Positions 1-64,000 of a stretch of 64,000 nucleotides of DNA are shown one piece after another (positions within the stretch are counted from its first letter, which is position 1; the number at the start of each line of letters is the position of its first letter). The notes beneath the pieces are model-generated. The model did not search any database. It was not told where the DNA came from and worked only from the letters and a program-made list of their open reading frames with translations. The position numbers and the translations under genes are program-made. The DNA lies in the IMG/VR virus record IMGVR_UViG_3300021960_000038; one strand, given 5' to 3'. This stretch comes from an uncultured virus (IMG/VR IMGVR_UViG_3300021960_000038). Taxonomy: Duplodnaviria > Heunggongvirae > Uroviricota > Caudoviricetes.

Positions 1-960
1 CATTTGAAGTGTACCTTTTGCTTGAATGATACCTGTACCTGATGGGTTGAACTCAATGTCACCACTACCAGCAGTTTTCATTTGAAGGTTTTGGTCACTG
101 TCAGCAGAAACAACGATTGTTCCTGAACTATCTTCTAATACTTTTTGTCCGTTAACATATAAAGATCCTGGACCAACATAGACATCTCGCCATTGCTTGG
201 TCGATGAACCCAAGTCGTATGTAACATCAGTATCAGGTATGATGCTTCCATTAAAATCTGATAAATGGGTTGTTACATCAGTGTCACCATACTGTGCAGC
301 ACCAGCGATTGTTAAAGTGTCTGCACCATCGTCATATGTTAATGTGATTCCTGTACCAGCAGTTAATAGTGCATTAACACGATCATCTACTCGTTCACTT
401 GTATGATAAAGGTTTGTTGAACCTTCTGCCACATCATCAGTATCTTGTGCATCTACATATGCTTTGATAGATTCGGAAGATGCTAAGGTTGTAGCAGTTG
501 CTGTTGCGAAAGTATCGTCATCAAGTACTGCTGTACCTGACACTCCTGTATTCAATACAGGACTTGTTAATGTTTTGTTCGTTAAAGTTTGGGCAGTAGA
601 AAGGTCTGTTACAACTGATGTATCAATTTCGATATCATCTGCGTTGACTGTAATACCATTTCCTGCTCCTACATTGACTGTAAGTTCGCCACTAGCACCA
701 CCACCTGTTAAACCTGAACCTGCTGTAACACCTTCGATGTCACCTGCTAAGTCTGCGTCTAAGGTTAGAGTACCAGCACCGTCGTCATATGTTGCTGTGA
801 TATTTGTACCACCAACAACCATTGCTCCTACTGTATCTTGAATATTCTCAGTAGTAGAAGTACCCAATGCTGCAGCAGTAATTTCACCACTGCTATCTAT
901 AACTTCAACACTACCAACTGTTAGACCATTCTTAACTACAAAGTTCTTTTGCGTTGCCAT
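1..960 (-). CDS. Tail/virion fibre protein, 3' end beyond the window (not in ORF track)
   Basis: Hand translation from ATG at 960: MATQKNFVVKNGLTVGSVEVIDSSGEI...DTDDVAEGSTNLYHTSERVDDRVNALLTAGTGITLTYDDGA...IPDTDVTYDLGSSTKQWRDVYVG; open to position 1; TAATG coupling with the 960-1190 ORF. Confidence 0.85.
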   Translation of the reverse strand, partial: MATQKNFVVKNGLTVGSVEVIDSSGEITAAALGTSTTENIQDTVGAMVVGGTNITATYDDGAGTLTLDADLAGDIEGVTAGSGLTGGGASGELTVNVGAGNGITVNADDIEIDTSVVTDLSTAQTLTNKTLTSPVLNTGVSGTAVLDDDTFATATATTLASSESIKAYVDAQDTDDVAEGSTNLYHTSERVDDRVNALLTAGTGITLTYDDGADTLTIAGAAQYGDTDVTTHLSDFNGSIIPDTDVTYDLGSSTKQWRDVYVGPGSLYVNGQKVLEDSSGTIVVSADSDQNLQMKTAGSGDIEFNPSGTGIIQAKGTLQM

Positions 961-1190
961 TAGAATGTACCTCCGTTAATCGTTGCATTGTCGATTGTTT
1001 TTGATGTTCCTGATGCTAAGAATGTTCCTACAGCACTATCGCTGTAATAAGTATTCGTAGATCCTTCGGATAAGTTATCGGTTGTTAGTTCTGAAATAGC
1101 AGTTGCCTGTAGTTTCCCTGAAGAATTAATTATCTCCGTGGAACCTACAGTCAAACCTGCTAATATAACTAAATTCTTTTGAGTTGCCAT
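960..1190 (-). CDS. Small fibre-associated virion protein
   Basis: N-terminus MATQKNLVILAGLTVG is paralogous to the 1-960 fibre; contains TDNLSEGSTN.YY repeat; ends INGGTF; GGAG RBS upstream. Confidence 0.75.
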   Translation of the reverse strand: MATQKNLVILAGLTVGSTEIINSSGKLQATAISELTTDNLSEGSTNTYYSDSAVGTFLASGTSKTIDNATINGGTF

Positions 1191-1268
1191 TTGTTTTCAC
1201 TCTCCAACTAAATGACCATATTCTCTTCACAAGATAATATAGTCGATTGTGTCCTTTTGGTTGCAATC

Positions 1269-1276
1269 TATTTATT
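1269..1276 (-). promoter_or_regulatory. Late-promoter variant AATAAATA
   Basis: One mismatch to the T4 late consensus TATAAATA, intergenic, upstream of fibre genes. Confidence 0.45.
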
Positions 1277-1280
1277 AAAC

Positions 1281-1685
1281 TTATGCGTCTACAAGAGTTA
1301 CATCAAACTTGATGTCTGTTGAAGTCGCACTATCTGGTGTGCATAATAATCTGCAATCTGAACCACTAATATCAGCATCAAAGGTTGCTAATGTGGTTGA
1401 TTTAATCTCACCATATTGTGTCATATCGACACTTGATCCATCATTAACTAGATGAATCTCTAGGGAATGATAATCAGATCCCCTACTCATTGCAATCAAA
1501 TATCTGCCTGATGCATAACTTGCGTGAGCAAATGTATGCAAAGCAAACTGAGTTGTTGCAGTAGTAGTTGATGATCCCCTTTCTTTCCCTGCACTTTCCA
1601 GCACTACACTGGTTTCCATCTGATTCGCATCTGCGTTATAAGACATATGACGAATCAATATTGCTAAATCTCTTGCTCTACCCAT
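1281..1685 (-). CDS. Virion fibre-associated beta-domain protein
   Basis: Shares the EIHLVNDG..QYG...FDADISG..RLL.TP domain with the C-terminus of 1695-2528. Confidence 0.7.
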   Translation of the reverse strand: MGRARDLAILIRHMSYNADANQMETSVVLESAGKERGSSTTTATTQFALHTFAHASYASGRYLIAMSRGSDYHSLEIHLVNDGSSVDMTQYGEIKSTTLATFDADISGSDCRLLCTPDSATSTDIKFDVTLVDA

Positions 1686-1694
1686 TCAATCCTC

Positions 1695-2528
1695 CTATGA
1701 TAGTCTTATTTGAAAAGTACGAAACGATGTATTCGTGTTAGCAGGTGTAACCAATAATCTTAGGTTATCCCCACTTATATCGGCATCTAAAGTCATCAGC
1801 GAAGATGAAGTAAATACTGTCGCATATTCTGACATGTACACAGTGCTACCATCATGAGTCAATAAGACTTCAGTAGCATGATAACCAGCAGATCCATGTG
1901 ATGCACTGATCACATATTTCACAGCATTGTAAGCAGTTTTGCTTACTTGTGACATAACTTGATCTGCAGTTGTTGCAGTCAAGTCAGTAGTTGTATAGTT
2001 TCCTTGAACTAAATCCAAAGATTCTATAGCAACAACTTCTACTGTATCACCATTTACCGCAGTAGATGACAAAGTTATGGTTGAGGAGTCAGTCGTTGTA
2101 TAGTCGACTCCTCCACCTATTAACTTAACACCATTGAGGTAAACTGATTCTTCTCCCGCATTATACGAGAGAGAGTTTGCGTTATCATCATTACCAGTGA
2201 TAGATGTAGTATCACCTGTAATTGAATATGTATATGTAGTTATACCATCCCCTGTTCCTGATTGATCAGCAAATGCTAAAGCACCAGAACCATCTGTTAC
2301 TAAAACTTGGTTTGCCGAACCATCGGATGTTGGGAATGAGTATGCCGAATTGACACTAAAAGTTGCAGGATTGGATCCAACTTCTATAATAGAAGCAGAA
2401 CCATCATTTTTTTCCAAGAAGACTCTTCCGTCATAGGTGTTGATCGCCAATTCCCCTAATGATAAATCACCAGTGGTTGGAGAAGCACCTGAACTTGAAG
2501 ATCTCTTTAACTGAATTACTGCAGCCAT
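1695..2528 (-). CDS. Tail-fibre-like protein
   Basis: IQLKRSS...P...L..GELAINTYDG N-terminal fibre motif; FPTSDGSANQVLVTDGSG repeat; VYLNGVKL domain; C-terminal DADISG domain. Confidence 0.75.
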   Translation of the reverse strand: MAAVIQLKRSSSSGASPTTGDLSLGELAINTYDGRVFLEKNDGSASIIEVGSNPATFSVNSAYSFPTSDGSANQVLVTDGSGALAFADQSGTGDGITTYTYSITGDTTSITGNDDNANSLSYNAGEESVYLNGVKLIGGGVDYTTTDSSTITLSSTAVNGDTVEVVAIESLDLVQGNYTTTDLTATTADQVMSQVSKTAYNAVKYVISASHGSAGYHATEVLLTHDGSTVYMSEYATVFTSSSLMTLDADISGDNLRLLVTPANTNTSFRTFQIRLS

Positions 2529-2552
2529 TTTAGTTTCCTCTTCCTAATAAAA

Positions 2553-4037
2553 TTAGAATGAACCTCCATCTATGGCTGTAACAGTAACTTCACCAGCACC
2601 AGAAACTGCAAAGTTTCCAGATGCGAACGAAGCGACACCAACAGCAGATGTGGTCGCGATATCATTTTCTAGTGTGATAGAACCATCACCATTTGTGATA
2701 GTTACACCATTAGAACCAGCAGTCAAAGTTGCTAATTCTAGATCGCCATTAGATCCATTACCGATCATTAATTGACCAGCAGTTGGAGCAGCACCGTCTA
2801 CAGAAGTGATTGAACCACTTAATGCTAGACCAGATACTTCTAATCCACCGAATACTGCGTCCATCGCTGTACCTGTGAATACAGATGAAGTGTCAGTTGC
2901 TTGTTTTAAAGCAATAAACTTCTCTGCTGACTCATCCATACCGAAGAATCCAATTCTAGCAGATCCATCGTTATATTTGAATTTAATACCTCTATCGAGG
3001 TTATCATCTGAAGCATCGTCACCAATTTCAAAAACTGGATCGGCGATTGTTACAGTTGTAGAATCAACTGTAGTTGTTGTACCAGATACTGTTAAGTTTC
3101 CTGTAACAGTCAAGTTGTTACCAATTGTAACATCATCTGGTAATCCGATTGTTACTGTCTGCCCAGAAGCAGAAGTTTCAATCTCGTTTGAAGTACCAGC
3201 AACTGTTAAAGACTGAGAGTCTAAATCAACTGCAAAAGTACCACTGTCAGCAGCACCGTCTAAATCTTGTGCTGTAACTTGTGAATCAACATAGTCTTTA
3301 ACTGCAGCAGAAGTTGGTAGAGTTGTATCGTTATCGTTAGATGAGATACCCTCTCCTTCTGTTACAAATACTGCGTCTGCGATTTTGTCAAGTGTAACTG
3401 CATCATCAGCAATTTTTGCTGTTGTTACATTACTGTTCAAAATCTTAACAGTTGTGACTGCGTCGTTTGCGATTGTAAGTGCACCATTACTTGCTAAAGT
3501 AGCATCACCTGAAACACTAACATTATCAAAACTATCAGTACCATCGTGAACAATGATTTGTCCTGTAGATGGTGCTGAAATATCAGTATCAGTTGCGCCA
3601 GCAATTGTTGAGGTTGCACTTGTAAAAGTTAAGTTTCCAGATCCATCTGTTGACAAGAATTGTCCATTAGATCCATCTCCATCAGGAAGCACCCAAGCGA
3701 TAGATGATCCAACAGAATCTGGTGCTTTGAAACCGACATAGTTTACACCATTGTCAGAATCTTCTCTAAGTTGTAGAGTCGCACCTGCTGTTGCACCATT
3801 ACCAACTATAAAGTTGCTTGATGTTGGAGCAGAACCATCGATGATGTCGGTATAAAATTTACCACCGATTGCGTGAATCGCAACTGAGTCATCATTGTTG
3901 ATAGACTCAATATAGAGTTTCGCACTCGCACCATCATTGGATTTATCTTGTACATATGCCATTTCTCCTGCTGATAAGTTTCCATCAACTGGAGCACTAG
4001 CACCTGTGGATCTTTTAATTTGAATAACTGTAGCCAT
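2553..4037 (-). CDS. Tail-fibre-like protein
   Basis: IQIKRSTG...GEMAY N-terminus; LPDGDGSNGQFLSTDGSG; AVTTAKI repeats; GNLTVSGTTTTVDSTT; ends IDGGSF. Confidence 0.8.
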   Translation of the reverse strand: MATVIQIKRSTGASAPVDGNLSAGEMAYVQDKSNDGASAKLYIESINNDDSVAIHAIGGKFYTDIIDGSAPTSSNFIVGNGATAGATLQLREDSDNGVNYVGFKAPDSVGSSIAWVLPDGDGSNGQFLSTDGSGNLTFTSATSTIAGATDTDISAPSTGQIIVHDGTDSFDNVSVSGDATLASNGALTIANDAVTTVKILNSNVTTAKIADDAVTLDKIADAVFVTEGEGISSNDNDTTLPTSAAVKDYVDSQVTAQDLDGAADSGTFAVDLDSQSLTVAGTSNEIETSASGQTVTIGLPDDVTIGNNLTVTGNLTVSGTTTTVDSTTVTIADPVFEIGDDASDDNLDRGIKFKYNDGSARIGFFGMDESAEKFIALKQATDTSSVFTGTAMDAVFGGLEVSGLALSGSITSVDGAAPTAGQLMIGNGSNGDLELATLTAGSNGVTITNGDGSITLENDIATTSAVGVASFASGNFAVSGAGEVTVTAIDGGSF

Positions 4038-4101
4038 TTATTTTTACCTCTATGGTTATATTATTTTAAAAGATATAATGTAAAATTCTATATTAGAACA
4101 A

Positions 4102-4335
4102 CTAGAAAGTTCCACCGTCGAGAACTGTAGTTGTTACCCACTTATCTGTGGCAGCATCATAAGACAGAAGTCCGTCATCGGTTTCTGTCGCATTCACGTC
4201 TGCTAGGTCATTTAAATCTGCAGTAGAAACTGCAGAAGAAGATGAACCTATTGCCACTTGCTTAACTTTTGTTCCACCAGAAGATGTAACTCTTGCTTTA
4301 AAGGTGGACCCTGTATTTATTGTTCTTATTGCCAT
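4102..4335 (-). CDS. Small fibre-associated protein
   Basis: LNDLADV...LLSYDAATDKW fibre repeat; ends LDGGTF; TAATG-coupled to upstream gene. Confidence 0.7.
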   Translation of the reverse strand: MAIRTINTGSTFKARVTSSGGTKVKQVAIGSSSSAVSTADLNDLADVNATETDDGLLSYDAATDKWVTTTVLDGGTF

Positions 4336-4667
4336 TATCTTGTTACTCCTGGAGTGACGATTACTTGTCCTTCTAAAACACGAGTTTTGTCACCACCCGA
4401 TGAAATAATCACACAATCGTAGACATATCTTCCGAAGTCTAATGCTGAGGTTTGTGTGTCAGTAAGTTGTAATGTAATTTGACCAGCAACTCCTGAAACA
4501 GAAGTTGAAAACACTGCTGATGTTGAAGTGCTGGTGTATGCTTTTCTTATATGGGCAGTTGCTGTATATCCAGAAAGATCCATAGCAGTTCCATCACTGT
4601 TTGTCATGTCTACAGTGAATGAAAAGTCTGATCCTTGATCAATGTATAGATTACTTACTGATGCCAT
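4335..4667 (-). CDS. Virion structural protein, BppU-like Ig adaptor
   Basis: NLYIDQGSDF...DLSGYTATAHIRK...GRYVYD...RVLEG.V.VTPGVT pattern; follows a late promoter. Confidence 0.7.
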   Translation of the reverse strand: MASVSNLYIDQGSDFSFTVDMTNSDGTAMDLSGYTATAHIRKAYTSTSTSAVFSTSVSGVAGQITLQLTDTQTSALDFGRYVYDCVIISSGGDKTRVLEGQVIVTPGVTR

Positions 4668-4682
4668 AATGATTCCTACTAG

Positions 4683-4690
4683 TATTTATA
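4683..4690 (-). promoter_or_regulatory. T4-type late promoter
   Basis: Exact TATAAATA 16 nt upstream of the ATG at 4667. Confidence 0.8.
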
Positions 4691-4693
4691 TGT

Positions 4694-5491
4694 TTAGAGA
4701 TTGTATTGCTGTGCTCCAAACAATAATATAGTGGGTATTTTCGCAGTAATTCGACACTCTTTTGTAATATTGAATTCTTGAACGGAGTCATATTCAGTAT
4801 TATTTATTTCAATTTTTCCTTCCAGCAACAATAAAACTGATTTTACACCCTCTGGTTGTATGCGTACGAACTCACCCTCTTGTAAGTCATGTACATCATA
4901 CTTCCAAAAGTCGTATGGAGTGGGTAATGTTTGTGGATTGTAGTTGTTAGAGATACAATTTACAGTAGCACCATCTGTAAGTGCTGTGGAAACTGTGTTA
5001 AATTTTTGATCAGGATCCTCAAATTTAGAATTGTTGACATTGATCTTAGGAATTCTATCGTACTTTCCAATGTTGTGTGTACCTCTACGATCTATATGTC
5101 CAGGATTTTCCTTATCTCTCTCATAGGGTCCAGGATTTCCGTTCTCATCGATGGACACAATCTTAATTTCACCTTGTGTATAGATATGAATCCTTTTGTT
5201 GTGATGAAGTTCTCCATTGTCAAGTATCTTAAGAGATTTCCAAAAGACTGGATCATGATCTTCTAGAGTTTTAAAAATTTCTTCTTTGGTAATGCTGTCT
5301 TTATCCATGTACTCAGCATATGTTTGCATTAGGTTATCCCAAATTTCACTAGGATCTACAGGATAAGTTGCCTCCAATGCATAATCTGTGGGTGCTGAGA
5401 ATCGAGTTTGATATCCTGCATCCATAATAGTGCGTTCGACTACGAATGTTCCGCATTTGTATGTTTCTGATCTTCTTTCTGGTTGTTTCAT
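4694..5491 (-). CDS. Hypothetical protein, C-terminal cupin-like beta region (paralog 3)
   Basis: C-terminal YDVHDLQEGEFVRI...VLLLLEGKIEIN pattern shared with 5488-6066 and 6063-6716; ATGA overlap. Confidence 0.6.
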   Translation of the reverse strand: MKQPERRSETYKCGTFVVERTIMDAGYQTRFSAPTDYALEATYPVDPSEIWDNLMQTYAEYMDKDSITKEEIFKTLEDHDPVFWKSLKILDNGELHHNKRIHIYTQGEIKIVSIDENGNPGPYERDKENPGHIDRRGTHNIGKYDRIPKINVNNSKFEDPDQKFNTVSTALTDGATVNCISNNYNPQTLPTPYDFWKYDVHDLQEGEFVRIQPEGVKSVLLLLEGKIEINNTEYDSVQEFNITKECRITAKIPTILLFGAQQYNL

Positions 5492-6066
5492 ACTATCTCT
5501 GTAATCGTTGCTACCATAACTTCATCCTTTGCTCTTATGGTAACATCTTTACCTGAAGTTGCTTTGAGGTATTCAAATCCTTTAACATGTTTGTCATTAA
5601 TTTGAGCACGACCTTTTGCTATAAAGATATGTATATTTCCACCTAAGTTGCCGATGGTTATGTATTCATCTTTTTGTAGAGTGACATAATCGTACACAAG
5701 TTCTTTTTCTTGCATCTTATGTTTAGGATGAATGCAGTAGAGGTGTCCTCCGTCTATAAAGTGCATCCGAACTTCAGATGCATCAGTGTGGTTAGGATAC
5801 CATGGTCTTCCTGGCATAGGATTTGGTTTGAGACCTGTATTAGCATAATGTATGTTACACCAACCACGAGGAGCAACACCAAAACTATGAGAGTCTTTTC
5901 CAAAAAGGACATCATGTTTCTCAGTAAAAATATGTATTGCGGAACTTGGTCTTTCACCTTCTCTACCCTCCTCAAATCTGTGAGTGTTCACTTGGAAGTA
6001 TTCATCTTCCTTTGCATGATTGTCAAAGACTAAGACATCTTCGTAATTGAACCAATTCCATTTCAT
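5488..6066 (-). CDS. Hypothetical protein, cupin-like (paralog 2)
   Basis: GWCNIHY...YDYVTLQKDEYITI...HIFIAKGRAQIN; ATGA overlap. Confidence 0.6.
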   Translation of the reverse strand: MKWNWFNYEDVLVFDNHAKEDEYFQVNTHRFEEGREGERPSSAIHIFTEKHDVLFGKDSHSFGVAPRGWCNIHYANTGLKPNPMPGRPWYPNHTDASEVRMHFIDGGHLYCIHPKHKMQEKELVYDYVTLQKDEYITIGNLGGNIHIFIAKGRAQINDKHVKGFEYLKATSGKDVTIRAKDEVMVATITEIV

Positions 6067-6716
6067 AGTTCTGTAATGATGACAGCCATGTTATCTGATG
6101 ATCTACCTTGTAAATCATAATCACTCTTACCTGATATTGTTACAAAGTTTATAGAATCTAACACATCCGTATCTTTTTTCTTACCACGATTACAAACTTT
6201 AAACTTACCATGTAAAAGAAACACCCATACTCGTTTACCATGATGTTTCATGCGTACATACTCACCCTTTTCAAGTTTTACAAAATCCCAGACGCACTCT
6301 ACATCTTTCATAGTCTTTGGATTTGCTAATACGCATAATGACATAGCATCATCTTGGAACTGCCATTTAATTTTAGTTCCTGTATACCCTGTCCAACTTG
6401 GTGTGCCTTTAAATGGATTAGGATCGTTTTGCCTAAAGAAGTTTATATTGTTCCATCCGTGACCATGTACTCTTCTTGTTACACCTGATCCGTCGGCAGC
6501 AGGTGCATCCATTTCATTAATAATAGTTCCACCAATCACGCATCTAAAGTTGCTGTGTCTTTGTTCTTTGTCTCTCCCCTTTTCAGGTAAGTGAGTGTTG
6601 GGTGTGTAGACGTCTCCTTTGTTTCCTTCTATAGAAAACATCCAGAAATCTTTGGCATCCCAGAACCTATTCTTTATTCCCATACTTCTCCAAATCTTGT
6701 AATGCTTCTTTAGCAC
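6063..6716 (-). CDS. Hypothetical protein, cupin-like (paralog 1); start may be internal MGIK
   Basis: GWNNINF...WDFVKLEKGEYVRM...WVFLLHGKFKV. Confidence 0.6.
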   Translation of the reverse strand: MLKKHYKIWRSMGIKNRFWDAKDFWMFSIEGNKGDVYTPNTHLPEKGRDKEQRHSNFRCVIGGTIINEMDAPAADGSGVTRRVHGHGWNNINFFRQNDPNPFKGTPSWTGYTGTKIKWQFQDDAMSLCVLANPKTMKDVECVWDFVKLEKGEYVRMKHHGKRVWVFLLHGKFKVCNRGKKKDTDVLDSINFVTISGKSDYDLQGRSSDNMAVIITEL

Positions 6717-7245
6717 TTTGTACTTCTTGATAATTTGCTGAATGTTGTATAGTCACTTCAGACATCTCAATCCATGGTGGTAAATCTATAAGATACTCTA
6801 TAAACTGAACAACCCAATCATGATCCAATGAATCTAATTCATGTTCTAACAATCCTAAGTTAAGTGTACACATTCTACACTGCTTGTCAGAATTGAAAGT
6901 TAGATTGTTTGCTAAATGGTTAAGTGATGCTTTCTGCGCAGCATACATATAACCTTTACTTATATTAGCATACTTCGCACGTGATGAAAAGTTTATGATG
7001 AGTTTGTTAGGATCATGCTTCCAATGTTCAAATATACCCATCAGCAATTCAGTTTGTTTGAAGCGAAGATGTGCTAGATTAATAAAGACATCGCAATCTT
7101 TAATCTTATCTACTACTGCGTCGGCATACTCTATTGAAAAATCTGCACTTGAAAATTGTACAATCTCATAATGAGAATAGTTTCTTAAGAAGTCTGCGAT
7201 CTTACCACCGAGACCACTCTTACCTGTTATTGCTACTTTTATCAT
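6667..7245 (-). CDS. Short-chain dehydrogenase/reductase (SDR)
   Basis: VAITGKSGLG Rossmann loop, DVFINLA, INFSS, YAAQK catalytic YxxxK. Confidence 0.85.
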   Translation of the reverse strand: MIKVAITGKSGLGGKIADFLRNYSHYEIVQFSSADFSIEYADAVVDKIKDCDVFINLAHLRFKQTELLMGIFEHWKHDPNKLIINFSSRAKYANISKGYMYAAQKASLNHLANNLTFNSDKQCRMCTLNLGLLEHELDSLDHDWVVQFIEYLIDLPPWIEMSEVTIQHSANYQEVQSAKEALQDLEKYGNKE

Positions 7246-8149
7246 AATAATCCTTAATCAAATCAAACGATGGTTTACCAAACAATGAACCATCTACACT
7301 ACACTTGTTACAAGGTGAGCATGATCTATCACCTTTGATTAACCTTTTTCTTATTTTGTTCATAGGTTTACTGAACCAAACTTCATGTAAAGATTGCTGT
7401 AGTAGATTACCCACTACATGTTCTCTACCCCAATCATTAGAGCAGAACAATACATCACCATTCCAGTCTACAAACATTTTATAGAAAGGATAATGACATG
7501 GTTTACCTTCTAGAGATTTAACATCGGATTCTTCAATACCAACCCAATCTATTACACCACTTCTATTGTTGAGTATCAACCCATGCTTTTCAAACTCACC
7601 CCAATGCATACGATATTTATATTTTGTTACAGGTATTTCTGCCCAGAGTATTAATTCATCAAAATGTTTCATCTGTTCTGGACCATCATATAGATTGATG
7701 TAAATCATGTCTAATCCACTATTATGAATAAGATCTACAAGATAACGATGATCTAACTTATCACCATTGGTGTTACACTCTAATGTAGCATAAGGAAGTT
7801 CTGTTCTGAAGATTTTTACGATATCTCTAAAATCTGGATTGAGTAAGTTCTCACCAAATCCACTAAATGAAACTTTACCATTGAAAGATTCTTCTGCCAA
7901 TTCTTCTGCTATTCTTTGAGCACCTTTGATGGTCAAATGTAGATTTCGATTAGGGAATACTTCTGGATCATGTCTTGGACAAAACACGCATGTGCGATTA
8001 CACAACTCTGTTGTGTTTATCTCAACTGTAAGTATTGAAGATAGTGGTTTGTCTAGTTGGTTATGGTTTCTTTCGAAGTGCTTTCGCTCTTGTTCTCTGC
8101 GATGTTCTAGGAAACCATATTGATCAACTGCTGGTATCCTTTCTGTCAT
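7220..8149 (-). CDS. Radical SAM protein with SPASM/Twitch domain
   Basis: CNRTCVFC (CxxxCxxC), SGFGENLL, NTNG; C-terminal PCHYPF...FCSND...GNL...CSPCNKC; start taken at MTERIP. Confidence 0.92.
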   Translation of the reverse strand: MTERIPAVDQYGFLEHRREQERKHFERNHNQLDKPLSSILTVEINTTELCNRTCVFCPRHDPEVFPNRNLHLTIKGAQRIAEELAEESFNGKVSFSGFGENLLNPDFRDIVKIFRTELPYATLECNTNGDKLDHRYLVDLIHNSGLDMIYINLYDGPEQMKHFDELILWAEIPVTKYKYRMHWGEFEKHGLILNNRSGVIDWVGIEESDVKSLEGKPCHYPFYKMFVDWNGDVLFCSNDWGREHVVGNLLQQSLHEVWFSKPMNKIRKRLIKGDRSCSPCNKCSVDGSLFGKPSFDLIKDYYDKSSNNR

Positions 8150-8309
8150 TATAAAATCCTCTTTCAATTATCGCAGTTTGTACTCTAGGAGCAATAGGTT
8201 CAAAGAGTGCCATGGCACCCCTTAACTCATTTACATCATCAGTTTTGGCATCTGCCTTTAGCACATCGATGTAGGTTTGTGTATTAGTTAGTGATGTCGA
8301 TTTTTCCAT
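8124..8309 (-). CDS. Hypothetical protein, 61 aa
   Basis: TAATG-coupled to the 472-aa gene; overlaps the rSAM start. Confidence 0.55.
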   Translation of the reverse strand: MEKSTSLTNTQTYIDVLKADAKTDDVNELRGAMALFEPIAPRVQTAIIERGFYNDRKDTSS

Positions 8310-9727
8310 TATAAATTAAATTGTGGGGTTGGTACAGATTGGTGTATCTTACTAATTTGATTAGCAGGTGCAGTAGGATCGTTTACATACACCTCTTGTG
8401 CTTTTCTAATTGTACCACCTTGATTTATATATACACCTTTTGCTTTGGCAATTGGTCCGATAGGTCTAGTCGCTGGGTATGGCTGTTGTGCAGGATTTTG
8501 ATAAGTCTGCTGATATGTGTATGGTTGCTGATAAGGTTGCTGTATCGGTCTAGTAGCACCGAATGGTTGTTGATATCCATAAGGTTGCTGGAAAGCATAA
8601 TTCTGCTGATATCCATAAGGTTGTTGGAAAGGATATGGTGTAGTGCCTGTTGCTGGACGTGTTCCAGTTGCAGGTCTTAATGCAGGTGTTTGTCCAGTTG
8701 CTGGTCTCGGACCAGTCGCAGGTCTTACTGCTGGATAAGGTTGCTGAAATGAATAAGGTTGTTGAAATCCATAAGGTTGCTGGAATGAATATGGAGATTG
8801 AAAAGTTGTATTAATCGTTGCTGCCTGTACATTTATTGAATTATTTGCTTCATAAACAACTGGAATTGGTTCTTCTTCCCCAAAGTCGAATTCTTCTTCT
8901 TCTAATGTCCAATTTACTTGGAAACCAAATGGACCTGCTGACCCAAAACTAAATGGATATGGTGTATCTGCTGGACTAGATGCTTGATGCAATAGAACAT
9001 TTGCAACAGTAGGTGTTTGAGCAGTCAATTCAAACTCTCCTGGCTGATTAGGAGCAGGATAAAAACCTACAAAGTTGTATGCAAATGTATCACCTTTGTT
9101 TATTTGTGCTGAAACAGGCGAATTAGATTGACCAAATGGTGATGATATTAAAATATCAGAATAACTCGGTTGTGCTGTTAATGTAACAGGATATGTTGAC
9201 ACCAATGATGGATGCGTTCTTTGATAAGTTTGCTGATATGGTTGCTGATACTGATAAGGTATTTGTGTAGCACCTTTGGGTTGCTGATATGGAACAGTTC
9301 CAATGGCAGGTCTTACAGCAGTACGAGTAGCAGGTTGCTGTGCTGGAGTTGGTTGTTGTCCTGTAGCAGGTCTAACCCCTGTAGTGGGTCTTGTTCCACT
9401 GGCAGGTCTGGTTGCTGTATAAGGTTGTTGAAATCCATAAGGTTGCTGAAACGGATATGGAGTTTGATAGGGTTGTTGAAATCCATATGGTTGCTGGAAT
9501 GGATAAGGTGTTGTCCCAACAGCAGGTCTTGGTCCACTTGCAGGTCTTTGTGCTTGAACAGGCACAGTTCCAGTAGCAGGTCTTGTAGCAGTATAAGGTT
9601 GTTGTGCTGGTCTTAGAGCAGGTCTAGTTCCAGATGCAGGTCTAGTCGCAGGTTGTTGTATAGGTCTGAATGCAGTGTATGGCTGCTGGAAGTTACTCCC
9701 GATATTTATGTAGATATCATCAGACAT
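8309..9727 (-). CDS. QQPY/RPA repeat protein with self-complementary arms; putative fibre-tip protein
   Basis: Arms aa13-127 and aa309-423 are built from QQPY and RPA(T/S)G units around a non-repetitive domain; C-terminal GVYINQGGTIRKAQEVYVN; AAGGA RBS. Confidence 0.85.
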   Translation of the reverse strand: MSDDIYINIGSNFQQPYTAFRPIQQPATRPASGTRPALRPAQQPYTATRPATGTVPVQAQRPASGPRPAVGTTPYPFQQPYGFQQPYQTPYPFQQPYGFQQPYTATRPASGTRPTTGVRPATGQQPTPAQQPATRTAVRPAIGTVPYQQPKGATQIPYQYQQPYQQTYQRTHPSLVSTYPVTLTAQPSYSDILISSPFGQSNSPVSAQINKGDTFAYNFVGFYPAPNQPGEFELTAQTPTVANVLLHQASSPADTPYPFSFGSAGPFGFQVNWTLEEEEFDFGEEEPIPVVYEANNSINVQAATINTTFQSPYSFQQPYGFQQPYSFQQPYPAVRPATGPRPATGQTPALRPATGTRPATGTTPYPFQQPYGYQQNYAFQQPYGYQQPFGATRPIQQPYQQPYTYQQTYQNPAQQPYPATRPIGPIAKAKGVYINQGGTIRKAQEVYVNDPTAPANQISKIHQSVPTPQFNL

Positions 9728-9737
9728 GATCTATCCT

Positions 9738-11378
9738 TTAGACCACGAACCAAAGATGTCCTGTGGAAGTTCCTGTTGAGTCTGTTGGTGCACTACTTGT
9801 AATTTCATAATCTAAAGATATACTTAAATCGTATGGGTCAGATGAAGATCCTGGAGTTGTATCTGTTAAGTTAACATCAATACCAGCACCCTCAACATAT
9901 TTTAAATACTTACCACCATCCATAGTAACTTGAGTTCCGTCACCATCGATAGCATACCATTCGTAAGTATTATTTAGTGTTAAAGTTCCAGCAGAATCAT
10001 CATAAGTCTTTGATATGTTAGTTCCTGCTGTAATTAAGTTAGCAACTCTGTCATCTACTCTTTCATCAGTATAGAACTTGTTAGTACCTTCTGAAAAATC
10101 ATCAGTGTCTAGTGTTCTAGTTCCACCGAGTGAAACAGATGTACCATTAATAGTAATAGCAGAATTTGCTAATGCTGAGTTTGGTAAGTTTGTTACACTT
10201 AGATCAATCGCACCATCACCTGCATCATCATAGGTAGCAGTGATGTTAGTATGCGAACCATTGGTCACTAATTGGGCACCAACGATATCTTGTATGCTTT
10301 CTGTATCTGTAGTTGCTGAGTTTGTGATTGTCAATGAACCAGCACCATCATCGTAAGATAAACTGATGCCTGTTCCTGCTGTAAGTAAAGTGTCAACTCT
10401 ATCATCTACTCTTTCGTCTGTGTAGAATTTGTTAGTGCCTTCTGCTAGATCGTCAGTATCTAAAACTACAGCACCTGTAGAACCATTCACACTTGTAACA
10501 GGAGCACTTGCTGCTGTAAAACTAATTACACCTGATGAAGAATCGTATGAGATATCACCAGATGCTGAAATTGCATTTCTTGCTAATGTGTTACTAAAAT
10601 ATTGATTGGTAGATCCTTCTGCTAAATCATCTGTGTCAAGATTAGATAAACTAGATACTGTTCCTGTTACATCACCTGTGATATCACCAACGAAAGCAGT
10701 TGAAGTGATACTTGAGAACCCTGTACCAACTCCATTCGTAATGGTTGCTGTTCCATCTGTAATGCTAGGTGATTCAAAAGTATGACCAGTGTCAATCTTC
10801 ATGTTACCATCAACAAAAGTATTACCTTCTAATTGAACTGTGTAACCTGATTCTAAAGTAGTGGTTGGTGAGGATCCATCACCATTAATAATTACACCAG
10901 ATGCATTATTGTTATAGATAGCACCAAGAGCAGTAAGTTCCCAATCATCTGCTGCACCTTCTGTACCTTGCACATCTAAATATGATCCTGTAAAAGTTGA
11001 TAAACGAATAATATCATTTAAACTAGCAGCAGAGGTAAGAGTAATGGTTGTGAACAATCCACCACTGGGTCCACCCACAGCATAGTCAACACCACTTCGA
11101 AGTAAAGCACCATTTTGGAATACTTGAACTCGGTTCTGTCTAAAACTTAATGTATTACTAAAGTTGTCTGTACCAGAGAATGTAGTTTGTCCAGAACTTG
11201 CTGTGAATTCAAATTCTTGGTAGTAGAAGTACAAATCTTGTATGCTGTTTACAGCATCTACAATAGTAGTTTGGTTGATAGTTCTTAAACCAGAAACATC
11301 ACCTACATCGGTTGCAAGTTCGTTATATCTACTTCTCCAAGTTTCAAAAGTATCTGTGGTATTAACTGTCTTTGCCAT
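9738..11378 (-). CDS. Tail-fibre-like protein
   Basis: TDTFETWR N-terminal anchor motif; FTASSGQTTF/VFQNG domain; DTDDLAEG.N.FYTDERVDDRV repeats; ends SSAPT...GHLWFVV. Confidence 0.8.
   Translation of the reverse strand: MAKTVNTTDTFETWRSRYNELATDVGDVSGLRTINQTTIVDAVNSIQDLYFYYQEFEFTASSGQTTFSGTDNFSNTLSFRQNRVQVFQNGALLRSGVDYAVGGPSGGLFTTITLTSAASLNDIIRLSTFTGSYLDVQGTEGAADDWELTALGAIYNNNASGVIINGDGSSPTTTLESGYTVQLEGNTFVDGNMKIDTGHTFESPSITDGTATITNGVGTGFSSITSTAFVGDITGDVTGTVSSLSNLDTDDLAEGSTNQYFSNTLARNAISASGDISYDSSSGVISFTAASAPVTSVNGSTGAVVLDTDDLAEGTNKFYTDERVDDRVDTLLTAGTGISLSYDDGAGSLTITNSATTDTESIQDIVGAQLVTNGSHTNITATYDDAGDGAIDLSVTNLPNSALANSAITINGTSVSLGGTRTLDTDDFSEGTNKFYTDERVDDRVANLITAGTNISKTYDDSAGTLTLNNTYEWYAIDGDGTQVTMDGGKYLKYVEGAGIDVNLTDTTPGSSSDPYDLSISLDYEITSSAPTDSTGTSTGHLWFVV
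10051..10445. repeat. Intragenic direct repeat encoding EGTNKFYTDERVDDRV, two copies (about 10051-10093 and 10403-10445)
   Basis: Near-identical ~43-nt segments of the form tcatctactctttcntcngtntagaanttgttagtnccttctg. Confidence 0.75.
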
Positions 11379-11583
11379 TGTTTAAAGTCCCAATAATTGT
11401 TGTTAACATAGATTTAATTTGAGTCACCTCATCTTTGAGAATAGAAATCTCAGTTTGAGTCGTTCTCCATACTCTCTGTCTATTTTTAGCAGCAGTGTAG
11501 GAGTCCATATCAGTATTTATTATAGCACCTGATCTTTCATCTCTTAAGAGATTCTTATGTCCTTCTACTTTTACTTTTGCCAT
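11362..11583 (-). CDS. Conserved small protein of T4-like marine phages
   Basis: KVEGHKNLLRDERSGAIINTD followed by a coiled coil; lies next to the VrlC-like gene. Confidence 0.75.
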   Translation of the reverse strand: MAKVKVEGHKNLLRDERSGAIINTDMDSYTAAKNRQRVWRTTQTEISILKDEVTQIKSMLTTIIGTLNNGKDS

Positions 11584-11584
11584 T

Positions 11585-14500
11585 TTATGTTGCTAATGCG
11601 ATTGCTCTAAAGTTTTGAACAATCGGTATCTCAGTTGTTTTTGTTCCTTGCCCTACAATCTTAATAGCAAAAGCAGTAAACTCTGCTAAATTGTTGACTG
11701 TATATTCGTACTCTTTAAAGTTTCTAGAATCTGCTTCTACAGTAATATCTGGTGATCCATCTGTATTGAAGTAAGTCCAACCAATTTCATCAAAAGGTAA
11801 AGACTCATCGTTTCTTAAAACTTTAAACATGAGTTTTACATCGTTAGTGCTATTTCTAAAGATGTCTGCCATTACTTTAATTGCTGTTGCTGGAGTCTTA
11901 AGGTTTACTCTCTTAGTAATGTAAACCATAGCATTGTTATCCCCTTCTGCCTCTGTGCTATCAAAGTATGTACTGTAAGATCCTACATCGGATGAAGAAT
12001 CTACATTGTTAATTCTGTTGTGTATTGCTAAACAACCAATTGTGCTTACATCTATAATCGGTGACAAGTTAGGGTTCAGAGATTGTAAAGATAACTGTAA
12101 TGTAAATGACTTAGCATTAGACATCTCATTGTTTTCATTAATTCCTGAAGCAACCATTTGCCCATCAGAGAAGAACACATTATCGTTGAGTGCGATGTAA
12201 TTAGAAACACTACCTCTAGTGTATTGTGTTCCATTAATTACACCTTCTGGTGATTTAGCAGGTGTTGTTCTCACATTACATAACATGTATGTATCTTTAA
12301 ATGTTAAAGAAGGTATCATCGTATGTAATGTATCGAAGTAATAGTCTTGTGTAGCAAGTACACTAGCACCACCACCTCTAGAAGTTTCTATCGCACCACC
12401 AACTAGATCATAAGCAGATAAAGAAGGTGTTACTGTATAAGAGTCAATCTCTATATCAGTTAAAGCAGTAAATGTAGTATTCAATGCAGCGATAGGGAAT
12501 CCACCTAGTGTATCACCAACTGTATCTATCGCAAAGGTTGTGCTATTTGTAGCAGAACCAAAGTTTGTTACAGTTAGAGTATCGGCAGCATCATAACCTG
12601 ATCCTGGATTTTTAATTTCCCAAGAACTAATAGCACTTGATGCGACAACCACTTTGACTGTTGCACCTGTTCCAGATCCAGAAGTCGTAGTTGCGATGTC
12701 ATCATAAGTACCATCAGCAGGTAATGAACCAGAACCCACTGCAGATGGATTAGTGATGGATAATACTGAGTCAGTTCTATCCCCTGTTATACCCGACAAT
12801 GTAACATTACCACTAGCATCATACATACCATGCGAATAATGTGATACTTTAACTTTACTGTTGCCAGAGATAAATGATATCGGAGATGCTCCTAATCTAG
12901 TAGAATCTAAAGCATCGTTGTTAAATCTTACTGTACCTTTCTGAGATGTATCAAACTTACATTGATTCAACTTAAACTTAAGATCTTCTAATTGCTCAGC
13001 AGACCATGTTGATGCGTTTTGTGATTTGAATAATACACCAGCATAAGGTTGATCAGTAATCACTTCTTGTGTAATTAAATCAGTACCACCCATCTCAGAT
13101 ACAAATACTTCGTATTCGTTTGAGTTAGAAAGTACGACCACACAATACTCTGTATTGTTCTCAACATAGACTGGAGATTCAAATGTAAATGTAGTTGCTG
13201 TAGCACCATTTGCTGAAGTATTTACAGCAGATGGTTTCTTAGATACTGATGAGAATGGTAATACTATTTGTCCAGGATAACCATTCACCATGTTTCTAAT
13301 TTCTACATTCACAGGTAGAGAATCGTCTTTAGTTTTAAAGTAGACATCTACAGAAGATAAGAACATACCACCATCTGCTACAACCATAAATGATTGTGCA
13401 AGTGGATCTCTCCATCCACCATCCATCATTTGAATTCTCAAGTTTCCAGGAATTCTTGGATTACCAGGATTTTGTATTTCTGGAAATTGTCTTATAGGTA
13501 ATATAGGTTCAACTCTAGCAGGCACTGGAGGTGCTGGTGGAGTTGGTATTAATGCAGGTGCTATCACTGGTGATGGTATTGTCACTGTTGGAATTGGTGT
13601 AGGTATGGTTGGTGCTGTAAGATCAAATTGTACAGCATTCAGTTCTTCACCTCTTCTAGTGATAGTTCTATTACCACTTGTTTGTTCTTGTATAACTCTA
13701 CCATTTCTAGTAGCGACAACTGTTGTTTGATTAGATTGTAAAAGACCTCTAGCACTATAAGTTGCTTGTGCTTTAGAGTCTGCATCTATTTGTCCATTAG
13801 GATCAGAGATAACTGTTAATACTCTCTCCCCTGTAGGGAATCTTTGAGCACTTGAATTAGGTATAGAGAATGTAAATGATATATCACCAGATCTATCAGT
13901 TTTTACTCCAGCACCTAAAGATGCACTTCCTGATTGTGAGTATGTAGCACTTGATGGTGTACAGAACGAATCTACATCTATACCATCAAAGTAAACATAA
14001 TGGAAGGTGTTTGGTTTTAATCCATCACCTGTTACAGTTATATCTCTGCTTCGAATAAATGGTATTATGCTAATACCAACTGTTCTTGTGTTTCTATCTT
14101 CAGTAAATTCTTCGACTACTGAAGTTCTAATTCCTGATCTTGTTTGTGTTTCAGGTGTTTCTGTGATTGTTCTAGTAGTTCTAGATCCTGGAACCCAAGT
14201 ACCACCTTGTCCTGGAGTTCCTTCCCATGCACCTGCACGATTAGAAACTGTTTCAGTTCCTGTATTATTAGGTTGCCCAACCCATGATGTCTGCCAGTTA
14301 TTCCATACTGTACCAAGTGAGTTTCCTACACCTGCTAATACAGTATCAAAGTTTCCTTCTCTGTTAACTCTAATCTCTGGTAAAGTTTGAGTATCATTCC
14401 ATACATCAGTTCCAGGAGATAAGTTTAATGTTCCTGTAAATGCGAAAACATTATAAGGATTAACATTAATTGCTTTAGATGCTTTTGATTGATTAACAAA

Positions 14501-17500
14501 AGGCACTTCAGAGAATGGTAGATGAATAAGATCACCAGTCTTAGTATAGTTTGCTGAAGTAGTTGTATCTAGACTAATGTCAAAGAAGTTTGTTACAGAC
14601 ATAGGTCTAAGATGACCATTCTCTGCATCAACTGCTACTTTATAGTCGGGATGGTTAACATCACCAATACCATGTCCTCTAAAGTTATCTACTAAGAAAC
14701 CTGACTTGAATCTATCAAATCCATCACCATCAAGTATCTGCATAGATTGAGTATCTTTTTCAAGTAGAGATAGAGTCGTTACTCTTTCTAGATTCTTAAC
14801 TCTATCTGCTAATCTACCGATATCTTTCATAGTATATCTTCTATGATCTTTTGATCGGATAACTACATCATCTAATGTTTCTGTATAAGGTTTGAGTGAT
14901 AACTCAAACAACTCGATAGCATTATCTACAGGAGAAGGTCTGGTTGGTGATAAAGAAGGTGTTCCATGAACAACCTGTAATAGACCTGTCTGATGTAAGA
15001 ATATCTTATCTATTCTTCCAACATAAAAAGTGATATCACCAACAACATTTGATCCAGGAACTAGCATATCAACGATAGATGCTCCCGATGCTGTTACACC
15101 TGATGTGGATGCTTCGAATGATTTGTTTTCGTAATAGAATGGAGCACGAACAGCACCACTTGTAGAGTTTGATAAATCTACAGGGGAACTAGGATCAGGT
15201 GTAGTGGCACTAAATGTTGTTGTACCTAATATCTGACCAAGAGAAGGTCTAAAGTCAACTGAATCTCTTAATTCATATTCTCCATCTGGTTCTAATGACT
15301 CAGGATCTACTCTGTTAGATATGTACTGAGGAATCTCATCATAATCCACACCAGAGTAAGAATTGACATCGTAGAAATCACCAGAACCTGATGATGTGAA
15401 ATAATCAAACACCACCATGATAGGTGAAACAGGAGCAGGTGCTCCAGGTTTTCTAACGATTTTTGCTAAGTCATAGAAACCATCTCTTTGACCATCGTCA
15501 AAGAAGTAGTTGTTTGTTATAACTTTTGAACCTGCATCTATGGAACCCAATGTTCCTGCTGCTGTAGATGTTGAACCGATAATAGATTCTCCATCACTAA
15601 ATGCAGTTGTCGAAGTAAGGTAGAAATAGGAAGTGTTTCCTGTACCACCATAGTTAATCATCACACCTCTGGCACCTGAAGTTTGACCAACAATAACTTC
15701 TCCTTGGTCAAATCCAGTGGCAGTGGTTTGTGTAATTGTAAAGGAAGGTGCTGTAGCATCATTACCATCTACACCCTCATAGATTGCTCTTAGTTTGAAA
15801 GCATCAGATACACCCAATGTGATTTCTTTATCATCATAGGCAGTACCATAGAAACCACCAGCACTTCTGGCACTTCCTACTTTCAATACTCTAGCAGATT
15901 TTAAGTTTTTATCTCTGTTAACAGGTGAGTTGATATCAACTGTGTATGTAACTTTAAGTATAGCACCATCATCTGCGGCATCAAAACCACTAATGGTCAA
16001 TGTTTGCTGAGAACCTGAAGTAGTAATCGATGTTGTGATATTATTGGTATTGTCATGAATATCAATGATATCACCATTTAATAAGTTTCCACCTGATTGT
16101 TCTTCAACTACAGCAACAATAAAGTTATCTGCTGTAATGCTGTCAAAAGTTTCACCTGTTTGTGTTGTGATTGCTATTTGTTGAGATGTTACTGTATCAA
16201 CAACCTGTCTTCTTACAGATACTTGGTCAGGAGTATGACTTGATACATAATCTCTTGCCCATGCTGCAATCGCAACTGTTTGTTCTTGATTGTAAATTTT
16301 AGTTCTTCTTCTTGTGATGTTACCAGTCTGAGTGCTACCTGCATTTGCTGTAAGTGTTAAAGAAGTGTCACTTGCTATAGAAGAAACAATTCTTTCATTA
16401 CCTGCGGAGTCAACTAATATATCACCTTCTTTTAATTCAGAAGAGAACAATGTTCCGAATCCTGTTACAGCAGTTGAACCACTTGTTAATGATACTGTAC
16501 CGACAAGTACATAATCATTATCAGTAACTACATCTGCAGTAAAGGTTTCTCTTGAAGTGTTTTTAGGAACTTGAGATACACCTCTAACTCTATCTATGTT
16601 ATAATTTCTTGTTGCTGTATTTTGTCCTGCTGTAATTGAACCTGATCCTGAACCATAAGATGTTACACTATCAGAGTCATCCCAGTTTCCTACTACATCA
16701 TGAATGTATAGATTGCTGGATGTATCGTGTGCTACGATACCAGACTTTGTTCCGTCTGCATTGCGTACTTGGTCACCTGCTGTGAATGTTCCACTCTTAG
16801 CAGAATATGAAATCTTTGTAAACATCTTAACATCAAATAGATACAAATTAAAGTTATCTGTTTGATCGTAGATACCATAACTTCCTGATGTGGAAGATGT
16901 ACCACTTAAATGATCAAAGTTTCTTACACGAGCATAACCAATGTGATTTGAAGTTGGTGCAGTTCCTGGAGTAGCAACTGCCACATCCCATAGTTTTACA
17001 AAGTTGTATGGTGCTTGTGTATCATCACCTGACTCATTACCGAACTCTGGTTCACTATGTACATCTGTAATCTTAAGATAGTTTCCTATTCTAACAGGTG
17101 TATTTGCTGCTGTTAAAGATTGAGTTGTGCGTGCCTTTGATACAGACACTGGAGTGGTTGCTGTTTTCTCAATCTCATAACCTCTCACATATGCTTTTCC
17201 AGGAGATACTTGTACTACAAACTTGGTAGAATCTCCACCATTTGCATTTGAGTAGTATCCTCTGTTTGTACCATCATTAAGATGCTCTCTTAATGAAGTT
17301 GTAAATTGTTGAACCACATAGTCACCAGACTCATCATAAGTTCTGCGTGCTAATGTGTTTTCAATTTCACTGTAGTTTGTATTACTGACTTTGTTTTCAA
17401 TAATACCATTGTTAACTCTCAACAATTCAATAAAGTTAACATCAACAACTGTATCTAATGCTTTCTTTGCAAAAGTAAAATTGACTTTTAATCTATCTGC

Positions 17501-18256
17501 ACCTGGAGCATTCTCATTAGAACTTCCTTGTGCGTTATCAAGTAATGAAGAATCGTTAGCACTTGAGACTAATGATTCTGTTACATCTAAACCAACTCTA
17601 TAAGAAGGTCTGGGTGAATACTTCTCTAGAATGACTGTTTGTGCGTCAACCTTAACGAAGAATCCACGAACATAAACAATACCCTCAGATATTGCTGCTG
17701 CAGAACCTCTTCCTGTTGGAACTTTATCTTCAGACTCTACTTGAAATTGATTGTTGTTAGAAGCAGAAGTAATTGAACCATCAGATCCTACTGCTACTTC
17801 ACTCAACACTTCTAATGCATCGAAGACTCTAGAGTTATCTGCATCTGTACCTGCTGCAAGGTACTTAACAAAGAGAGTCAGTGAGTCGTCTGTTGTTTCT
17901 GCTGTAGAGTTAACAACTTTTGCGACGACTCCTGTAGTTCCACCTTGTAAATACTTATCGTGGAAACTTTCTCTATAGGTTTCAACATCAGCAGTACCTG
18001 CTGACTCTGGATTTGTATTTTTGACTTTGACATAATGGTACTCGAAGTCTGCATCCGATTGTGCTCCAAGAACTATAGACCCTTCTTCAAATATATGATC
18101 ACCAAATCTTTCGATCTGGTTCTGTAATATTGATTGTGCCTGAGTTAATTCCCTTGCTTGTATCGGTCTACCTGCTCTGAACAATACACGATGAAACTTT
18201 TTACTTTCGTTAAAGTCATCGTAATATGGCGATACATTTAGATCAGTCTTCTCCAT
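11585..18256 (-). CDS. Large virion structural protein, VrlC/DUF4815-like
   Basis: PYYDDF...VLFRAGRPIQARELTQAQSILQNQIERFG; LARRTYDESGDY; RFKSGFLVDNF; NVNPYNV; DPLAQSF; LFKSQNASTW. Confidence 0.9.
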   Translation of the reverse strand: MEKTDLNVSPYYDDFNESKKFHRVLFRAGRPIQARELTQAQSILQNQIERFGDHIFEEGSIVLGAQSDADFEYHYVKVKNTNPESAGTADVETYRESFHDKYLQGGTTGVVAKVVNSTAETTDDSLTLFVKYLAAGTDADNSRVFDALEVLSEVAVGSDGSITSASNNNQFQVESEDKVPTGRGSAAAISEGIVYVRGFFVKVDAQTVILEKYSPRPSYRVGLDVTESLVSSANDSSLLDNAQGSSNENAPGADRLKVNFTFAKKALDTVVDVNFIELLRVNNGIIENKVSNTNYSEIENTLARRTYDESGDYVVQQFTTSLREHLNDGTNRGYYSNANGGDSTKFVVQVSPGKAYVRGYEIEKTATTPVSVSKARTTQSLTAANTPVRIGNYLKITDVHSEPEFGNESGDDTQAPYNFVKLWDVAVATPGTAPTSNHIGYARVRNFDHLSGTSSTSGSYGIYDQTDNFNLYLFDVKMFTKISYSAKSGTFTAGDQVRNADGTKSGIVAHDTSSNLYIHDVVGNWDDSDSVTSYGSGSGSITAGQNTATRNYNIDRVRGVSQVPKNTSRETFTADVVTDNDYVLVGTVSLTSGSTAVTGFGTLFSSELKEGDILVDSAGNERIVSSIASDTSLTLTANAGSTQTGNITRRRTKIYNQEQTVAIAAWARDYVSSHTPDQVSVRRQVVDTVTSQQIAITTQTGETFDSITADNFIVAVVEEQSGGNLLNGDIIDIHDNTNNITTSITTSGSQQTLTISGFDAADDGAILKVTYTVDINSPVNRDKNLKSARVLKVGSARSAGGFYGTAYDDKEITLGVSDAFKLRAIYEGVDGNDATAPSFTITQTTATGFDQGEVIVGQTSGARGVMINYGGTGNTSYFYLTSTTAFSDGESIIGSTSTAAGTLGSIDAGSKVITNNYFFDDGQRDGFYDLAKIVRKPGAPAPVSPIMVVFDYFTSSGSGDFYDVNSYSGVDYDEIPQYISNRVDPESLEPDGEYELRDSVDFRPSLGQILGTTTFSATTPDPSSPVDLSNSTSGAVRAPFYYENKSFEASTSGVTASGASIVDMLVPGSNVVGDITFYVGRIDKIFLHQTGLLQVVHGTPSLSPTRPSPVDNAIELFELSLKPYTETLDDVVIRSKDHRRYTMKDIGRLADRVKNLERVTTLSLLEKDTQSMQILDGDGFDRFKSGFLVDNFRGHGIGDVNHPDYKVAVDAENGHLRPMSVTNFFDISLDTTTSANYTKTGDLIHLPFSEVPFVNQSKASKAINVNPYNVFAFTGTLNLSPGTDVWNDTQTLPEIRVNREGNFDTVLAGVGNSLGTVWNNWQTSWVGQPNNTGTETVSNRAGAWEGTPGQGGTWVPGSRTTRTITETPETQTRSGIRTSVVEEFTEDRNTRTVGISIIPFIRSRDITVTGDGLKPNTFHYVYFDGIDVDSFCTPSSATYSQSGSASLGAGVKTDRSGDISFTFSIPNSSAQRFPTGERVLTVISDPNGQIDADSKAQATYSARGLLQSNQTTVVATRNGRVIQEQTSGNRTITRRGEELNAVQFDLTAPTIPTPIPTVTIPSPVIAPALIPTPPAPPVPARVEPILPIRQFPEIQNPGNPRIPGNLRIQMMDGGWRDPLAQSFMVVADGGMFLSSVDVYFKTKDDSLPVNVEIRNMVNGYPGQIVLPFSSVSKKPSAVNTSANGATATTFTFESPVYVENNTEYCVVVLSNSNEYEVFVSEMGGTDLITQEVITDQPYAGVLFKSQNASTWSAEQLEDLKFKLNQCKFDTSQKGTVRFNNDALDSTRLGASPISFISGNSKVKVSHYSHGMYDASGNVTLSGITGDRTDSVLSITNPSAVGSGSLPADGTYDDIATTTSGSGTGATVKVVVASSAISSWEIKNPGSGYDAADTLTVTNFGSATNSTTFAIDTVGDTLGGFPIAALNTTFTALTDIEIDSYTVTPSLSAYDLVGGAIETSRGGGASVLATQDYYFDTLHTMIPSLTFKDTYMLCNVRTTPAKSPEGVINGTQYTRGSVSNYIALNDNVFFSDGQMVASGINENNEMSNAKSFTLQLSLQSLNPNLSPIIDVSTIGCLAIHNRINNVDSSSDVGSYSTYFDSTEAEGDNNAMVYITKRVNLKTPATAIKVMADIFRNSTNDVKLMFKVLRNDESLPFDEIGWTYFNTDGSPDITVEADSRNFKEYEYTVNNLAEFTAFAIKIVGQGTKTTEIPIVQNFRAIALAT

Positions 18257-18269
18257 TATGCTTCCTCAA

Positions 18270-19739
18270 TTACATCTCTATGATTAGTTTAATATCTTCG
18301 ATTTGGTCTGCTGCTCTTGATACAGCACCTCTATTCTCAATGTAAGTTACTTGACCTGAGTATCTTTGAACTTCAGGGAATCCTGAAGTGACAGAGGATA
18401 TAGTTCCAACTGATGCACCACTTACATATACAGTATCTGCTGCACTGAATGATTCCAATGTACCATCACTGTTTACAACAGGAAGGTAAGATACTTCTAA
18501 AGTTGATGAATTCCATGAAACGACTCGCCCTTTTGCTACACCGACACCATCTGAACTTGCGTCTGTAATGATATCGTCAACTGAAACAGATCCACCTGAA
18601 TTAAAGATGAATTTGTTGACTGCGGATAAAGTTGTTGCTGTAGCAACTGTAGTTGTACCAGCATCAAATGGGTCAACTACTAGACCTATTCTTCTAAAGT
18701 CATTATCAGTTGGGAAGTCACCAGATCCTTCAGCATACTCTAAACGAGCATTTAGAATGACATAGTTTCCACCCAATTCTGTTACAGGGTCTGCCCCATG
18801 ACCATAGATTGGTGAAATGATAGGTGTTAATGTTAATGTACCTGAATTAGTACCCACACCTGACATGTCAGCAAGGTTTAACTGAGCATTTTTATATCCT
18901 GTGCCATTAGTAGTCATAGTGACATGAGTGATCGCACCACCTGCTACTGTTACTGTACATTCTGCGTCAGTACCAGAACCATTGTCACCTTTAACTGCGA
19001 CACTTGTATAAGTTCCGTTGTTTAAACCTGCTCCACCTGAGTCAACAGCAATGTGAAGGATTGCTCCATCCACTGCGTCGTTCTCAACATCCCATTGTGC
19101 TGAACTGTCGTCAGAAGCAGCAGATCCTATTGCAGCACTGTCACCGATTACTTCAGTTTGAGCACCAATAGTTTTTACTGGGATAAAGTCATTTGTTACG
19201 AATTTGATAACATCAGATGCTGTAATACTGTACATGTATTTCCAAAGATATCCTCTACCTGATGCAGCACTTGAATCTGAAGTAGCAACCAAAGAAGAAC
19301 TTGAAGTTCCTGTTGGTTTTACATCAGATGCTACAGGGTTACCAGAGGAATCTCTTCCTGTTCTGATACATTTGTATACATTATAGTCATCTGTGATAAC
19401 ATGAAATCTCGAATCGTATAGATTCGTTGCACCTGATGGTGCTGAGTTTGATGAGGAATAGTCATGACGATATTCGTCATAAATTGTTCCACTAGTCCAG
19501 TCTCTTCGGACAATACCATGCGATACATCGGACGAGGTGATTTTCTTCAAAGCAACCATGTCATCATATGCATCGATCTCATTGGAATTATTATCCACTG
19601 GTGTTTCGACTGTATCGTCGGTTCCCCATAACCATGGGCGACCGATAAACATGTATGTGCTAGAAGCAGATTCACCGAAGTCCTCTTTGAATTGGCGAGC
19701 ATTGTTCAAACGAAACTTCTCTGTGATAATTGCAGCCAT
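18270..19739 (-). CDS. gp8: Baseplate wedge subunit gp8
   Basis: MAAIITEKFRLNNA, RRDWTSG, YNVYKC, GYLWKYMY, GHGADPVTELGG, DFRRIGLV, QIEDIKLIIEM. Confidence 0.92.
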   Translation of the reverse strand: MAAIITEKFRLNNARQFKEDFGESASSTYMFIGRPWLWGTDDTVETPVDNNSNEIDAYDDMVALKKITSSDVSHGIVRRDWTSGTIYDEYRHDYSSSNSAPSGATNLYDSRFHVITDDYNVYKCIRTGRDSSGNPVASDVKPTGTSSSSLVATSDSSAASGRGYLWKYMYSITASDVIKFVTNDFIPVKTIGAQTEVIGDSAAIGSAASDDSSAQWDVENDAVDGAILHIAVDSGGAGLNNGTYTSVAVKGDNGSGTDAECTVTVAGGAITHVTMTTNGTGYKNAQLNLADMSGVGTNSGTLTLTPIISPIYGHGADPVTELGGNYVILNARLEYAEGSGDFPTDNDFRRIGLVVDPFDAGTTTVATATTLSAVNKFIFNSGGSVSVDDIITDASSDGVGVAKGRVVSWNSSTLEVSYLPVVNSDGTLESFSAADTVYVSGASVGTISSVTSGFPEVQRYSGQVTYIENRGAVSRAADQIEDIKLIIEM

Positions 19740-19768
19740 TTTTTGCTCCTAAAATTTAATTGTTATAC

Positions 19769-19776
19769 TATTTATA
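19769..19776 (-). promoter_or_regulatory. T4-type late promoter
   Basis: Exact TATAAATA upstream of gp8. Confidence 0.8.
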
Positions 19777-19777
19777 C

Positions 19778-22700
19778 TCATTCACCAGACACAACATGTG
19801 CTGACAATGAAAAATTAGTCTTATTCTTATAATGCTCTTCAAACGATCCAATCGTCCAATTAGCATAGGTTGTAGATACATCAGCAATACGCAATCCTTC
19901 AGAGTTTGAACTCTCAGACATCAGCGATCCTGCTTGATCTTCTAATAAAATATTATCTTCACTTTCATCTACGATGTAGTAAGATATATCATAAACTTGT
20001 TGTCGTGATACTAGTTCCAGTGTACGCAGGGTTGGACCCACACGAACAAAAGTAATGAGTGTATCACCACCATGTTCCATGATAATTCCATCACCATCTT
20101 CGGTAACGATTTTATCATAGTTCTCATGCTTTAAGTATTTAGAGGTTTCAAAAGTCCTCTCTGTTACAAAGTATTCTTGCACCTCTGTAACTGTTGCTGT
20201 TTCTAATCCTAAGTAACTTCCATCTTCTAATATGATCTCATCACCATTTTCTGCATAGATATCAGCAGGTGGTAATATAGTTGAAGTTGTGATTAGATTT
20301 GAATTGTTGTTAGCATTAATGGTTCTTTCATATCTCATTCTACCTTGTTCTTCTTCTGGAAGTAGATAGTTACCATCTTCTAATAACATTCTCTCTTCTT
20401 CGAACATAGCAGATTGTATGACTTTACCATTGGCTGGTGCTCTTTGTGTATTCCTTGTAAGGTATCCAGAGTCGCCATAATCTATGCGTAAAGTTGTTGC
20501 TGTTCCTGAGTCTTGATCTATTCTTGTACCCACTTGTGCTGATGCTGTAGCAATAGATTGAATAATCTGAATATTTACATGACGATTACGCATTCCAGAA
20601 TCACCATACTCAGTTCCAGGTTCAGTGATAGATCCATCAGTTCGTGGATCAGTATCAGCATTAGGTGCACCTGCTGGTTGTAGCACTGGACTTTCGTCAG
20701 ATACATCGGCAGCAAGAGTTGGGAACTGAATAAGAATATCGTGCTTAGCATGCATTCTTGCTTCTGCTTCTACGATTCTTCGATAGAAGTCATCGGTATC
20801 TTCAACAATATCTGTACCGACTACAAACCCTTGTCCTGTGACTTGATCGTATACTGTAGATCCTTCTTGATAGTATCTTTCTGCTCTGAGCAGTCCGTCT
20901 TCATTTTCCAGTCCGATAGAGTACTCATTATCTATGCCTAATGCATCCCATGTATAATCTTCGTAGATAATACCAAGAGCATCAACTTTAGAACCAATGT
21001 AAAGTGTAGGTACAAAGGATCTTGAGACATTCGTGCCATCAAAGACTCTATTGTAAATAGTTGCTTGTGCATTAATGTCAGATCGTATTGCTACTTCACC
21101 AAAGAAGATATGTCCTGTAGGATGTACAAGATCTTTAACGATACTTCTCCATCGGTTAATGGACTCACCAATCTTCACTACATAAGAATGCGTTTGATAA
21201 TAGAGAGAGTCATGTATTGCCATACCAGAGGCATCGGTGTAACCATAATCATTGAGGAAGTTACCATCAATGCGTGTTTCACCTACAAGTTGACCTCTAG
21301 CATTCAAAGGACGGAACTTAGCAACTTTGAGTGACTCTGTGCTAGAGAATGTACAGGTCTCACCTTCTAAGAATGGACCTGATAAATTTTTAACTTTTAA
21401 AATATGTCGATTAGAATTATAATCAACAATCGTTGCTGTTACACCTGAGATATCACCTGACAGTGTACCATCTCTTGGAGGTGTATCGGATGGAGTAGTA
21501 ACCAACATGGTGATAATAGTATCTTCATCATCGATGATACCTCTCTCATCGTACTTATTACCAGCATCCTGCATACGCAATGATGCTATACCACCAATGT
21601 TATCACCATAGGTAAGTAGAATCGCTCCCTCACCTGAAGTTACATTGTGTGTAATAATGGTTGCGGTGGTACTTGAAGTTCCACCTGTAATCGTATCGTT
21701 GGAACTAAATGCTCCTGTATCGGAACTTCTTCTTCCGATCGTCAATCTATTCAGATCGGTATCTACACCGATGATTAAACCTGTAGCACTGGCAGATGAA
21801 CCTGTAATGATCTCACCTTTTTGAAAACCAGTGACATCATTGAAATACATGAATCCACCTGGATATGCTAAAGGTGTAAATTGATATCCATAACCTGGAG
21901 ATGCTACGATGACCTTTCTTATTTCTGTTTGATTCGTATCGAGTCCAAGTACTGTATTATCTTCAAATAATATATTATTGAGATATGCGTAGACTTCTAT
22001 TTTATCATTGAGAGAAGCACCAGAAGAAAGCACGATCTTGTTTACAAATACATTGTAACCTGAAGTCAGTTTAACATCGTTTTGATAAACAATGACTGAC
22101 TCGGCATCAAATGCCATCATCTGATGTAAGTCATCGTGTCCTTCAAATATGGTTTGCCCATTGGTTGCTGTAAATACGAAGTGTCCCCATTGAGTACCAG
22201 ATTCTAATAAGAGTTGATCACCGACCGATTCTATTTCTGCAAAAGCACCTGAACCATTCGTACCAGCATCATCAAATACTACTAGATCTCCTGAAGAATA
22301 ACCTGTGCCTCCGTCCTCGACATAAATCTCAGTGACTCCTCCAGAAGTCAAACCATTGATCTGTGAGGTAGCATCAATCGCATCGTCAGATAAAGCAGAT
22401 GCAAAATTAATTTGGTCTGAGATACTGTACAATGATCCTGCGTTTCCACCTTCTAGATATAATCCTGCTCCGTCTTCGAGTAAAATTCTATCTCCATCAG
22501 CATCGGATAGATAGATAGATGAATGATCTAAATCAACCCCACCTATCACACCACGCACTGTTCCTGTATTGACTGTGTTGTCATCTCTATCTAAAAAGGA
22601 TACACTGTCATCTACCGCAAATGTGCCTAAGTGATTGATAGATATTTCACAACGATAAGCAGTTTCATCTGCTGGATCAAAATAAACATTTTCAATAATC

Positions 22701-23536
22701 GCTTCTGCTTCTATGGTTACACCATCCGCAGAATATCTGATTATTTTTCCATTGTTGGGTGGTTGCCCATTGGGTAGATACACTTGAATCACATTGGGTT
22801 CAACCCAACTAGATTCAGAAGCATGTATGGTATTTTCTATCGGATAGGCAACTTCTGCATCTTGCTGATACAGAATACGCATGAGGAACTCTAATGATTC
22901 TTTCGTTCCTTTGCGTTGGTATAATTCTTTAACATGCTTAATGAGTAGTCGCTTATCTGCTGCCACAGAGAAGTCGATACTTGGCATGAAGTCTTTTTGA
23001 AAGTATGATAGAAAAGATCCAATGGTGGTATCAATATCTGCATACTTTAGAATGTTATTATTTGCAGCGATACTGTTTTCGCTGAAAGTGTTAACAATTG
23101 CTTTTTGTTCTGAGGTTCGACCGACAATGGTCTCTCCAGGATCAAAGGTTCTTGCATTGATTTCTTCAATGTATAACTTATTATCACCTATGACTCGTAT
23201 GGTTGCGAGTGCACCTGAAGATTGCCCATAGATATATTCGCCAGCAGTAAATGCTGTGGCACCTATGGTTGCGTTGTTACTGTTTTGTTCAAAGACTATT
23301 TTTGCTTTGTCTTTGGGTGAGGGTTTAAAAGCAGCATCTTCAAATAATATATTTCCAGTCTCTGCTTCTAATCCTATAAAATCTAATTCTTCTTGCGACT
23401 TGAGAGTCAATACTCCCATCTCAAGATATTCAAAATATGCCTTTAAGAATGCTATTAATTCAGCAGACTCTTCCTGAACGAATCCAGGAAGAAGTCTTGT
23501 TAACTGATTAGATAACTTGTCTACTGAAAAAGGCAT
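19778..23536 (-). CDS. gp7: Baseplate wedge initiator gp7-like
   Basis: LPGFVQEE...FLKAYFEYLE; LYQRKGTKESLEFLMRILY; HDSLYYQTHSYV; VKDLVHPTG; located between gp6 and gp8. Confidence 0.8.
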   Translation of the reverse strand: MPFSVDKLSNQLTRLLPGFVQEESAELIAFLKAYFEYLEMGVLTLKSQEELDFIGLEAETGNILFEDAAFKPSPKDKAKIVFEQNSNNATIGATAFTAGEYIYGQSSGALATIRVIGDNKLYIEEINARTFDPGETIVGRTSEQKAIVNTFSENSIAANNNILKYADIDTTIGSFLSYFQKDFMPSIDFSVAADKRLLIKHVKELYQRKGTKESLEFLMRILYQQDAEVAYPIENTIHASESSWVEPNVIQVYLPNGQPPNNGKIIRYSADGVTIEAEAIIENVYFDPADETAYRCEISINHLGTFAVDDSVSFLDRDDNTVNTGTVRGVIGGVDLDHSSIYLSDADGDRILLEDGAGLYLEGGNAGSLYSISDQINFASALSDDAIDATSQINGLTSGGVTEIYVEDGGTGYSSGDLVVFDDAGTNGSGAFAEIESVGDQLLLESGTQWGHFVFTATNGQTIFEGHDDLHQMMAFDAESVIVYQNDVKLTSGYNVFVNKIVLSSGASLNDKIEVYAYLNNILFEDNTVLGLDTNQTEIRKVIVASPGYGYQFTPLAYPGGFMYFNDVTGFQKGEIITGSSASATGLIIGVDTDLNRLTIGRRSSDTGAFSSNDTITGGTSSTTATIITHNVTSGEGAILLTYGDNIGGIASLRMQDAGNKYDERGIIDDEDTIITMLVTTPSDTPPRDGTLSGDISGVTATIVDYNSNRHILKVKNLSGPFLEGETCTFSSTESLKVAKFRPLNARGQLVGETRIDGNFLNDYGYTDASGMAIHDSLYYQTHSYVVKIGESINRWRSIVKDLVHPTGHIFFGEVAIRSDINAQATIYNRVFDGTNVSRSFVPTLYIGSKVDALGIIYEDYTWDALGIDNEYSIGLENEDGLLRAERYYQEGSTVYDQVTGQGFVVGTDIVEDTDDFYRRIVEAEARMHAKHDILIQFPTLAADVSDESPVLQPAGAPNADTDPRTDGSITEPGTEYGDSGMRNRHVNIQIIQSIATASAQVGTRIDQDSGTATTLRIDYGDSGYLTRNTQRAPANGKVIQSAMFEEERMLLEDGNYLLPEEEQGRMRYERTINANNNSNLITTSTILPPADIYAENGDEIILEDGSYLGLETATVTEVQEYFVTERTFETSKYLKHENYDKIVTEDGDGIIMEHGGDTLITFVRVGPTLRTLELVSRQQVYDISYYIVDESEDNILLEDQAGSLMSESSNSEGLRIADVSTTYANWTIGSFEEHYKNKTNFSLSAHVVSGE

Positions 23537-23545
23537 GGTCGTTTA

Positions 23546-24028
23546 TTATGCTACTGTTGCACCATAAGATGAAACGACATACCACTTGCTTCCATTCCAG
23601 AACAACAATACAAACTCACCAACTGCATCAAATGTGAGTTGGTTAGTTGATGTTGAAGTGGTTCCAAAGTTCGTGACTGTAATTACAGCAGTTGAACTTG
23701 AAGAAGGAGCAGTAGTCATACCAACGATTTTTAATTGACCTGTGTTTGATCCATCGCCCAATGTACCTGTAGCAGTTGTTGATGATGCTGCAGCATTTAA
23801 ATCGAACAGTGTTGTGAACTCTGTGTTTAAATCTGCAGTTGCATTACCTGTGTATGTGGTAAGATCATCAGATGCTAAGAATGTAGGGATATTTTCAAAC
23901 AATTGATTAATTGTCATCTTTTTGTTGACAGGTGTTCCACCTGGATCGTCAACGATATGTAGTAAGTCTGCACCACCGATGTCTGAATTAGACACTTGGG
24001 TCAGAGCAGTAATTTTTTTATCTGCCAT
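23546..24028 (-). CDS. Virion structural protein
   Basis: MADKKITALT...DLLHIVDDP..TP.NKK motif; C-terminal LFWNGSKWYV; GGAG RBS. Confidence 0.7.
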   Translation of the reverse strand: MADKKITALTQVSNSDIGGADLLHIVDDPGGTPVNKKMTINQLFENIPTFLASDDLTTYTGNATADLNTEFTTLFDLNAAASSTTATGTLGDGSNTGQLKIVGMTTAPSSSSTAVITVTNFGTTSTSTNQLTFDAVGEFVLLFWNGSKWYVVSSYGATVA

Positions 24029-24095
24029 TTTTTTCTCCTAAATTAAAATCCTCTTTCGAGGGAAACTACTTGCGGGACTCGCACCACTTTATTCA

Positions 24096-25967
24096 TTATG
24101 AGGAGTACGAAGTGACGGAACTATATCCTACACCAGCACTCGATTCACCACTTGCGATGGTGTCTGCTTCACCTGTCACTGTTATCAAACCTTGTTTAAT
24201 ATCAATGAGTTGCCCTCGAGTCGCAGTTACATCGTAACTGTTTGGGACTATGGTGAAGTAAACTGATTTATCTGTATTAGAAGTATCGGTAATGATAATT
24301 CCATTGATGGTAACTTTCCCTGCTGTGTAATCTATCGAACCTGCTGTAGGATCTGCATAGACACGTGTTGAACCAGAGAAATAATATCTTCGAAGATTTC
24401 CGTTTCCGTCATCATCGAAGAAATAAGTTGTTACACTATCGCCAGATATTTTAAATCCTGTAGACACTAAGATACCACCTGTCGTGCTAGCATGTCCATC
24501 ATGCGGATGATAGAAACCATTACCGAAATTAAGAGTGTATCCTAATGAGGTATTGATAGTTGGTTTGAGTGTCTTTCTAAGTTTAATGGTTGTAACATTG
24601 GAAAGAATAGAATCATCTGTGGCATCTATGCTCTGAGTAAGATTCGAATGTCTAAAGATAGCATCGAATCCATTCAGATTGGTAGTGTCATAGTTTCTTA
24701 TGGTCGTTGTAACGAGAGATTCTAATTCTCCTTTTGATACTGTTGCTGTTCGAGGGTTGTATTTAAATGTAGCATTGATAACTATATCAATGACTTCCGC
24801 ATCAACAATCACAGGTCGAACAGTCAGCATGTTAAGATCTCTAAGTCTTGCCTTGATTAAATCCTTTTCATTCTGTGACAAATAATCTGAATTAATAGGT
24901 TTGATAGATAAGAATATCTTTCCATACTCAGGTGGATCATTATCTTCTCCACCCCATATTGCTATCGCATCTGCGTTAGGATAAAACTCAGTGACCTTTG
25001 CTTTATAGTCATTGAGAGTCACCAAACGATTTTGCGATGAATAAAATTTGGATGCTTTAAATTTAATAGACTCTATGCTTTCATTTTCTGCACCACCATA
25101 AGCAGTGGTCACATTACTGACAATAGCATTAGAGAAACCATTAATCGCATCTACCAGTGAAAATACTTTGGCACCATTCGCATGGACACTGTCCACGACG
25201 ATATAAGTGATAGTGATAATATCACCATCTAAAGGTTTGGCACCAATCGTGTTATCACCAAAATATAATTCTGTAAATCCTTCATCATTTTCTTGTGAAA
25301 AGAAAACCTTAGAAGTTGTTGTAATACTAGAGAGATCCCCTGCTTGCGTCCACCCTGTAGTCACACTGTCGCTGTTCACTGACACTGACAATGAGTTGGA
25401 ATCTACTCTTTCGTTGCTGAGTTTAAACTTGGGATTGGATATTTGACCATCGTATACGAAAGTATCCGTGACATAAGTACCTTGTTTTAAATTAATGTTG
25501 CTGTACAAATAGGTGGATCCATTTTGCGTTGGAGTCACGGATGAAGTCACCACAAAGTTATAAGTGGAACCATCAAACACAGTAGAGAATCGCGATCCTC
25601 GTGTCAGTGTCATTTCACTGAGTGAAGGATAACTCCCTGATGCGTTACGCACATTGAGTAGATTCATTTCAAATTGTGAACTGGCACCTGTATATGAAGT
25701 CGGAACATATCCTAACTCTTTGGCTCTGGATATTACATTCTTACGCAACTGTGCAGTATCTAAAAATAATTCAGATGCTGCGAGGTTGGTATTAAATGCT
25801 GAGATATGTGAATTGTATGCTAATAGATCTATGAGTATAGAAAGAGTTGATCCTTCAAAATCATAATCCTTAAGAGTGCTCTGTCCTTTGAGAAACTCTT
25901 TTAGATTATCTGCAATATTCTCAAAGTCTGTTTCGGTAACATTCAGTGCTGAACTATTTACTGCCAT
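24096..25967 (-). CDS. gp6: Baseplate wedge subunit gp6
   Basis: DYDFEGSTLSILIDLLAYN, FLDTAQLR, SQNRLVT..DY, WGGEDNDPPEYGK. Confidence 0.95.
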   Translation of the reverse strand: MAVNSSALNVTETDFENIADNLKEFLKGQSTLKDYDFEGSTLSILIDLLAYNSHISAFNTNLAASELFLDTAQLRKNVISRAKELGYVPTSYTGASSQFEMNLLNVRNASGSYPSLSEMTLTRGSRFSTVFDGSTYNFVVTSSVTPTQNGSTYLYSNINLKQGTYVTDTFVYDGQISNPKFKLSNERVDSNSLSVSVNSDSVTTGWTQAGDLSSITTTSKVFFSQENDEGFTELYFGDNTIGAKPLDGDIITITYIVVDSVHANGAKVFSLVDAINGFSNAIVSNVTTAYGGAENESIESIKFKASKFYSSQNRLVTLNDYKAKVTEFYPNADAIAIWGGEDNDPPEYGKIFLSIKPINSDYLSQNEKDLIKARLRDLNMLTVRPVIVDAEVIDIVINATFKYNPRTATVSKGELESLVTTTIRNYDTTNLNGFDAIFRHSNLTQSIDATDDSILSNVTTIKLRKTLKPTINTSLGYTLNFGNGFYHPHDGHASTTGGILVSTGFKISGDSVTTYFFDDDGNGNLRRYYFSGSTRVYADPTAGSIDYTAGKVTINGIIITDTSNTDKSVYFTIVPNSYDVTATRGQLIDIKQGLITVTGEADTIASGESSAGVGYSSVTSYSS

Positions 25968-26389
25968 TATCGTATCCTATTTACTACTATATCCAATTGT
26001 TGTGGTCTTGGATCGTTTTTAATTTTGTATTGTATAGTTACATTGAGATCGTTGCTGTCCAATGCATTTTCATTCGCAGTGACTTGAATATCTTCTACAC
26101 GAGGTTCAAAGTTTCGAAGTAGTTTTTGTACACGATCTGCTACTTCTTCCATGAGATCTTCACCTTGTAATTCAAATAATAGAGATCGGATGTTGGCTCC
26201 GATTCCAGGTTTGAAAGGTCTTTCGAAGTTATCTGTGAGCACAAGATTCTTTACTGCTCTGCGTATGGCATCGCTGTCCGTCTTAAGTGAAACATCCTTC
26301 GTGACAGGATTGGAAGTAAACTTCAGATCTAGATCAGTGAAGTATTGCTTCGCGACATTCTTACTTTCGTTGACTATTTCGTTTGCCAT
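25967..26389 (-). CDS. gp25: Baseplate wedge subunit gp25
   Basis: DLDLKF, AIRRAVKNLVLT...ERPF.P..G...LLFE, FEPRV. Confidence 0.93.
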   Translation of the reverse strand: MANEIVNESKNVAKQYFTDLDLKFTSNPVTKDVSLKTDSDAIRRAVKNLVLTDNFERPFKPGIGANIRSLLFELQGEDLMEEVADRVQKLLRNFEPRVEDIQVTANENALDSNDLNVTIQYKIKNDPRPQQLDIVVNRIR

Positions 26390-26394
26390 ATCAG

Positions 26395-26402
26395 TATTTA
26401 TA
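26395..26402 (-). promoter_or_regulatory. T4-type late promoter
   Basis: Exact TATAAATA immediately upstream of gp25. Confidence 0.8.
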
Positions 26403-26934
26403 CTCGGTGTGTTACTTTATTCATCAGATTATACATAAAAACCCATCTATCTTGACTGTTTGCATTCGTAAAGGAATGAAAAGATCGATCATTCCTCAGA
26501 AAGAAGTATCCTTTATTCACAGTCCAAGGATGCTCCCACATTCCATCCCCATCTTGAGACTCATAAAATCTCGTGCCTGCAGAGGACACAGGATCCACAT
26601 AGGTTAAAAATGTTCCTACCTTAGTCGCGTCGTCGGTGTGTATAGGATAAGTCATTCCAGGTGGAGTTCTTTGTAACACTGCTTTAATATCATCAAAGAA
26701 TATCGTAGTCTTTAACAGAGATTCTATGCGTGGTAATATTCCAATAAAATGCGTGTACATATATTCCATGACAGGGCACTTCTCACACCATGGTCGTTTC
26801 CAATATTCAAATTCAATCTGATGCCTTTCATTCTGTTCCTTTGCCATATATCCTTTGAGTGTCTCGAATATATCGGGAGCAAAGAAATTATTAAATTCAA
26901 TCAGAGGGATCGGACTATTTGGGTTTAGATACAT
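26398..26934 (-). CDS. 2OG-Fe(II) oxygenase-like protein
   Basis: YPIHTD, GTRFY, SFHSF...RW.FMYN facial-triad pattern; start taken at MYLNP. Confidence 0.75.
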   Translation of the reverse strand: MYLNPNSPIPLIEFNNFFAPDIFETLKGYMAKEQNERHQIEFEYWKRPWCEKCPVMEYMYTHFIGILPRIESLLKTTIFFDDIKAVLQRTPPGMTYPIHTDDATKVGTFLTYVDPVSSAGTRFYESQDGDGMWEHPWTVNKGYFFLRNDRSFHSFTNANSQDRWVFMYNLMNKVTHRV

Positions 26935-28042
26935 CCTTACCATCACCTTGTTCAGTATGTACATGAGTAGAGAGTTCTATGCCTTTACCTGTGACTTCAC
27001 CTTCGGCAACGATATTTTTTGTCACCGTGACTTCAGCATCGATTGCTACAGTGGGTGCGGTCATATTAATATTTCCTGTGGAAGTAATATTGGTATCACC
27101 ACCGACCGTGATATTTGCATTGCCTTGTGCGACATTAATGGTCACATTACCTGACTCTACATGGACGATGGCACTACCACCGATATATAAATGATCATCT
27201 TTGCAAATAACCTCATAATGATCATTCACCACACGATGAACTTCATCTCCATCCTGCCATATTTCTTTATAAGTACCAGAGCGATGGAAGTCTACGATTC
27301 GTTCGCGTCCTGGAGTATCATCCACACTAAAATAATGACCACTTTCCGTCTCAGTGACTTTATTATATGGATATTGTGTTGCTGTAGTGTCTTTAGTTTT
27401 CTCAGGTAATTCAAATACACTGAGAGTTGTGGGTTTGTAAGTGGGTTCACTGCCATTGATTGCTTTATCTGACACATCGGTCTGATCCCTGTATAAAGGA
27501 TAATAAGGCAGATCGTCAGTCGTGAGTGTTTTTTCAGTGATGGTACTTGCCGTGCCATCGAGTTTTATTTCTACAGACTCAGGATGCTTGGGTGCTTTAT
27601 CTAATGCTGCTGTGAGTCCCCAAGAACGAGAAGGATCTTGCACTGGATTGATTCCATCGGGAGTGTCGTCATAGTCTGTGGCTGTTAATCGACGAGGATC
27701 ATTAAATCCATCTTCCACACTGGGAGTGATGAGTTGATTTTTTATATCCTTGCGTGCTCCAGAGGATGGAATACCCAAAGAAGAACCCAAGACGATAAAA
27801 TTTTGCTTGGCATTATCAGTGAAAACACCGATCACAGTGGATCCTTCAATCAAACCATGAGTGGTCTTGCCTATACCTGAGAGCGATGCTTCTGTCGTGG
27901 GCATGATCACACTTGACCATGGTAAATCTGCCGATGCTATTTGTTGTTTGTCATGCGTATGTATCCCATGTACACGCACACGCACTCGTCCCACTCCTAG
28001 TGGGTCGTGCCTATCTTCTACCATTCCATAATATAATTCCAT
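26915..28042 (-). CDS. gp5: Baseplate central spike gp5 (no lysozyme domain; HxH apex)
   Basis: GMVEDRHDPLGVGRVRVRVHG OB-fold; YPYNKV.ETESGH..DDTPG.ERI..HRSGT; beta-helix repeats; LSTHVH near the C-terminus. Confidence 0.92.
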   Translation of the reverse strand: MELYYGMVEDRHDPLGVGRVRVRVHGIHTHDKQQIASADLPWSSVIMPTTEASLSGIGKTTHGLIEGSTVIGVFTDNAKQNFIVLGSSLGIPSSGARKDIKNQLITPSVEDGFNDPRRLTATDYDDTPDGINPVQDPSRSWGLTAALDKAPKHPESVEIKLDGTASTITEKTLTTDDLPYYPLYRDQTDVSDKAINGSEPTYKPTTLSVFELPEKTKDTTATQYPYNKVTETESGHYFSVDDTPGRERIVDFHRSGTYKEIWQDGDEVHRVVNDHYEVICKDDHLYIGGSAIVHVESGNVTINVAQGNANITVGGDTNITSTGNINMTAPTVAIDAEVTVTKNIVAEGEVTGKGIELSTHVHTEQGDGKDVSKPK

Positions 28043-29499
28043 TAATCGCTCCTATAAGCATCACTCACTTCGAGTTTGCTGGTTTCTATTTCTGCTGCGA
28101 GGGATTCTTTCACACATTCTAGATGACAGAAAGATTCTTTGGTTGCTGTTTTAAATTCGTATTTAATTCCAGTGATTAAAAATTGATTATCATCGAAAGG
28201 ATTTTTGACGATATTATCATCGACTTGCACCATAGGTATTTCCGCATGTAACACCAGACCACATTGAATATCCGTACGACCTGGAATGGTAATACGAGTG
28301 ACATTCTGATGTAAGAGTTTCTCCATGGCATTGCGTTCAAAGGAATCGGCACTGTCGCTGTCAAAGTCTATGTTACGAAACACATCGTTGGCAGTATAAT
28401 CGTCACTCACGCCAAAACGATGGTTCATGTTCTGTGATATTTTATAATGAGCATCGTAAGACTTAGTCAAATTGGTATCAATATCCACTTCTCTGTAGTC
28501 TGGTGGTGTATCTTCATCTATCACTTCTCCACCCTCAACGATCTTTTCAAAGTCATCAGATATGCGTACAACAGGATATCCCGATAAATGTCCTTTCGGA
28601 TTGCGTTTATATACTTCACCCAGATCAAATAATACATCTTTGGATATTTTAGTGATCATGTCGTAGGAGTTTTTGCGTCCAGCATACATTCCCATCTCTA
28701 ATCCTTCGACAATATTAAATCTTTTGCTCGTGGTCACAGAGAGTATTTGTGTTGCCTTGCCACTTTCCTTGTCCTCTAGAGTTTTACTAGCAGAGTCGAC
28801 TTGTGTCGATCGTGCTAAATTGTAAGTAAATTCCAGAGGGAACTTCATTTGCAACATGCTATCGATCGATGCGAAACGAAATCCACCATTGACTGTTTGA
28901 TAAAAGAAGAAAGGATTCGACCACACTGCATCACTGTCCATGGTCATGGACTCTTGAGTTAAATAATCAATGGTTTGATGTACAGTCCAGTTAGGTATAA
29001 TAAACTGCAGATTGTCAGGTTTGGTTTCTTCAAATAAATCGAACTCTTCTTTGGATATATGTGCTTTATCAATACATAGATTCGCAATCATATCAGAGAT
29101 GGCACCTCTATAGGTAGTACTGAGTCGTGCCTTGCGTGTAAAGAACATGCGAGGATCCACCAAATGAATAATATAAGTATACAAACTAGATGAGACTCTT
29201 TCTACATCGGTGATCTTGTATATACGCAGATTCTTATCAATCGTATAAGATTTTGCTGCTTCTTCGCCAGTGCCTTCGTATTGAGATAATTTAATATGCA
29301 CATACTCTTGCCCAAAGACTCTAAATCGCTCTAATAGATTCAACCCATCAAAGACTCTCAGAGTTCCAGTAATAAAAGTATCGAATATATTTTCATAGAG
29401 GTCTATCTGTCCGACTGCTGCCTGAATGTCACTGGTCTCACCCTCTTGATTGGCAAGAGTAATGCAGTGAACTTTAAATTGACCTCTTTGTGTACTCAT
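28042..29499 (-). CDS. Baseplate hub protein, gp27-like
   Basis: IDLYENIF..FITG.L...D..NL, FIIPNW, FFFYQT..GFRF.SID; lies between gp53 and gp5. Confidence 0.7.
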   Translation of the reverse strand: MSTQRGQFKVHCITLANQEGETSDIQAAVGQIDLYENIFDTFITGTLRVFDGLNLLERFRVFGQEYVHIKLSQYEGTGEEAAKSYTIDKNLRIYKITDVERVSSSLYTYIIHLVDPRMFFTRKARLSTTYRGAISDMIANLCIDKAHISKEEFDLFEETKPDNLQFIIPNWTVHQTIDYLTQESMTMDSDAVWSNPFFFYQTVNGGFRFASIDSMLQMKFPLEFTYNLARSTQVDSASKTLEDKESGKATQILSVTTSKRFNIVEGLEMGMYAGRKNSYDMITKISKDVLFDLGEVYKRNPKGHLSGYPVVRISDDFEKIVEGGEVIDEDTPPDYREVDIDTNLTKSYDAHYKISQNMNHRFGVSDDYTANDVFRNIDFDSDSADSFERNAMEKLLHQNVTRITIPGRTDIQCGLVLHAEIPMVQVDDNIVKNPFDDNQFLITGIKYEFKTATKESFCHLECVKESLAAEIETSKLEVSDAYRSD

Positions 29500-29730
29500 T
29501 TATAAACTAAGGGATTCGGGAGGGGTTGCTAGTGGAGACCACACATAAGAGACTTTGCGTCGGTCGAGTTCTACGATGCACTTTCTGCGTTGCTTGCTTT
29601 TGCATCGCTCTTCACCATTAATATATTTTAACAGCATCTCAGTGGTTAGTTGTTTAATATAATAATGAGTTGTTTTGAATGATCCGTCTTTTTGTCGAAC
29701 GATATCGCTTTTTTTAAATTTCATGGGCAT
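29500..29730 (-). CDS. Conserved hypothetical basic protein
   Basis: Clean ORF with RBS; HYYIKQ...KQRRKC..EL.RR. Confidence 0.6.
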   Translation of the reverse strand: MPMKFKKSDIVRQKDGSFKTTHYYIKQLTTEMLLKYINGEERCKSKQRRKCIVELDRRKVSYVWSPLATPPESLSL

Positions 29731-29748
29731 AATATAATTTCCTATAGT

Positions 29749-30477
29749 TTATGTAATGGACATGATGGATTCGAACTCGCGAACCACCTGTCGTATGTAA
29801 CGAGGTTCAATGATCTTAATGCGTCGTTTCTCCTCATTGAGATTTCTTTCATGTTCTTCATTGGTCACCACTGTGTTGGTTGGATTGTCTAAGTTACTCC
29901 AAACACCAGAAGTTTCTAAATAATGATGCACAGCATCCCTATGTTTTGATGTGGAAGCGAGAGTAAAGGATCTTCCACTGATATTTCCTGTAATGGTATT
30001 GCCTGCTATCGCCTGTAATGCACCATCATAGACCGCAACGATGCGTTTCATGGTGGCATTGATTTCACATAAACGACCTGTTGCTCCATTGGAAGAGGTA
30101 AATGCTTCCCCTAATAAAAACTTGCCAGAACTTGTGAGAATATCTGTGCTATTTGTTGCGTTTAACACATATCCAGGATACTTTTCATTCATAAATGCAT
30201 CAAAAATAACACTATCGCGATACCAATCATTCATGGATCCAAGGAAATCATTGACTAAAAAGAAAGTCCAATACAAATCCCCATCCCCATACAGTCGCGA
30301 AGCAACCACATCGGGTCTATCTCCTTCTTGGACTTCGTAATAGGTATAATTAATGATGGAATCGATGCGTTCATTCTCTATCTTCGCTTTGCGAAATAGA
30401 TCTTTAATGGTAGCATAGTTACCATCAGAAAATTTATATTGAATCTCTGGGAAGTTTGCGAAATATTGATTACTCAT
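29749..30477 (-). CDS. gp53: Baseplate wedge component gp53
   Basis: YFANFPEIQY, Y.VQEGDRPD.VA..LYGD..LYW, NEEKRRIKII. Confidence 0.92.
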   Translation of the reverse strand: MSNQYFANFPEIQYKFSDGNYATIKDLFRKAKIENERIDSIINYTYYEVQEGDRPDVVASRLYGDGDLYWTFFLVNDFLGSMNDWYRDSVIFDAFMNEKYPGYVLNATNSTDILTSSGKFLLGEAFTSSNGATGRLCEINATMKRIVAVYDGALQAIAGNTITGNISGRSFTLASTSKHRDAVHHYLETSGVWSNLDNPTNTVVTNEEHERNLNEEKRRIKIIEPRYIRQVVREFESIMSIT

Positions 30478-30480
30478 GTT

Positions 30481-31515
30481 TTAGGTTCCAGGTCTTTGGG
30501 GTCCAGTATTTCTTGCCACACCCTCTATATCCCAATCTTTACCGATTGCGAACTCTCTATAATTCTGACGAGATAGGATCTTAGTTTCAGTTAGATTCAG
30601 ACCCATGGTGATACGAGTAGGATAACCATCGGCAAATGCTGTAAACTTCTGCCCTCCTGTATAATCCACATTCATTCCAGTAATAATCATTCCAGGAAGA
30701 TATCCTTCTACTTTATCTTTGATGGGACCTTTGTATTTAATATTCCATTGTGGTGGATAAACTAAAAACAAATCATTTTCTGCTGTTTTGGGTAGCATTC
30801 TGAGTCTAAATGCTGTGATGATCTTTTGTACTTCTTGTGCTTCTTTAAAAGACTTGGGTTGAAAGGTCCATGAGAAGTCAAAGGTTCGGAAGGGCACGTC
30901 TTTGAGGAAAGTTTCTCTAAGAGGGTTTGCTGCTTTTCCTGAGACTTTATTAATGAGTTTCCCTGCATCACCTAATGCTGCTTCTCCAGTTTGCCTTGCG
31001 AATCTTTCCGCAAGATTTTTAATCAGTCCTGATCCTTGTACTCCTGTAAGGTTATCCGATCCATCTTCACCCTTTGCTGAGGTTGCCACTGCTGCTGAGA
31101 TCGCTCCGATATCTGCAGTTTCATAAGTGACTGATGAATTTTGATTGAGTCCATCAGGAATATATAATTCTATTTTAATATCTGGTAGTAGTTCGGAATT
31201 CCGACTGGCAGTATCTTCTGCACGGAATACAATGGCATTGGGTAGAGATTCTTCAAAGGGAAACTTGAGTATCGTGAACTTTCCTTGGGGTGTTTGTTTC
31301 GCAAGTCGTGGAGTCAATGTACCACTCTTAGAGAGTGCTTTGATTGAATTGCGTCTTTTATCGAGTTCGCTTTTTGCTTTTTCACGCAACTCGCCGAGAG
31401 CATCATTCGCAGAGGTATAGTTCTTGCCCTTAATCTTGGCTGAAATACCTTTGAGTGTATTGTATGCTTCTTTTGCGGAACCGACTTTATCGAGGATCTT
31501 GTTAATGCTTGCCAT
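30481..31515 (-). CDS. gp48: Baseplate tail-tube cap gp48
   Basis: LYIPD, ANP.RE..L....RTFDFSWTFQPKS.KEA, L.YP, L.LTETKILS. Confidence 0.85.
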   Translation of the reverse strand: MASINKILDKVGSAKEAYNTLKGISAKIKGKNYTSANDALGELREKAKSELDKRRNSIKALSKSGTLTPRLAKQTPQGKFTILKFPFEESLPNAIVFRAEDTASRNSELLPDIKIELYIPDGLNQNSSVTYETADIGAISAAVATSAKGEDGSDNLTGVQGSGLIKNLAERFARQTGEAALGDAGKLINKVSGKAANPLRETFLKDVPFRTFDFSWTFQPKSFKEAQEVQKIITAFRLRMLPKTAENDLFLVYPPQWNIKYKGPIKDKVEGYLPGMIITGMNVDYTGGQKFTAFADGYPTRITMGLNLTETKILSRQNYREFAIGKDWDIEGVARNTGPQRPGT

Positions 31516-31547
31516 ATAAATACTTCCAATATATACAGTTATTTATA
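31515..31547. promoter_or_regulatory. Pair of oppositely oriented late promoters for gp4 and gp48
   Basis: TATAAATA on + at 31515-31522 and on - at 31540-31547. Confidence 0.75.
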
Positions 31548-31553
31548 CTCATT

Positions 31554-31991
31554 ATGGCATACAGTGGAAGATTCAGTTGTAAGAACCCAAAGAAATATCG
31601 TGGTGATCCGACAAAGATCTACTATCGATCACTCTGGGAAAGACGATTCATGGTGTATTGTGATAACAACGATGCAATATTAGAATGGGCATCGGAAGAG
31701 TTCTTTATTCCCTATCGTTCCCCTGTAGATAATAAAGTCCATCGATACTTCCCAGACTTCTTTATTAAATATAAAAAGAAAGATGGATCAATCGGCAACG
31801 ATGTCATAGAGGTCAAACCCAAAGCACAGACGAAACCACCCAAACCTCGTTCGCGACGCACGAGAACTTATTTGCGTGAAGTGAGTAGATACCTCGTCAA
31901 CGAGGCAAAGTTTAAAGCAGCAGAAGAGTTCTGTCTGAATAGGAAGTATGGGTTTCGTATATTAACAGAAGACGATCTGTTAGTAAAGTAG
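31554..31991 (+). CDS. gp4: Head completion nuclease gp4
   Basis: MAYSG.F...NP.KY.GDPT.I.YRSLWERRFM.YCD, HRYFPDF, IEVKP, N.AK..AA. Confidence 0.95.
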   Translation: MAYSGRFSCKNPKKYRGDPTKIYYRSLWERRFMVYCDNNDAILEWASEEFFIPYRSPVDNKVHRYFPDFFIKYKKKDGSIGNDVIEVKPKAQTKPPKPRSRRTRTYLREVSRYLVNEAKFKAAEEFCLNRKYGFRILTEDDLLVK

Positions 31992-33077
31992 ATTGTTTAA
32001 TTCAGCAAAGAAATCACTGAGAGGAATGCCAAAGGCAACCAATATAATATCATAGGTTTCATGAAATATTATAAATTTATTACCTGCTCCTGATCCAAAT
32101 ATCCATCCATCCTTATTATAAAATCCATATCCATAATTCCATGGCATTCCTTCGCATAGATTATACTCAGGATAGTTTGTAGGATCGGGAACATAGCATG
32201 AGTCTGGTGTATGTTGCGTTTCGAACATGGAATCACAGAGTTTCACAGGCATGACTTGCGTTGCGTCCCATTGACACGAGCGAGACCAGAAGTATCCATA
32301 TCGTGCTAAGTCAGGCAGATCCATATAAATGCCACCATATACAGTTGGATCACCTTGCTCAGTTGTGGTGAGGTCTGCACTGCGAATCCCCAACAGATTA
32401 TTAATGTCCGTGACCCAGTCGCGAACATCGCAGTTGCACTCATTTTGCAAGGCAATCGTCTGTAATACGATATTTCCATTATTATAATACCAATGACCAT
32501 AATCGCGATCAATGGTGGTGGTGGATTGTATTAAATTAAAAGGATCATTTAAATACCATTCAGCATTCAATCGTTTAAGTGATACGAATCCACTCTTCAT
32601 CGCCATGAGATCGCGAAACGAACGAGAGTACATACTACCCTGTTCAATGTCAACCCACCAGTCTACATAGTCAACGATGTTTGCATCCCAGGATATCTTC
32701 GCTTCGTCCATGTAATGTACATAAGAAGTAATATAAATGCTCTTAGTGAGCGATGCTGTGAGTTGGGATTCATATTGATTAAATGTATTATATGCTTCAT
32801 CGATAATATATCCGTCTTTGACGAGTATAAAAGATCCTTGCGTGAACTTATTCCTCAGAGCGAGGACTTTATCATCGGAAAGAGAAACTTCACTGGGGGT
32901 TGCTGTTTCCCAGGAAGAAGAGGGATATGTTTTATCTAGTCTCGTGGTGGGTGTGGGTTGAGAGTTCCCAGTCAATGCTGAGTCTATAGTTGTGGCACTG
33001 CTGCTTGGCGTGCTCCCTCCCCCACTTCCACAGGACATAAGGAGTGAAATCGATAAAACATATCCGATTCGATTCAT
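31980..33077 (-). CDS. Lipoprotein serine hydrolase, beta-lactamase/PBP-like
   Basis: LLMSC lipobox plus Ser/Gly linker; SLTK (SxxK); WYYNN (YxN); DLARYG; YGYGF..GSGAG. Confidence 0.8.
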   Translation of the reverse strand: MNRIGYVLSISLLMSCGSGGGSTPSSSATTIDSALTGNSQPTPTTRLDKTYPSSSWETATPSEVSLSDDKVLALRNKFTQGSFILVKDGYIIDEAYNTFNQYESQLTASLTKSIYITSYVHYMDEAKISWDANIVDYVDWWVDIEQGSMYSRSFRDLMAMKSGFVSLKRLNAEWYLNDPFNLIQSTTTIDRDYGHWYYNNGNIVLQTIALQNECNCDVRDWVTDINNLLGIRSADLTTTEQGDPTVYGGIYMDLPDLARYGYFWSRSCQWDATQVMPVKLCDSMFETQHTPDSCYVPDPTNYPEYNLCEGMPWNYGYGFYNKDGWIFGSGAGNKFIIFHETYDIILVAFGIPLSDFFAELNNLLY

Positions 33078-33179
33078 ATTATTTAATGACTCCCTTGTAT
33101 TTTAAAAATTCTATACTGATCCAACCAAATAACCAATTGATTCGATTGTCTTGCTGGATGTTAATTTGCTTGTCGTACA

Positions 33180-33464
33180 TTATAGTCTTGAGATCTTGCC
33201 CAAAATGTTATCGACTTGTGGATCATTTAAATGCCCAATCACATCATCAGTGATTGGGGTTGAATAACATAGTTCTCCGTCTTCCAGTACTGCGACTTCC
33301 CAGAGTCCATGGTTTCCACCATACGATCCAGCATGTTTGATCACACTGGCACCATACCCATTGGGGAATTTATATTCCTGATAGATTCCAGGAGGTCGGT
33401 GGTCACTTCCGTCCGAGACATACTCGGACACGAAGTATGGTGAATTTTTTCCAAAATGACTCAT
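33180..33464 (-). CDS. Conserved phage hypothetical protein
   Basis: YKFPNGYGASVI...SYGG..GLWEVAVL...DVIGHL motif. Confidence 0.8.
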   Translation of the reverse strand: MSHFGKNSPYFVSEYVSDGSDHRPPGIYQEYKFPNGYGASVIKHAGSYGGNHGLWEVAVLEDGELCYSTPITDDVIGHLNDPQVDNILGKISRL

Positions 33465-33781
33465 AGTGTTAACTCCTTATTATCTTGTAGCATTTGATGG
33501 AGATCAGTTTTATTAAATACCTGCTCCCATGGGCAATAGTCATAGATATTGCCAGTGTCATGATCAATACAAAACATCACGAGTGTTTCACCTAATGTTT
33601 TCTTTCTTGTAAGGATTTTATTCGCAATCCCAAACTCTTTCGCCAGAGGATTTAATTGCTCTATAGAATTATAATATCCTAGACAATCTGCTTCTAGATT
33701 TCCATCTTTATCAAGCAGTTCCCAATACAGACCATATCTGCCGTCTTCACTATTCAGTATACTCATGATCGGTTCAACCAT
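33461..33781 (-). CDS. Hypothetical protein
   Basis: Overlapping ORF in the early-gene run. Confidence 0.55.
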   Translation of the reverse strand: MVEPIMSILNSEDGRYGLYWELLDKDGNLEADCLGYYNSIEQLNPLAKEFGIANKILTRKKTLGETLVMFCIDHDTGNIYDYCPWEQVFNKTDLHQMLQDNKELTL

Positions 33782-33942
33782 TTTTGTTCAACGATCAGTT
33801 CTCGTGCCTTCTTACGAGGTTGCACATTGTTCATAGCAATCTCAAAGTTAGACTCAGACAACTCCATGATGACCTCGCGATCACTCATGCGTTCTACCAT
33901 TCTCTCAATGGTCGCGAGGACCGATTGAGTCACATTAGTCAT
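33763..33942 (-). CDS. Small hypothetical protein (paralog family)
   Basis: VERMSDREV...ARELI pattern; start taken at MTNV. Confidence 0.55.
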   Translation of the reverse strand: MTNVTQSVLATIERMVERMSDREVIMELSESNFEIAMNNVQPRKKARELIVEQKWLNRS

Positions 33943-33955
33943 TTGTACTTCCATC

Positions 33956-34177
33956 TTAATGAAAACTCCTTTTAACACCATTCACAACTAAGAAATCAAC
34001 CTCGACTTCACCGATGATTGAAATCTCACCTCTAGCACGAACCATACGATTCAATAGAGTCCAAGACTCATTCAACTGAGCACCCTTGTCAAGTGCTAGT
34101 TGCATTTCCTTGCCATTCAAAGGCAACTCAACTTCTTGCCCAGTGGCAAGATGCGTTCCAATTATACCATTTATCAT
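33956..34177 (-). CDS. Hypothetical protein
   Basis: GAGGAGG RBS; TAATG coupling. Confidence 0.65.
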   Translation of the reverse strand: MINGIIGTHLATGQEVELPLNGKEMQLALDKGAQLNESWTLLNRMVRARGEISIIGEVEVDFLVVNGVKRSFH

Positions 34178-34362
34178 TATGCTACCTCCTCTGTAGATAA
34201 TTGATTGAAGATTCTGAAAGTTAATAACTCTCTTGCTTGATCAAGGTTCAGTCCCCACTGTGATACGATAATACCAAAGTTTAAATGAAGCACTTGTCTT
34301 ACTTTATTGTCTGACATTTCACTTACAATGTCAATCGCTTCTTGTTTAAATTCACAACTCAT
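34177..34362 (-). CDS. Small hypothetical protein (paralog family)
   Basis: AGGAG RBS before MSCEF; VSEMSDNKV...ARELL. Confidence 0.65.
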   Translation of the reverse strand: MSCEFKQEAIDIVSEMSDNKVRQVLHLNFGIIVSQWGLNLDQARELLTFRIFNQLSTEEVA

Positions 34363-34399
34363 TTTCACTCCTAAGTTTAATTTATTTTTCATTATAATA

Positions 34400-34430
34400 A
34401 TCATACTAAAAAACGATGAGTGTCGTAAAG
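34400..34430 (-). promoter_or_regulatory. Repeated early-type promoter, copy 1
   Basis: CTTTACGACACTCATCGTTTTTTAGTATGAT; -10 TATGAT. Confidence 0.75.
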
Positions 34431-34434
34431 CATT

Positions 34435-34617
34435 TTAGACAAAATATTCAGATATTTTTTTAAAGGTTCGACGTGACTTAGAAAACTGTTTCATGGGTTT
34501 TTTAAACTTCTTGTCGTTGTACTGAACCAACTCATCCTTTGCGTTCAGATGATATTGCCCATTCTTAAACTCCCAGTCGGTCGTTTCCTGATATACAGTG
34601 ATCACTTCTTTGCTCAT
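34435..34617 (-). CDS. Hypothetical protein
   Basis: QETTDW...YHLN...KPMKQFSKSRRTF; GGAG RBS; ATGA overlap. Confidence 0.65.
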   Translation of the reverse strand: MSKEVITVYQETTDWEFKNGQYHLNAKDELVQYNDKKFKKPMKQFSKSRRTFKKISEYFV

Positions 34618-34796
34618 GATCTCTCTCCCAGTCTAATTAAATGAAATAATTGGTCACGATGCACTTCTTCTATGGAAGTCGCTTCGGAATTCATAGACCA
34701 TAAAGGTACTCCATAATCAAACTCAATTGAATGCCTAACTTGTGCGATGGTTAAATCATCCACCATCGCTCTTATATCTTCATGTCTATTCATCAT
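34614..34796 (-). CDS. Small hypothetical protein (paralog family)
   Basis: GAGGAGG RBS; ATGA overlap. Confidence 0.6.
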   Translation of the reverse strand: MMNRHEDIRAMVDDLTIAQVRHSIEFDYGVPLWSMNSEATSIEEVHRDQLFHLIRLGERS

Positions 34797-35314
34797 GATG
34801 CTACCTCCTCAGAGACCTGCTGTTGTAGAGCAGGATCATCGTCACGAAACCATCCTTGCGGAGTCTTATAAGACCTTACATAGTCCTTTCGTATCCCTTT
34901 CGGTGCCATCGTCCAAGACTCAGATCGAGCAATGATCGGTTTTGCTATGGCATCCTCTTCATCGAAGACACGATGCGTTCTAGCAATCCAATGATCACCA
35001 TCGTAAGACATTTCAACAGGAGTCTCCCAAGCAGGTGTAATTGGATCTCCACCATCGCCATCTTTACCTAGATCGCGAAAATGATACCCTATGACATATT
35101 CTTTAGAGGTTGCATGTTCATATTCGAGCAACGAAGTTAGAGTAGGAATACCCTCTCTTTCAATGCGTTCCTCATCACTCACAGAGATATCCGTGACAAA
35201 ATGAGTGGTTCCACCTTTAAATTTCCAATAAGTCTCATCGACTCCATGCACATAACCTTCGTTATGAGCAGCATAATTTTCACAATACTGTGTTTCAATG
35301 ATCAATGTACGCAT
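34793..35314 (-). CDS. Conserved phage hypothetical protein
   Basis: IETQYCENYAAH...YWKFKGG motif; GGGAG RBS. Confidence 0.75.
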   Translation of the reverse strand: MRTLIIETQYCENYAAHNEGYVHGVDETYWKFKGGTTHFVTDISVSDEERIEREGIPTLTSLLEYEHATSKEYVIGYHFRDLGKDGDGGDPITPAWETPVEMSYDGDHWIARTHRVFDEEDAIAKPIIARSESWTMAPKGIRKDYVRSYKTPQGWFRDDDPALQQQVSEEVAS

Positions 35315-35419
35315 GTTATGCTCCCACCCAAATAATTAAACAAATAAAAAACTGTGGCATTATATACCACTTAACTAACCACTTATAATCTATCATATTC
35401 ACTCCTTTATTATCATACT

Positions 35420-35450
35420 AGTATATAAAAAAACGATGGGTGTGGTAAAG
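35420..35450 (-). promoter_or_regulatory. Repeated early-type promoter, copy 2
   Basis: CTTTACCACACCCATCGTTTTTTTATATACT; -10 TATACT; heads the early island. Confidence 0.75.
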
Positions 35451-35464
35451 TCCTACACATTGCG

Positions 35465-35472
35465 TATAAATA
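35465..35472 (+). promoter_or_regulatory. T4-type late promoter
   Basis: Exact TATAAATA 5 nt before the ATG at 35478. Confidence 0.8.
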
Positions 35473-35477
35473 GTATT

Positions 35478-36128
35478 ATGGCTGCAGGGCAAATAGTACG
35501 AACAATGGTAAAAGGTGTGATCTATGAAAATATCGTAGATCAGACTTCGGTACTTTCAGAGGGTGTACTCGATACACTCAAGCGAGAAGCACAAAGAAAC
35601 AATATCGACACGATCTCGCGAGAGAGTATAGATTGGTTTCGTAAGACAGCAAGCAAACTGCGTAATGTATCCATGCGTGGTATTCTAGAAGATAATGCAA
35701 CGACCACAAGACCCTCTATGGGTAGCATGTTAATGTTTATGTATGATCCAATAGGTCGTACCAAGTTACCTTATTATGATGCATTTCCATTGGTGATTCC
35801 TGTAAAGAAAGCACCTGGAGGTTTCCATGGTTTGAATCTGCATTATCTACCTTTACCCTTGCGTGCTGCATTTCTAGATGAACTACTCAATAGAACATCT
35901 GGACGTGATGAGAATAGAAGATTTAGATTGACATATGAGTTACTTAAGAACTCAGCAAAACTCAGTGAATTTAAACCTTGTTACAAACATTATCTCACAA
36001 AACAAATAAATAGTCGTATCGCTAAAATAAGTCCAGAACATTGGACGAGTGTTGCTTTCTTACCCACTGAAAGGTTCCAGAAAGCATCTAAGAATACTGT
36101 TTGGCGAGATAGTAGAGGAAAAATATAA
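35478..36128 (+). CDS. gp2: DNA end protector gp2
   Basis: MFMYDP...LPYYDAFPLV, GLNLHYLP, KPCYKHYL, FLPTERF, VW.DSR. Confidence 0.93.
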   Translation: MAAGQIVRTMVKGVIYENIVDQTSVLSEGVLDTLKREAQRNNIDTISRESIDWFRKTASKLRNVSMRGILEDNATTTRPSMGSMLMFMYDPIGRTKLPYYDAFPLVIPVKKAPGGFHGLNLHYLPLPLRAAFLDELLNRTSGRDENRRFRLTYELLKNSAKLSEFKPCYKHYLTKQINSRIAKISPEHWTSVAFLPTERFQKASKNTVWRDSRGKI

Positions 36129-36845
36129 ATGGCAAGAACAATAGACAACTTTAAGAGTAATGTAGATAATCTTGCTCGTCCCAATCGTTTTACAGTAAAC
36201 TTCTTTGGTCCTGAGGGATTAAGTTTAGAAGGATTGCGATGTGATACTGCCGTGCTTCCTGGAAGAAACATCGTATCACAAGACTTTAGTGAATATGGAT
36301 CGTATCGTAAGTACCCATATCTCGTAGACTACGATGGTGGGCAGGTACAATTCTCTTTCTATTGTGATAACTCATTCATCGATCGTGCCATCATAGAAGC
36401 ATGGCAGCAGTCAGTTTTTGATGCCGATTTTAATTTTAATTATTATAAAGATTATATTGGTGAAGTAGAAATCATACAACTCAGTAATAATAATGAGGAT
36501 GCTGTTAAATTCAGATTATTTGAAGCATATCCTCTCATGATACAAAACCAGCAACTAGACATGGCATCCACGGATACCATACAAAAGTTTCAATGCTCAT
36601 TTGCCTATCGAACATGGGAAAGTGAGTATGTACATTCCCCCAATCCATTTGGTGGAATTAATGTGGGAAGTGCAGCACTTGATGCTGCTCGTACCATCCT
36701 GCGTCTGGCATCTCGAAATAGTAATAGAGCATCCAGACTTCTAGGACGACTAGAAGGAGCAGTAGGAAAAATAGACCGACTCAATAAAAAGACAGAAAGA
36801 ATATTCGGAAAGGATGTTCTTGGAACTCTTGGTATTGGGGATTAA
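36129..36845 (+). CDS. gp54: Baseplate tail-tube initiator gp54 (tube-like fold)
   Basis: LARPNRF.V, LPG, EAWQ, YYKDYIG, L.EAYP, F.CSFAYRTW; located between gp2 and gp26. Confidence 0.8.
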   Translation: MARTIDNFKSNVDNLARPNRFTVNFFGPEGLSLEGLRCDTAVLPGRNIVSQDFSEYGSYRKYPYLVDYDGGQVQFSFYCDNSFIDRAIIEAWQQSVFDADFNFNYYKDYIGEVEIIQLSNNNEDAVKFRLFEAYPLMIQNQQLDMASTDTIQKFQCSFAYRTWESEYVHSPNPFGGINVGSAALDAARTILRLASRNSNRASRLLGRLEGAVGKIDRLNKKTERIFGKDVLGTLGIGD

Positions 36846-36867
36846 TATTATATAATAGGAATTTATT

Positions 36868-37575
36868 ATGGCATTACCCAAACAGGTGGCACCTTCATAT
36901 ACGACCGTGCTACCAAGTAATAATGAGGAAGTTCTCTTCCGACCCATGACTATGAAGCAACAGAAAAGTCTGTTGATTGCATTAGAGTCAGAGGATAACA
37001 TGCAAATGCTAAGAAGCATGCGTGAGTTATTAGCATCAGCGACTGATGATCAGTTTGATGCAATGAAAGCACCTATGGTAGATCTCGAATGGTTGTTCTT
37101 ACAAGTAAGAGCAAAGAGTGTCGGGGAAACTGTAGATCTTAATCTCAAATGTACTCAAGAAGAATGCAATGGTAGTAGCAAAGTGTCAATAGATTTGACC
37201 ACTGTGGGAATTAAACGATCCGATGAGCATGAGAATCATATGATTATGCTCACTGCAGATCTAGGACTCAACATGAGATATCCTACTCCTGAGATGCTAA
37301 GCAAAATGCAAAGCGACAATGAGTTGGATCAACTCACAGAGGTTCTTAAGTTTACCATCGTGTCTATCTTTGATAAACTCGAAGTACATCATCTTGAAGA
37401 TGCTGATACCAAAGAAGTAGAAGAATTTTTAGATTCTCTTACGATGGATCAAATTCGAATGATTACTGATTACTTCGATCGTATGCCTAAACTATCACAT
37501 AGCATAGATACTGTGTGTGATGCATGCGGACATAAGGGACAGAGAGTACTAGAAGGAATCGCAAGTTTTTTTTAG
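36868..37575 (+). CDS. gp26: Baseplate hub assembly protein gp26
   Basis: MALPK...Y...LPS...FRP, DLEWLFLQVRAKSVGE, MRYP, MPKL.H...C..C...LEG..SFF. Confidence 0.93.
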   Translation: MALPKQVAPSYTTVLPSNNEEVLFRPMTMKQQKSLLIALESEDNMQMLRSMRELLASATDDQFDAMKAPMVDLEWLFLQVRAKSVGETVDLNLKCTQEECNGSSKVSIDLTTVGIKRSDEHENHMIMLTADLGLNMRYPTPEMLSKMQSDNELDQLTEVLKFTIVSIFDKLEVHHLEDADTKEVEEFLDSLTMDQIRMITDYFDRMPKLSHSIDTVCDACGHKGQRVLEGIASFF

Positions 37576-37754
37576 TCGCTCTTTCTCATGAGAGTTTGTA
37601 CAACTATATGCAAACAAACTTTCAACTTATGCAACATCATCAGTATAGTCTAACCGAGTTAGATGAAATGTATCCATGGGAAAGAGAGATATATGTTCGA
37701 CTCCTTCTTCAACATTTAGAAGAGGAGAAAGAAAGACAGAAACAACAGAAATAG
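37575..37754 (+). CDS. gp51: gp51-like hub assembly catalyst, probably reached by -1 frameshift from gp26 (not in ORF track)
   Basis: Hand translation VALSHESLYNYMQTNFQLMQHHQYSLTELDEMYPWEREIYVRLLLQHLEEEKERQKQQK*; conserved LMQHH.YSL.EL..M.PWER.IY motif. Confidence 0.85.
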   Translation, partial: VALSHESLYNYMQTNFQLMQHHQYSLTELDEMYPWEREIYVRLLLQHLEEEKERQKQQK

Positions 37755-37763
37755 GAGGTCGCC

Positions 37764-38144
37764 ATGAGCGATGAAACTAGAAGAGATGAAGTTTCTGTGG
37801 ATCTAGATAAATATACTGATTTAATAATGAAGTTAGATGAAGCGAATGACAAGATCGCAGAAATGGAAAAACTTCGTAATGAACTAAAAGTGGCAACAAT
37901 CAAGGCAAAACCTGAAGTGAAATTCTCCTTCGGTGCATTGTTTAGAGATGATAACAATATTAATGAAAAAAACATTATTGGTTTCGCATCTTTTTTAATG
38001 ATGGTGTCCTTTGGAATTGTTGACCTGATCACTGGACTTAATGGAATGGAGTTAGTGATAGACGATGCAATATACACATCTTTCGTAGTGGTAACACTAG
38101 GATCATTTGGTATTGCAGAAGCAGGAAAAGCATTCGGAAAATAA
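37764..38144 (+). CDS. Membrane protein: coiled coil plus two hydrophobic helices
   Basis: AGGAGG RBS; IIGFASFLMMVSFGIVDLI and IYTSFVVVTLGSFGIA segments. Confidence 0.7.
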   Translation: MSDETRRDEVSVDLDKYTDLIMKLDEANDKIAEMEKLRNELKVATIKAKPEVKFSFGALFRDDNNINEKNIIGFASFLMMVSFGIVDLITGLNGMELVIDDAIYTSFVVVTLGSFGIAEAGKAFGK

Positions 38145-38147
38145 AAT

Positions 38148-40100
38148 ATGCCAGAAGATAATAAACAAACCATTCAACAATTAGCAGATTTGAATAAGAC
38201 TACTAATGCTACAAAAGATATTGCATCTCAAACTTTAGGTGAGTTGCGTGGCATTGGTGAACTCAATCAGAAAACTGATAAAGGTCTGATACTCCAGACA
38301 AGACAGATAGAAGACAATAAAGTTTCACAGGATCTTGCTCGCGAGAATCAAATGGAGTTAACCAATGCTCTTAATGGTTTAAAGGATGGTTTTAGTTTCT
38401 TCAAAGAAAATCTAAAAAATCTAGGATTGGGTGCTGGTGCTAGTGTTCTAGAAGCACTTGCTACTAAGTTACAAGCAGCATTCAATCTACTCTCATCTCC
38501 GATCATGATGCTCGGTGGATTTGTGTATGGCATAGGACAGGGATTAAAGAGTGCAACCAAAGCAGCCAAAGATGGTGGGAAAATAGTAAAATTATTTTCC
38601 TTACCATTACTCACATTCAATAAAATATTCGAAGTACTTCGAAACCTTTTGAATCGTAACAATAAGGTAATGAATGGTATAAGAAATACCATAGGCAAAG
38701 TAAGAGTCGCATTATCAAATCTCAATAAAGCATTTCAATCAGGTTTAAAAGGTACGAAAGAAATATCCAAGTCTGCTACTCGTATGCAGAAATCAATATT
38801 CAATATCGGCAAATTCTTTGGTGGTATACGAACATCCATACAAAAAGTCGGTGTTGCATCAGGTAAATTTGGTGAAATCGTAAGTAAACTTGGTAAACCA
38901 TTCGCAGGACTCGTCAAAGGTGCTATGGCAATAGGAAAAGTGGTAGGAAAATTATTCGCACCACTCAATTTCATCTTCGTAGCATTTGAGACTGTTAAAA
39001 CATCAATGGAAAGAATTAAAACCGATGGAATCTTCGGTGGTATCGTGGGTGCATTTGAAGGATTCATCAAAGGCACTATCACCATACCATTAGATTTAAT
39101 CAAAGATGGTATAGCATGGATTGCAGGCAAGTTAGGATTTGAAAAGTTTTCAGAATTGCTCAAAGGTTTCTCATTGACACAAGGAGTTACAAAACTCGCT
39201 GATGGGATTCTAATGCTTCCTGAAATCATCTCAACATTTATGAGTGAAAAAGTTGCTGCTCTCAAAGAGTCATTTTCTGTATGGAAAGAAAACTTCAGTG
39301 CTCAATTAAGTGAAGGATGGTCAAACTTTACAACTAGATTATCTGAATTGCCAGGACAAATCATGGAAGCACTCACAAGTGCAGGTGCATGGGTTAAGGA
39401 TAAGATCAAAAGTTTAGCATCTAAACTCAATCCTCTTAATTGGTTTAAGAAAGAAGAGAATCCAGCAGACATGACTTTTGCTGGTGAATTTGCTGAAGGT
39501 GGTAGAATACCTGCAGGTCAAGTTGGTATTGCTGGTGAAAAAGGTCCAGAGTTTATTACAGGTCCATCAAATGTCATGTCTGCAGATAAATCCCGATCGT
39601 TGATGCAGACTGCCACTAAACTCATGGGTGGTACAGGTGATGATGTTGATATTAAAGGTCAAGTTCTATTCACTCGAGAAACAGGGGAACAAGCATTAAA
39701 ATCATTTAATGCTGCACTCGAATCTGCTGGTATTCAGGAGAAGATCACTCTAGATGAACTTAAACAAGCACAGATGGATGGTATTGAAAATACTTCTAAT
39801 CGTGTGGGTGATTTATATGATCAGTTCTTACGCAAAACTGAGTCAGCAGCACTAGACATTAGTGATGCGTTTGATATTAGTTTAGATGATTTTGATTTAA
39901 ATCCCCCATCTGGTGGGTTCCAAATAGCACAAGCAGAAGATGATCTTGCTGATGCTCAAATGGATAGACAGGGTTCTACGAATGCAGTAATGAATAGTGG
40001 TAATGTAACTTCGAGTATTGTTACAAGTTCTAACACCATAGTGTCAGGAGTGAATACTAGGAACGAAGATTCAATCAGTTACCTTAACAGGTCTATGTAA
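38148..40100 (+). CDS. Tape-measure protein, gp29-like
   Basis: Helical Gly/Ala/Lys-rich body; FAEGG...AGEKGPE motif; located after gp26/gp51. Confidence 0.75.
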   Translation: MPEDNKQTIQQLADLNKTTNATKDIASQTLGELRGIGELNQKTDKGLILQTRQIEDNKVSQDLARENQMELTNALNGLKDGFSFFKENLKNLGLGAGASVLEALATKLQAAFNLLSSPIMMLGGFVYGIGQGLKSATKAAKDGGKIVKLFSLPLLTFNKIFEVLRNLLNRNNKVMNGIRNTIGKVRVALSNLNKAFQSGLKGTKEISKSATRMQKSIFNIGKFFGGIRTSIQKVGVASGKFGEIVSKLGKPFAGLVKGAMAIGKVVGKLFAPLNFIFVAFETVKTSMERIKTDGIFGGIVGAFEGFIKGTITIPLDLIKDGIAWIAGKLGFEKFSELLKGFSLTQGVTKLADGILMLPEIISTFMSEKVAALKESFSVWKENFSAQLSEGWSNFTTRLSELPGQIMEALTSAGAWVKDKIKSLASKLNPLNWFKKEENPADMTFAGEFAEGGRIPAGQVGIAGEKGPEFITGPSNVMSADKSRSLMQTATKLMGGTGDDVDIKGQVLFTRETGEQALKSFNAALESAGIQEKITLDELKQAQMDGIENTSNRVGDLYDQFLRKTESAALDISDAFDISLDDFDLNPPSGGFQIAQAEDDLADAQMDRQGSTNAVMNSGNVTSSIVTSSNTIVSGVNTRNEDSISYLNRSM

Positions 40101-40128
40101 TTTCTTTCTATCGTATTGCTTTTTAGAT

Positions 40129-40374
40129 TTATGAATTTGTGTCAGTGCCTTCTTCGGCGAGACCTTGCGTACTTTTACTTTCGGCAATTTTTTCATAGTT
40201 AATTGGACCCAATGGGTTCGGTAAGTCAATCCCAGATTCTACTCGATAGGCAAAGTCTCCTCTGCTTAAAACATTCATGATCTTTGCTTTACCTAACTCA
40301 CCATAGTTGATTAGACTATTACTGTAATCAGTTTCTACCACAATATGGAATCGTATCTTACGATTATCTGACAT
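40129..40374 (-). CDS. Hypothetical protein
   Basis: Overlaps the bS21 stop; start taken at MSDNRK. Confidence 0.55.
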   Translation of the reverse strand: MSDNRKIRFHIVVETDYSNSLINYGELGKAKIMNVLSRGDFAYRVESGIDLPNPLGPINYEKIAESKSTQGLAEEGTDTNS

Positions 40375-40594
40375 TTCTGAGTCTACCACGATGTGCCATG
40401 GATAGGTTCTTCATTGCTTGTTTCTGCGATCTACGAATAGCAGCACTTTTTATACGATTTCTCTTATCGCAAGGTTTCTCATAGAACTCTCTTCTGCGTA
40501 CTTCGTTGATGATACCTGCTTTCTCAACTTGTTTTCTAAATCTAGAAAGCATTCTATCGAAGTATTCTTTATCTCTTTGGATCACTTTTGGCAT
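40364..40594 (-). CDS. rpsU: 30S ribosomal protein bS21
   Basis: MPKV...E.FD.ML.RF.K.VEKAGIINEVRRREFYEKP...R...AA..R matches the bS21 signature. Confidence 0.93.
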   Translation of the reverse strand: MPKVIQRDKEYFDRMLSRFRKQVEKAGIINEVRRREFYEKPCDKRNRIKSAAIRRSQKQAMKNLSMAHRGRLRNVR

Positions 40595-40622
40595 AATATT
40601 TTTTGTTGTTGTAAATTAAAAA

Positions 40623-40777
40623 GTGTCAAGTCGCCCCACAATCTCTCGCTCTTGACAAACAGTTCCCGCACTTAACTGCTTTACCCTAAAACTCAGTCGC
40701 CCCATGGTCTTACTTTTATCGCCATTGCCTTCGCTCTGAGCAAATGAGAACTCACCAGCAACTATGATTCTCATTCC
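40623..40777 (-). ncRNA. Putative structured RNA (leader or sRNA) upstream of bS21
   Basis: Four consecutive hairpins; two carry the same AGAGCGA / TGGGGCGACT internal-loop module; follows a late promoter. Confidence 0.6.
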
Positions 40778-40796
40778 CATTATAGTGTTTAAAGAT

Positions 40797-40804
40797 TATT
40801 TATA
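40797..40804 (-). promoter_or_regulatory. T4-type late promoter
   Basis: Exact TATAAATA right after the gp32 stop. Confidence 0.75.
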
Positions 40805-40805
40805 A

Positions 40806-41726
40806 TCAACTATCGTTTGCTAGTCTTTGAAAATAATCCATATCATCATCGTTAGATGCTGATTGTAATGCTGGTTCAACACTCGGACTTGGTTCCTCTG
40901 CTGTATTCCAAGGAAGATCTGGTGCATCAGCAGAATCTACATCAGCATCTTGTGCTACAGATTCAGCAGTTGCTCCAGAAACAGCAGTTCCTAGAACTCT
41001 ATCCAACTTCTCTTTCAATTCATCATATGATTTGAACTCAGAAGGATCAATCACACCATTCAGTGAATATTGTTGGTTGTAAAGTTCTTCAAGTCTAGCA
41101 TCGTCGCCATCAAACAGAGGAGTCACTGGATCGAACTCTGATTTATCATAGTTCCAGAATCCATCAACTTTTCTTAGTTTGATTTTGAAGTTTGCACCTT
41201 CCCAAAAGTCGAAAGGATTTAAAGGTGATTCATCTTCAAATGCTGGGCACATTGCCTCTTTTAGCATTTCAAAGATCTTCTTACCATATCTGTATAAGAA
41301 TACCTTTCCTTCGTTTTCAGGATGCTTAGGATCAGATACCACTAAAATGTTAGACACATAGTGTAATCTTCTCTTTTGTTTCCTTGCTTGATCCTTGTTT
41401 GCTTCGATACCAGAGTTCCATAGTTGAGTGTTATACTCTGAAACTGGATCTTGTTTCCCAAGAGTAGTCAAGGACTTCTCGATGTACCAACCACCTGGAC
41501 CTTGGAATCCATGATCCCAATAAGTAACCCATGGTTGTTCTTCTCCTGCTGGGGATGGTAAGAATCTAACTACAGCAAACCCATTGCCAGATTTATCCAT
41601 TTCTGGTTTCCAGAATCTTTCATCTACATAGGATTTAGTTGTTGATTTACCACCATCGGCATCAGCCATAGCAGTTTTTAGTTTATCGAGTGAACCTCGA
41701 TTGCGTTTTAAGTCGGCAAATGACAT
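40806..41726 (-). CDS. gp32: Single-stranded DNA-binding protein gp32
   Basis: DERFWKP..DKSGNG.AV.RFLP, GGWYIEKSLTT, YGKKIF, GANFK.K, NYDKSEF, acidic tail YFQRLA. Confidence 0.97.
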   Translation of the reverse strand: MSFADLKRNRGSLDKLKTAMADADGGKSTTKSYVDERFWKPEMDKSGNGFAVVRFLPSPAGEEQPWVTYWDHGFQGPGGWYIEKSLTTLGKQDPVSEYNTQLWNSGIEANKDQARKQKRRLHYVSNILVVSDPKHPENEGKVFLYRYGKKIFEMLKEAMCPAFEDESPLNPFDFWEGANFKIKLRKVDGFWNYDKSEFDPVTPLFDGDDARLEELYNQQYSLNGVIDPSEFKSYDELKEKLDRVLGTAVSGATAESVAQDADVDSADAPDLPWNTAEEPSPSVEPALQSASNDDDMDYFQRLANDS

Positions 41727-41761
41727 ATATTTCTCCTTTATTTACTAAGTATTGCGTTGTA

Positions 41762-42505
41762 TTATTCAACTTCATAATCTGGGAACATCGGTATTCGGTC
41801 TACATATCCCGAGCCAAGAACCCATTCTTCTTGATTATTAAGTATATTATATTCTATTTCATGGGTGTCAGTAAGTGACTTTTGAAAATTAAATGAAACA
41901 TTTTCAAAATGTTTTACAATCGCCATCAGTTGGTCTTTCTGTGCAGTTAATACACGGAAAGTATCTTCTTCTTCCCAATCATAGTTGTTAGTCCCCTTGT
42001 AGATATTGTCATAGGATTCGCTCCATAATGAGTCAAAACCTATCAAGTTGACTTCCGTCGCACCTTCCAAGCATGCTAATCCTACAGCAGTAGAACCACA
42101 TACAAGATCCCTTAATAAAGGATCAGTGAAAGGTGTGATTTGGTTTGGTTCTTCAAAGCATAGTATTTCAGTCGTTCCTTGAAGAGAGGATCCTTGACTG
42201 AAAAAATGCGTTGAAGCATCAGTAAGATTATGTGTAGTGATCTCATTGTTACGAGTATCAAAAGTCAACATCATCTTAAACTGTTCGAGCATATCTATAG
42301 GAGTAGCATCCCAATCCGCAAATGCTACTCTATGCTCCTTATAGTATCCAGAATTGACTATCTCTATTTGCATAGGAATGTCTACTGCTACTAAAGTGTT
42401 TGGTGAGAAATCTCTGTAGAGTGCATTACACCCATAAGTATTCTCAAGTTTGCTTAAATCAAATTGCGTCCTACTCGGACCATTACCAATAATGTTTGCG
42501 ATCAT
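41762..42505 (-). CDS. Hypothetical protein, DUF115/MptE-like nucleotide-binding fold
   Basis: IIGNGPSR, YGCNALYRD, LIGFD, NIYKGT.NY; start taken at MIANI. Confidence 0.65.
   Translation of the reverse strand: MIANIIGNGPSRTQFDLSKLENTYGCNALYRDFSPNTLVAVDIPMQIEIVNSGYYKEHRVAFADWDATPIDMLEQFKMMLTFDTRNNEITTHNLTDASTHFFSQGSSLQGTTEILCFEEPNQITPFTDPLLRDLVCGSTAVGLACLEGATEVNLIGFDSLWSESYDNIYKGTNNYDWEEEDTFRVLTAQKDQLMAIVKHFENVSFNFQKSLTDTHEIEYNILNNQEEWVLGSGYVDRIPMFPDYEVE
41846..41875 (-). promoter_or_regulatory. Divergent copy of the early-type promoter, upstream of gp32
   Basis: CTTACTGACACCCATGAAATAGAATATAAT shares GACACCCAT and has a perfect TATAAT. Confidence 0.6.
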
Positions 42506-42512
42506 AATAAAG

Positions 42513-43034
42513 TTATTGTTGTTGCTGTCCCATAGCAAGAATGTATTCTAACCATTCTCTCATTGTCCAATCTAGTCTTAGACTGATCATACTCCATTCT
42601 TTTTGATGCTTGAGCACACCATGTGCTACATTTAGATTCACAAGCATAGGTTGATAAGGTTTTACAGTGTAATTAAAATGATTACTTGTGTTTTTACCTT
42701 CTTCAACAATAGTAGGAACATGGGTCATCTTCTTACTTGCCAATCTTCCAAAAGATGTAGAAGAATGTACAAGGGTAACAGGTTCATTGAACACAGCGAG
42801 TACGACACCTCTATCGTAATCAGTGAAACTATGTAACTGCCTACGAGCATCGTGTCTTTCAGCATTTAATTGCCATTCTATATGATCTTTCTTATTCAAC
42901 ATAAAGTTGGTCTTCAACCATCTGCTGAAAGAATCGTAGTTGCCTTCGGCAATACGATCATAGGTTTGCTTTCTCATTTCTAAAGCAAAATCAAAAATCA
43001 TAAGGTTTTGTCTTAGATCATTATACTTGTTCAT
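42513..43034 (-). CDS. Hypothetical protein, possible double-stranded beta-helix oxygenase
   Basis: PMLVNLNVAHGV...MISLR C-terminal pattern. Confidence 0.5.
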   Translation of the reverse strand: MNKYNDLRQNLMIFDFALEMRKQTYDRIAEGNYDSFSRWLKTNFMLNKKDHIEWQLNAERHDARRQLHSFTDYDRGVVLAVFNEPVTLVHSSTSFGRLASKKMTHVPTIVEEGKNTSNHFNYTVKPYQPMLVNLNVAHGVLKHQKEWSMISLRLDWTMREWLEYILAMGQQQQ

Positions 43035-43621
43035 GTAAAAATTTCCATTGCTATCTTTTTTAATTTACTGTGATCACCTGAAACAAAGGTAGAATGTTTC
43101 TTCAACCTTTTACTCTGTTCTTTCCAGACTATTGTTTCAGATATTTGTTTATCCCAAACTGCTATGTATTTAGTAAGTTCGTCAAACAGTATCATAGTTT
43201 CAGGTGAAACCTTTTTTGCTAGATATTGCTTAAGCAGTACAGGATGTTGTCCATTCTTTACCTGTAACAATTCATCCAAAGAGTATTTATTCGACAAAGA
43301 ACTTAATTCTTTTTGAAAAAGATAGGTTAAACTTTGCTGTCGTTTTTTGTATTCTGAGAATACCATTTCTGAATCGTTTCCCAGCAGTTCCCCAACCCAT
43401 CGGTCGGAAACTGAAAGGTTGGCGATGAGGAAAGACTTGAGATCAGTTCCATACTTCCTTGCGAGTTTTGCAAAGTGGTATTTATCCTTTCTTCTAAGAA
43501 ACGACTTGAGGTCTGCTTTAACGACTCCATTGTATTTGACATAGTCGTATGACTCCTGTGTAAAATGTAATTTAATCCCTAAGTAAAGGCAGTATGCATC
43601 AAATCCTTCGCGACTAGTCAT
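43031..43621 (-). CDS. gp59: Helicase loader gp59
   Basis: AY..YL..KLHFT..YDY.KY.G, F..RKDKY.F.KL, GQHP.LL..YL...S.ET. Confidence 0.92.
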   Translation of the reverse strand: MTSREGFDAYCLYLGIKLHFTQESYDYVKYNGVVKADLKSFLRRKDKYHFAKLARKYGTDLKSFLIANLSVSDRWVGELLGNDSEMVFSEYKKRQQSLTYLFQKELSSLSNKYSLDELLQVKNGQHPVLLKQYLAKKVSPETMILFDELTKYIAVWDKQISETIVWKEQSKRLKKHSTFVSGDHSKLKKIAMEIFT

Positions 43622-44498
43622 ACTTTACAGTGGTTCTCCAAAGTGTTCTTTCACCAGCAAACTTATGATACGCACCTCTGTGCATACAGGCAGTGTTGTT
43701 AAATATCAAACAATCACCTTCTTCCCAATTCACTTGCCATAGTAGTTCGTCATCATTAACCAACAACATAAAGATTTCATTTGCTAAGATACTATTGCTT
43801 TTCGTAGGCAATACTGATACAGGAGAGATATACATTGTCTCTCTGTCAAGTATCTTATTGTATCTCAGTAATGGATGAGCAACCTCTTCGGAGTAGTAAA
43901 ACTCTACATGTTTCCCAGCAAAGGCATCATGATGTTTATCATATGCCAAGCAAAAGTCAACAAGCAAAGTGGAACCACCACCAAGTCTCGGATTAATAAT
44001 ATTGTATCCGTGGATATCGGCATCTCTATCTGTCTGAGTTGGTTTATAATTCTTTGCATATAAAATTCCTATGTCGGCAAGTTCCTTCCTATGTGGAAAG
44101 TCTACATGCCAGTTTTTGAAACCACCGATCAATGCTCTTTTTGCTTTATACTCATCACTCATATCGCCAAAACCAGATAGACCTATTTCTACATCTTCTT
44201 CTTGATCTAATCCAGCATAGTCAAAGATTGCCATTCCTGGCAGACTGGACTTTGCTAGTACATTGCGTGATTCAGAATCTTGCTGTTTAAACTCAGACAT
44301 TCGAGTAGAGTTGGCAATACGACTTACCTCTTTTTGATGATGTGTATCATCATAACATTCTAAATCAATATCACCTATGGATAAGGAGAAGTCATAAAAC
44401 TCCTGCTCTGTCATATCTCCTAGATGTACGAGGACTGCGAACTTAGTTTTTAAGTCCTCTCGTATTGAATATCTGGAAGATCTTTCGAGTATTCTCAT
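43614..44498 (-). CDS. TauD/TfdA-family 2OG dioxygenase
   Basis: WHVD; GG.TL.VD; HPLLR; W.EGD.LIFNN...HRG...RTLWRTT. Confidence 0.85.
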   Translation of the reverse strand: MRILERSSRYSIREDLKTKFAVLVHLGDMTEQEFYDFSLSIGDIDLECYDDTHHQKEVSRIANSTRMSEFKQQDSESRNVLAKSSLPGMAIFDYAGLDQEEDVEIGLSGFGDMSDEYKAKRALIGGFKNWHVDFPHRKELADIGILYAKNYKPTQTDRDADIHGYNIINPRLGGGSTLLVDFCLAYDKHHDAFAGKHVEFYYSEEVAHPLLRYNKILDRETMYISPVSVLPTKSNSILANEIFMLLVNDDELLWQVNWEEGDCLIFNNTACMHRGAYHKFAGERTLWRTTVKYD

Positions 44499-44716
44499 AT
44501 GGGAAGTTTTCCTCTAGACTTGCTCCCCTTAATCAAATTAAGATTGGATGCTTCTGCTGTAAGTTTTTGTTTGAGTCCATCACTCAATAATCTTTTAGCA
44601 GATTCAGGTTCTAGAGAATAAGATTCGCATACTCCTAAGATAGCATCGATGACTTCTGCACCTTTACTAATCTTTGATTCAACTTGTTCAGAGAATTGCT
44701 TTTTTGATAGTATCAT
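44495..44716 (-). CDS. gp33: Late-transcription co-activator gp33
   Basis: FS..VE...IDAI...CE...EPES...LL...LK.KL..EA..LNL. Confidence 0.85.
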   Translation of the reverse strand: MILSKKQFSEQVESKISKGAEVIDAILGVCESYSLEPESAKRLLSDGLKQKLTAEASNLNLIKGSKSRGKLPI

Positions 44717-44725
44717 AATTATCCA

Positions 44726-44893
44726 TTATATAAGTAACGATGCTGTAAACATCAGCAACATTACGATTCCTAAGAAAGCAAATGCTAATGATATTGCTAC
44801 CATTAGAACAGCACTGGGAGTCAACTGTATATCGTTTACCTCAGTACCCACTCCTGTTAGGAGTTTTGCGATCACCTTAAAAAATTTTATCAT
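44726..44893 (-). CDS. Small membrane protein, 55 aa (not in ORF track)
   Basis: MIKFFKVIAKLLTGVGTEVNDIQLTPSAVLMVAISLAFAFLGIVMLLMFTASLLI*. Confidence 0.6.
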   Translation of the reverse strand: MIKFFKVIAKLLTGVGTEVNDIQLTPSAVLMVAISLAFAFLGIVMLLMFTASLLI

Positions 44894-45077
44894 TAATATA
44901 AAAAATCACCAGCATTGAACCAAAAGCAACTGCTTGTACAATTGCTGGTATTACAACAAAGCAAACCATTGCACTGAATTTGCCAGCACGGAAGAAATCC
45001 TTTTTCTCCCACTCGGAAACTTCTTCAGGTGAAGCATCCTTCTTAGCATTCAATGGCAAAGGTAATTGTTGTGCCAT
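44877..45077 (-). CDS. Small membrane protein
   Basis: MAQQLPLPL...hydrophobic C-terminal half; TAATG coupling. Confidence 0.6.
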   Translation of the reverse strand: MAQQLPLPLNAKKDASPEEVSEWEKKDFFRAGKFSAMVCFVVIPAIVQAVAFGSMLVIFYINDKIF

Positions 45078-45187
45078 TATATAAAACTCACAGACCCTGT
45101 GGTTGCTGCGATTGAAAATCCAAACATGCATATCAGCATGAGCAACCCTACATTGTCTTTCAGTTTTTGTAGTCTTCTCTCACTCAT
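45077..45187 (-). CDS. Membrane peptide, 36 aa (not in ORF track)
   Basis: MSERRLQKLKDNVGLLMLICMFGFSIAATTGSVSFI*. Confidence 0.5.
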   Translation of the reverse strand: MSERRLQKLKDNVGLLMLICMFGFSIAATTGSVSFI

Positions 45188-45190
45188 TGC

Positions 45191-45274
45191 TCATCCATTT
45201 ATTAAAATGAATGGCACTGTTAATGCTGCAAAAAGTAAACAGAAAACAAAATCGCGATGTATATTCTTTAACAT
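45191..45274 (-). CDS. Membrane peptide, 27 aa (not in ORF track)
   Basis: AGGA RBS; MLKNIHRDFVFCLLFAALTVPFILING*. Confidence 0.45.
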   Translation of the reverse strand: MLKNIHRDFVFCLLFAALTVPFILING

Positions 45275-45314
45275 GATTTCCTAAATTATAAAAAAGTTGA
45301 ACCAATTTGGACTA

Positions 45315-45322
45315 TATTTATA
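45315..45322 (-). promoter_or_regulatory. T4-type late promoter
   Basis: Exact intergenic TATAAATA. Confidence 0.7.
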
Positions 45323-45347
45323 ATTTATGATTGCCTATAAGAGGCAC

Positions 45348-46004
45348 TTATGAAACTTTTTCATACAAATTATAGTATTGCGTTCGAAGTTTTACAAGAT
45401 CAGTTAGATGACGATCAGGTTCATCAACAAATAGTTGAGTAGAACTATCTTCATCTACAGAAATCAAAGTCACGATGATCTTAGGCATTTCACCTGTCAT
45501 CTCTTTTACACATGCAGCATACGCACTCTCTTGTATAAGATACGATTGTATTCTGCTTTCAGTCTTTGCTTTATTTGAAGTCTTAAAATCGATGATTGCT
45601 AACTCACCTCTAAACAAACCTACACAGTCACATCTACCAGCGATACGATAATGATCGCTGTACATAGCAGACTCAATAGCAAATGGTTCAATCTTATCCA
45701 ACAATGGGATCATAGATTTGAAATTCATTTCTTGTAGGGGATTGTCGAACTCGAACTCTTCATTGCGTAGATACTTTTCACATAGTGTATGAAAAGAAGT
45801 ACCTCTGCGAGATGCTCGACTAGATATCTCAGTTGCTTTCTTTTCACCGACTCTCTTTCGCCATGCTTGTATGTGCTTTTTGGTTAAGAGTCCAGTGACA
45901 GAAGTCACACTAGGATACTTGTTGCCTTCGGGAGTGACATAGTGTCGTTTCCCATCGATAGTTTCAGTCTTGAGATTAAACTCAGACAATTCATCAAATG
46001 TCAT
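45348..46004 (-). CDS. PD-(D/E)XK exonuclease
   Basis: R.Y.TP.G..YPSVT, W.KRVG, RGT.FH, AGR.DC, IIDFKTS, Q..AY. Confidence 0.9.
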   Translation of the reverse strand: MTFDELSEFNLKTETIDGKRHYVTPEGNKYPSVTSVTGLLTKKHIQAWRKRVGEKKATEISSRASRRGTSFHTLCEKYLRNEEFEFDNPLQEMNFKSMIPLLDKIEPFAIESAMYSDHYRIAGRCDCVGLFRGELAIIDFKTSNKAKTESRIQSYLIQESAYAACVKEMTGEMPKIIVTLISVDEDSSTQLFVDEPDRHLTDLVKLRTQYYNLYEKVS

Positions 46005-46021
46005 AATATAATTATACTGTA

Positions 46022-46606
46022 TTAAGTTCGTGCTGTATAGGTGATTTCAGATAATTCTTCGTGTTCTAATTCTTCTAAGAGATGCGTGATATTGTATTTG
46101 CCTTTCTGCGTGTTGAATCTAACACCCACCCATTGTTGATCATAATCTTGTTTAGGAACATTATGTTGTAGATTAGTGGCAAGACTAAAAACATCACCCT
46201 TGTATATATCATAGGTGGTATCGTGTACAAATAATTTCATATCGGTGAGAGCAAGCAATATAGGATCTACAGGTTCAAAAACTGTATCTCTATGCAAGGG
46301 CACAGAGTGATCAGTACCACAGAATCCTGCTTGAGGAACAACAATTGTTTCTTCCCCATAAGGAAACCATGTACCAGTGTATTTTAAAAAGTTTTGAGTG
46401 TAATCTATATAGATCTTACGAAACCACTCTTCACCCATAAGTTTTTCTCTGGGTCTATATAATCCAGTGGTGACGATTTGATTGATGCGTGTGTGAGAAG
46501 TTGCTCCATCTTCGTTGTCATAATTAAGAACACCATCCCAATATAGATAAGATTCTTCTGGGACCTCACCTATGTTTCGCCATTTTACAAACTTAGGATA
46601 TCCCAC
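46022..46606 (-). CDS. Cupin/2OG-Fe(II)-like protein (paralog B)
   Basis: PQAG...HRD...DPILLALTDM...KGD..S..TN..H. Confidence 0.65.
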   Translation of the reverse strand: MGYPKFVKWRNIGEVPEESYLYWDGVLNYDNEDGATSHTRINQIVTTGLYRPREKLMGEEWFRKIYIDYTQNFLKYTGTWFPYGEETIVVPQAGFCGTDHSVPLHRDTVFEPVDPILLALTDMKLFVHDTTYDIYKGDVFSLATNLQHNVPKQDYDQQWVGVRFNTQKGKYNITHLLEELEHEELSEITYTART

Positions 46607-47207
46607 GTCTTTTTAATCCACCCTTTATTTCTTTAAGATCCAGATAGTCTATGTATTCATACTCAAACATATCCGCAAGATGTTCGATGCTACATCTTGC
46701 TATATCTATACCACATCTAACTGCTACCCATATTTGATCATGAGGAGCAGGATCCATTGAGTGTGGAATGTTGGTCGGTATAGATACGATGTCTCCCTTT
46801 GCTACTTCATATCTCTTTTTGTTTACTGTTAAACTCATATCTGTGAATGCTAATATGAGTGGATCTTTTGGCATCATCCAATTATCTGTGTGCTCGGTGA
46901 CACTAGAACCAGCATACATATAACCTGCTTGGGGCATGAGTTCTTCAAAGATACTTAAATCAACTTCAGGAAACATATGTTTAAGTAGCACTCTTGGCAA
47001 CAACTTATAAATTCTTTCCATATGCTCGCTTCCACTTAGATCTTGTGGAATTTCTTTGACTGTAGTTCCTTCTGTTGCGAATTTGTTTTTACTTTTGACC
47101 CAGAATGGATCATCAGGTGAAGACTTGTATCTAAAGATATCTTTCCACAATATCCTTGCGTCTTCGGGAATATCTATGTTTTTAAACTTTACGAAACTTG
47201 GATACAT
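46593..47207 (-). CDS. Cupin/2OG-Fe(II)-like protein (paralog A)
   Basis: PQAG...HTD...DPLILAFTDM...KGD..S..TN..H. Confidence 0.65.
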   Translation of the reverse strand: MYPSFVKFKNIDIPEDARILWKDIFRYKSSPDDPFWVKSKNKFATEGTTVKEIPQDLSGSEHMERIYKLLPRVLLKHMFPEVDLSIFEELMPQAGYMYAGSSVTEHTDNWMMPKDPLILAFTDMSLTVNKKRYEVAKGDIVSIPTNIPHSMDPAPHDQIWVAVRCGIDIARCSIEHLADMFEYEYIDYLDLKEIKGGLKRRGIS

Positions 47208-47355
47208 TTATGTTCTCTATATCTGGCAACTTATCTGGATTTAGTTCGTCTAAGATATCTTGTTTCTCTTGTTCTTTAGAACCAAAGATTCTTTCCCACT
47301 CATCCTGATATTTTGTGCCTACTTCTGGTCTTCGTCTACTTCCTTTTCCTGCCAT
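47182..47355 (-). CDS. Small conserved hypothetical protein
   Basis: MAGKGSRRRP...Y...WERIFG. Confidence 0.6.
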   Translation of the reverse strand: MAGKGSRRRPEVGTKYQDEWERIFGSKEQEKQDILDELNPDKLPDIENINVSKFRKV

Positions 47356-47606
47356 TTTATTTCTTCCCAATGCTCAACTGTACTCACTCTAAATGAACGA
47401 TAAGCATCTTTATCTAAACACCATACCACTAAATGATCAGACAGCACGTCTTGATTGAAACTTTCTGGTAGATTACTATGCCCTGCGATATCTCTGTTAA
47501 GTGTACTCGCCATGATACGCAATTCACCTGTATCTATCTTTCGAAAGTGAATGTTGCATGCACCCTCTTTGAGTGCGGAATACATTTGTACGACATTGAT
47601 GCTCAT
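47319..47606 (-). CDS. SH3-like (WYL_2/DUF2693-type) protein
   Basis: F.K..GE.R.M..TL...VVW.LDK.A.RSFR. Confidence 0.7.
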   Translation of the reverse strand: MSINVVQMYSALKEGACNIHFRKIDTGELRIMASTLNRDIAGHSNLPESFNQDVLSDHLVVWCLDKDAYRSFRVSTVEHWEEIKWQEKEVDEDQK

Positions 47607-47833
47607 TTTTTATTCCTTATGAATACCAATTCTTGTTCCCAGTTCTTTTTATTCTGTTCTGATTCGCCCGATCCCTTCTGAGCCAATATAACTCGACCCC
47701 CATCCATGTCAACCCTAATAGAATCAGTGGTGACCACCTCACCATGTCTTCCAATAAATACACCTGTCAATTCTCCTTTTGTATCTTCGGGATGAAGATT
47801 TGTTATCAATTCTATAAGTTCTTCTTTTGTCAC
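47603..47833 (-). CDS. Hypothetical protein
   Basis: GTGA/ATGA overlaps on both sides. Confidence 0.6.
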   Translation of the reverse strand: MTKEELIELITNLHPEDTKGELTGVFIGRHGEVVTTDSIRVDMDGGRVILAQKGSGESEQNKKNWEQELVFIRNKK

Positions 47834-48141
47834 TTCTTCTTTGCTTGTTTCACTACATGCTTGGCGACAGTGTCAATAGTTTTCTTTTGCTTAATAGTTC
47901 TATTGTCACCATACCTGCGAGCAACTTCAGATCCAGGATGTGCTTCTCCGATCTTACTCATGACTTCTTTGAACCCAGAACTAGTCTTTGCTCTATCACC
48001 ATGACCACCTACTATAGCAGGTGCACCAATTTGTTGTTTTAGAGTTGGGTTGTTTTCTTTGAACTCGTCTAACTTAGTGTAAGACATAAAGTGATCTTCG
48101 AGATCACCTGTTTCAGTATTTAAAAATGTATATGTTGGCAT
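47830..48141 (-). CDS. FmdB-like regulatory protein
   Basis: MPTYTF.N.ETG...M...L..F...NP...GFKEV.SKI..AHP. Confidence 0.75.
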   Translation of the reverse strand: MPTYTFLNTETGDLEDHFMSYTKLDEFKENNPTLKQQIGAPAIVGGHGDRAKTSSGFKEVMSKIGEAHPGSEVARRYGDNRTIKQKKTIDTVAKHVVKQAKKK

Positions 48142-48144
48142 TCT

Positions 48145-48483
48145 TCACCTTGCGTTTCTCATGCTTTCTGCAATCTGTAATAATATAGAGTCTACATCTT
48201 TAGCACTACCTGCACTTGCAACTAGTTCTTCTATGAGATCTACGACATCGTCACCGATATCAACAGGCACATCTCTGCCTGTTCCTAATGCGTTGATCAA
48301 TCTATCTGCCAATTCATCAGGTATTGTAAATTCGTTAGACATTTCTCCAACGACATGCTCTTCTGGTCTACGAAATCTTACGATGTGAGAAGCAAATTCA
48401 TATGATTCTGCATCCACATAATCCGTATACCATGCGTCAGTTTCATCGCAATACCATTCTGTTGTAAATCTTGTTTTTGCCAT
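48145..48483 (-). CDS. Hypothetical acidic protein
   Basis: Clean ORF in the operon. Confidence 0.6.
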   Translation of the reverse strand: MAKTRFTTEWYCDETDAWYTDYVDAESYEFASHIVRFRRPEEHVVGEMSNEFTIPDELADRLINALGTGRDVPVDIGDDVVDLIEELVASAGSAKDVDSILLQIAESMRNAR

Positions 48484-48491
48484 ACCAATAT

Positions 48492-49034
48492 TTAGGTTGA
48501 CATAAATGCTGGGATAGGTCTATTAGTCCATTTTGCGAAACTTTTTTTGTAATTTCGATAATAATTCTGATAAGCAATGATAGAACATTCTTCTTTCACA
48601 TCATCTGGCATTGCTTGTGGTGGTTGAAAGAACTTACGATTAATGGGTATGTTCTTCGGTGGCATAGCAAGTAGTTCTCTGAGTTTTTCATCAGTCATAT
48701 GTACTTTACCATATCTGTAGGTGTATTCGTCACAGAGTGCACAGAACAACTTGTACACATAGTTGTAGTTGTAAGCAGATTCTCTAGTCCATTTGGCACT
48801 CGGATGGTTAATATGAGATGCTTTGTAAAGTGTATTCTCATAGTTAGAGTTCTCATGTAACCATCTGCGTATGTTTCTACCATTCGCAGTTTTGTCCATG
48901 TACTCTGTACCATCCAATATACGATGAGCAGTACTCATAAGTTGAGCATACTCTATGATCATTTTAACTACATGCTTGTCACAATGTAATTCCGCAGCAA
49001 CCTTTGGTGCTTTATCTAAGTAAAAGATGTTCAT
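48492..49034 (-). CDS. Pyrimidine-dimer DNA glycosylase-like protein
   Basis: MNIFYLD...HCDKHVVKMIIEYAQLMSTAHR...H.NHPS..W...EY..RYGK.H...PQAMP. Confidence 0.8.
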   Translation of the reverse strand: MNIFYLDKAPKVAAELHCDKHVVKMIIEYAQLMSTAHRILDGTEYMDKTANGRNIRRWLHENSNYENTLYKASHINHPSAKWTRESAYNYNYVYKLFCALCDEYTYRYGKVHMTDEKLRELLAMPPKNIPINRKFFQPPQAMPDDVKEECSIIAYQNYYRNYKKSFAKWTNRPIPAFMST

Positions 49035-49591
49035 TCAAACCTCCCGATCCATTCTAAATAAAACTCATCTAATTCAGTAGTTGGTATAAACTGTTTATGA
49101 TCTATAGTTTTCCATATGGGTATGTCTTGTGCTGTTTGCTTAACAGCATCTTCTGCGTATAGTTTACCAATAGATAATGGTAATCCTTCTGGCACCCAAA
49201 ACTCTGACGATAAACTAGTTTCATACTCATCAACTTCTGTAAGTTTATTAAAAGCAGTAACCAAATGCACACCATCAACTGATACATCGATACGATTATT
49301 GAAAGGGTCAAAGTTTCTAGTCTTGATAAGTGATTTCTTTCCTGGAGGTAGAGTATTCACATCTCCTTCTTTGTCATTACGATTATCACCTAAGTACAAT
49401 TCTATGTAAGCAGTATGAGGATATAACTCATGCCCTGCTTCATAACCAAAGTCTACAAGTTCTACAGTTTGCCATCCATGAACTGAAGTGAAATGAGGAA
49501 TGTCAAAAGCATTCCGTGTAATGTTAATATAGTTTGTAGGGATATCCATCTCTACAACATCGTAAAATACTAAATCGTTCTCTGGTACCAT
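49031..49591 (-). CDS. Rieske-oxygenase catalytic-domain-like protein, no Rieske domain
   Basis: NAFDIPHFTSVH (DxxHxxxxH) and QDIPIW. Confidence 0.65.
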   Translation of the reverse strand: MVPENDLVFYDVVEMDIPTNYINITRNAFDIPHFTSVHGWQTVELVDFGYEAGHELYPHTAYIELYLGDNRNDKEGDVNTLPPGKKSLIKTRNFDPFNNRIDVSVDGVHLVTAFNKLTEVDEYETSLSSEFWVPEGLPLSIGKLYAEDAVKQTAQDIPIWKTIDHKQFIPTTELDEFYLEWIGRFE

Positions 49592-50115
49592 TTTATATAC
49601 TCATCCATAATGGGATCAATGCCTTCTTCGGGAAGATGTGTAGTCACTTGATCCAATATGACTTCATCTTCATGTGTTATAGGTTGCTTAGACTTAAACA
49701 CTGACTCCATAAAAGGTCGTGTAAATCGTGTAGATTCTTTGTTATATAGGAAGATTTCGGTGTGTTTACACTTATTTTCTTCTAAATCTTCGTTGATTTC
49801 TATTGTCGTATACATATGGTCACCTGAAGTGGTAAATACATCAACTATCAACTCATTGGGTACAAACGATCTTACTTTCATTCTAAATTTATGAGTGCTT
49901 CTGGGCATAGTAGCATCTACACATAAAAAAGCATAGGTACTAAAGTCGCTGTGTATAACTTTTACATCTGTAAATTTATGTAGATGTATTAGATGGGGTA
50001 CATCAAAAGCATTCATGGTCATCGTGTGAGCAGATGCTGGCATCGTAAGATAGTGTGTACGATACTCAGTCATTCTGTCAAATGTTTTTTGTGCTTGAGG
50101 GGATAGGTTAACCAT
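49570..50115 (-). CDS. Rieske-oxygenase catalytic-domain-like protein (paralog)
   Basis: NAFDVPHLIHLH and EDEVIL. Confidence 0.6.
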   Translation of the reverse strand: MVNLSPQAQKTFDRMTEYRTHYLTMPASAHTMTMNAFDVPHLIHLHKFTDVKVIHSDFSTYAFLCVDATMPRSTHKFRMKVRSFVPNELIVDVFTTSGDHMYTTIEINEDLEENKCKHTEIFLYNKESTRFTRPFMESVFKSKQPITHEDEVILDQVTTHLPEEGIDPIMDEYIKWYQRTI

Positions 50116-50350
50116 TGTAATCTAGATACTGTAATATGACTTTTCTCTCTTCTTTCGAGAAGTCTTTAGTTAAACTCTTTGGTCCATAGGTTGTACCAAA
50201 TCTAGTAAGTTTATCACCAGCAGTCACAGCAGCATTCCATTCTTCATCGTTGTATTCTATTGTCATTTCTTCAGCAGACTTGACTAGTTTTCTTCCTAAG
50301 TCTGCCATGTACTTTTCTGCTTCAGACATACCAAAGTAATGTATATTCAT
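50108..50350 (-). CDS. Hypothetical protein
   Basis: AAGGAG RBS. Confidence 0.6.
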   Translation of the reverse strand: MNIHYFGMSEAEKYMADLGRKLVKSAEEMTIEYNDEEWNAAVTAGDKLTRFGTTYGPKSLTKDFSKEERKVILQYLDYNG

Positions 50351-50514
50351 TTTTTCTCCTTGAGAGTTTCATAGTATAGTTTTTGTAATTGGTTTACATT
50401 GGTTTTGAGAACAGCATTTTCTGATGTTAATGTTTTGTTCTCTTTCTTGAGTGCGATAATCTGCCTTCTTAACTGTTCTTCTAATGTATCGTTCAAACTA
50501 CCCCAATCTTTCAT
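50347..50514 (-). CDS. Small coiled-coil protein, 55 aa (not in ORF track)
   Basis: MKDWGSLNDTLEEQLRRQIIALKKENKTLTSENAVLKTNVNQLQKLYYETLKEKK*. Confidence 0.55.
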   Translation of the reverse strand: MKDWGSLNDTLEEQLRRQIIALKKENKTLTSENAVLKTNVNQLQKLYYETLKEKK

Positions 50515-50521
50515 AGTTATA

Positions 50522-51136
50522 TTATAGGTTTTTTGTTGAGTGCTTTAAAGTGTATTTTGCTATTTCTTTTGCTTTAATTTTCGCAATTTCGTCTTGAAGT
50601 CCCCAAACTCCTGGGTCGAGGACAAGAATTTTTCCACCTGCTTCTTCGTTGAGGGACCTGCAGATTTCCACTTGCGATAACTTATATATCCGATAACTAG
50701 CAGAGACACGATTGTCTTTATGATCCAGATTGGCAGCAATACTAGAGATGTGAACAATGGGTGTACCTCTCTTTACATACTCGCGATAGATTGCCATATA
50801 TGCTGTAACATTTGCTGTAAATCTTTCGTTTAGTTTCCATAAGTTTTGTTCCATGATTGGTGCACCATTCATGCCAGTCATCATATAATCTGATTCTTCT
50901 CGTTCTTTATCCCATTGATGAGCAACTCCTATTACTACATCAACTTCAGGTGCATCGTCTACAAAGTTTTGGACTTGCATTAGATTGTTTAGATTCAACT
51001 GAATGTATTTATCTATACTTTGTTTTTGCGTCTTTTGCCAACTTCTAGTTGTTCGGAGTACTTCATGTTGGGGGGATAACTCTTCATAGAGTGCTTTACC
51101 CAATCCTGTTCTACCACCTATAATTAAAACTCTCAT
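50522..51136 (-). CDS. SDR-family oxidoreductase
   Basis: VLIIGGRTGLG; IVHISS; YRIYK (YxxxK); LDPG. Confidence 0.8.
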   Translation of the reverse strand: MRVLIIGGRTGLGKALYEELSPQHEVLRTTRSWQKTQKQSIDKYIQLNLNNLMQVQNFVDDAPEVDVVIGVAHQWDKEREESDYMMTGMNGAPIMEQNLWKLNERFTANVTAYMAIYREYVKRGTPIVHISSIAANLDHKDNRVSASYRIYKLSQVEICRSLNEEAGGKILVLDPGVWGLQDEIAKIKAKEIAKYTLKHSTKNL

Positions 51137-51684
51137 TCGTAATTACCCAATCCCATTCTCATGGTATAGTTTTCATAATTCCAAGTGTTAATTGCTAATG
51201 AATATCTGGTACCTCTAGTCACTGGTAGAATTTCATGATCTATTTGACCTGATGGAAACCAAACAAGTCTATTCTTTTTAGGTTCTACTTCTATCTTCTC
51301 GCCATCTTCTAAATGTAAGACTAAGTTTCCACCCTCTACATCATTCTCAACAGGGTAGTACACACAACCATAGTTCGGATAGAGTGTTTCAACTTTATCC
51401 CTTATATATGTTTGCTCATCTGTATCTCTATGGGGTGGTAATTTCTTTTTGTGCACTCCTATTCCTTCGGCATATATTTTGTGCGTCCAATATTCATATG
51501 CTACTGTGTCATGCTTTTGTGGACAACGAGACCATATGTAATTGATAATTCGTTTTTTAAGAGTGTTGGCAGGTGTGCCTTTGTAGTAATAGTAGAAACC
51601 TTTTCTATTCCAGAATGAGGAATCCCATTCTATGTCAGAAAGTATGCGTGTATCTTTTATGAAATTGTCAATCACTTCGATCAT
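51133..51684 (-). CDS. 2OG-Fe(II) oxygenase, prolyl-hydroxylase-like
   Basis: PHRD; EGGNL; PKKNRLV.F; HEILPV..G.RYS. Confidence 0.88.
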   Translation of the reverse strand: MIEVIDNFIKDTRILSDIEWDSSFWNRKGFYYYYKGTPANTLKKRIINYIWSRCPQKHDTVAYEYWTHKIYAEGIGVHKKKLPPHRDTDEQTYIRDKVETLYPNYGCVYYPVENDVEGGNLVLHLEDGEKIEVEPKKNRLVWFPSGQIDHEILPVTRGTRYSLAINTWNYENYTMRMGLGNYE

Positions 51685-51698
51685 AATGTAACTAAGAT

Positions 51699-52184
51699 TT
51701 ACCAGCCAGATGCTGGTACTGTATATCTATCGTGTGATGATGGCAAAGTTGCGTAGAACTTAGTATCATCAGAATCATCTTTTGCATCTTGTACTTCGCA
51801 AACATAGTCGAAGTATTCATTTATGTGTGTGGTTCCAGCATCATCATCTGAACTGTAAAAAATATCACCATCATAATTAGATCTGATAAATTTGTGTTGA
51901 GTGTTTAATCCATTAGCAGTATCTAAATGATCTTTCGCAAATTGTAACCACTGTGCACTATCTCTCCATACTATTTTAAGATCTACATTAATTGCAGTTT
52001 TTGTAACTTCACAGGATTCTATTCCACCTGCAGTTGCGATATCATTAAACTCTTGTGCACCTGAAAAAATAGGTAGTACATCAACAACATATTGTTTGTT
52101 TGCACAATCCATTACATTTTCGGTTAAATGCTCATAGTAACTATCTACATTAGATGTAAAATATCTGGTGATTACTGTTATCAT
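51699..52184 (-). CDS. Hypothetical protein (paralog of 52194-52751)
   Basis: VDSYY...ENV.D...G.IES..V.KT...L.I.W.DSA.WL.F; ends PASGW. Confidence 0.65.
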   Translation of the reverse strand: MITVITRYFTSNVDSYYEHLTENVMDCANKQYVVDVLPIFSGAQEFNDIATAGGIESCEVTKTAINVDLKIVWRDSAQWLQFAKDHLDTANGLNTQHKFIRSNYDGDIFYSSDDDAGTTHINEYFDYVCEVQDAKDDSDDTKFYATLPSSHDRYTVPASGW

Positions 52185-52193
52185 AATTATACC

Positions 52194-52751
52194 TTATGCA
52201 AAATCTTCCCATGCCCATCCACCAGATGGGATACTGAAGTTTGCATGTTTGTCATCATACAAAACAGCAGCAGTGTGAGCAAATGCTGCAGATTTACCAT
52301 CATCTAAAAACTTTTGTTTTTGTGCACCAACCCAATCGCTGAATAGGTTGTAATGTGATAATGCTGGTTCGGTATCTTGATGATCGTAATCTATGACCAT
52401 AGCATTAGCAACTCTTTGTTGTAAATATGTATGTAGAATACTTGTGGATGTACCATCTGTAAGTTTAGCAAACCATTGATCTTCACCTTTCATAAATTCT
52501 AACCATGATGCTGAACTGTACCATTTAATTGTAAGCAATACTTTAGTGTCAGATTCTGTTTTTTCTATGGTAACACTTTCAATATCACCTGCATCAACAT
52601 AAGCATTGAATTCATCTTTCTGATTGAAAGTTGCTGTTGATCTGTATTTCTTAGTGCTAAGATCAAACACATTGTTGATCATTGTGTTATAAAATGCATC
52701 CACATCACTAGGTGTGTATGTAAATGTTGTTATCATTTCTACTGTTCTCAT
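52194..52751 (-). CDS. Hypothetical protein (paralog of 51699-52184)
   Basis: VDAFY...NNV.D...G.IES..I.KT...L.I.W.SSA.WL.F; PSGGW near the end. Confidence 0.65.
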   Translation of the reverse strand: MRTVEMITTFTYTPSDVDAFYNTMINNVFDLSTKKYRSTATFNQKDEFNAYVDAGDIESVTIEKTESDTKVLLTIKWYSSASWLEFMKGEDQWFAKLTDGTSTSILHTYLQQRVANAMVIDYDHQDTEPALSHYNLFSDWVGAQKQKFLDDGKSAAFAHTAAVLYDDKHANFSIPSGGWAWEDFA

Positions 52752-52924
52752 TAGATTTCCTCTATCTTTATATTTATAAATTTCTCTAAGTCTCTCTTAC
52801 TTATAATCTTGTTATCTGCCAATTCAGTTACCATTGCTGTTGCACCTATTCTTAAACCTTTGTTGTAACTAAAAATAGCACAGCATACTATAGAAATCAA
52901 ATATACAATCTGTTCTGGTGTCAT
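52751..52924 (-). CDS. Small membrane-anchored protein, 57 aa (not in ORF track)
   Basis: AGGAG RBS; MTPEQIVYLISIVCCAIFSYNKGLRIGA...; TAATG coupling. Confidence 0.6.
   Translation of the reverse strand: MTPEQIVYLISIVCCAIFSYNKGLRIGATAMVTELADNKIISKRDLEKFINIKIEEI
52771..52778 (-). promoter_or_regulatory. T4-type late promoter
   Basis: Exact TATAAATA 20 nt upstream of the ATG at 52751. Confidence 0.65.
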
Positions 52925-52925
52925 G

Positions 52926-53360
52926 TTAACTCCTAGTGAGTTTTTTAATGTTTTCGATTTGTTGCGTGATTATTGGTTTTCTTGATGGCCAATAAATATA
53001 TTCCTTCTCCTCATTCTTCATAAGGTTATAGAGTAAAGGCAATATCATCTTCTCCAATTCAATCAACTTATCCTTATATAATACTACTTGTTGGTCAGTG
53101 CTCGCTAGTGAGTTTTCCTTGGCATTATCTAATTCAGTTAATGCTTGGGAAAGCAATCTACCCATGTTATCAATCTTAGAATCTAATTCAGCGAGTTGTG
53201 ATGAACTTGCTGCAGATGCTCCAGAACTTGCTACTTCTTCTAATCGTTTCGCTAGTTCTTCATTAATACCTGCGGACTCACCAGTGGCTGTGACTAATTC
53301 GTCACTGTCGACTGCGGTAAATCCAAAGTCATTTTGTATATCGTAGTATTCGTCGCTCAT
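52926..53360 (-). CDS. Conserved T4-like-phage hypothetical protein
   Basis: DFGFTAVD.DEL...ILPLL.NL.KN..KEYIYWP.R; start taken at MSDEY. Confidence 0.75.
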   Translation of the reverse strand: MSDEYYDIQNDFGFTAVDSDELVTATGESAGINEELAKRLEEVASSGASAASSSQLAELDSKIDNMGRLLSQALTELDNAKENSLASTDQQVVLYKDKLIELEKMILPLLYNLMKNEEKEYIYWPSRKPIITQQIENIKKLTRS

Positions 53361-53361
53361 A

Positions 53362-54378
53362 TTACTTTTGAGGAATCGCACCAAATGCTTTTCTTATTTC
53401 AACTAAGTTAGCAATTCCAGTTTCCATCTTGCCATAGTATTTAGTCGCATCTATATCGCAATACTCGAAAATTTTTGCCATTACTCGCATAGGATTCTGT
53501 ATTAACTCGTCATATGTGACATGTATATGATCTGATCCCTCTATATCAAAGTATCTCGATCTGGCAAATCTATTGATGTTATAAGCATCTAAAAGACATT
53601 CTTTTTCGCTGATGTTAGTATAAGATCCTCTGTAGTTATACAAAGCATTTTGTAAGGAGTTTAATTGTGCATCTTCATCTCGAGTAATCCATATGATCTT
53701 GCTGTTTGGGAATACTTCTTTGTATGACTTTACAGACTTTGCTGTTAGGAGTGGGGTTTTACAGAGAAAGTACTCTGTTTGTTTATGTCTCCATAGCAAA
53801 TTATAAAATGATCTTTGCCATATGAGAGCATCATTGTCTTTTTTGTATCTTTCATTGCAGTATTCAGTAAACGATCTACATCGAAATGCAAAGTGAATAC
53901 TGTCCGCCAACATGGGTGGAAATAGTGCTTGCGGATCTTCTTCATAATCTTCTGCCTCTACTGTATGCGTACCACCAAATGATTTAAACTGAAATAGATC
54001 TGTAATCTTTTTACAGTCATCTATCTTCTTTTGTCGGTTTAAATCAGTTGTAATGGGTAATGGAGATTGGAACTCAAAGAACTGAGGTCCATGAAATATA
54101 CCAGAAGTTGCTAGACACCTATGTAAATAGGTTGACCCACTTCTTGGCATAGACATGATTTGAATAATGGGTAAATCAAAGTCTAGATCTTCGTGCTTTT
54201 CAAATTCTGCTTTGAGACCAAAGTATTGCTTCAGTCTATGAGGAATAAGATTGTTTTCTAGAACTTGTCGACCAAAGTCATTGAAGTTGCCATAATGCTT
54301 ATTCAATCCATCTACAAAGGCATACCATTGCTCAGGAATATCTCTGGTTTCGTAATTATAGTTCGACAGGTTGAACAT
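53362..54378 (-). CDS. Sulfotransferase
   Basis: MPRSGSTYLH PAPS loop; KTP; FPNSKII...RD...S; YDELI.NP. Confidence 0.88.
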   Translation of the reverse strand: MFNLSNYNYETRDIPEQWYAFVDGLNKHYGNFNDFGRQVLENNLIPHRLKQYFGLKAEFEKHEDLDFDLPIIQIMSMPRSGSTYLHRCLATSGIFHGPQFFEFQSPLPITTDLNRQKKIDDCKKITDLFQFKSFGGTHTVEAEDYEEDPQALFPPMLADSIHFAFRCRSFTEYCNERYKKDNDALIWQRSFYNLLWRHKQTEYFLCKTPLLTAKSVKSYKEVFPNSKIIWITRDEDAQLNSLQNALYNYRGSYTNISEKECLLDAYNINRFARSRYFDIEGSDHIHVTYDELIQNPMRVMAKIFEYCDIDATKYYGKMETGIANLVEIRKAFGAIPQK

Positions 54379-55045
54379 TGATCAATTGTTGCTCTGATGC
54401 ATCACTATCAAATTCATGGAGTATAGAACCTTGTCCATCCCACATGGTTATCTTAGTTGATGTTGGATTACCTTCTTCATCTACTTGGTTTTTCATTTCT
54501 ACAAATGCTTTGTTCTTTTGTAATGTGTTAGCAAGATCTTCGTCACCTTGAATCAGTAGAGTGTTTTTGATTACACGATAGATTTCTTTTTCTTGAGAAG
54601 TGTAAAGCATTTTGGGCATATCCTCGTCTCTACAGTTCCATGTGATTATAGCATAGGGAATACCAGTCTTAGGAACTATATGTTGCCATAAGATTTCATC
54701 ACCCAACTTCCAGTCTACTAATGCAAATAATTCATCTCTATTGAAAGCATATGTAACATAATCATCACTAGATGCTTGTCCTTTGATTTTAGATTGCCAC
54801 ATTCTTTCACATACCCACCATGTGTTGGTTGTAGGTGATAAAACATTTTGCCAATTTTCATCAATGTAAAATCTAACTTCTTTCTTAGACTTTACATAAA
54901 CAAACCAACCAAAAGGTGCTTCTGAACTTTTGGCTCCCATCTTGACTGCTAGTTCGCATGGAGTGCTTAAGTTTACTTTTTGATCTGCGTGAGAATATAA
55001 TCTACTTGACCAATATGTAATTCCTTCTCTAGATATTTTTGCCAT
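54356..55045 (-). CDS. Hypothetical protein
   Basis: TAATG coupling upstream; overlaps the sulfotransferase start. Confidence 0.6.
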   Translation of the reverse strand: MAKISREGITYWSSRLYSHADQKVNLSTPCELAVKMGAKSSEAPFGWFVYVKSKKEVRFYIDENWQNVLSPTTNTWWVCERMWQSKIKGQASSDDYVTYAFNRDELFALVDWKLGDEILWQHIVPKTGIPYAIITWNCRDEDMPKMLYTSQEKEIYRVIKNTLLIQGDEDLANTLQKNKAFVEMKNQVDEEGNPTSTKITMWDGQGSILHEFDSDASEQQLINVQPVEL

Positions 55046-55965
55046 TATTCTTTAATGTATGTTGCTTCTGTCCATTCAGATTCGGTAGTAGATTCTACTG
55101 AACCTGATGCTTCTAATTCTTTGACCATTTTCTTTGCTTGTTTATCAAAAGATTTGATCATGTTTGCTTTTGTATCTTTAACATTCACTTCTAGACCCAA
55201 TCCTGTTGCTACTTCTTCTATCGTTTTTTTAGTCATAGCATTCAGTTCTTTCTTATCTGGTATCACCAAAGTATCACCTTGTTCTTCTAGAGTATCTTCA
55301 AACTCTTTTTTAAGATCCTCTTTCTCTTGCTCTGCCTTTTTCTCAGTTGCTTTCATCAATTCTTCTAGATCGATTGGAGTTTCTGGTAAGTCCCCTTCTA
55401 CTTCTATTTCTACTGGAGGTATGGGTGCTATCTCTGGTTCAATAGGTGGTACATAGTCGCTCATCACATTGGCAGCATCTTCTACTGCTGATGGTCTAGT
55501 TTCTATTACATCACCTGCTACAAACTCATCTGCTGTATCTCTAAGCATTTGTGCCATCTTAATTGCTCTAGATGGTTTTTTAGGTGCATCTTGATTAACA
55601 ACAGGTGTACTCATTTTAACTGCTTTTGGCATTTCCTCTCCTACCACTGGTGCTGGTGCTCCAGACAATTGTGCCTGTAGTTGAGCAACTCTTTGCTGAA
55701 GTTCTTTTCTTTGTTGTCTTTCATTAGCAAGTGCATTTTCTGTAGAAGTTTCTTTGATTGCTTCTTGTTCTGCCATTTGCTTAGCAGTTTCTTGCTGTTG
55801 TTTGATTCGTTCTTCTGTTTGGTATCTTGCTTCTGCTTCGCAGACATCGCGAAGTCTAGCAATGGGGGACAACTCGTTGCCTCTTAGTCCTCCTCTTGTA
55901 CAGACGACATCGACTAGGTTTACAACTGCAGTTAAATCTTCAATTGTTATATATTGGGTTTGCAT
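55045..55965 (-). CDS. Hypothetical protein: coiled coil, acidic/Pro linker, HeH-like C-terminus
   Basis: GGAG RBS; ELNAMTKKTIEEVATGLGLEV...TKANMI. Confidence 0.7.
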   Translation of the reverse strand: MQTQYITIEDLTAVVNLVDVVCTRGGLRGNELSPIARLRDVCEAEARYQTEERIKQQQETAKQMAEQEAIKETSTENALANERQQRKELQQRVAQLQAQLSGAPAPVVGEEMPKAVKMSTPVVNQDAPKKPSRAIKMAQMLRDTADEFVAGDVIETRPSAVEDAANVMSDYVPPIEPEIAPIPPVEIEVEGDLPETPIDLEELMKATEKKAEQEKEDLKKEFEDTLEEQGDTLVIPDKKELNAMTKKTIEEVATGLGLEVNVKDTKANMIKSFDKQAKKMVKELEASGSVESTTESEWTEATYIKE

Positions 55966-56055
55966 TATTTACTCCATAATTTAAAAAATAAGGTCTTCGA
56001 CTAGCATAGTGACATGATGTTCTAAACAATTATCAAAAGTATGTCTAGCAGAATT

Positions 56056-56063
56056 TATTTATA
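56056..56063 (-). promoter_or_regulatory. T4-type late promoter inside an inverted repeat
   Basis: Exact TATAAATA between arms 55989-55998 and 56072-56081. Confidence 0.7.
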
Positions 56064-56105
56064 GTCTTTTTGAAGACCTTACTAAACGAACTCATCTCAT
56101 ACTTT

Positions 56106-56279
56106 TTATCTCAACAATTCTGATAGTTCGTTTAAATCCTCTATCAACTTATAACGACTTCTCCTAAGTTTTGCAAGTTTGGTATTCGCTGTCCTTTTAT
56201 GCCTAATCTTTCGATTGATAGCATGAATAGTTCTATCAACCTTATGTGTAGGTCTGGACAACACTTTACTATGATACAC
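56106..56279 (-). CDS. Small basic protein, 57 aa (not in ORF track)
   Basis: GTG start after AAAGGAGGTGATCC; MYHSKVLSRPTHKVDRTIHAINRKIRHKRTANTKLAKLRRSRYKLIEDLNELSELLR*. Confidence 0.65.
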   Translation of the reverse strand: MYHSKVLSRPTHKVDRTIHAINRKIRHKRTANTKLAKLRRSRYKLIEDLNELSELLR

Positions 56280-56320
56280 GGATCACCTCCTTTATAGTTG
56301 GTTCTCCTATCCGTCGTCTG

Positions 56321-56611
56321 TTATAGTCGAGAGATTGTACTCACACCAGTCGTTCTATCTTCTTGCTTTTCAACAGGTATCTCTACATCGTCAAAATGCC
56401 AATCACAGGTCCATGTTATTCTATCACCTGTACTCTTCCACTGACTGTTTGTATGATCATACAAAAACTCAACTAGTGAATTTATTAGAGGATCATACAG
56501 TTTTAGTAACCCAGCAATCGGGTCAAAGTGTCGGAGTTCTCCAACACCTACAGATCCATCTCTATCATATTGGATGAATCTATCATCTCCTGTTAATCCT
56601 AACTTATTCAT
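56321..56611 (-). CDS. Hypothetical protein
   Basis: Clean ORF downstream of the rnh operon. Confidence 0.6.
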   Translation of the reverse strand: MNKLGLTGDDRFIQYDRDGSVGVGELRHFDPIAGLLKLYDPLINSLVEFLYDHTNSQWKSTGDRITWTCDWHFDDVEIPVEKQEDRTTGVSTISRL

Positions 56612-56620
56612 ATAGAATAT

Positions 56621-57241
56621 TTAGTTAGAAATAAGGTCTGGGAATGCTTTTTGTACTAAATTTTTTGTTAAATTTTTGAAGGCAACTAACTTCTTATCTT
56701 TTACTTGATCCATAAGTGATGCTTCTTCAGTTGGAATCTTTTCTAACATTTCTATCCACATATGTTCTCTCTTTGTCTGCTGTACATCAGATGCACTTTC
56801 TACAAAGTATTTGAACATTTTGAATTCATGCCTTAAAGATGACTCTGTTAGATCAGGTCCAGGAGCAGAATTCCTAGTAAAAGGTGTTTTGCCATCTGGT
56901 AGTTTAGATACGATAACATTATCGAACTGCCACTTGAGAACAGGTCTCAATGCACCATTCTTATCTGCCCAATACCTAAGACCCTTAATTCTAGTGTCCT
57001 CATCTTCTGCTTGTTCAACTGCAACTAATATCTCAAAGACATTGGCAGTTGGTAACAGTCTTATCTTCTCTTTAGGTATAGCAGCAAGAACAGGATCTGG
57101 TACTTGTTTAACTGTACCTGTATCTTTTGCTTCAACAGGTTGTACTGTTTGCAACTTTTCTTCCTTCGCCATATTTTGTAAGGTCTTTTTGTTTAAGGAT
57201 CCTGGTGGACGACCTCTACCTCTTTTCACTTTCTCAGCCAT
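56621..57241 (-). CDS. Conserved phage protein with an N-terminal AT-hook
   Basis: KRGRGRPPGS AT-hook; LP.G..P...L..E...KRE...I..LE...EA.L...KDK.L...V..AFP; GGAG RBS. Confidence 0.75.
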   Translation of the reverse strand: MAEKVKRGRGRPPGSLNKKTLQNMAKEEKLQTVQPVEAKDTGTVKQVPDPVLAAIPKEKIRLLPTANVFEILVAVEQAEDEDTRIKGLRYWADKNGALRPVLKWQFDNVIVSKLPDGKTPFTRNSAPGPDLTESSLRHEFKMFKYFVESASDVQQTKREHMWIEMLEKIPTEEASLMDQVKDKKLVAFKNLTKNLVQKAFPDLISN

Positions 57242-57245
57242 TTTT

Positions 57246-58082
57246 CTAAAAATCTCCAATAGCATTTAATAATTCCTTTAAGGAGTGCTTCATCATATAT
57301 GGTAATAACTTCCCAGAAGGAGGTTCCGATTCATCAAATGCTTTTAGTATTCTCAGATTCACTTCTTCAGGTATCTCATCTAGATCGATAAGAGTTTTGT
57401 TCCTTACATAATTACGATAATAGTTGTCGTATTTGTCGACTCCATTTATATACTTATTTAGTGTTGATCTTCTCATAGGTTTTTGCCTATCACCATCAAC
57501 AATAACATCATCACCTGACAGGATATTTGGTATCCCATCACCTTTGTCACCTCTTAGGATATGCTCAGCGAGAAACTCCTCAGCATTATCAGGTGAAACA
57601 AACTTACTTAAATTCGGGGAGTACTGCTTAACATAATCATACTTCTGTAATTGCTGAAAGTCTTTATCGCCAGATACAATGAGAACTTTCTCTTTGCTAT
57701 CTTTAGTGAGTACTCCGATGATATCATCTGCTTCCGCACCCTCTACTCGTAAGAATCGATAAGGTAGATTATTTTCTATCTCATCTCGTATCTTATTTAG
57801 CATACCAAAGATAACATCCCAATCTATATCAGATTCTTCACGATGCTTCTTACGATTTGCCTTGTAGTTGGGAAAGTATTCTCTTCGCCAATACTTTCTA
57901 TCATCAGCACATAAGACTATGTCGCCATACTCATTCTTAAACTTCTTAGCATAACTTCTAATGGTATTAAGCACCATGTGTCGTAGCAAGTCTTCAGATA
58001 TCTCATCACCTTTTAAGCGATTCATCTTCACTTGTACCATTACCCCAGCAATCATTGTCTGGGTTAAATCTACCAAAATCAT
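57246..58082 (-). CDS. rnh: T4-type RNase H / 5'-3' exonuclease
   Basis: MILVD, YWRR.YFP.YK..RK, EADDIIG, SGDKDF.QL, GDKGDGIPN. Confidence 0.95.
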   Translation of the reverse strand: MILVDLTQTMIAGVMVQVKMNRLKGDEISEDLLRHMVLNTIRSYAKKFKNEYGDIVLCADDRKYWRREYFPNYKANRKKHREESDIDWDVIFGMLNKIRDEIENNLPYRFLRVEGAEADDIIGVLTKDSKEKVLIVSGDKDFQQLQKYDYVKQYSPNLSKFVSPDNAEEFLAEHILRGDKGDGIPNILSGDDVIVDGDRQKPMRRSTLNKYINGVDKYDNYYRNYVRNKTLIDLDEIPEEVNLRILKAFDESEPPSGKLLPYMMKHSLKELLNAIGDF

Positions 58083-59185
58083 TTATCTACCCTTAATAAG
58101 ATACAATGCTCATTAATGCGACCATTTGCATTCTTTTCTGTTGAGTTAATTTCGTCCATTAACTTTCTTAAAACTAATTTTCCACCCTCTAAGCATTTCT
58201 TAATATACTTGGCAGGACTTCTACCAATACTCTTTTGCTTAGCACTGTTCGGTCCATATCCATATATGGTAGTACCTCTTACATCTAACTTGCCACGATA
58301 CACTTGTAGCACTTTGCTCTTGGTATTATAAACCCATAATTCACTAGCACCTATGATTGTTGCAGGATTAATACTGCTAATCTTAAGGTTTCTATCATCT
58401 TGCTTGAATTTGAGTCGTTTAACTTTAGTGGTAGCATCAACCAATTTAGATTTTCTCATACGAGGTTTGAATTGTTGCTTTTTATTGTTTGCCCATCTTT
58501 CGGCATCATCTATAATGTTTCTTAAGAAACCCACGAACTTTCTTCTACCACTCAAACCCATATAGGCATAACCCTCTTTGAGTTGTTCATCTTCTTCTTC
58601 GTTCTTAACCTCAATGGCAAGTTCCCTATAATGAGGTGCAATCAATGCAGCCATCTTGGCATTTAGATCATGCTTCTCGCACCATTCGTACATATTGAAC
58701 TCTGATGTAAAATCATTATCTATAAACTCATCAATCTCATGCTCGACTTCACCTAACATCTCATAGAGTTTATCTTCCATTAATTGCTGTATGCTTTTCT
58801 TTGGTTTCTTGTTATAGGTTTTGGGTTCGGTGGGTTTACCTTTTCTTTGCTGTAATTCTCGAATCCGAGTATCTAACCATGATTCTAAATTTCCACCCAA
58901 TACTGCTTTGTGTACCTTTTGCCTTGCTATTCCTGTCAAAGATGCAGTAAAGAAACTATTCGGGATACCTAAGAAAGAACTGTAGAAGTCCTTATCGTAG
59001 TTTTCCTTTACATATTCATTCAACCATCTAGCACGAGTGGTGTTATCCGTCATGATAGCATACCAATTGAGAACAGGTCCCAATTCTTTGACATTATCTT
59101 GTAAGTGAGTTAGGATTGGCTCTGGTCCATAATGAATAGAGTTTAAATCCTTGTTTGATCTTTTAAGTTTTTTCTTCATTTTCAA
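58079..59185 (-). CDS. Conserved T4-like-phage hypothetical protein
   Basis: DEQL.EGY; SINP..IIGA.ELWVYNTK; V.GTTI; NGRINE..ILL; follows an early promoter. Confidence 0.8.
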   Translation of the reverse strand: MKMKKKLKRSNKDLNSIHYGPEPILTHLQDNVKELGPVLNWYAIMTDNTTRARWLNEYVKENYDKDFYSSFLGIPNSFFTASLTGIARQKVHKAVLGGNLESWLDTRIRELQQRKGKPTEPKTYNKKPKKSIQQLMEDKLYEMLGEVEHEIDEFIDNDFTSEFNMYEWCEKHDLNAKMAALIAPHYRELAIEVKNEEEDEQLKEGYAYMGLSGRRKFVGFLRNIIDDAERWANNKKQQFKPRMRKSKLVDATTKVKRLKFKQDDRNLKISSINPATIIGASELWVYNTKSKVLQVYRGKLDVRGTTIYGYGPNSAKQKSIGRSPAKYIKKCLEGGKLVLRKLMDEINSTEKNANGRINEHCILLRVDK

Positions 59186-59216
59186 ATTATATAAAAAAAC
59201 GATGGGTGTCGTATAG
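59186..59216 (-). promoter_or_regulatory. Repeated early-type promoter, copy 3
   Basis: CTATACGACACCCATCGTTTTTTTATATAAT; -10 TATAAT. Confidence 0.75.
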
Positions 59217-59615
59217 TTATTTCCAAAATTGCTGAAACAATTGATCCTCTAATTTGTATGCTTCTTTTTCCCAAGGTTGAGAGAAATGAACTTCATCACC
59301 CTTCCACTTTCTAAGATAAGGATGAAGTTCTCCCCTAAAAAATTGTTTGGCATGAACTAATTCGTGAGCAAGATTAATCATCATTTCTTCTAGAGTCAAT
59401 TTTTCTGTAGTGTTCTTTGCTAATTCTATTTCTGCTGTATGCCTATCACCATAGCATAGACCACAAAAGATTGAGTCTTCATACTTAACCTTTTTGACTA
59501 TATCTATAACAATCAAACCTTTTCTTTTGCGTGGCATCAGATAAGTAATAATACTTCTGGCATAATCTTCTATGCGATCTTTTTGTTTATGTCCAGATAC
59601 TATAATGTCAATCAT
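59217..59615 (-). CDS. Zincin-like metallopeptidase
   Basis: LAHELVHAKQ...PWEKEAY. Confidence 0.8.
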   Translation of the reverse strand: MIDIIVSGHKQKDRIEDYARSIITYLMPRKRKGLIVIDIVKKVKYEDSIFCGLCYGDRHTAEIELAKNTTEKLTLEEMMINLAHELVHAKQFFRGELHPYLRKWKGDEVHFSQPWEKEAYKLEDQLFQQFWK

Positions 59616-59817
59616 CTAATGTGGGTGATAAACCAGAAACCCATTTCTGAGCAATCGCACGAGCATCATCTAACGATTTATAACTTATATATGCTTCATA
59701 ACCTTTATCAGTAAGCATTTGCACTTTATAGTCATGACTCTTCTCAGTGATAATTGCTCTCTTATCACCAATCCAGTATTCATAGATTGGGATTTCAGTT
59801 TCTAGTTTCTTAATCAT
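59608..59817 (-). CDS. Hypothetical protein
   Basis: Overlapping ORF in the operon. Confidence 0.55.
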   Translation of the reverse strand: MIKKLETEIPIYEYWIGDKRAIITEKSHDYKVQMLTDKGYEAYISYKSLDDARAIAQKWVSGLSPTLDD

Positions 59818-59820
59818 GAT

Positions 59821-60075
59821 CTATTCGTCGACTTCGGGAAAGTAGTTGTCTGTCTTTTCATTATATCCATAATATCCTACACTATTGGGGTTGCTTTCGT
59901 CAACAGGTGATTTAGCATCGCACCAATTACAATCTTCTCCCATTAGAGTATCAGTCGGTCCACTATCGGGACAATTGTGAAACCAAAACTCGTAATTCTT
60001 ATCTTCTTTTTTCACAAAGCATTCACATTCTGCTCTGGTGTTACCACACTTTGGGCATTCTAACATTAAATACAT
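59821..60075 (-). CDS. Cys-rich hypothetical protein
   Basis: CPKC..CEC, HNC, CNWC; AAGGA RBS. Confidence 0.6.
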   Translation of the reverse strand: MYLMLECPKCGNTRAECECFVKKEDKNYEFWFHNCPDSGPTDTLMGEDCNWCDAKSPVDESNPNSVGYYGYNEKTDNYFPEVDE

Positions 60076-60101
60076 TCCTTCTTCCTAGATATCACTTCTA
60101 T

Positions 60102-60755
60102 TTATAACTCAAAATAAAAGGCATGATTTCCGATGGTTCCCATAGGTTTCATATCCTTACACCATGTGGGTTTAACCCCAATAGAATGATAGTGTGTAGC
60201 ACCAAAAGTTATATCCACACCTTTAATGTTAGTCAAAAGCATATGAGCAAGCATCACAGAAGTTGCCCATGCTTCGTAATCTTTGGGTTCGTCTGATTTG
60301 CCATCACAATACCAACTAAAATGACAAGCATGCCTAGTGGGAACTTGTTCATCTCGCCAATTGGTTCTATGCTTTCCTTGAAAAACAACAGCACATACTT
60401 CATTGGGAAAACGATTAGATGCCACTCTATTCATGGTCACATTACCGACTGCTGTCATGCCTTCTAAAGTTTCACCTCTTGCTTCATGATACATGTTAAG
60501 TGCTAAGCAATACACATCATCTGATAAGTTATAATAGGAATCGGTTATTCCTATCATTAGATCTACCTTGTCTCCGATAATCTCTATCTCTTCAGAATAC
60601 ATGTCTTGCCTTAGTTGTAATTCTTCTAAGTATATTTCAACTTGATAGATTTCTCTAGCATTGAACAATCCTAGTATAATAAGCAAACCTGAGAGGGCAT
60701 ATGATATCTTTGCCCAAACAGGTACTTTCGCGAATTCAAATTTACCTTGTTTCAT
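60102..60755 (-). CDS. Cell-wall hydrolase, SleB/Hydrolase_2 family, membrane-anchored
   Basis: CLALNMYHEARGE, V.MNRV...FP..VC.VV.Q, FSWYCDGK, GATHYH, IGNH.FY. Confidence 0.92.
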   Translation of the reverse strand: MKQGKFEFAKVPVWAKISYALSGLLIILGLFNAREIYQVEIYLEELQLRQDMYSEEIEIIGDKVDLMIGITDSYYNLSDDVYCLALNMYHEARGETLEGMTAVGNVTMNRVASNRFPNEVCAVVFQGKHRTNWRDEQVPTRHACHFSWYCDGKSDEPKDYEAWATSVMLAHMLLTNIKGVDITFGATHYHSIGVKPTWCKDMKPMGTIGNHAFYFEL

Positions 60756-60934
60756 TTGTCGAACTCCTTGTTGATTGAATGACCTTTTTCATAGTCACCC
60801 TGTTTAAATGCTTTCTTTCTTTCTCTTCTGAGTGTTGTTGTTCTGTCATCTGGATCAAAGAAAAACATCCATGCTATAATCCATGCGATGAACAATACGA
60901 TCATTGTTATTGCTAATTCTACATTCATATTCAT
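60752..60934 (-). CDS. Small membrane protein
   Basis: N-terminal hydrophobic helix; ATGA overlap. Confidence 0.55.
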   Translation of the reverse strand: MNMNVELAITMIVLFIAWIIAWMFFFDPDDRTTTLRRERKKAFKQGDYEKGHSINKEFDK

Positions 60935-60935
60935 A

Positions 60936-61250
60936 TTATCTGCCTATATGTTTGACTTCATCTTTAGGGATGACTTGGTATGCACCTTTGTTATAAGCAG
61001 GAGCAATTGTTACACCCTCAACCACTTTGGGTTCTTCTTTGGGTGTTAATGCTCCTGTCTTACCAGAATCATAAGACGCATATTGTTTCGTAGATCGTTC
61101 TTCATTATAACGATCCAACCCACTCTTTTCAACTGGATCAGATGGTTTGAAATCTGGACGATATGCTGTAGAAGGAAGAAGTTTCTTCTTCTTGCGTTTT
61201 TTACCCACCATGGAATATCGCATGGTATCTGGTCTAAAGATCATAGGCAT
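60936..61250 (-). CDS. Conserved phage hypothetical protein
   Basis: TIAPAYNKGAYQVI...IGR motif. Confidence 0.75.
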   Translation of the reverse strand: MPMIFRPDTMRYSMVGKKRKKKKLLPSTAYRPDFKPSDPVEKSGLDRYNEERSTKQYASYDSGKTGALTPKEEPKVVEGVTIAPAYNKGAYQVIPKDEVKHIGR

Positions 61251-61253
61251 AGT

Positions 61254-61427
61254 TTAAAATCCAGAAGTCCAATGTACATAAGACTCTGGGCAGTTATCTT
61301 CCCCACAACAACAAGTTTCGTCAGAAGATTTTGCTTTTACTTCTACCACTGATTCGGTATATCCTGGAGCAGTATCTCTCCACTCTCTGTCTCTTTGAAC
61401 AATATCTTTAAATTCTTGTATTGTCAT
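61254..61427 (-). CDS. Small Cys-containing protein, 57 aa (not in ORF track)
   Basis: MTIQEFKDIVQRDREW...TCCCGEDNCPESYVHWTSGF*. Confidence 0.6.
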   Translation of the reverse strand: MTIQEFKDIVQRDREWRDTAPGYTESVVEVKAKSSDETCCCGEDNCPESYVHWTSGF

Positions 61428-61429
61428 CT

Positions 61430-61540
61430 TTATACCCTGTTGTCAATTTGATCAACTAGATCGTGAATTTTAGCAAGATCTTTATCTTGCTCCTTTTGCT
61501 TATCAAGAATCTCTTGAAGCATTGCTTTTATTTCTTCCAT
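61430..61540 (-). CDS. Peptide, 36 aa (not in ORF track)
   Basis: GAGGAG RBS after the early promoter; MEEIKAMLQEILDKQKEQDKDLAKIHDLVDQIDNRV*. Confidence 0.55.
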   Translation of the reverse strand: MEEIKAMLQEILDKQKEQDKDLAKIHDLVDQIDNRV

Positions 61541-61568
61541 AAATTACTCCTCTTTTTATAGTCTTTAT

Positions 61569-61599
61569 ATCATACTAAAAAGTGGGGGGTGTCGTAAAG
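61569..61599 (-). promoter_or_regulatory. Repeated early-type promoter, copy 4
   Basis: CTTTACGACACCCCCCACTTTTTAGTATGAT. Confidence 0.75.
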
Positions 61600-61601
61600 T
61601 C

Positions 61602-62216
61602 CTAAAAGTATTCAACCCAACCTGTTGCTATAAACTTCTCGCCACTCAATGGTGGATTACCTCTATGCATATGAGTAAAATAAGCAGGGAATACGATTGC
61701 TGTTCCTGCCTTTGGTTTAAATCTGACTGACTGATGTAGGAATTCAGTTTCTCCACCTTCTTCTACATCGTTAAGAAATACTGACCATGCTAAGAATCTA
61801 TCTCTATCCTCACCTTTTGTTCCTACTATTTCGCAATGCCAAATATGATATCCTTCTCCAGGAACTGTTCTTTGCACTTTTCCTTGAAAGATTCTATAAT
61901 TTGCTTCTTTGAGTACAGGATGTTGATCAATGTAATGACCTACAATAGCACCTTCTATGTATTCTATAAATTCTTTTTGATTTTGCCAAGTGATTTTGGA
62001 TTCTTCACTTGTATAATCGTTCCAATCTAGCAATGACATAGATTCATCTTTCTTATTAGTTGATGGAGATGGATCGTATTCTGATCGCATTCTAGTTTGA
62101 CCAGCATCTTTACTAAAGTGAAATTGACTGATTAAAGAATCACACTGTTCTAGTGTTAAGGCATTCTCATAGATACCTATGTGATCTCTATATTCTATTT
62201 TACAATTTGGGTTCAT
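61602..62216 (-). CDS. 2OG-Fe(II) oxygenase
   Basis: GEGYHIWHCE; FLNDVEEGGETEF; FPA.FTH.HRGNPP...K.IATGW. Confidence 0.93.
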   Translation of the reverse strand: MNPNCKIEYRDHIGIYENALTLEQCDSLISQFHFSKDAGQTRMRSEYDPSPSTNKKDESMSLLDWNDYTSEESKITWQNQKEFIEYIEGAIVGHYIDQHPVLKEANYRIFQGKVQRTVPGEGYHIWHCEIVGTKGEDRDRFLAWSVFLNDVEEGGETEFLHQSVRFKPKAGTAIVFPAYFTHMHRGNPPLSGEKFIATGWVEYF

Positions 62217-62941
62217 GTCATTAACTCTGCGAATTCTGCCAATGCTATCTTCTCTTCTGTTGATATTTCAAAGTGTTTAGATTTTTTAGTTAGTGGCATA
62301 TATGATATTGGTTCCTCTAATTCTATATCAAGTAATTGTAAAGCAGAAGGAACATCATCTTTAAAGTCCTCATGATTTAACACTACATGATTAGGAAACT
62401 TTGCTCTTATAGATTTATCTCTATCATGGAAAACAAGAACTATGTTTACAATTTCTTTTAGTCTTTCTAGTCTTTCATCTATACTCCAAGAAAAGAATTC
62501 TTCTTTCCTTGATCCTGTAACAGGAGGAGTGGCAAAGTTTCTTTGCTTATTAATACCATAATCATGAAAGTATGTGAGACTGGATATGTAAAAACTTGTT
62601 AACAACTCGAGTTTATCTCTATCTATAAAGATTGGTATGTAATTGTTATTGTGAACAAATGTTTCTAGGAAAGGCATATGCTCGGAAAGCACATTACATG
62701 CTTCAATTTTAAAAGGTGGGAAATCTTCAGGGCAATCTTCAAAGAATGTGCCTATGCCTGTTCTGTATAATGACACACCTCTGCCATTACACCACATCAT
62801 CTCATCTATATCTAGTTTTCTATACTTAGATTCCCAAACTGATTTAAGCAGTTCTTGTAGAACTACTGATGATGTTCTTGGTTTAGCAAAAACTGCGTAT
62901 CTAGGCAACTTGATATTCTTTGTCGGCATATCTTTCCTCAT
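62213..62941 (-). CDS. Sulfotransferase-like P-loop protein
   Basis: AKPRTSS..L PAPS-like loop; IDRD.LE...S.YIS; L.HED. Confidence 0.6.
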   Translation of the reverse strand: MRKDMPTKNIKLPRYAVFAKPRTSSVVLQELLKSVWESKYRKLDIDEMMWCNGRGVSLYRTGIGTFFEDCPEDFPPFKIEACNVLSEHMPFLETFVHNNNYIPIFIDRDKLELLTSFYISSLTYFHDYGINKQRNFATPPVTGSRKEEFFSWSIDERLERLKEIVNIVLVFHDRDKSIRAKFPNHVVLNHEDFKDDVPSALQLLDIELEEPISYMPLTKKSKHFEISTEEKIALAEFAELMT

Positions 62942-62991
62942 CCCCTGTTTGTTGACACTCTATACATGTGTCATTATTCAAAGGACTAGTA

Positions 62992-62999
62992 TATTTATA
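62992..62999 (-). promoter_or_regulatory. T4-type late promoter
   Basis: Exact intergenic TATAAATA. Confidence 0.7.
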
Positions 63000-63006
63000 T
63001 CCGCAA

Positions 63007-63246
63007 TCAAGACATTCGTTTTCGTTTCTCTTTTCGGTCATGATAATCTCTCACAGCATATACTCGCAACCATGCGAATACAGTCATCATTAATGTAGTG
63101 TATGTGCCTATCCAGAAAGCACTTGTTATGTCCCAATGGTCAATAATAACCCATAAGCACAAAAGTTGCAAAGGATAATTAATAACAGTGCCAGAAAAAA
63201 CAATCCATGATGTTTCTCTGGCAACTGACCTTTCACGTGTATTCAA
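63007..63246 (-). CDS. Small two-helix membrane protein
   Basis: ET..IV.SG..INYPL...R.Y.VR; two hydrophobic stretches. Confidence 0.65.
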   Translation of the reverse strand: MNTRERSVARETSWIVFSGTVINYPLQLLCLWVIIDHWDITSAFWIGTYTTLMMTVFAWLRVYAVRDYHDRKEKRKRMS

Positions 63247-63779
63247 AAAAGTTCCTTTTGATTAGGATCATAATCAGGATCAAGCATAGACTTGATTTGA
63301 TCAATGGTGGATTTAGAATCTCCCGAGATATGTAAGATTCCTAACCCACCGACATCGGTAAATGATTTGATGTTTGATTTCCTGTCATCAACTAACAGAT
63401 ATCCAGGTTGAGCAAATCCTCTTTTAGATCCACCCTTTTCTACGCAGTTAACAATCATGTTCGGATCAACCCATTCGTCAATCCATTCTCTTTTGTCTTT
63501 AACCACGATCTCTCTATTGATAGAACCTGTTGCTGTTAATATCTCAGTTCGGATACCATGACTATCTTTAAGTGATCTGCAGAACTGCACCAATTCAAAC
63601 ATATCTGGATAAACATCCAAATGTCTGAATAATCTATGAGAAGTCAGTTTTTCTTTTTGAGCATCATATGCCAAATGACCTTGATGGTCATTTTCTATTA
63701 CTACTGAAAGCATGTTCTCGACTCCAGATTTGAAGTCAGCGAGTACTCCATCCATATCTAAGTAGATAACTTTAATCAT
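63243..63779 (-). CDS. HAD-family 5'(3')-deoxyribonucleotidase-like protein
   Basis: IYLDMDGVLADF; ILTA; K..W; LVDDR..NI..F...GG.GI. Confidence 0.88.
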   Translation of the reverse strand: MIKVIYLDMDGVLADFKSGVENMLSVVIENDHQGHLAYDAQKEKLTSHRLFRHLDVYPDMFELVQFCRSLKDSHGIRTEILTATGSINREIVVKDKREWIDEWVDPNMIVNCVEKGGSKRGFAQPGYLLVDDRKSNIKSFTDVGGLGILHISGDSKSTIDQIKSMLDPDYDPNQKELF

Positions 63780-63970
63780 AAGACCATGATACCTAAGTCA
63801 AACATAATGACTGCTAGTAAGAAACCTGATGCAAACAAGTAAATGCCAAAGGCAATTTGTAGCATCTTATTGGTTTTATTGATCTCACTATCAATCGCTC
63901 TCAACTTTTTGATAGTCTTATCAAAGTAGTCTTGGTTTAATTTTGTTATTTCAATTTCTTTCATTTTCAC
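63776..63970 (-). CDS. Small membrane protein
   Basis: AGGAG RBS; C-terminal hydrophobic helix. Confidence 0.55.
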   Translation of the reverse strand: MKMKEIEITKLNQDYFDKTIKKLRAIDSEINKTNKMLQIAFGIYLFASGFLLAVIMFDLGIMVL

Positions 63971-64000
63971 TCCTACATAATAAATTAAAAAAGGGTGTGA

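Follow-up and report, generated by a model that had tools for sequence, protein, structure and literature searches.

The question raised by this locus is whether a strongly repetitive protein, encoded in the tail module of an uncultured marine T4-like phage (a myovirus), carries two arms that recognize each other residue by residue and, if so, what sort of fibre they would build. We analyzed the gene, P0001, within the stretch of 64,000 nucleotides that is referred to here as the window, together with 63 related viral loci. A homolog of the fibre-like gene upstream of P0001 is present in 63/63 of these loci, and the gene resembling L-shaped tail fibre assembly proteins in 61/63; its counterpart in one related locus, L002, matches phrog_3304 with an E value of 3.6e-24. 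This assembly-like gene immediately follows the fibre gene or genes in the 4 relatives whose ORFs were inspected, and in the window it is separated from the fibre gene by an inserted gene block. Upstream of the fibre gene are gp6/gp7/gp8-like baseplate genes (gp8 as Pfam PF09215, with baseplate wedge PHROGs). P0001 is located within a tail/baseplate module with fibre-like and fibre-assembly-like genes, which is the generic setting of a tail-fibre gene. With the low-complexity filter on, searches of 50,697 phage records gave no match to the whole of P0001 (tblastn, E limit 1e-3), to its last 78 residues (tblastn, E limit 1) or to positions 7000-12000 of the window (megablast).

No Pfam family matches P0001, and its one PHROG match is weak, concerns a family of unknown function and covers aa 427-451. 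The parts of the protein are given in Table 1, and the coordinates proposed for the two arms in the initial annotation agree between nucleotides and residues. At the N-terminus, M1, D3, I5, Y6, I7 and N8 do not vary across 17 sequences, and AlphaFold2 predicts a strand at 3-9 (block pLDDT 61). The N-arm opens with a conserved FQQPY, whose Q15 serves as an anchor, and continues with RPA(T/S)G-type and FQQPYG-type units; the C-arm terminates in a conserved TRPI, whose R421 is the other anchor. The C-terminal domain has the invariant residues A427, K428, K430, N435, K442, Y447, K460, H462, Q463, V465 and P466, with predicted strands within 429-463 (block pLDDT 63-80). The middle of the protein had been described as a domain at aa 172-308. 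This region is weakly conserved, with few conserved columns in the alignment and a pLDDT of 28-35, and the equivalent position in split relatives is taken by a globular domain that is variable. However, the unpaired middle as a whole is aa 128-308, as the local alignment path stops at residue 127 and the N-side repeats have no partner; a secondary stem within aa 128-171 was sought with a pair-score matrix and none was found.

Table 1. Coordinates in the window of the P0001 gene, its parts and two neighbouring genes
Feature	Position	Strand	Basis
Whole gene P0001, 472 aa, probable fold-back fibre protein	8309..9727	-	ORF list and translation; stop codon 8309-8311
aa 1-12, conserved N-terminal strand (MSDDIYINIGSN), putative base component	9692..9727	-	Alignment and AlphaFold2
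aa 13-127, N-arm	9347..9691	-	Register statistics and pair-score matrices
aa 128-171, extra N-side Q/P/Y repeats, partnerless at register 436	9215..9346	-	Local alignment
aa 172-308, non-repeat middle, presumed tip domain	8804..9214	-	Alignment, pLDDT, split relatives
aa 309-423, C-arm, complementary to reversed N-arm	8459..8803	-	Register statistics and pair-score matrices
aa 424-472, conserved C-terminal domain, putatively of the base (GPIAKAKGVYIN...KIHQSVP..QF)	8312..8458	-	Alignment and AlphaFold2
Fibre-like structural protein of the upstream neighbour (546 aa), end ...HLWFVV	9738..11378	-	phrog_697 'structural protein'
110-aa gene resembling L-shaped tail fibre assembly proteins	4335..4667	-	64.5% identity to L002 gene

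The initial annotation had aligned one arm by hand against the other, reversed, in a single ungapped register, i+j=436. Its counts are exact: the 58 odd-position pairs comprise 16 R:Q, 31 Tyr/Phe:Gly/Ala, 2 T:T (T73:T363 and T89:T347) and 9 other pairs, and every Arg in both arms (16/16) is opposite a Gln. All arm prolines are at even positions, 24 in the N-arm and 23 in the C-arm (47/47), within units of 2, 4, 6, 10 and 12 residues. When the antiparallel registers of the entire protein were compared, 436 scored 50 and the runners-up, 430 and 442, scored 33 and 32, respectively, while the best parallel offset between the arms, 262, scored 39. For the null, xP-initiated units were permuted within each arm and the best register was taken in both directions; in these shuffles, which are generous to the finding because blocks of like units get broken up, antiparallel registers averaged 17.2, the highest score in either direction was 27, and 0/1000 shuffled-arm sets reached 47, leaving register 436 unmatched. 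Similar results were obtained for P0001 with a pair-score matrix trained on other family members alone (48.5 bits for 436 versus 17.1 for the next register) and with one derived from split-gene pairs alone (32.6 versus 19.2). No DNA inverted repeat joining the two arm-coding regions was found, and the arm-coding DNA carries only direct repeats, mostly at multiples of 18 nt. An inverted repeat is thus ruled out as the origin of the mirror match, which does not reflect a palindrome in the nucleic acid.

In homologs, the corresponding register (k0) was fixed through the homologous counterparts of Q15 and R421. By aromatic:small count, k0 is the top one of ~200 registers in 39/49 unique full-length fused homologs, and by a code-free measure, side-chain-volume anticorrelation, it is first in 29/49, although these rank counts are not independent trials because the homologs share ancestry. 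The matrix derived from split pairs alone selects k0 in 15/20 fused representatives, typically with 90-170 bits versus 30-50. With the raw volume score, Smith-Waterman alignment followed the anchored path in 8/21 proteins and was otherwise noisy, and a family-derived pair matrix was used in its place. In the homolog P0011, the volume-score path extends to i=210, near the midpoint of the chain (k0/2 ~211), whereas the family-matrix segment stops earlier, at residue 163.

By aromatic:small count, k0 is not first in 10 of the 49 fused homologs. The RRRP-type proteins P0008, P0015, P0031 and P0048, with units of 14-16 residues, give no anchored signal by either score, and a pairing code sought for this lineage was not resolved. 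Bulges of 1-2 residues are required in L037 and several fused members. In the P0042 lineage, both arms contain a module, mirrored between them, in which prolines recur at intervals of 7 residues, and this spacing does not fit a simple two-residue beta phase. The expectation that insertions and deletions would be of equal length in both arms failed in P0006, whose C-arm lacks 36 residues without a matching loss in the N-arm and which retains the old register in the distal part only; this deletion could be a collapsed repeat in the metagenome assembly. Compensatory swaps had also been expected; 31 close-relative pairs contain a single direct exchange, A:F to F:A, and in these pairs 0/110 one-sided changes of aromatic:small rungs led to aromatic:aromatic or small:small.

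Over the 2434 rungs of the family, both residue phases carry partner preferences. The rungs A:Y, A:F, G:Y, Q:T, Q:S and Q:R are enriched 2.5-4.9 fold, while Y:Y, F:Y, A:A and A:G are nearly absent. Within the proline phase, the enriched rungs are P:Q, P:R and N:T, by 3-5.7 fold; prolines make up 26% of this phase, and 623/633 of the family prolines are in it. One face of the ribbon would be ~30% aromatic. The R:Q pairing emphasized in the initial annotation is real in P0001, but the family-wide rule is a different one, in which large is opposite small and proline opposite glutamine or arginine; R:Q is the dialect of P0001.

At 34/63 related loci (20 unique pairs), the gene is split into two neighbouring genes, of which g1 encodes the N-terminus, the N-arm and the globular domain, and g2 encodes the C-arm and the C-terminal domain. 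The two genes are spaced from a 1-nt overlap to a 13-nt gap, or by ~255 nt with an extra ORF between them. By aromatic:small count, the anchored antiparallel register across the two proteins is first among 325-647 registers in 18/20 unique split pairs, with 0-2 aromatic:aromatic clashes at this register versus a mean of 3.7-5.2 over all registers, and with volume correlations as strong as -0.75. The arm lengths were compared by locating the change-point in g1 composition relative to the residue predicted to be opposite Met1 of g2. The difference between the two is -5.2 +/- 4.7 residues, and the equality of the arms that had been proposed for P0001 extends to the split pairs (r=0.996, with C-arms of 168-324 residues). 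More than 40 residues from the anchor, cognate arms have 19.3% aromatic:small pairs versus 9.2% for non-cognate arms, and volume correlations of -0.45 versus -0.06, the cognate arm being the best in 14/17 rows. The arm match is lineage-specific, the two arms co-evolving. In a tree of the termini, split and fused forms have interconverted at least 3 times, and the arms of natural split forms appear to pair in trans. Because relatives keep the match even on two separate proteins, it is almost certain that the two arms pair, forming a stalk that is long and thin.

P0001 is probably a fibre of the tail-fibre cluster whose stalk folds back on itself as a long two-stranded antiparallel ribbon of the protein's own repeat arms. 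The chain would depart from a small base made up of the N-terminal strand together with a 50-residue C-terminal domain; the N-arm (aa 13-127) would run outward, the variable middle region would be at the far end, and the C-arm (aa 309-423) would return, with the arms side by side, antiparallel and held to one register, i+j=436. The most likely form of the pair would be a two-stranded beta-ribbon of ~115 rungs, roughly 38 nm long. One phase would hold all prolines, each opposite Gln or Arg, at non-hydrogen-bonded rungs, where proline could be tolerated because no strand-to-strand hydrogen bond is lost. The other would follow a size rule, aromatic against Gly/Ala and medium against medium (R:Q, Q:T, Q:S, T:T). 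Despite the repetitiveness, a single register may fit because the succession of the two unit types is aperiodic and each arm mirrors that of the other. At the sequence level, the register, its conservation, the equal arm lengths and the trans pairing of split relatives are demonstrated, and the shuffles, homologs, arm lengths and split forms support the topology first proposed, namely antiparallel pairing with the N- and C-termini together and the chain middle at the far end. The beta conformation of the arms is suggested by the two-residue proline phase, the preferences in both phases and a low-confidence hairpin in P0011. The ribbon may be monomeric or trimeric, phage fibres usually being trimers, and the protein would have an attachment or receptor-binding role with a variable tip. 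A point against the model is that, to our knowledge, no structure has been solved in which a free ribbon of two strands exceeds 100 rungs.

An in-register hairpin in a monomer prediction had been proposed as a check; it was seen weakly in the homolog P0011 and not in P0001, whose AlphaFold2 model (17-row alignment) has unstructured arms, a mean pLDDT of 38.5 and no strands from residue 10 to 428. The P0011 model has strands at 27-45 and 378-396 with low confidence (block pLDDT 33-61), the stretches with pLDDT >=50 being 26-40 and 383-396, and the ends of both sets mirror each other at, or within 1 residue of, k0=423. A complex prediction for L002 (g1 1-190 plus g2) scored 0.00 in both runs, which were made without controls and carry no weight either way. 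A VIA-align search with the P0001 model against 48,161 PDB representatives gave no match at Z >=2, the 17-member family profile, run against every PDB chain sequence with an E limit of 1, gave 0 matches, and the ESM Atlas, in which the P0001 sequence is present without a model, gave no usable neighbour.

The same register could also be paired between chains, in a domain-swapped dimer or a trimer like the six-stranded gp37 needle, which we consider unlikely. Complementarity alone cannot separate cis from trans pairing, trans pairing plainly works in the split forms, and a ribbon face that is ~30% aromatic should favour burial. In the gp37 needle, moreover, Gly921 in a beta-strand packs on Phe970 of another subunit (PMC6957217). 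Against this stand two observations on P0011: the AlphaFold2 monomer pairs both base-proximal strands within one chain, and the volume-score path comes almost to the chain midpoint, so that a hairpin is the simplest reading, even though the family-matrix segment goes only to 163. It is considerably less probable that the mirrored register exists without beta-strands, in interlocking polyproline-II-like or mixed helices comparable to those of streptococcal antigen I/II, which has a fold-back stalk of >50 nm with Tyr-in-pocket interlocks (PMC7732690). Such an arrangement would suit the proline content of one phase (26%), the lack of strands in the AlphaFold2 model of the P0001 arms, and the mirrored modules with 7-residue proline spacing of the P0042 lineage. 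However, polyproline-II or collagen-like packing predicts a three-residue period, whereas a two-residue phase is found for 47/47 and 623/633 prolines and stays constant though the units vary in length (2, 4, 6, 10 and 12 residues; 14-16 in the RRRP lineage). Preferences in both phases are as expected of lateral neighbours in one sheet, and the sole secondary structure predicted within an arm, that of P0011, is beta.

The arms might finally be a disordered low-complexity linker, with the mirror match a by-product of periodicity and block layout and no physical pairing. The pLDDT is low throughout and the composition is rich in Q, P and Y; arms of 6-residue units always give a constant pairing at some register, and the block orders, ABA and BAB, both read as palindromes. 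But periodicity would equalise registers 430 and 442 with 436, which they do not approach (33 and 32 versus 50), and the parallel alignment is inferior (39). Disorder also leaves unexplained: the equal arm lengths of the split genes and their lineage-specific complementarity; the near-absence of Y:Y, F:Y, A:A and A:G rungs; and the fact that a code learnt on split forms carries over to fused ones. On the sequence statistics this reading is strongly disfavoured and very improbable.

The fold-back ribbon has partial parallels, and the initial statement that no described fibre is built this way was too strong, as the T4 gp37 needle and antigen I/II are also out-and-back. The published account of gp37 (PMC6957217) describes a collar domain D10 (residues 811-881 and 1010-1026) and an elongated domain D11 (882-1009), with the receptor-binding tip in mid-sequence and beta-strands running along the fibre. 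It further notes that G921 packs on F970, so that a larger residue there would clash, and that seven iron ions are held by histidines (PMC6957217). P0001 and gp37 both belong to the tail-fibre module of T4-like phage and share the out-and-back chain, seen in P0001 as sequence covariation rather than structure; gp37 is a trimer. No sequence relation between them was detected by PDB profile search or Pfam. The His motifs of gp37 bind a row of iron ions, whereas the P0001 arms (aa 13-127 and 309-423) contain no His, and the gp37 needle has ~130 residues in total, whereas the arms of the P0001 family have 113-324 residues each and are proline-phased with a rung-by-rung code. We know of no split two-gene forms of the gp37 needle.

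In antigen I/II (SpaP/P1, BspA), one chain turns back on itself, a variable domain is flanked by two repeat regions, and the arms intertwine into a stalk that holds this domain >50 nm out (PMC7732690). There, Tyr residues of one arm enter pockets of the proline-rich arm, and the terminal domains lock the base (PMC7732690). The two arms are unlike each other, one an Ala-rich heptad alpha-helix and the other a PxxP polyproline-II helix, whereas those of the P0001 family are alike, of the same two-residue-phase kind, with roles that swap block by block. Antigen I/II is a cell-wall-anchored bacterial protein, whereas P0001 is a phage tail-module protein without an LPXTG motif.

The arms of SMC and Rad50 proteins and the dynein stalk are also equal-length complementary arms of one chain, forming an antiparallel coiled coil with a head at the tip, in which a residue code sets the register and arm lengths change together in evolution. 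These stalks are alpha-helical with a heptad code, whereas the period in P0001 is two residues with proline in phase, and its stalk therefore cannot be a coiled coil. Two further repeat folds were rejected. A collagen-like or polyproline-II triple helix would have a three-residue period, and none is seen in units of 2-12 residues with 47/47 and 623/633 prolines in phase. For the hexapeptide-repeat left-handed beta-helix (6-residue units, 18 per coil), the hexamers have no fixed aliphatic position and unit lengths vary (2-12 in P0001, 14-16 in the RRRP lineage, 7-residue Pro spacing in P0042).

A full-text literature search, surveyed in outline, found no description of the repeat code, the split forms, the family or the design. 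The family may, with the balance tipped slightly against it, represent fibrous proteins of a new class, sequence-addressed zippers in the form of a two-stranded beta-ribbon. A code of size and polarity at the level of residues would set the one register of the proline-phased repeat strands over 113 to >320 rungs, equally well in a hairpin or between two polypeptides. If so, ribbons would be ~40-110 nm long, their length and code would evolve by paired changes, and they would be the protein equivalent of a nucleic-acid stem and, for programmable heterodimeric rods, a natural template. The register problem of long repeat fibres seems to be solved here by a readable pairing code. The arms are also a blind spot of structure prediction, as AlphaFold2 was near-empty for them, yet simple end-anchored covariation was decisive. 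For protein design, a real ribbon would offer orthogonal, length-tunable strand pairs, with the split forms as ready-made heterodimers. Known fibre folds include triple beta-helices, beta-spirals and coiled coils; the ribbon, if real, would be an additional way to build a phage fibre and would explain the rapid change of fibre length and tip in abundant uncultured marine myoviruses.

The protein P0001, encoded by the fibre gene (Table), carries an N-arm (aa 13-127) and a C-arm (aa 423-309 when read backward). When residue i of one arm was set against residue j of the other in the antiparallel register i+j=436, the 58 odd-position pairs comprised 16 Arg:Gln, 31 Tyr/Phe:Gly/Ala, 2 Thr:Thr and 9 others; Gln stood opposite every Arg, and 47/47 prolines fell on even positions. 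These values agree exactly with those of the initial annotation, and the mirror pairing pattern in P0001 is thus confirmed. Among antiparallel registers of the whole protein, 436 scored 50, compared to 33 and 32 for the runners-up (430 and 442), and the best parallel inter-arm offset scored 39. The annotation had called for a comparison with unit-shuffled arms, and these fell short: when natural xP-initiated units were shuffled within each arm, none of 1000 trials reached 47 in any register or either direction (antiparallel mean, 17.2; maximum over both directions, 27). A pair matrix trained without P0001 also chose 436 (48.5 vs 17.1 bits). The N-side repeats at aa 128-171 are partnerless. Repeats in the arm-coding DNA are direct, and most of their spacings are multiples of 18 nt; no inverted repeats were found in it, and therefore the mirror belongs to the protein. 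Long opposite-strand ORFs overlie both arm-coding regions (Table); stop-free repeats could yield them without any gene.

Searches for relatives of P0001 returned 25 (word-indexed HMMER) or 30 (exhaustive HMMER) proteins, all metagenomic, and none among 50,697 phage records. No Pfam family was found in P0001, and its C-terminal domain gave one weak PHROG match of unknown function. Both ends are shared across the family, MADEIYINxGSxFQQPYQGQ at the N-terminus and TTRPIGPxAKVKG...VYVN...EKIHQSVPxAQF at the C-terminus, and between them lie fast-evolving and very different repeat units such as RSPFTYDH, AQEPNIRN, GRYPAAAQ and YPYIANAQQ. Residues Q15 and R421, opposite each other at 436, are invariant; the homologous register of each relative (k0) was set from their counterparts and ranked against about 200 other registers. 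By this test, k0 ranked first by aromatic:small count in 39/49 unique full-length fused sequences, and it did so in 29/49 by a code-free anticorrelation of side-chain volumes. The clearest homolog, P0011, has 51 aromatic:small pairs over the full register; in its first 110 rungs (facing residue pairs), side-chain volumes correlate at −0.68.

Code statistics were taken from 2434 rungs of 13 representatives, with shifted same-parity registers as the baseline. Of the 633 family prolines, 623 occupy a single phase, in which P:Q (29%), P:R (14%) and N:T (12%) are 3-5.7 fold over baseline. In the other phase, A:Y (20%), A:F, G:Y, Q:T, Q:S and Q:R reach 2.5-4.9 times baseline, Y:Y is depleted (0.2% vs 5.4%), and F:Y, Q:Y, A:A and A:G are also nearly absent. 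These preferences point to a family rule in which one face pairs large with small and medium with medium, and the other pairs Pro with Gln or Arg. The Arg:Gln pairing, which is exact in P0001, does not hold as a family rule and is a local dialect of that protein. Lateral neighbours in one sheet would be expected to show such preferences in both phases; strands touching by one face only would not. Merkel and Regan reportedly described an "aromatic rescue of glycine" in beta-sheets.

When viral contigs were scanned using the family alignment, 63 loci were obtained, of which 27 are fused (a single gene, like P0001) and 34, or 20 unique pairs, consist of two adjacent genes. In these, g1 encodes the N-arm between the conserved N-terminus and a variable globular domain, and g2 encodes the C-arm together with the conserved C-terminal domain. 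Only in loci L002 and L003 does a gap of about 255 nt separate the two genes, and there an 83-aa ORF of unknown family fills it (Table); spacing in the other 18 unique pairs ranges from a 1-nt overlap to a 13-nt gap. Across the two proteins, k0 ranked first by aromatic:small count in 18/20 unique pairs (325-647 registers each), with 35-65 aromatic:small rungs, volume correlations down to −0.75 and 0-2 aromatic:aromatic clashes, compared to an all-register mean of 3.7-5.2. For locus L020, anchored on Q15, the predicted k0 (241) was the top register by volume correlation. The one real exception, L037, is out of step by one residue close to the base and returns to register at greater distance from it. 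Residue 1 of g2 lies opposite the junction between repeats and globular domain in g1. The annotation had asked for a test of equal-length changes in the two arms, and equal length is borne out: the composition change-point of g1 tracks the residue facing the g2 start (r=0.996; difference, −5.2 ± 4.7 residues) across C-arm lengths of 168, 183, 184, 217, 226, 254, 268 and 324 residues. At aa 439-586, the g1 of L020 (993-2750) has a Hint/intein-like domain (Pfam PF05203, E 3.6e-9) that is complete, from CFPAGT at its start to ...VVHN at its end. As only one Lys and a stop codon follow, it is without a proper C-extein; self-cleavage is one possible role, and another is activation of the tip domain's C-terminus beside the g2 start.

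As shared ancestry could make base-proximal rungs alike everywhere, cognate and non-cognate arms of 17 lineage representatives were compared more than 40 residues from the anchor. There, aromatic:small pairs made up 19.3% in cognate vs 9.2% in non-cognate arms, and volume correlations were −0.45 vs −0.06. The cognate arm topped 14/17 rows, and high non-cognate scores came from close relatives. A matrix from the seven split pairs alone chose k0 in 15/20 fused representatives, typically with 90-170 vs 30-50 bits. In 31 close-relative pairs with equal arm lengths, 0/110 one-sided changes at aromatic:small rungs gave aromatic:aromatic or small:small, and a rung was directly swapped from A:F to F:A in one case. 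These results argue that arm complementarity is due to co-evolution rather than inheritance. Antiparallel arm pairing in one register, as predicted from sequence, is thus supported by independent comparative tests; arm conformation and stoichiometry are what we infer.

Several members depart from simple pairing. P0006, relative to its near-twin P0002, is missing 36 C-arm residues without N-arm loss, and its distal arms keep the old register; this deletion is either a real stalk bulge or a collapsed repeat in the metagenome assembly. To keep register, a bulge of one residue is required in the P0042 lineage. At mirrored positions in its two arms (aa 113-155 and 347-389), P0042 has modules of about seven PVAAVQQ-like units, with a proline at exactly every seventh residue; the modules oppose each other in the anchored register, as they do in loci L010, L011, L014 and L019, and may represent another type of paired segment within the stalk. 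In P0008, P0015, P0031 and P0048 (684-807 aa), whose RRRP...YQYHNRV units are 14-16 residues long and whose central domain spans roughly 300, neither score found the anchored register; by eye, aromatic half-units lie opposite aliphatic ones.

AlphaFold2 modelled P0001 with a mean pLDDT of 38.5. It predicted no secondary structure in the arms and confined its strands to residues 3-9 and 429-463 (block pLDDT 61-80). For P0011, it placed two 19-residue strands at 27-45 and 378-396, with pLDDT ≥50 over 26-40 and 383-396; the ends of both mirror each other at k0=423 or within one residue, giving weak support to an in-register beta hairpin beside the base.

Antiparallel coiled-coil stalks work in a similar fashion to the proposed stalk. 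The out-and-back topology is also that of the T4 gp37 needle (residues 882-1009, with a collar of 811-881 plus 1010-1026, and Gly921 packing on Phe970; PMC6957217) and of streptococcal antigen I/II stalks (PMC7732690). None of the three is known to share the proline-phased beta repeats of the P0001 family, its split two-gene forms or its rung-by-rung code spanning hundreds of residues. Full-text literature searches, judged at search-result level, found no published work on the family.

The P0001 gene sits inside a T4-like structural module (Table). The gp8 homolog of this module shares no more than about 38% identity with its counterparts in Pelagibacter phage HTVC008M and marine cyanomyoviruses. 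A short tail-fibre-like stretch of the 2223-aa protein matches phrog_1980. A fibre-like gene always precedes the family gene (63/63 loci), and 61/63 carry a 110-aa gene matching phrog_3304 ("L-shaped tail fibre protein assembly", E 3.6e-24), which lies directly downstream of the fibre gene(s) in 4/4 loci whose ORFs were read. In the window, a gene block lies between the P0001 gene and this 110-aa gene; its radical SAM gene has a homolog in 1/63 loci only (L001, the same phage), other relatives being without it, and the block appears to be an insertion that has nothing to do with the fibre.

Features of the P0001 region and of related loci
Feature	Position	Strand	Match or basis
P0001 fibre gene, 472 aa	8309-9727	-	ORF translation
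Long opposite-strand ORFs	8321-8680; 9212-9616	+	
Fibre-like protein, 546 aa	upstream of P0001 gene		phrog_697
2223-aa protein	11585-18256; upstream of fibre-like gene, downstream of gp8	-	phrog_358, unknown function
gp8 homolog	upstream of P0001 gene		Pfam PF09215, phrog_438
Baseplate wedge-like protein, 1252 aa	upstream of P0001 gene		
gp6-like wedge protein	upstream of P0001 gene		phrog_219
Assembly-like gene, 110 aa	4335-4667		phrog_3304-type gene
Gene block: 61-aa ORF, radical SAM/SPASM enzyme (7220-8167), four further ORFs	4694-8309		
83-aa ORF between g1 and g2	L002 7116-7367; also in L003		

Mapped onto a low-resolution tree built from 76 columns of the conserved termini, the split/fused label has to change 5 times, and at least 3 changes are imposed by well-supported branches. 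The covalent link at the tip has therefore been gained or lost repeatedly in evolution. The volume-score alignment path of P0011 and P0032 reaches almost the chain midpoint, so a distinct tip domain may not be present in every family member. Conservation across the family is lowest in the middle, or tip, region. We infer that P0001 is an attachment or receptor-binding fibre, in which the conserved base would dock on the virion and the paired arms would carry the variable tip outward.

Follow-up and report, generated by a model that had tools for sequence, protein, structure and literature searches.

A predicted fold-back beta-ribbon tail fibre with a self-pairing side hairpin in an uncultured T4-like phage

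Two-stranded beta-ribbons that are long and free are usually thought to be unstable, and neither predicting nor designing strand register is easy. In the stalk of streptococcal antigen I/II, an alpha-helix is paired with a polyproline II helix. As summarised in PMC9659904, the needle of the T4 long tail fibre protein gp37 is six-stranded and formed from three chains (Bartual et al. 2010), and its size is given as 150 x 25 Å, about 15 nm long (PMC3004832). In beta-barrels, an aromatic residue packs over a hydrogen-bonded glycine in the “aromatic rescue” or mortise-tenon motif, which helps define strand register (10.1101/2020.10.22.346965), and residue-pair preferences of this kind have already been catalogued (PMC12291216).

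Here we describe P0001, a protein encoded in a 64,000-nucleotide stretch of DNA (IMG/VR IMGVR_UViG_3300021960_000038; hereafter the window) from an uncultured virus. A first-pass annotation had read aa131-170 as a side hairpin obeying the pairing code of the main stem, which would give the protein a branched topology. We confirm the underlying observation; the interpretation as a fork is partly supported by comparison with homologous sequences, and is extended by it. We found no published description of self-pairing, mirror-coded phage fibres in a search that covered openly available text and a small part of the subscription literature.

The ribbon gene, its neighbourhood and its relatives

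P0001 is a 472-aa ORF (window 9727-8309, minus strand, as are all P0001 features below) in the tail module of an uncultured T4-like phage, and the ORF together with its homologs predicts a fold-back beta-ribbon fibre. A Pfam scan of P0001 returned no match, and its sole PHROG match is a weak one at the C-terminus, to phrog_13729 (unknown; E 4e-4). The protein is rich in Pro, Gln, Thr, Ala and Tyr, with 74 Pro and 68 Gln in 472 residues, and contains only three His; the gp37 core, for comparison, holds His-bound iron. Neighbouring genes match the T4-like families gp6, gp7-like, gp8, gp5 OB domain, DUF4815 and LtfC-like, and with baseplate and fibre genes nearby P0001 occupies the position of a T4-like tail/baseplate module gene. 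Runs containing the gene come from estuary and marine metagenomes (20/23 rows, 17 studies).

Directly upstream lies a gene for a 546-aa fibre-like structural protein (9738-11378, minus strand; phrog_697 match), a candidate carrier of the ribbon. Among relatives this protein ranges from ~390 to 920 aa, with its N-terminus and a GHLWFV-type motif at the C-terminus conserved. Wherever an upstream gene with the shared C-terminal motif was found, it directly adjoins the ribbon gene, and its product may be where the base domain of the ribbon docks. This C-terminal base domain (aa424-472, 8312-8458) is conserved in alignments A1 and A4 and is likely to be the site of virion attachment; a second conserved base segment, at the N-terminus (aa1-13, 9689-9727), consists of invariant columns in A1. 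On the downstream side, P0001 is separated from the LtfC-like gene (4335-4667) by five genes (4694-8167, minus strand) encoding a radical SAM/SPASM protein, a weakly FabG-like reductase and three ORFs without family matches. Because an LtfC-like gene directly follows the ribbon gene in most relatives' loci, this block looks like an inserted cassette.

A protein search with P0001 yielded 25 homologs, and 179 representatives of the family came from a profile search (E≤0.001). Viral contigs, when scanned, gave 131 relatives, the best 80 of which were taken as loci. Among the 81 loci listed, 34 encode a single chain, 39 carry the ribbon gene split into two adjacent genes (L081:3593-6477; L003, L018, L021, L035, L037, L043, L069 and others) and 8 are incomplete. 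No match was obtained by tblastn across 50,697 phage records, nor a usable one in the Atlas; profile A4 searched against the PDB gave a best E of 0.11, to an unrelated entry, and no virion proteomics or solved structure for the family turned up in the libraries searched.

Main-stem register and pairing rules

In an anti-diagonal scan of P0001, registers 436 and 435 stood far above all others, the doubled Gln of the arms making R:Q pairs show at both. All 48 main-arm prolines (48/48) lie at even-numbered positions, and we take 436 rather than 435 as the physical register because only an even register puts them all in one pair class. The main stem so defined by register scores, nested folding and the lineage code described below joins an outgoing arm (aa13-126, 9350-9691) to a returning arm (aa310-423, 8459-8800).

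A family code, consisting of two 20x20 pair tables, was trained on the outer 110 residues per arm of 45 non-redundant homologs, with P0001 excluded and four sequences skipped for want of an anchor; a separate lineage code was learned from the main stems of P0001 and its relative L083. Under the family code register 436 scored +110 bits and all 12 neighbouring registers were negative. Alignment of the 45 homologs under this code required 11 gaps in total and separated two pair classes, partly self-reinforced in training: class 0 holds 1180 prolines in 2427 pairs (P:Q 730, P:R 321, N:T 236, I:Q 119), and class 1 holds none in 2422 pairs (A:Y 329, A:F 227, R:Y 186, G:Y 156, V:Y 120). The even spacing of prolines is independent of the training alignment, and in the arms of split forms 1046/1057 proline spacings are even and 297/1057 are multiples of three. 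Restriction of Pro to one pair class, opposite Gln or Arg, is the strongest rule of the family, one that the first-pass annotation did not list, with small:aromatic pairs on the other face. The R:Q rule put forward in the first-pass annotation is strict in the P0001 lineage, where 16/16 main-stem Arg lie opposite Gln, and does not extend to the family at large, in which R:Q is not enriched (-0.4 bit); it is a lineage-specific feature.

General beta-sheet geometry would assign class 0 to non-hydrogen-bonded and class 1 to hydrogen-bonded pairs. We read class 1 as probably hydrogen-bonded because the Gly:aromatic motif occurs at hydrogen-bonded sites (10.1101/2020.10.22.346965). Six single-chain relatives (L067, L071, L076, L078, L050 and L053) lose proline parity in the middle of an arm and give poor folds under the family code, and may have a different local structure or many bulges. 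Compared with P0002, P0006 is missing 36 residues from the C-arm alone, a loss that would disrupt the main register; the sequence comes from a single contig, and the gap may be a repeat collapse in assembly.

The split forms allow the code to be read between two proteins. In 28 distinct gene pairs, gene A encodes the N-arm and a variable C-terminal domain, and gene B, a few bases downstream, encodes the returning arm and the base domain. In every one of the 28 pairs the predicted fold lays the A-arm along almost all of the B-arm, some folds containing single-residue bulges and the longest ungapped match, in L081, reaching 313 pairs; A and B arm lengths, estimated from composition, correlate across 17 pairs (r=0.93). 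When scored on pairs 111-165, which the training did not cover, the cognate A:B combination was the best in 7/8 cases (1.94 vs -0.41 bits per pair), the better partner in the single exception being a close relative. A predicted complex of the A- and B-arms of L022 scored 0.13, against a mark of 0.32.

The Pro/Gln-rich arms might instead be polyproline II or disordered, with the mirror pattern due to some other packing or to a DNA inverted repeat. Their content of Pro and Gln would suit such a state, as would the low confidence of structure prediction, AlphaFold2 on the single P0001 sequence giving a mean pLDDT of 37.4 and no strands in the main arms. However, the prolines have a period of two rather than the three of polyproline II, and fall in one parity with alternating pair classes as in a beta-ribbon; inverted repeats within the 120 nt coding for the side segment reach at most 6 bases; and the complementarity holds across two separate genes. 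We consider this explanation very improbable.

The side hairpin and forked tips

The side segment, aa131-170, corresponds to nucleotides 9337-9218; a DNA-level inverted repeat or hairpin over this interval was considered and rejected. The eight pairs first listed for it all lie on i+j=301, and one of them, V145:I156, obeys neither the R:Q nor the small:aromatic rule that the list was said to follow; the register also contains P132:Q169, P140:Q161 and P146:Q155, absent from that list. Under the family code without P0001, register 301 led 21 registers with 15.9 bits, the runner-up scoring 3.1. Codes from other homologs and from main stems both choose 301. A 20-residue side hairpin had been proposed; the supported stem has 15-16 pairs and not 20. 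Register scores, nested folding and the lineage code place strand 1, of Arg/small-residue type, at aa132-146 (9290-9334) and the return strand, of Gln/Tyr type, at aa155-169 (9221-9265), on either side of an 8-residue loop (aa147-154, 9266-9289) with the conserved turn P150-K151-G152. Prolines are at even positions before the turn (132, 140, 146, 150) and at odd positions after it (157, 163), a parity flip that the odd register requires.

An unsupervised nested fold of the whole of P0001, made with the code of other proteins, gave 13-126:310-423, 132-146:155-169 and 179-184:297-302 at all three penalties. The last of these, in register 481, is weak (12.2 bits) and is predicted to close a variable, beta-rich tip domain (aa176-307, 8807-9202), which would form the second branch. 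This domain has no Pfam, Atlas or PDB fold match and has diverged in the close relatives L082 and L083. It includes a strongly acidic loop (aa275-287, 8867-8905) that is acidic in both relatives too, and the branch loops of many homologs are likewise acidic and aromatic.

Among shuffled versions of aa129-172, the observed best-hairpin score under the family code was reached by 2/3000 when all residues were shuffled, by 3/3000 when shuffling stayed within arms and by 123/3000 when the alternating faces were also kept, so that the hairpin is only modestly above face-preserving shuffles; under the lineage code, 0/1000 shuffles reached it in either of two schemes, in both P0001 and L083. In the main arms of P0001, 27/72 windows of 44 aa score equally well as local hairpins, since each arm is an alternation of Arg-type and Gln/Tyr-type blocks, and local score alone therefore cannot single out aa129-172. 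These self-pairing arm windows are what would be expected if the segment were a leftover of repeat duplication, an Arg-type block followed by a Gln/Tyr block, which fit each other only as any such blocks would and which may be flexible or alternatively paired. Strand 155-169 also fits 112-126 (17.6) and 332-346 (17.0) nearly as well as 132-146 (19.0), and AlphaFold2 lent the hairpin no support: aa120-312 with a 3-row alignment had a mean pLDDT of 34.8 and no strands in aa120-172, and Foldseek with this low-confidence model found no match at E≤0.001. Yet those alternative partners are occupied by the main stem, and the global fold reaches 117 bits vs 36 + 31 (67) for local-only folds of both arms. 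Strand 132-146, for its part, has its best partner anywhere in P0001 in 155-169 (19.0 vs 11.2 for the next). Plain duplication, moreover, predicts no parity flip at the turn, and segment length is constant in L082 and L083 while the flanks change. The side segment stands out by being what remains after the main stem has formed, by its parity flip and by its conservation, and we judge the duplication account improbable.

A metagenome scan for close relatives gave three loci with two distinct proteins, so that the exact side segment is present in only 3 distinct sequences; sequence searches returned no further side-hairpin or tip relatives beyond L082-L085. L082 is identical to P0001 at 111/113 N-arm positions and 37/40 side-segment positions, with a diverged tip. 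In L083 the main stem is 8 pairs shorter, Arg-type and Gln/Tyr-type blocks are swapped between the arms in step, and the side segment has 11 substitutions in 40 residues at the same length, without an indel. Two of its pairs change on both sides (A137:Y164 to S:F, V145:I156 to A:A) and A141:Y160 becomes A:F, with all three R:Q and all three P:Q pairs kept; a covariation statistic would need more than these three sequences. Pro167, new in L082 and L083, falls in the proline class, and the PKG turn is kept in all three sequences. For L083 the lineage code was again best at 301 (0/1000 shuffles), and under the family code its hairpin scored 11.3 bits and was not chosen in the full fold.

The first-pass annotation had proposed checking whether homologs gain or lose the segment as one unit. 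L082 and L083 keep the 40 aa free of indels while stalk or tip change, and in the split forms the whole hairpin is missing, none of the 28 pairs having one of ≥14 bits in its arms, which is compatible with gain or loss as a unit and no proof of it; it also makes the hairpin dispensable at family level. Partial deletions, which would have spoken against a unit, did not appear: no indel is listed inside 9218-9337 in contigs of 4 runs, contigs being a form of data that drops rare variants. The 750-890 nt contig “skips” most plausibly reflect repeat blocks of relatives that match the other arm, and not deletions.

Tips were folded in 31 hand-picked single-chain sequences (30 of 52 distinct ones plus P0026), one of which had no main stem. 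In 25/30 the tip scored above the best of 20 shuffles, the exceptions being P0001 itself (11.9 vs best 16.4), L053, L056, P0008 and P0015; of the 25, 24 have at least two side-by-side branches and 22 exactly two, as in P0017 (148-167:176-195 and 205-228:240-263), counts to be read with lenient shuffles that destroy the alternation, near relatives in the set and a folding script that may merge adjacent stems. A forked tip thus looks like a family trait of single-chain homologs (24/30 above shuffles with ≥2 branches), as far as predicted folds can tell. Branch and loop lengths vary across the tips; among 53 sequences, short motifs at the junction are shared by 8 and by 10. Branch modules may have been shuffled among family members, a suspicion raised by the second branch of P0011, L034 and L052, which is similar in sequence to the P0001 side hairpin; the second branch of P0001 is a short stem carrying a ~130-aa domain. 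None of 7 tip domains, nor the base domain, matched a Pfam family at the curated cut-off. In homologs of 745 aa (L026:4348-6585, L040:4087-6321, also P0008 and P0015) the arms are rich in Arg, His and Asn, the globular tip is ~300 aa long and no side hairpin is clearly present.

The three-way junction proposed at the outset thus draws support, at the sequence level, from the nested fold, the close relatives and the family's forks. The pairing could be real and the branch not free, with the hairpin packed into a compact head alongside the stalk end or the tip domain, or paired between chains by domain swapping. Sequence complementarity is blind to intra- versus interchain pairing, the linkers at the junction measure just 5, 9 and 7 aa, and branch lengths in homologs are often similar, making side-by-side packing possible; phage fibres, moreover, are often oligomers, as the three-chain gp37 needle illustrates (PMC9659904). 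Against such packing, the parity flip falls exactly at the conserved PKG turn, as a chain reversal predicts, and prolines of the outward class would be expected to block many edge-to-edge bonds. We regard a packed or interchain arrangement as unlikely.

Proposed architecture and comparison with known systems

Our preferred reading, which we think probable, is that P0001 is a two-stranded beta-ribbon tail fibre whose register is set by residue complementarity and whose stalk ends in a three-way junction with the side hairpin and a head. The sequences themselves establish complementarity between the strands, the registers, their conservation and the genomic setting; the ribbon geometry, the assignment of pair classes, a physical fork and host binding are our reading of these, and the low-confidence AlphaFold2 models speak neither for nor against it. 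The ribbon would be antiparallel, with about 113 pairs and a length of ~38 nm at 0.33-0.34 nm per pair, and residue-level complementarity would fix the register of its strands. The proline class, mostly opposite Gln or Arg, would occupy non-hydrogen-bonded pairs, where Pro would cost no intra-ribbon bond and would prevent sideways aggregation; the proline-free class would supply the hydrogen-bonded pairs, with an aromatic over Ala or Gly and, in the P0001 lineage, Arg opposite Gln. At the distal end the chain would make no immediate turn: aa132-169 would fold on themselves by the same rules into a ~5 nm hairpin, a second short stem would bear the globular domain, and the chain would then return along the stalk, completing the junction. 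The conserved termini would anchor the ribbon, probably on the fibre protein encoded upstream. P0001 is probably a host-binding fibre, judging from a conserved stalk with an exchangeable head (L082). The side hairpin would be its copy of “branch 1” of the forked tip common in single-chain homologs, and likely serves to brace or orient the head or to supply a second contact finger; conserved like the stalk and not like the head, it favours a structural role.

For the family as a whole, the chances are about even that the ribbon is a protein analogue of RNA secondary structure, in which a two-class code builds stems, hairpins, bulges and three-way junctions, two separate chains pair specifically, and preferentially with their cognates, across at least 300 pairs (~100 nm), and the side hairpin is a single modular branch within a programmable beta-ribbon. 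Should the fold prove real, the family supplies thousands of natural pairs that spell out pairing rules able to build branches, offers natural orthogonal A:B chain pairs, makes the determination of beta-register directly testable with short peptides and suggests a beta counterpart of coiled-coil pairing for design. It would also give common uncultured marine T4-like phages a host-binding appendage missed by AlphaFold2 and family libraries.

The gp37 needle is the nearest solved design, and P0001 differs from it in strand number, length and branching. Like gp37, P0001 would be a T4-like phage fibre whose chain goes out and returns in long antiparallel strands, its variable host-binding part placed distally; in P0001 this resemblance is at the sequence level only (registers 436 and 301, divergent tip), and neither sequence nor profile similarity to gp37 or a solved fibre was found. 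Unlike gp37, the P0001 family has a Pro-rich stem of 113 to over 310 pairs, branched or encoded by two genes, without a PDB sequence match, and its confinement of prolines to one pair class argues against the continuous edge-to-edge bonding of a six-stranded barrel. As in antigen I/II, distant segments of one chain would pair to form a long stalk bearing a variable head at its end; unlike antigen I/II, the period-2 proline rule points to two beta-strands. The G:Y, A:Y and A:F pairs resemble the mortise-tenon motif of beta-barrels; whereas a barrel has one or two such motifs, the P0001 family iterates hundreds of pairs as a code and adds to them a Pro:Gln/Arg class.
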